From contig CAWKBC010000039.1 of the NCBI GenBank assembly GCA_963847705.1, positions 1 through 19,009 on the forward strand: 19,009 nucleotides of DNA, read 5' to 3'. This stretch comes from an uncultured Pseudomonadota bacterium (lineage in GTDB: Bacteria > Myxococcota_A > Polyangia > Fen-1088). This document shows positions 1-19,009 of this stretch, in pieces (the first letter of the stretch is position 1; every line of letters begins with the position of its first letter). A program made the position numbers and the translations under genes. The notes under the pieces are model-generated. The model did no database searches and had not been told where the DNA came from. It saw only the letters and a program-made list of their open reading frames with translations.

Positions 1-165
1 TCGGTCGCCGAAAGGCCGGGGAGCGTAGCTTCTAGATCGCTCGAAAGCGCCATACGAACCGGGGGTTTTATCCCGAGCCCCCCCTCATTGCCAATGGAAC
101 GGCGCCGGCCGGTGCCGGGGCCCCAGGAATGCCCGTCGAATGGCTGACCAATCGCCGGACAAAGA

Positions 166-215
166 CCGATGAAAGCCCGATGAAACCGCGATGAACCACG
201 ATGAGAAGCCCGAGC
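166..215. repeat. Helically phased direct repeats (CGATGA core, 10-11 bp period); candidate operator
   Basis: CGATGA at 167, 178, 189 and 199 (spacing 11, 11, 10), a degenerate CGAGCA at 211, and TGATGA at 227 and 247. Confidence 0.7.
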
Positions 216-273
216 AAAAATTTGCCTGATGAGCAGCATCGGGGTTTGATGACCGTCGGTGCTCCCGCAGACA

Positions 274-807
274 ATGCCCCGGAAGCTGCTCAGGCCGCCA
301 TCAGGCTTCGAGGATCACCTCTGCCGGCGCGACGCCGCGGCCCTGCTCGGCTTCGCCAGTGAGTTCAAGGTCCGGCAGCTCGAGAAAGAGGGTCGGCTGC
401 GCCCGATCCGGGGCGCCATGGGCTCGGCCTGGTACCCCCCCGCCCAGGTCGACGCGCTGCGCGGGAAGGCCGCCCGGCCGCTCTCGCCGACTGCCCCGCG
501 CCTCCGCTGGCCCGACGACGCGCTCATCGCGCTCTTGCGCGAAAAGCCCCGCTCGGTGGTCGACTTGGTGGTCGACGCCGGGATCTCGATCTCCCGGGCC
601 GAGCGCGTCTACCGGTTCTGGCTGGCGCACGAAGGGCCGGGCGATGGCCCGGCAGGGTCGGCCGAGGGGAAAGTCGAAGGCCCAACCGAGCGGCGCAGCG
701 GCATGCGCCTCGAACACGACGCTCTCGTCCGCCAGCTCCGCGACGCCGATCCCAAGGTCCGCGTCGCGGCCTTCGAGCAGCTCAAGTCACGACGACGTAA
801 CCCGTAA
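274..807 (+). CDS. Putative DNA-binding protein: MerR/Xis(HTH_17)-like N-terminus, second HTH-like segment, C-terminal HEAT-like motif
   Basis: LCRRDAAALLGFASEFKVRQLEKEGRLRPIRG...WYPPAQVDALR fits the Xis/MerR-type HTH+wing pattern. LIALLREKPRSVVDLVVDAGISISRA resembles a wHTH; LVRQLRDADPKVRVAAFEQL resembles a HEAT repeat. Start is ATG 274 or GTG 259 (uncertain). Confidence 0.65.
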   Translation: MPRKLLRPPSGFEDHLCRRDAAALLGFASEFKVRQLEKEGRLRPIRGAMGSAWYPPAQVDALRGKAARPLSPTAPRLRWPDDALIALLREKPRSVVDLVVDAGISISRAERVYRFWLAHEGPGDGPAGSAEGKVEGPTERRSGMRLEHDALVRQLRDADPKVRVAAFEQLKSRRRNP

Positions 808-858
808 CGATTGATCGTTTGTTAGAGTACGGCCCGCTGCACCGGAATTCGACGCCGG

Positions 859-2253
859 TTAGATCTCGGCCTCCGCCAGGCTGGGCGCGGTGCGGACCAG
901 GAAGGTCGTGCGGGTGTAGTGCCACCAGGTCAGCGCCAGACAGCTCGCGTAGAAGGCCACGAAGCAGCCGAGCGCCGTGGTGGCGCCGCCGGTGGCCTTG
1001 ATCGAGGCGCCGAGTCCCCGCGGGATGAGGTAGCCGCCGCAGGCGCCGATGGCGCTGGTGAACCCCAGCACCGCCGCGCTGGTGCGCCGGGCGCGATCGA
1101 GCTCGACCACCTGCGCGGCCTCGGGCAGCCCCTCGACGGCGCGCTGGGCCTGGCGGCGGAAGATGACCGGGATCATCCGGAAGGTCGATCCATTGCCGAG
1201 ACCGGTGGTGACGAAGAGGATCAGGAACATCATCAGGAAGGCCCCGAACGAGTGCGCGTCGAGGGCGTAGAGCACACCGAAGGCGGCCACGCCCATCACC
1301 AGGAAGTTCCAGAACGTCACCCGCGCGCCGCCGATCCGATCGGCCAGACGCCCGCCCAGCGGCCGCGCGATCGAGCCGACCAGCGGCCCGAGAAAGGCCA
1401 GGTTGGCCGTCACCGTCGGGAACTGGGTCTTGATCAGCAGCGGGAATGCCGCCGAGTAGCCGATGAACGAGCCGAACGTCCCGATGTAGAGCCAGGCCAT
1501 GATCCAGGTGTGCTTCTGGCGGACCACCGCCAGCTGATCGCGGAAGGTGGAGCGGGCGCTGGTGAGGTTGTTCATGTAGAGCGCCGCGCCGATCGCGGCG
1601 ATGAGGATGAGCGGAATCCACATCAGGCCGGCGTTCTGCAGGTAGACCGGCGGCTTTCCGCGCGGGGCGCAGAGCCCGAGGTTGATGAACCCGTATCCGA
1701 TCAGGATCGGCACCAGCAGCTGCACCGTGCTGACGCCGATGTTCCCGCCGGCGGCGTTGAGCCCGAGCGCCCAGCCCTTCTCGCGGTCGGGGAAGAAGAA
1801 CGAGATGTTGGCCATGCTGGAGGCGAAGTTCCCGCCGCCCAGGCCCGCGGTCGCCGCCGCCGCCGCCATCAGCCAGAAGGGCGTCTCGGGCCGCCCCACC
1901 AGGAGCGCCAGCGCCGAGGCGGGGATCAGGACCAGAAGCGCGCTCACGATGGTCCAGTTCCGCCCGCCGAAGCGCGGCACCGCGAAGGTGTAAGGGAAGC
2001 GCATCAGCGAGCCGACCAGCCCCGGCAGGGCGACCAGCTGGAACAGCTGATCGGTCGTGTAGTGAAAGCCGATCTTGTTGAGGCGCGTCGCCACCACGCT
2101 CCAGATCAGCCAGACCGAAAACCCGATGTTCTCGGCCAGGATCGACCAGAAGAGATTGCGGCGGGCGATCCGCTTCCCGGTCGACTGCCAGTAGGTCTCG
2201 TCTTCAGGGTTCCAGTCGCGAATCCAGCGCGGCGAGGCGGTGCTCTTCTCCAT
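859..2253 (-). CDS. narK: NarK/NasA-family nitrate/nitrite MFS transporter
   Basis: WNPEDETYW...IARRNL N-terminus, PRFGGRNWT, nitrate-signature motifs GLGGGNFASSM and GLGNGSTF, LYIGTFGSFIGYS; about 12 hydrophobic segments. Confidence 0.95.
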   Translation of the reverse strand: MEKSTASPRWIRDWNPEDETYWQSTGKRIARRNLFWSILAENIGFSVWLIWSVVATRLNKIGFHYTTDQLFQLVALPGLVGSLMRFPYTFAVPRFGGRNWTIVSALLVLIPASALALLVGRPETPFWLMAAAAATAGLGGGNFASSMANISFFFPDREKGWALGLNAAGGNIGVSTVQLLVPILIGYGFINLGLCAPRGKPPVYLQNAGLMWIPLILIAAIGAALYMNNLTSARSTFRDQLAVVRQKHTWIMAWLYIGTFGSFIGYSAAFPLLIKTQFPTVTANLAFLGPLVGSIARPLGGRLADRIGGARVTFWNFLVMGVAAFGVLYALDAHSFGAFLMMFLILFVTTGLGNGSTFRMIPVIFRRQAQRAVEGLPEAAQVVELDRARRTSAAVLGFTSAIGACGGYLIPRGLGASIKATGGATTALGCFVAFYASCLALTWWHYTRTTFLVRTAPSLAEAEI

Positions 2254-2350
2254 GCCCCGACCCTAGAGGTCGCTCGGTCAAGGACGTGTAACGAAACGAC
2301 TGGTAGTTGGGAGCCAAATTCCGAAGAAGCCGTCCGCTGGGGGCGAGAGG

Positions 2351-2516
2351 TCAGGGCCCGAACGTGCTTGGCGAAGAACACCGAGGCGTCCGCTTTGCTG
2401 GCCTCTCCGGCGGCGACCGCGATGCAGATCCGGTAGAGCTCGTCGGGATCGGCGTCAGGATCTCACTTGGCGAGGCGTCGAAACACACCGCTGTAGCGCT
2501 CGTCGGCAAGGGCCAT
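2351..2516 (-). pseudogene. Probable relic of an antitoxin + Doc (death-on-curing) toxin module
   Basis: Hand translation gives MALADERYSGVFRRLAK* (2516-2463), then in the same frame DPDADPDELYRICIAVAAGEASKADASVFFAKHVR. These resemble the C-termini of doc-associated antitoxins and of Doc proteins. The Fic catalytic motif is absent. Confidence 0.55.
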
Positions 2517-2536
2517 AACCCCGGGCGGGTGGTCGC

Positions 2537-4534
2537 CTAATGGTAGACGTTGGCCCAGACGGTCTCGGCGCTGTCGTACCACCAGGTGGCCGCGGCGGTG
2601 CCGTCGGTGCCGACGGCCAGCGCGGGGAAGTCCACGCTGTCGGTGGTGTTGGTCTCGAGCAGCTCGGGCGCCCCCCAGGTGCCCCCGACGGGCAGCCGAC
2701 GGGTCCAGAGATCGAAGCGGGTGCCAGTCATTCGCTTGCGCCAGATGAGCGTCACGTTCCCGGCGGGATCGTGCTGGACGATCGGCATGGTCTCGGCGCC
2801 GAGCGTGCTGTTTGGGTCATTGTCGGCGGCGATGTCGTCCGTCTCCATCTGGGTCGGCGTCTGCCAGGCGGCGTCGGTTTGCTTCAACTGGCTGGTGAAC
2901 ACCTCATAGTTCGACCCGACCATCACGCCGAACGCAGCCGTCGCGACGCCGCTGTCGTCCAGGGTGACCGAGGGGGCGATCTGGTAGTCGAAGTTCGTCG
3001 CCTGTGAGACGGACAGCTGCGGCGCGAAGCTCCCTCCGTGCGTGTAGCGCCGCGACCAGATCTCCATCGTCGCCGGATTTCCGATGACGTCGAGCCAGGT
3101 CACGATGGCGTCCCCCGACGCGTTCGCGGAGACAGCGACGTCGTACGACGGCCCCGTGTCCAAGGTCTCGAGCAGGGCGGCGGGCTGCCAGGCGCCCGAG
3201 AGATAGGACCTCTCCCAGACGCTGATGTAGTCGGCGGTACCGCCTTCACTCTGTACCCACCCCACGAACGCGTCACCGGTCTCCGACATCGCCACCACCG
3301 GATTGCGGTCCGCGCTGTCATCACCAGGCCGCAGGATCTGCGCCGTCGACCAGGCCCCGCTTGCGGTCGATCGAATGGCGGCCGCCGGCGTGTAGAGGTC
3401 ATTCACCACCTGCGTCCAGGCGACGATGGCAGCGCCCTTCGAGTTCACCGAAAGCGCCGCGGAGACGGTGTTCAGCTTCGTAATCGCCGCCGAGGCGGAC
3501 CAGTGAATGCCGTCGCTGGAGGTGCTCTGCCACAGCCCCATGTTGGTGGCATCGTTGGGGAGATACCAGACCACCGTATAGATTCCGTTCTTGTCGACGG
3601 CAACCTGGGGTTGGTACTGGGCGACGTTGCGCGAGTCGATCGCACCGGGCGTGCCCCAGACATTCGACTGCGCGTCATAGCGGTTGGCCCAGATCTGATT
3701 TCCCTGCGCGTACGCGACCACCGCGTTTCCCAGCGCGTCGACCGCAACCGACGGACGCAGCTGCGAGGCCAGCGCAGCCCCGGCGATGCCCACCGCACTC
3801 TGCCACGACCGGACGACCGCCCCACCGCCCGCCCCGCCGGTCCCCGGCGAGCCGCCCGAACCGGGGCCCGAACCGCCTGTGGAGCCGCTGACGCCACCGC
3901 TTCCCTTGCCCGCGGTGCCGCCGCTGCCGGTCCCCGCGGTGCCGCCGCTGCCTGCCAGGCCACCACCTCCGTTGCCTGCCAGGCCGCCGTTGCCGCCCGT
4001 GCTTCCGCCGGTGCCGCCGCTGGCGGCCGCGCCCGCCGCGCCTCCGGTTCCGGAGCCTCCGGTTCCGGAGCCTCCGGTCCCGCCGGTGCCGCCCGTACCA
4101 AGAGCGCTCGCGCAGAGCGCCGAGGGCGTCCCCGCCGACAGGACCAGGTTGACCTGCGGCGCCGTCGTACCGGCACCAGCCACGATCGTCGATTGCGGAG
4201 CGGCCGCCGCGACGGAATCTCCGCTCGCGTCGAAGCCGCAAGCGACCACGTCGACGCTGCCGCTCACCGACTTCGAGACGTAGACGCCGACCTCGACGAG
4301 GGCCGATGCCGGCCAGCTGACGTCGGTTCCACCCAGTGAGGCTCCGACCTGCGCGACGACCACTCGAACATGATCGAGGCTCGACGGCACCGTCTGATCG
4401 GCCGTGATGTGCACCGGAACCACGGAGCGGCCTTTTTCCGTGCAGCTCGCCGCCGACGCGACGACGGCCGCCGCCCAGAGCAGAGGGACCGCCCAACGAC
4501 CGCCCCGCACACCTCGAGACCTCGCTAAGGACAT
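2537..4534 (-). CDS. Secreted lipoprotein: N-terminal beta-rich domain, Gly/Ser/Thr linker, C-terminal repeats (probable beta-propeller)
   Basis: Start reassigned to ATG 4534 (MSLARSR..., overlapping the upstream gene's 3' end). Signal peptide ends VASAASC. GGTG linker. About 8 repeats of PxVAVDxxGxAxVxW...W. Confidence 0.85.
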   Translation of the reverse strand: MSLARSRGVRGGRWAVPLLWAAAVVASAASCTEKGRSVVPVHITADQTVPSSLDHVRVVVAQVGASLGGTDVSWPASALVEVGVYVSKSVSGSVDVVACGFDASGDSVAAAAPQSTIVAGAGTTAPQVNLVLSAGTPSALCASALGTGGTGGTGGSGTGGSGTGGAAGAAASGGTGGSTGGNGGLAGNGGGGLAGSGGTAGTGSGGTAGKGSGGVSGSTGGSGPGSGGSPGTGGAGGGAVVRSWQSAVGIAGAALASQLRPSVAVDALGNAVVAYAQGNQIWANRYDAQSNVWGTPGAIDSRNVAQYQPQVAVDKNGIYTVVWYLPNDATNMGLWQSTSSDGIHWSASAAITKLNTVSAALSVNSKGAAIVAWTQVVNDLYTPAAAIRSTASGAWSTAQILRPGDDSADRNPVVAMSETGDAFVGWVQSEGGTADYISVWERSYLSGAWQPAALLETLDTGPSYDVAVSANASGDAIVTWLDVIGNPATMEIWSRRYTHGGSFAPQLSVSQATNFDYQIAPSVTLDDSGVATAAFGVMVGSNYEVFTSQLKQTDAAWQTPTQMETDDIAADNDPNSTLGAETMPIVQHDPAGNVTLIWRKRMTGTRFDLWTRRLPVGGTWGAPELLETNTTDSVDFPALAVGTDGTAAATWWYDSAETVWANVYH

Positions 4535-5166
4535 GAAAACCCCGCCGGGCAGGAAGCGTCCTGAGTCTTGGTGAACGCCCCGGCCGCCGCTGCCACGCCG
4601 ACACCGGCCGCCACCACCCCGGCAATCAGAGCCCAGAACCACCAGCGCCCGTACACCGGCGTCGACGCCTCGGTCGGCGGCGCGGGCGCGGGTGCGGGCT
4701 CCACGATCACGACCGGCGCGGCCGAGGCCGAGTTTCCGCCCGACGGGAGCGGCACCACCGGCGCGGGGTGCTCGGCCGCCGGCGGCGATTCACTCGCCTC
4801 CGCGCGCTGGCGCTTCAGCGCCTCCATCTCGGCGATGTAGCCGTCGATCTCGGCGTGCTCCGAGGGGGAGATGTCCTTCCCCTTGCGCAGGTAGTCGCGA
4901 AAGGTGCTGATCGCGCGCTCGGGCTCGCCCAGGTTCTGATAGCAGCGGCCGATGTTGCGGAGGTAATTGGGGTGCAACGTCTCGGCGTAGAGCTTGGCGA
5001 ACAGATCCAATGCCTCTTGATAACGACCGCCAACGAAATCTTCCCGCGCCTTGATCTCGCGCGGGTCGGTCGTGGCCCCGGCGCGCGCGCACAGGAGCGC
5101 GAGCGCCAAACAGGTCACCACCGCCACCACCTTCGGACGCAACACAGCCAACCGGCGAACGTTCAC
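4525..5166 (-). CDS. Exported TPR protein with Pro-rich linker and C-terminal membrane anchor
   Basis: Signal peptide (ALLCARAGA); TPR-like AREDFVGGRYQEALDLFAKLY...LRNIGRCYQNLGEPERAISTFRDYL; PVYGRWWFW followed by a hydrophobic helix; ends CPAGFSCP. Confidence 0.88.
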   Translation of the reverse strand: MNVRRLAVLRPKVVAVVTCLALALLCARAGATTDPREIKAREDFVGGRYQEALDLFAKLYAETLHPNYLRNIGRCYQNLGEPERAISTFRDYLRKGKDISPSEHAEIDGYIAEMEALKRQRAEASESPPAAEHPAPVVPLPSGGNSASAAPVVIVEPAPAPAPPTEASTPVYGRWWFWALIAGVVAAGVGVAAAAGAFTKTQDASCPAGFSCP

Positions 5167-5170
5167 GGGG

Positions 5171-5213
5171 CGCCAGAGTACCCCAACTCATCGCCCGATT
5201 GACCTCATTTGAC
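5171..5213 (-). promoter_or_regulatory. Putative leaderless-type promoter (TACTCT -10) with upstream GTCAA-N5-GTCAA direct repeat
   Basis: TACTCT (5180-5175) lies 8 nt before GTG 5166 with no SD. GTCAA occurs at 5213-5209 and 5203-5199. Confidence 0.45.
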
Positions 5214-5258
5214 GGGGTGACAGCGCGAGCGCGGTCACGCAGGTCGAGGTCGCACCTC

Positions 5259-6881
5259 CTACTCCATGTCGGCCATGACGATCGGCGGGTGGTGCATCAT
5301 GGTGATCTCGGGCGAGGGGCCGACGGCGCTCTTGGCCATGGCGATCGCCTCGGAGAGCGACTCGGCGCGCTCCCAGCCGAGCATCTTCGGCACGTGGGCG
5401 TTCTGGGCGCCGGCCACGATCACCTTGCCGACGTGCTGGCGACCGTGCTCGCCCCAGTACCACATGTTGAAGGGGTGAACGCCGTGGTAGGCGTTGCCGC
5501 GCCGGTACATCTCGATGTAGCTGGGGTTCTTGGCGAACTCCTCCTCGTACTTGCGGTGCATGATCATCGCATCGCGCGTCTCGGGGAGGATCCGGTTGAA
5601 GAACTCGATGTAGCTCGGGTGCTGGACGTGGTCGAACTCGTCGTAGACGGGATGGGTCAGGATCATCACCCCGCCCTTCTTCAGCACCGGCTTGCCGCGG
5701 AACATGTTGTGGAAGTACCCGAGCCCCATGGTCTGAACCAGGATGGGGTTCAGGATCGAATTGACGTTGTAGGGGCTGATGAACGGCACGCCGCAGATGA
5801 GGATGTCGGCCTGCCCCCGAACGTGCACGGCGTACTGCTCGAAGCAGCGGACCAGCGTCTTGGCGTGCACCGGCTCCGTCTTGCCGGCGTGGACGGCGAT
5901 CATCTGATACTGCGACGGGATCGCCTGAAACAGCTTCCGTTTCGCGCCGGCGGGCAGCTTGCTCAGGCTCCAGCGCATCGCCTCGAACTTCAGCCGATCG
6001 ATCTCGGTGAACTCGTCCTCGTTCTTCGACAGGAAGGCGGTGGGTCCGGCGAACATCCGGTTGTTCAGCACCGTCTCGATGTGAAAGACGTTCAGGTGCT
6101 GCTGGACGATGGCCCCCTGCCGCTCGATCTTGGTGTTCATCGTCGAGTGCTTGGGGTCCATGTAGCCCGACGAGCGCATCGTGGTCGGCTCGTGGTGCGG
6201 CCGGGTCACCTCGTAGTCGCCCAGGCCGATGGTCACCGACTTGTGGCCACCGTCCATGGGGACGAAGTTGATGTTGACGTAGATGACGAGGTCGCTCTCC
6301 ACCGCGCGCCGGTGGATGTTGACCACCTCCTTGTGCTCGGTCGTCCCCAGGTGAACGAAGCCATCGGGGTCCTCGACGTCGTTGCAGTAGTACCGGTCGG
6401 GATAGAAGGCGTCGTGGATCTTCGCGCCCACCATCCGCTTCATCTCGGGCTCGGTCATCTTCCGGTGCAGGCAGGTGGCGACGATGATGTGAACGTCGTC
6501 GACGCCGTTGGCGTCCAGCATCTCCAGCAGGATCTCGATGATGGTCTGCCGGATGTCCGGGGTGGCCATGGGCGGCAAGGGCACGCTGATGTCGTCGACC
6601 GCGATGGTCACCCGCATCCCGGGCGCCAGCTGCGCGTAGAGCGGATCGGCCTCGAGCGGGTGGTTGAGCGCGTAGCGGATCGCCGCGCCCGGGTTGGCCA
6701 GCCCCTCGATGGGCGGCTTCGGGTAGATGACCCGCGTCCCGATGGGCAGGTCCTCCAGCAGCAGATCCTCGCCGGAAAATAGAATGCGCGGCGCGGAATC
6801 CCCGTCGATGTAGACGACCTGATCGTCTTCCTTGTTGCGGGGGACAGGCCCGCGCAGAACCTTTGGAGCGCGTTCTCTCAT
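5259..6881 (-). CDS. Lactate racemase (LarA)/DUF2088-family protein
   Basis: [49 protein letters not shown] and LKKGGVMIL motifs of the LarA fold; SD-like AAGGTG upstream. Confidence 0.85.
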
Positions 6882-6888
6882 TTCACCT

Positions 6889-6995
6889 TTAGCGTAGGTC
6901 CCAAAGATGACCGGAGGGTCATCGCAAGTCCCAAAGATGACCGCAGGGTCATGGTAAATCCCAAAGATGACCGCAGGTCATCTCAAGTCCAAGAT
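6889..6995. repeat. Tandem ~30-bp repeat (3 full units plus partial copies), each full unit with a GATGACC-loop-GGTCAT(C) hairpin
   Basis: CCAAAGATGACCG starts at 6901, 6931 and 6961; partial GTCCAAGAT at 6987. The array overlaps the HAD stop codon. Confidence 0.95.
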
Positions 6996-7640
6996 TGGCC
7001 AGTCGTGCTGCATGGCCGTGTTGCGCAGGCGGAGGTCGGGATTGACCGCCGTCGGGTGGCCGACGACCGACAGCATCGGCAGGTCGCTCATGCTGTCGCT
7101 GTAGCCGTAACAGTCGGACAGATTCAGCTTCTCTTTCTCGGCGTAGATCCGCATCCAGCTCGCCTTCGTCGCGGAGGCCATCATGGGCGGCAGCAGCCGG
7201 CCGGTGGCGTATCCGTCCACGAATTCCAGTCGATTGGTCACATAGTCGTCGATCTTGAGGTGCTTGGCGAGCGGCCCGACGGTCAGATCCAGCGCGCCCG
7301 TCACCAGCACCTGCCGCAGCCCGAGCTGACGCGATTTGTCGATGAGCTCGTAGGCACCCGGGAAGATCGAGGGGCGCAGCACGGTGTCGAACAGCTCGTC
7401 GGCCAGCGCCCGCAGCCGATCCTCCGACTCGCCCTTGTAGCGGATGAAGAAGATGTCGTTGAAGAGGCGCCGGTTGAAGAAATCGGTGGCGAGAAACAGC
7501 GGAACGCTCAACATGGTCGCCGCCGTCTTGGTGATGCTCTTCAGGATCCCCTGCTGGTTGCGCGCGCTGAAGGCGAACGCATGGACGAGGTTCGTGCGGA
7601 CGAGGGTCCCGTCCAGATCGTAGAAAGCTGCGGCGGCCAT
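6978..7640 (-). CDS. HAD-superfamily subfamily IB hydrolase (SerB-like / lipid phosphatase)
   Basis: Start reassigned to ATG 7640 (MAAAAFYDLDGTL). Motif I DLDGT, motif II VTG, motif III K, motif IV YSDSMSD, and C-terminal PTAVNPD..L...A...WPILDLR. Confidence 0.93.
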   Translation of the reverse strand: MAAAAFYDLDGTLVRTNLVHAFAFSARNQQGILKSITKTAATMLSVPLFLATDFFNRRLFNDIFFIRYKGESEDRLRALADELFDTVLRPSIFPGAYELIDKSRQLGLRQVLVTGALDLTVGPLAKHLKIDDYVTNRLEFVDGYATGRLLPPMMASATKASWMRIYAEKEKLNLSDCYGYSDSMSDLPMLSVVGHPTAVNPDLRLRNTAMQHDWPILDLR

Positions 7641-7692
7641 CGAAATTCGGGAAGGCCCCGTATACCACAGGCATAATCGACAGGCTTTTTCG

Positions 7693-9459
7693 ATGAAGAA
7701 GGTCGTTGGCCGCGAGCTCTTGACCACCATCCTCAGGGAGGCGACACCGCCCGATCTGCGGATCGTCGGGCGCACGCTCACCCACGCCGCCATCGTGGGC
7801 GCCGCGGCAGGGCTGATGGGGGCGGCCTTCTTCGCCACGCTCGAGCTGGTCCAGCGGCTGGTGCTGGAGGATCTCGGCGGCTACCGGCCGCTGCGGGCCA
7901 GCGGCGAGACCTTCCTGCCCGAGCTCGGCCACCTGGCCCACTTCCGCCCCTGGCTGCTGGTGCTGCTGCCGGCGGCGGGCGCGCTGGCGGCCGGCATCTT
8001 CTCGCAGCTGGCGCCCGAGACCTACGGCGGCGGCGGCGACGCGATGATCGACGCCTTTCACCACCATGGCGGCGTGATCCGCAAGCGGGTCTCCTGGGTG
8101 AAGGCCATCGCGTCGATCTTCACGCTCGGCACGGGCGGCTCCGGGGGACGCGAGGGGCCGACCATGCAGATCGGCGGCGCGCTGGGCTCGCTCTGCGCGC
8201 GCCTGCTGCGCGTCGACGTCGCCGAACGGCGCATCTTGATGGTGGCCGGCGTGGCGGGCGGGATCGCCGCCGTCTTCCGCACGCCGCTCGGCGCCGCGCT
8301 GCTGGCCGTCGAGGTGCTCTACCGCGACGACTTCGAGTCCGACGCGCTGGTCCCGGCCGTCCTGGCCAGCGTCACGGCCTACTCCGTCGTCATCTCGATC
8401 TTCGGCGAGTCCACGCTGTTCGCCCACCCGGGGCGCTTCCCCTTCGTCATCAAGCACCTGCCGCTCTACGGTCTGCTGGCGCTCTTGGTGTCCGTGCTGG
8501 CGGTGGTGTTCGTCTCCACCTTGCGGGGCGTCCAGAAGATCACGGCCGGGGTCTCCATCCCGATCTGGGCCCGGCCGGCGCTGGGCGGGCTCGCCATGGG
8601 CGTCTTCTGCGTCCCCATCATCGTCGTCGTCGGCTGGAAGCTGGGGCAGCCGGGTCAGGGGCTCGGCCTCCTGGGCGGCGGCTACGGCGCCGTGCAGGTG
8701 GCGATCACGGGCGCCAGCTGGCTGCCGCTCGGGTGGACCGGCGCTCTGCTGCTGCTGTTTCTCTGTCTGGCCAAGATCATGTCGTCCTCGCTGACCATCG
8801 GCTCGGGCGGCAGCGCCGGCGACTTCGCCCCGGCGCTGGTGATCGGGGGCCTGTTTGGCGGCGCCTTCGGTCGCGTCGCCCAGATGCTGCTGCACGACCC
8901 GCGCATCGATCCCGGCGCCTTCGCGCTGGTGGCGATGGGGACCTTCTACGGCGGCATCTCCCACACGCCGCTGTCGTCACTGGTCCTGGTCTGCGAGCTG
9001 GCCGGCAGCTACGACCTCCTCGTGCCGCTCATGCTGGCCGAGGGGATCGCCTTCGTCGCCCTCCGCAATCGGTCGCTCTACACCGCCCAGGTCAAGAGCC
9101 AGCGCGAATCGCCCGCGCACAAGACGGCCGCCACCCTCGACGTGCTGACCACCACCCGGGTCGGCGCGATCATGCGGATGATCTCGGTCAGCGGCATCCC
9201 CATCACGGCGCGCGGGTTCTCCGTCCGTTCCGACGTCGATCTGCGCACGGCGGCCAAGATGATGCTGGACAACAAGCTGCGCGAGATCCAGGTGACCGAC
9301 ACGGAAGGACAGGTCGTCGGGCTGCTCGATGAGGCCGAGATCTCGCGCTGTTACCTCGACGCCGCCGAGCGCCCCGACCAGCCGGCGGCCGCGCCGGCCG
9401 AGCCCGCCTCCACCCCGGCGCCGCCCACCGACGCGCCGGAACCTGCGACGAAACCCTAG
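7693..9459 (+). CDS. ClC-family chloride channel/transporter with C-terminal CBS region
   Basis: GGSGGREGP (gating Glu), FRTPLGAALLAVE, GSGGSAGDFAP, HTPLSSLVLVCEL, SLY; CBS-like VTDTEGQVVGLL. Confidence 0.95.
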   Translation: MKKVVGRELLTTILREATPPDLRIVGRTLTHAAIVGAAAGLMGAAFFATLELVQRLVLEDLGGYRPLRASGETFLPELGHLAHFRPWLLVLLPAAGALAAGIFSQLAPETYGGGGDAMIDAFHHHGGVIRKRVSWVKAIASIFTLGTGGSGGREGPTMQIGGALGSLCARLLRVDVAERRILMVAGVAGGIAAVFRTPLGAALLAVEVLYRDDFESDALVPAVLASVTAYSVVISIFGESTLFAHPGRFPFVIKHLPLYGLLALLVSVLAVVFVSTLRGVQKITAGVSIPIWARPALGGLAMGVFCVPIIVVVGWKLGQPGQGLGLLGGGYGAVQVAITGASWLPLGWTGALLLLFLCLAKIMSSSLTIGSGGSAGDFAPALVIGGLFGGAFGRVAQMLLHDPRIDPGAFALVAMGTFYGGISHTPLSSLVLVCELAGSYDLLVPLMLAEGIAFVALRNRSLYTAQVKSQRESPAHKTAATLDVLTTTRVGAIMRMISVSGIPITARGFSVRSDVDLRTAAKMMLDNKLREIQVTDTEGQVVGLLDEAEISRCYLDAAERPDQPAAAPAEPASTPAPPTDAPEPATKP

Positions 9460-9554
9460 GCCACGCCGGCTCGAACCTGGCCGGGGGTGTGCTGGGCGGC
9501 GTTTCGGCATATTCTCGCGGGCCGTCCCCCTCTTCTTGCCTTGGGAGGTTCCCC

Positions 9555-11069
9555 TTGGACCACCGCCTGGTCGCATCCCCCCGAGCGACAGCGCTCCGTT
9601 CGATCTTCACTTATGTGGCTCTCGTGCCCCTCTTGACCCTCGTCGGCTGCGCCGGCAAAGGCGGCACCACCGCCACCGGCGGCAGCGGTGCCAGCGGTGG
9701 CGGTGGATCGAAAGGCTCCGGCGGCTCGCCCGCGACCGGCGGTGGCCCCGGCACCGGCGGCAACCCGGCCACGGCTGGCAGCGTTGGATCGACCGGCGGA
9801 ATCGTCGGCACCGGCGGCAGCCCCGGCACCGGCGGCAACCCCGCGACGGGCGGCAGCCCCGGCACCGGCGGCACACCAGCGACGGGCGGCTCGCCCGGCA
9901 CCGGTGGGACATCGACGGTCAGCGACGCGGGCACCGACGCCGCCTGCCAGACGGCCGACTACCAGTTCGTCCAGCAGATCCCGACGGTCTATCTGCTCGT
10001 CGATCGCTCGGGCAGCATGTTCCATTGCCTCGACTCCTCGAATCCCGTCTGCGACAACCAGATGGACACCTCCTGGTACACGTTGAAGACGGCGATCGAG
10101 TCAGTGATAAAGACGCTCGATTCGCAGGTGCGCTTCGGCTTCACCACGGTCTGGGGGACCAACCCGGCCGGATCCGGCGGGATGTGCCCGTCGCTGCAAG
10201 GGATGCTGACGGACAGCGTTGCGCCCGCGCTGAACAACGCCGCGACGATCACCGCCAAGTACGACGGCCTCCCCTGGCCGACCGCCGGCGGAAGCAGTAC
10301 GCCGGGCATGAAGTTCGAGTCTCCCGCCAGTGAGTCGATCGGCAACGTCGCGAAGGCGCTCATGGCCGACACCGATCCCGGGCCGAAGTACATCATCTTC
10401 CTCACCGACGGGCAGCCGGATTACTGCGACGACTCGCTCGCGCTCTGCGCCATCGACTCGGTCGTCTATCACCTGCAGGTGGCCCAGATGGCCGGCATCG
10501 ACACGATCGTCTTCGGCGTTCTCACGACGCAGTTCGATCTACCGGCGGGCACGCTCCAGGCATTCGCCAACGCCGGGGCCGGCGAGCCGACGATCGCGCC
10601 GGTCGGGTCAGGGCAGGACGTCAACGCCTTCTACGACCAGTGCGGCAACGGCAACATCGCCGGCTGGTTGGCCGACCTCGCCGCCTCCGGCAAGCCGAAG
10701 GCGCGGGGGACGTCGCTCGGTACCTACTCGACGACGATGGGGCCGACGAAGCCCTACCAGCCGATGGCCTCCGACGAGAGCATGCTGACAACGCAACTTT
10801 CGGCAGCGCTGGCCGGGGTGAAGAGCTGCTCGTTCGATCTGAGCGACGTCGACGGCAAGTCAATCAAGGTCGACACCACCCAGCTGGCGAAGGCGAGCGT
10901 GAAGGTCGAAGGGGTCACCGTTCCTCAGGACGCAACCAACGGCTGGAGCATCGACGCGACCTCTTCGAACACGCTGCTTTTCAACGGGACCGCCTGCACC
11001 AACTGGCGGATGCCGAACAACAACGACATCAGCTTCGCCTTCCCTTGCGGCACCATCATCTTCGAGTGA
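9555..11069 (+). CDS. vWA-domain lipoprotein with Gly-rich linker
   Basis: Start reassigned to in-frame TTG 9555, preceded by GGAGG at 9544-9548. Lipobox LVGC; MIDAS DRSGS and IFLTDGQPD; Cys-containing C-terminal domain. Confidence 0.88.
   Translation: MDHRLVASPRATALRSIFTYVALVPLLTLVGCAGKGGTTATGGSGASGGGGSKGSGGSPATGGGPGTGGNPATAGSVGSTGGIVGTGGSPGTGGNPATGGSPGTGGTPATGGSPGTGGTSTVSDAGTDAACQTADYQFVQQIPTVYLLVDRSGSMFHCLDSSNPVCDNQMDTSWYTLKTAIESVIKTLDSQVRFGFTTVWGTNPAGSGGMCPSLQGMLTDSVAPALNNAATITAKYDGLPWPTAGGSSTPGMKFESPASESIGNVAKALMADTDPGPKYIIFLTDGQPDYCDDSLALCAIDSVVYHLQVAQMAGIDTIVFGVLTTQFDLPAGTLQAFANAGAGEPTIAPVGSGQDVNAFYDQCGNGNIAGWLADLAASGKPKARGTSLGTYSTTMGPTKPYQPMASDESMLTTQLSAALAGVKSCSFDLSDVDGKSIKVDTTQLAKASVKVEGVTVPQDATNGWSIDATSSNTLLFNGTACTNWRMPNNNDISFAFPCGTIIFE
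9672..9909 (+). repeat. Coding tandem repeats (18-nt units encoding GG[S/N]P[G/A]T)
   Basis: Repeated CCCGGCACCGGCGGC / CCCGCGACGGGCGGC, encoding GGSPGTGGNPATGGSPGTGGTPAT. Confidence 0.85.
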
Positions 11070-11073
11070 ACCC

Positions 11074-12558
11074 ATGAATGACCATCGACTCTCCTTGTTG
11101 TGCGCGGCGACGCTGGCGTTCGGCTGCAGCGCCGGCGTGAGCGGGAAGACCGGCAGCGGCGGCTCCACCGGCACCGGCACCGGTGGCAGCGGCGGCTCCA
11201 CCGCCAGCGGCGGCTCCACCGCCAGCGGCGGACGCGGCGGCAGCTCCTCGACCGGCGGCTCCAACGGCACCGGCGGCAGCTCCAGCGGCACCGACGCCAG
11301 CCTGGACGGCGCCTGCGCGGCCTCCACGGTGGGCGCCCAGCCGGTCCCGCTCGATCTCTACTTCTTGATGGACAGCTCGAAGTCGATGAACGACCAGACG
11401 GGCGCCGGGACGACCAAGTGGGCCGCCGTCAGCTCGGCGCTGAACACCTTCTTCACCGACTCCGGCTCCGCCGGGCTCGGTGTGGCGCTCAAGTACTTCC
11501 CGGACGAGCAGTCGAAAGCCCCGGCCTCCTGCGCGATGGCGTCGGACTGCACGGTCGGCGGCACCAGCTACGGCGCCTGCGACTTCCGGGACACCTGCGT
11601 CAGCAGCGGCGCATCAACCACTGCCGTTTCCCCTCTGTGTATCGACGCCAGCACGTGCGGCACGCAGACCTGCTCTCGGATCAAGAGCTGCACCGACGGG
11701 AGCTACTGCGCCGCGGGACCGACGGCGCCCACGACCGCCTGCACCGGCTGCAGCGACTTCGCGGGGTACTGCCACCTGCGAGATATCTGCACGAGCAGCG
11801 AGTACGCCACCCCGAACGTCGCCATCGGGACGCTGCCGGGCGCAGCCTCCGGGCTCGCCTCATCGCTCTCGGGTCACACCCCCGACGGCTACACGCCGAC
11901 TGGACCCGCCCTGACCGGCGCCATCACCTGGGCGAAGCAGCAACAAACCAACAATCCAGACCACAAGGTGGCGATCGTGTTGGTGACCGACGGGCTGCCC
12001 GGGGGATTCATCCCGGGATTCCCGCCTGCAGAGTGCGCACCAAGTGATATTCCGGGGATCTCCGCGATTCTCAGCGGAGCGGCCACCGGAACGACCCCGA
12101 TCCTCACCTTCGTCGTCGGGATCTTTAACCTCAACTCGGCCGAAGGGATGATGGCACCGTCCAACCTGATGTCGCTGGCTCAGGCCGGCGGGACCGACAG
12201 CGCGGTCATCATCGACGTCACGGGGAACACCGTCACGCAACAGCTGCACGATGCGCTCGCCAAGGCGCAGAGCAAGGCGATCGCGTGCTCGTACTCCATC
12301 CCGCCGTCGACGGGGGGGACCGGCGTCGACTTCAACAAGGTCAACGTCCAGTTCACCGGCAGTGCCGGCTCGACCACCATCGGGCACACCGGCTCGTCGT
12401 CGGCTTGCGACAAGGGGGGCTGGTACTACGACGTCGATCCGGCGGCCGGGACGCCGACGAAGATCATCGCCTGCCCTTCGACCTGCACCCAGTTCAACGC
12501 GGACGTCAGCGGACACGTCGACATCGTCCTCGGCTGCGCCACCATCAGCGTCGGATAG
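11074..12558 (+). CDS. vWA-domain lipoprotein with Cys-rich insertion
   Basis: Lipobox AFGC; Gly/Ser linker; MIDAS DSSKS, TPTGPAL, VLVTDGLP; a Cys-rich segment inside the vWA domain; C-terminal GWYYD...CPSTC...LGCAT. Confidence 0.9.
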   Translation: MNDHRLSLLCAATLAFGCSAGVSGKTGSGGSTGTGTGGSGGSTASGGSTASGGRGGSSSTGGSNGTGGSSSGTDASLDGACAASTVGAQPVPLDLYFLMDSSKSMNDQTGAGTTKWAAVSSALNTFFTDSGSAGLGVALKYFPDEQSKAPASCAMASDCTVGGTSYGACDFRDTCVSSGASTTAVSPLCIDASTCGTQTCSRIKSCTDGSYCAAGPTAPTTACTGCSDFAGYCHLRDICTSSEYATPNVAIGTLPGAASGLASSLSGHTPDGYTPTGPALTGAITWAKQQQTNNPDHKVAIVLVTDGLPGGFIPGFPPAECAPSDIPGISAILSGAATGTTPILTFVVGIFNLNSAEGMMAPSNLMSLAQAGGTDSAVIIDVTGNTVTQQLHDALAKAQSKAIACSYSIPPSTGGTGVDFNKVNVQFTGSAGSTTIGHTGSSSACDKGGWYYDVDPAAGTPTKIIACPSTCTQFNADVSGHVDIVLGCATISVG

Positions 12559-14773
12559 CGTCGCCGAGATCGAACGCCGACCAGAGGCTGGAGGCGTCGT
12601 CGCTCCACCCTCGCCCCCCGGGCGGCAAGGGGCGCCAGCGCGCGTCGTGGCCGAGCGCCTGTAGGTCTCGCGCCTCGCGCGCGAGCACCACCCAGGCCGA
12701 CGGGGAGATCCCCGCATTCACCTCGGCCTCCGTCACGCCGCCGAACCGCTTGATACCAATCAGCCCCTCCGCGGCCGCGGCGCCCGCGACGACCGGCACG
12801 AGTGACAGGTACTGGTTCGACAGGTGAAACGCCAGCAGGCCCCCGGGCCCGAGCTTCCGCGCGTAGAGCGCGAGGGCCTCGCGGGTCAGCAGGTGGGCCG
12901 GCACGGCGTCCGAGCTGAAGGCGTCGAGCACCAGGAGCCCGAACGTCCCGTCAGGGACGCCGCCCAGCGACAGCCGACCGTCACCGAGCACGACGTCCAC
13001 CTGCCCGCGCGTGTCGGCGAGATAGCTGAAGAGGCCACGATCGCGCGCGATGTCCACGATGGCCGGATCGATCTCGAAGTAGGTCCAGTGCTCGCCAGGC
13101 GCTGCGTAGGCGGCGAGCGTGCCGACGCCGAGCCCGACGAGACCGACGCGCTGGCGCTGAGGTCGGCCGGCGAGCGCCTTCATGACGTCGCCGATCGGTC
13201 CGCCGCGGCTGTAGTAGGTGAGGGGCTCTCGGCGCCGGCCCGGCGCCAGATCCTGCGCGCCGTGAACGGTGTTTCCGTTGGCCAGCCTCAGCATCGAAGG
13301 TCCGACCCGCACCACCTTGTGGACGGCGTAGAAGCTGCGGGCCTCGAACACGATGTGCGCCGCCCCCTGCACGTAGAAGGCGCCCGAGGCCATCATCGCC
13401 GCCAGGCCCAGGCCGAACCGACGGGGCCGCCCGCGAAAGGCGTAGACGGCGCAGCCGGCCGCGGCCAGCAAGAAAGCGAGCGCCACGCTCTCGGCCCGCG
13501 GGCCGAGGTGAGCGGACGCTCGCCCGAGCACCCAGACGGCGCCCGTCAAGAGCACGGCCAGGACCGCCGGGAGCGTCAAATCGCGGCGTCGCTCGACCGG
13601 CCCGTCGACCGCAGACGCGGGCGCGGGCCGAAGCAGCGCCGCCGCCACGAAGCCGAGCGGATACTCCACGACCGAGCGAAACAGCACCGGCGCCAGGAAC
13701 ACGTTGAAGAGTCCGCCCAGGGCCCCGCCAAAGGCGACCCAGAGGTAGAACTCGGTCGACCGCGCGGCGGAGGGACGGCTGGCGGCCAGCGTCTGATGGC
13801 AGCAGAGCGCCGTCACGAAGAAGGTCGCCAGATGAACGGGGATGAGGACCAGCGCTCCCCCCACCGTCGTCAGGAACATCTCCGCGGCCAGCGGCACCAG
13901 CAAGAGAGGTTGCAGCCAGAGCATCCGCCGCGGGGAGAGCAGCTCCCGCCGGCTGAAGGCGAGGATGAACGTCGCCAGGTAGAGGGCCAGGGGGATCACC
14001 CAGAGGAGCGGCAGCGCGAGGAGATCGGTGGTCACGTAGGTGGTGACCGAGAGCAGGAGGCTCGAGGGGACCATCGCCAGGGCCAGCCAGCGCGCCCGTT
14101 CGCTCCAGCGCGGGCGGTCGAGGCCGACGCCGTCGCGCAGGGGCTCGGCCACCGGCAGCGGCGCCCGCTCACCCGGGCGCGACAGCTGGCGCACCGTCAC
14201 CATCGCGCAGGCCCCGACGAACCCGACCGCCAGCCCCAGGCCCCCGTTCCAGAGATGCCGCTGGCGAGCCAGACCGATGAGGGGTTCGATCACCACCGGG
14301 TAGGCGCAAAGCGCCACCAGGCTGCCCGTGTTGCTGGCGGCGTACAGAAAGTAGGGGTCGCCGGCGTGGCCGTGCCGCGTCGAGGCGACCCAGGCCTGCA
14401 GCAAGGGGGCCGTGGCGGCCAGCAGGACGAAGGGCGGGCCGATCGTCAGCGCCAGACGCGCGAACAGCCAGAGCGCCTGATGCGCGGGCGGCGGCGCCCA
14501 ACCCCCGAGCGCCGCGAGCGGGAGCAGCCAGGCGACGGCGGCCAGCACCGCGACGTGGAGCGCGGCGCTGGCCCGGGCCGGCAAGCGCGCGGCGAGGAGG
14601 TGGGCGTAGAGGTAACCGACCACCAGCGCGAGCTGAAAGAACGCGACCGACGTGGTCCAGACCACCGCCCCGCCGCCAAGCGCGGGGAGCAACCCCTTGG
14701 CGACGAGCGGTTCGACGGCGAACAGCAGCGACGACGTGAGGAACAGCGTCGTCGCGAAGAGCGGAACGAGCAC
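12545..14773 (-). CDS. Membrane-fused spermidine-synthase-like SAM-dependent methyltransferase
   Basis: Multi-TM N-terminus (LLFAVEPLVAK, DPYFLYAASNTGS), HGAQ, VGLGVGTLAAY, FEIDP, GDGRL, LDAFSSDAVPAHLLTREA, WSDD. Confidence 0.92.
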   Translation of the reverse strand: MLVPLFATTLFLTSSLLFAVEPLVAKGLLPALGGGAVVWTTSVAFFQLALVVGYLYAHLLAARLPARASAALHVAVLAAVAWLLPLAALGGWAPPPAHQALWLFARLALTIGPPFVLLAATAPLLQAWVASTRHGHAGDPYFLYAASNTGSLVALCAYPVVIEPLIGLARQRHLWNGGLGLAVGFVGACAMVTVRQLSRPGERAPLPVAEPLRDGVGLDRPRWSERARWLALAMVPSSLLLSVTTYVTTDLLALPLLWVIPLALYLATFILAFSRRELLSPRRMLWLQPLLLVPLAAEMFLTTVGGALVLIPVHLATFFVTALCCHQTLAASRPSAARSTEFYLWVAFGGALGGLFNVFLAPVLFRSVVEYPLGFVAAALLRPAPASAVDGPVERRRDLTLPAVLAVLLTGAVWVLGRASAHLGPRAESVALAFLLAAAGCAVYAFRGRPRRFGLGLAAMMASGAFYVQGAAHIVFEARSFYAVHKVVRVGPSMLRLANGNTVHGAQDLAPGRRREPLTYYSRGGPIGDVMKALAGRPQRQRVGLVGLGVGTLAAYAAPGEHWTYFEIDPAIVDIARDRGLFSYLADTRGQVDVVLGDGRLSLGGVPDGTFGLLVLDAFSSDAVPAHLLTREALALYARKLGPGGLLAFHLSNQYLSLVPVVAGAAAAEGLIGIKRFGGVTEAEVNAGISPSAWVVLAREARDLQALGHDARWRPLPPGGRGWSDDASSLWSAFDLGDAIRR

Positions 14774-14811
14774 GTCCCGCCAGAGTACCGCGTTGCGGGC
14801 CCGGGCCGCGG

Positions 14812-16906
<2,095 letters not shown>

Positions 16907-17015
16907 GACGAATTGTTCCTTCGGGGTGCGGTGGTAAGGGCGCGGAGTTTAGTGAAGTTTGGGGCTTTCGCTAGCGCGAAAACCACCGTCTAGGATGCCA
17001 GGGGTCTGGCGCGCG

Positions 17016-17468
17016 TTACCGCACGCCGACCAGCTCCACGTCGAACACGAGGGTGGCGTTGGGGGGAATCGGCCCGCCCGGCGTGCCGCGCGCGCCGTAG
17101 GCGAGATCGGGCGGAATGGTCAGCTTGCGCTTGCCGCCCACCTTCATCCCCTCGATCCCTTGATCCCAGCCTTTGATGACCACGCCCCCGCCGAGCGGGA
17201 AGTCGATCGGCTGGCCGCGATCGTAGGAGCTGTCGAACTTGGTCCCGTCGGTGAGGCGCCCGGTGTAGTGAACGGAGACCGTCTTCCCCTTGGTCGCCAG
17301 CGCGCCCTCCCCGGGCTTCACCTCGTCGACGACCAGACCGCCCGCGGCGGCGGCGCTCTTCTTGCCGTCCTTGGAGTCGGCCGAGGCGCCTGAACCGCCC
17401 GCCTTGTGCAGGCAGCCCCCGGAGAGCGCCACGGCGAGAGCCATCAGAGGTCCAACCAGCTTCGTCAT
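17016..17468 (-). CDS. FKBP-type peptidyl-prolyl cis-trans isomerase, probable lipoprotein
   Basis: [58 protein letters not shown]. Start reassigned to ATG 17468, giving a signal ending LSGGC. Confidence 0.95.
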
Positions 17469-17521
17469 TTGGCGCGGCACCATAGCACGCCGCCCGGGGT
17501 GGCCAACACGCGCGCGGTCGT

Positions 17522-18364
17522 TCAACCGATGGCAGCGGTCCGGACCAAGATCTCGCTGACCGGTCCGCGGCTGCGCCCGACCGAATTGATCGCGCGACGC
17601 GCGGGGACCTTCTGGTGCTTGAGCCCCGCGTAGAGCTGCAGCGTGGTGCGACAGTACGAGTTCGACAGGACGGCCGGGACGCTGTTTCGAGAGAGCTCAC
17701 CGAGCGCGTCGGCCAATCGTTGTTGATCCTCCTGTCCGAACGCGCGCTGCGCGTAGGCGGTGAACGAGGAGGTGCGCGACAGCGGCACGTAGGGGGGATC
17801 GAGGTAGACGAAGTCGTTCGCGCCCGGCTGGCACCCTTCGAGCATCTGGCGAAAATCGCCCAGGACGATCTCCACATTCTGTTGCAGCGCCCGCGAGGCC
17901 GCCGTCAAACGCGGAACATCGCAAATCGTCGGCCGTGCGTAGCGGCCGAAGGGCACGTTGAACTGCCCGCCGCTGTTCACCCGATAGAGCCCGTTGTAGC
18001 CGCAGCGATTGAGATAGATGACGCGGGCGGCGCGCGCGGCGCTGGAGAGCCGTGCCGGATCCTTGGCCCGAATTCTATAGTAGTCCACTGGGGTGTTGCG
18101 GTGCTTGCGCAGCTCCGCGATCACCGCCTCCACGTCGTCGCGCACCGTCTGGTAACAGTTGACCAGCTCGGGGTTGGCGTCGCCGAGCACGGCGCGAGTG
18201 AAGCGCTTCTCGGCCGCCAGGGCGAAGAACACCGCGCCGCCGCCCACGAAGGGCTCGCAGTAGGTGTCGATGCGCGCGGGTGCGAGAGCCAGAATGCGCG
18301 GCAACAACTGACGCTTGCCGCCCGCCCACTTGAGGAACGGCGCTGGCGGCGCACCATCATGCAT
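17522..18364 (-). CDS. dam: Dam-family (D12 class) DNA adenine methyltransferase, orphan within this window
   Basis: [51 protein letters not shown]. Start reassigned to ATG 18364. Confidence 0.93.
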
Positions 18365-18603
18365 GTTGCGTTCTTGCGTAGCGTGAATCGCTGGCGGCGT
18401 GCAAGCAAAAGGGATCGTCACTGATCCTCGGATCTCGAATCGTAGTCCAAGTCGTCCTCGCCGTTGCGTGCGTCACCCAGTTTTTACCGTCTTTTCTGCT
18501 GTTTTTTGTTCCGTCGCACGATCTTTCTCTTTAGAGTCTTGGGCCTGAAACAGCGGGCCGCGCAGCGTCCCCCGCTCCGACAAGCCAGGAAAAGGAGACC
18601 GAC

Positions 18604-18912
18604 ATGGCGAAGGTTCTGACGAAGTCCCAGATCATCCAGACGATCGCTGATGCTCACAAGGACAAGCTGGCGCGCAAGGATGTCGCCCGCCTCCTCGAGT
18701 CGCTCACCACGGTCGGACACAAGGAGCTCAAGAAGAACGGGATCTTCGTCCTGCCAGGGTTCGCCAAGTTCGTCGTCGTGAAGAAGCCGGCCACCAAGGA
18801 GCGCCAGGGGATCAATCCCTTCACCAAGGAGCCGATCACGATCAAGGCCAAGCCGGCCCGCAAGGTGCTGAAGGCCCGCCCGGTCAAGGCCGCGAAAGAC
18901 TCGCTCGCCTAA
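18604..18912 (+). CDS. HU/IHF-family histone-like DNA-binding protein
   Basis: LTKSQII, LPGFAKF, RQGINPFTKEPITIKAKPA; strong SD AAGGAG upstream. Confidence 0.95.
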   Translation: MAKVLTKSQIIQTIADAHKDKLARKDVARLLESLTTVGHKELKKNGIFVLPGFAKFVVVKKPATKERQGINPFTKEPITIKAKPARKVLKARPVKAAKDSLA

Positions 18913-19009
18913 CGCTCGCTGCGCTCGCGGCGCGAGGGGGACTACGTCCCCCTCACGGGCTCCCGACGCTCGCTGCGCTCGCTGCGTGAGGGGGACGGGT
19001 CCCCCTCAC
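18912..19009. repeat. Two tandem REP/MITE-like palindromic units (54-bp period)
   Basis: ACGCTCGCTGCGCTCGC-x-GCG-y-GAGGGGGAC-loop-GTCCCCCTCAC at 18912-18956 and 18966-19009. Confidence 0.88.

What the first reader, a model, noticed from the sequence alone, without database searches (positions are those of the whole stretch)
6889..7000. Hairpin array that re-encodes the host gene's last codons in varying, mostly synonymous forms
Seen on the minus strand: four variants of the HAD terminus, GAC TTG AGA TGA (DLR*, in use), GAT TTA CCA TGA (DLP*), GAC TTG CGA TGA (DLR*) and GAC CTA CGC TAA (DLR*). They are separated by a near-constant CC(C)TSCGGTCATCTTTGG, which folds back on the preceding stop region. 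Variation concentrates in the codon-like part. The terminus in use has codons that look rare for this GC-rich sequence (CCA, TTG, AGA). Inference: scars of repeated stop-codon-targeted insertion or duplication that regenerates the gene 3' end (a palindromic mini-element or att-like site), with the TAA copy possibly ancestral. Alternatively, a processed mini repeat-spacer RNA.
Basis: partly seen in the sequence, partly recalled or inferred. Interest (0 to 1): 0.7.

Follow-up and report, generated by a model that had tools for sequence, protein, structure and literature searches.

The report
Gene-end repeats forming ribosome-relay mini-genes
In a group of soil myxobacteria, the last codons of one gene are copied in tandem into the gap before the next gene, and each copy forms a tiny reading frame running from a stop codon to the next start codon, which likely hands ribosomes on to the second gene, as proposed for the MIRU repeats of mycobacteria.

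Summary
The array is real: three 29-30-nt hairpin units plus an older gene-end copy, between a HAD phosphatase gene and a LarAH gene of a Polyangia bacterium. It is not a mobile element: the core occurs only at this junction in 89 family genomes. Relatives carry 0-3 units. Across homologous junctions whose HAD ends in RTGA, 42 of 46 distinct spacers form such a chain ending on the LarAH start (null mean 18); 22 of 23 roughly independent length changes do (null mean 9.8), including unrelated insertions. Junctions without RTGA show no frame bias. Best reading: a slippage-born, single-locus repeat of the stop/start junction, filtered by selection to keep translational coupling through throw-away mini-ORFs (about 0.72). 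Translation itself is untested. It works like mycobacterial MIRUs but fails membership (not dispersed, shorter, made from the host gene's own end). This scan has noted the same relay design on other DNA several times.

The parts
6978..7640 (-). HAD-IB family hydrolase gene (220 aa); ends DLR-TGA, the stop overlapping an ATG (ATGA)
   Evidence: Pfam PF12710 E 3.7e-30; TIGR01490 above cut-off; start from my gene caller
6953..6981 (-). Repeat unit 1 (29 nt): ATG overlapping the HAD stop, hairpin, then a copy of the gene end
6923..6952 (-). Repeat unit 2 (30 nt)
6893..6922 (-). Repeat unit 3 (30 nt), running into the older gene-end copy
6949..6981 (-). Mini-ORF 1, [10 protein letters not shown], starts at -4 on the HAD stop, ends on the next ATGA (translation inferred)
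6878..6952 (-). Mini-ORF 2, 24 codons through units 2 and 3, ends on the ATGA of the LarAH start (translation inferred; frame depends on two homopolymer C's that may be sequencing errors, in which case it is two 10-codon ORFs ending at the TAA)
6965..6983 (-). Hairpin of unit 1 (8 pairs, 3-nt loop) covering the HAD stop and the mini-ORF ATG; units 2 and 3 have 6-7-pair equivalents at 6952-6937 and 6923-6906
6882..6900 (-). Older gene-end copy GAC CTA CGC TAA plus the 7-nt spacer AGGTGAA (SD-like; also holds a GTG-AAA-TGA micro-ORF ending on the LarAH start)
   Evidence: same junction in unit-free relative L007
5259..6881 (-). LarAH14/15/16-family gene (540 aa, Lar_N domain), the receiving gene
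   Evidence: Pfam PF09861; NCBIfam NF052592, 818 bits over cut-off 740

Best explanation
The array is a single-locus tandem repeat of the HAD gene's stop/start junction in which every unit opens a mini reading frame at an ATG overlapping the previous stop and the chain ends on the LarAH start codon; it likely works as a ribosome relay that keeps LarAH translation coupled to HAD translation. Shown: the duplication, copy-number variation (0-3), absence elsewhere, and a strong frame constraint on this spacer whatever its sequence. Inferred: (1) origin by replication slippage; the linker's first bases GACCTGCGGTC differ by one base from a real HAD end, GAC CTG CGG TGA, so the hairpin is probably a duplicated gene end perfected into a palindrome; (2) one origin in the genus ancestor, then expansions and repeated collapse between the direct repeats; (3) terminating ribosomes reinitiate at each ATGA, helped by the GGA six bases upstream that every copy keeps; length changes that would send them past the LarAH start out of frame are purged; (4) the hairpin hides the mini-ORF ATG until a ribosome arrives, and may also promote slippage. 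The peptides are probably irrelevant.
For: Chain in the window. Of 88 distinct HAD-LarAH junctions with a gap over 3 nt, the 46 ending in RTGA have gap mod 3 of 37/6/3 (1/0/2) and 42 form a chain ending -4..+1 from the LarAH start, 0 overshoot, 0 in-frame extension; random-indel null mean 18.2, maximum 31 in 2000. Three of the four misses end at TAA 7 nt before the start, as in L007; L067 ends 4 nt short. The 42 not ending in RTGA have mod 3 of 13/18/11, and a forced start gives 12 of 42. One representative for each of 23 spacer lineages: 22 coupled, null mean 9.8, maximum 19 in 20000. Unrelated inserts obey it too (L021 139 nt, L063 109 nt, L003 106 nt, L026 100 nt). Unit lengths are 29, 26 (relay) or 30, 9 (in-frame read-through), never 28 or 31. 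Peptides vary freely (MTCG/MTFG/MTYG/VTRS/MTLR). Stem positions change 0.67 times per site against 2.57 at 151 four-fold sites on the same 15 taxa; one two-sided change (L005), two G-U swaps. Genome-wide in G000, for gaps of 4-20 nt after RTGA the relay frame is favoured 33:4 against 75:58 in controls, p 1.8e-4. The same pattern holds at actA-actB, argJ-argR and ureF-ureG across the genus. Published basis: reinitiation falls off within about 20 nt (PMC10666635); MIRUs carry a coupled ORF (PMC12548453).
Against: No translation or expression data; RNA contigs are from relatives and none spans the junction. The unit is dispensable: 14 of 21 genus genomes and 56 of 56 other family junctions lack it, and 36 of 42 non-RTGA junctions have no start near the stop, so coupling is not required family-wide. 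In the window's own subclade both a TAA exit and an ATGA exit exist, so the window alone is not a test (left out). If in-frame extension is counted as equally acceptable the null reaches 22 of 23 in 0.9% of runs. The genome-wide signal is weak at 21-60 nt (17:9, p 0.09) and absent beyond 60 nt, and rests on my own crude gene caller. Exceptions exist: ureF-ureG L266 overshoots, 4 of 20 end 2-6 nt short; 4 of 23 cysD-cysN junctions give no chain. The hairpin is broken in L111, L136 (first copy) and L003. Lineages were grouped by hand on a tree with several unreliable long branches.
Confidence: 0.72

Rival explanations
1. Damage avoidance, not relay: ribosomes do reinitiate at the ATGA, but LarAH is translated from its own ribosome-binding site; selection only removes spacers whose accidental ORF would run across and block the LarAH start.
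For: 0 of 46 overshoot. Many spacers carry GAGG/GGAGG or AAGGTGA before the LarAH start. L111 has lost the overlapping ATG (stop is TAA) and keeps the gene. Many family members have no coupling at all (36 of 42 non-RTGA junctions).
Against: It predicts early-terminating and in-frame ORFs as often as exact exits; observed 42 exact exits, 0 in-frame extensions (null 14.1) of 46. Multi-step chains re-couple at each ATGA (L091, L005, L273).
Confidence: 0.13
2. The hairpin or the MTCGHLW peptide is a regulatory element (attenuator-like leader, or a palindromic operator ATGACC-N3/4-GGTCAT) whose copy number tunes LarAH expression.
For: Stem conserved beyond four-fold sites with one two-sided change; third position of the Leu codon in the mini-ORF frame is the most variable site (6 changes); the unit raises predicted structure around the LarAH start by about 3-8 kcal/mol in five carrier/non-carrier pairs.
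Against: Non-synonymous and frameshift variants are common; the unit has been lost in many lineages; the palindrome occurs nowhere else in the genome, unlike an operator; no promoter or terminator match over the array.
Confidence: 0.07
3. A neutral slippage VNTR: the ATGA chains are a by-product of duplicating a junction that already contained ATGA.
For: The genome has many intergenic tandem repeats; simple gene-end duplications without hairpin occur in other genera (L050, L055, L068, L080, L014); copy number is polymorphic.
Against: Neutral indels would fill all three frames; they do so only where HAD does not end in RTGA. 22 of 23 lineages coupled against a null maximum of 19. The stem is conserved.
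Confidence: 0.04
4. One reading: a palindromic mini-element or att-like site that inserts at stop codons and regenerates the gene end, gained independently in many lineages; or a processed repeat-spacer RNA.
For: Carriers are scattered over all subclades of the genus among non-carriers, and the last copy in each array resembles the plain junction of its nearest non-carrier, as repeated gain with target duplication would give.
Against: No copy outside this junction in 89 genomes; no Y1 transposase or Cas1 match in G000 (85% complete); no Rfam match; deletion between direct repeats explains the scatter, and soil contigs show such skips of 59-60, 66, 95 and 115 nt.
Confidence: 0.04

Closest known systems
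MIRUs, mycobacterial interspersed repetitive units (Supply et al. 1997; not held; seen only as passages in PMC12548453, and PMC3184786)
   Same: Intergenic repeat inside an operon, variable copy number, internal inverted repeat, an ORF whose ends overlap the flanking genes at -4, proposed to spare downstream expression.
   Different: MIRUs are 40-100 bp, 40-50 copies per genome, with empty and filled sites suggesting transposition. This unit is 29-30 nt, at one junction only, and built from the host gene's own last codons. Sequence relatedness to MIRUs was not tested.
Translational coupling by termination-reinitiation at ATGA/TGATG overlaps (PMC10666635 passages; PMC12548453 part 1 of 7 and passages)
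   Same: Uses -4, -1 and 0/+1 stop-start spacings; strong distance dependence explains why a 96-nt gap needs a bridge.
   Different: Described for two real genes; here coupling passes through one to three disposable ORFs in series.
RTGA-coupled small ORFs of mycobacteria (Shell et al. 2015, PMC4633059 passages)
   Same: Coupled architecture conserved while the small peptide is not.
   Different: Those ORFs start leaderless at transcript 5' ends; these start on the stop codon of an upstream gene.
Integron attC short ORFs and attI1 ORF-11 (review PMC8876359 passages)
   Same: A short ORF inside a hairpin-forming spacer carries ribosomes to the next gene by termination-reinitiation.
   Different: No integrase, no GTTRRRY-type recombination site or cassette array seen here; the unit is a gene-end copy.
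REP/BIME palindromes (features partly recalled; PMC3184786 passages)
   Same: Short G+C hairpin just after a stop codon, in tandem.
   Different: Not dispersed, no Y1/RAYT transposase match.

Membership tests
MIRU | Intergenic repeat within an operon with variable copy number | tested here: met
   0-3 units at the HAD-LarAH junction; co-transcription itself not shown
MIRU | Internal ORF whose ends overlap the flanking genes (-4 coupling) | tested here: met
MIRU | Internal inverted repeat | tested here: met
MIRU | Dispersed, about 40-50 copies per genome | tested here: not met
   3 core matches in G000, all here; 5 pattern matches in 89 genomes, all at this junction
MIRU | Unit length about 40-100 bp | tested here: not met
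   26-30 nt
MIRU | Sequence homology to mycobacterial MIRUs | not tested
   No MIRU sequence was fetched
Termination-reinitiation coupling | Stop and start within about -8..+10 nt at each hand-over | tested here: met
   -4 at all three hand-overs in the window
Termination-reinitiation coupling | Downstream translation depends on upstream translation | not testable with these tools
   needs a reporter or ribosome profiling
REP / MITE / att-like element | Multiple copies at unrelated loci | tested here: not met
REP / MITE / att-like element | Cognate transposase or recombinase | tested here: inconclusive
   no PF01797 match in G000, 85% complete; other transposase families not searched; none among the 10 window proteins scanned
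CRISPR-like repeat-spacer RNA | Unique spacers of about 20-40 nt and cas genes | tested here: not met
   variable parts are 8-9-nt gene-end copies; no Cas1; no Rfam match at E<=5

The most novel reading that the evidence does not exclude
In this myxobacterial family, chains of disposable stop-to-start mini-ORFs are a general, selected layer of operon architecture: any duplication or repeat insertion at an RTGA junction survives only if it relays ribosomes to the next start, and at HAD-LarAH a self-made hairpin unit has become a copy-number dial (0-3 reinitiation steps) that tunes the ratio of the two proteins.
Probability: 0.25. Interest if true: 0.6.

Novelty: new variant of a known kind. Interest (0 to 1): 0.38.

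Why it matters
It is a natural experiment on translational coupling: dozens of independent spacer changes at one junction keep a stop-to-start chain while sequence and peptide drift, which is comparative evidence for a mechanism that the 2025 review (PMC12548453) lists as proposed. It gives ready-made allelic series (0, 1, 2, 3 units; with and without stem) for measuring reinitiation loss per hand-over, and it warns that short 'intergenic' spacers and repeats in operons can be frame-constrained, unannotated ORFs. The concept itself is known in outline from MIRUs, so the surprise is moderate.

Tried and rejected
Dispersed element: exact core and hairpin searches in G000 and a degenerate pattern in 89 genomes found nothing outside the junction. 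Structured RNA family: 0 Rfam matches. Promoter/terminator: none over the array. RAYT and Cas1: no match. Rare codons as insertion scars: rejected, non-carriers have them too. Conserved peptide: rejected. Read support for the exact window allele: no run holds half of the words; the contigs laid are from relatives, one (X3 record 12) spans the array with 13 differences and 2 gaps; RNA contigs do not bridge the junction, so transcription is not shown. The roughly 80-nt dispersed repeat of G000 as a systematic relay element: of 26 clusters between co-directional genes only a few follow an RTGA stop and only one of those printed ended on the next start, so not general, although it does relay in argJ-argR. 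Literature: searches found no paper on such a repeat in Myxococcota; the library lacks most subscription papers, and Supply 1997 is not held. A term search of bioRxiv 10.64898/2026.09.10.750558 gave no hits. Place and sequence look-ups of earlier findings returned unrelated notes. Orthology of the gene pair to Myxococcus elbB-elbC was not tested.

Full report
Observation. Repeat finders give a period of 30 with 3.1 copies. The strand folds better than 200 of 200 shuffles (z -3.1). The upstream gene is a HAD-IB hydrolase and the downstream gene a LarAH14/15/16-family protein. The closest named relatives are Polyangia (Myxococcota) MAGs. A review says that M. xanthus elbB encodes a HAD protein followed by elbC of unknown function (PMC9131029 passages); that this pair is elbB-elbC is my untested guess.

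Not a dispersed element. The 12-nt core occurs three times in G000, all here. A degenerate unit pattern matched five times in 89 family genomes, always at this junction. There is no Y1 transposase or Cas1 match in G000, which is 85% complete, and no Rfam match.

Relatives. I collected 162 loci from genome handles and a metagenome scan. Eight lacked a HAD end, a stop or the LarAH gene, and one (L082) was miscalled and dropped later, leaving 115 distinct junctions. The unit or a remnant is present in 7 of 21 genus genomes, 0 of 56 other family junctions and 11 of 70 metagenome junctions, in one to three copies. On a tree of 149 sequences (several long branches are unreliable) carriers are scattered through all subclades of the genus. 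The last copy of each array resembles the plain junction of the nearest non-carrier; L007 has exactly the window's DLR-TAA-AGGTGAA-ATG end with no unit. Soil contigs skip 59-60, 66, 95 and 115 nt here. One origin followed by expansion and collapse between direct repeats is the simplest history, but it is inferred. The linker begins with a sequence one base away from a real HAD end (GAC CTG CGG TGA, seen in L036, L094, L132), which is itself nearly palindromic, and plain gene-end duplications occur in other genera (L050, L055, L068, L080). So slippage plus one palindrome-perfecting change can make the unit (inference).

The hidden feature. The HAD stop is part of ATGA. Read from that ATG, unit 1 gives [10 protein letters not shown] and stops on the next ATGA; the next ORF runs 24 codons and stops on the ATGA of the LarAH start. 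Among 88 distinct junctions with a gap over 3 nt, 46 end HAD in RTGA. Of these 42 give a chain ending -4 to +1 from the LarAH start, none overshoots and none extends LarAH in frame; the random-indel null gives 18.2 coupled, 14.1 extended, 9.6 overshooting. Three misses stop at TAA seven bases before the start and one stops four bases short. The 42 junctions without RTGA have no frame bias and give 12 of 42 with a forced start. Because kin are not independent I picked one representative for each of 23 spacer lineages by hand, leaving out the window's own subclade (five junctions, two possible exits) and the other 13-nt spacers that may share an ancestor: 22 of 23 are coupled, null mean 9.8, maximum 19 in 20000; if in-frame extension is also allowed the null reaches 22 in 0.9% of runs. 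Inserts with no relation to the unit obey the rule (100-139 nt in L003, L021, L026, L063). Unit lengths are 29 or 26 (new ORF at each ATGA) or 30 and 9 (read-through in frame), never 28 or 31. Peptides differ freely.

The hairpin. In 24 unit copies the six core pairs are kept in 21. On the 15 taxa with a first unit, stem positions change 0.67 times per site against 2.57 at four-fold sites; L005 shows a change on both sides, L004 and L091 G-U swaps, and the stem is broken in L111 (which has also lost the ATG), L136 and L003. Part of the 5' arm is constrained by HAD coding, so this is modest evidence. Every copy keeps GGA six bases before the next ATG, a minimal Shine-Dalgarno by established knowledge. 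The low GC3 of the HAD end is shared by non-carriers and fits selection for an open initiation region (inference).

Beyond this locus. With a simple gene caller (4530 genes), 63 of 172 RTGA-ending genes not directly coupled show a relay, against 156 of 1043 controls. That comparison is inflated by removing direct cases; by frame alone the excess is 33:4 versus 75:58 for gaps of 4-20 nt (p 1.8e-4), 17:9 versus 68:78 for 21-60 nt (p 0.09), and nil beyond. I followed 4 of 12 fetched G000 relay junctions across the genus (chosen because G000 has a relay; gene names actA-actB, argJ, ureF and cysD-cysN are from my reading of the sequences, argR and ureG). actA-actB: 22 of 24 coupled, two uncalled by the script. 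argJ-argR: 6 of 6 long RTGA spacers relay. ureF-ureG: 14 of 20 coupled, one overshoot, four ending 2-6 nt short, one uncalled. cysD-cysN: 8 coupled, 10 in-frame, 4 without chain, one uncalled (tallied by hand).

Mechanism. Reinitiation drops sharply within about 20 nt of the stop (PMC10666635 passages), so a 96-nt gap would uncouple the genes unless bridged. I conclude that the array is a slippage-born repeat filtered by selection so that terminating ribosomes can step from ATGA to ATGA to the LarAH start (0.72). The main rival is that selection only avoids an ORF running over the start (0.13). No translation data exist here, and many family members run LarAH without coupling. Why in-frame extension is never seen at this junction, while common at cysD-cysN, is unexplained.

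Known systems. The 2025 review (PMC12548453, part 1 of 7 and passages) describes MIRUs as inserting at start codons with a -4-coupled ORF; PMC3184786 (passages) gives 40-100 bp and 40-50 copies. Integron attC ORFs (PMC8876359 passages) and mycobacterial RTGA-coupled small ORFs (PMC4633059 passages) work alike. Huber 2019 and the LarAH papers were seen only as search listings; no supplements were read. This array works like a MIRU but is not one: single locus, shorter, self-derived. Searches found no description in Myxococcota. Earlier notes of this scan report the same design in other lineages (looked up after I had reached the MIRU reading); they are unchecked and are not evidence.

Verdict. 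Observation confirmed, interpretation partly supported, new variant of a known kind, interest 0.38.

Noticed in passing
G000, about 66 clusters (e.g. C27:884485-884715, C27:651872-652142, C17:39656-39963); one copy inside the unit in L003: A dispersed repeat of about 80 nt with two hairpins (GGGAACCC-N-GGGTTCCC type), single or in tandem arrays of 2-4 with period 78-84; 99 blast hits. At argJ-argR it sits on GTGA with a duplicated gene end and relays in 1-3 copies (L205-L210): a closer MIRU analogue than the finding itself.
   Followed up: partly
window 14812-16906, minus strand, near 15310: The elongation factor G gene is split by a single-base frameshift at a GATC (TIGR00484 match ends at residue 549; the rest is in the ORF 14812-15225); probably an assembly error.
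   Followed up: partly
window 11066-11077, plus strand: Another micro-relay in the window: the gene ending at 11069 ends in GTGA and reads VNP-stop onto the ATG at 11074.
   Followed up: no
L110, L157: Distant HAD homologs (58% identity) ending with the same ILDLR-TGA/ATGA junction but followed by a different gene.
   Followed up: no
L021, L026, L161: A second intergenic repeat type (GGGGGTGCGGGGGGACGCAG-like) inserted at the same junction in three lineages; only 2 blast hits each in G000.
   Followed up: no
G000 C27:831774, C29:75544, C29:170361, C29:372958, C34:226143, C35:61474, C47:33053: Other near-perfect 20-46-nt tandem repeats of lower GC, not examined for coupling.
   Followed up: no
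G051 (L044, L051): This genome has two HAD-LarAH loci, one grouping inside the window's genus on the tree: contamination or transfer.
   Followed up: no
window 17522-18421 and 12545-14773, minus strand: A D12-class adenine methyltransferase and a fused MFS/spermidine-synthase-like gene lie in the window; ordinary.
   Followed up: no
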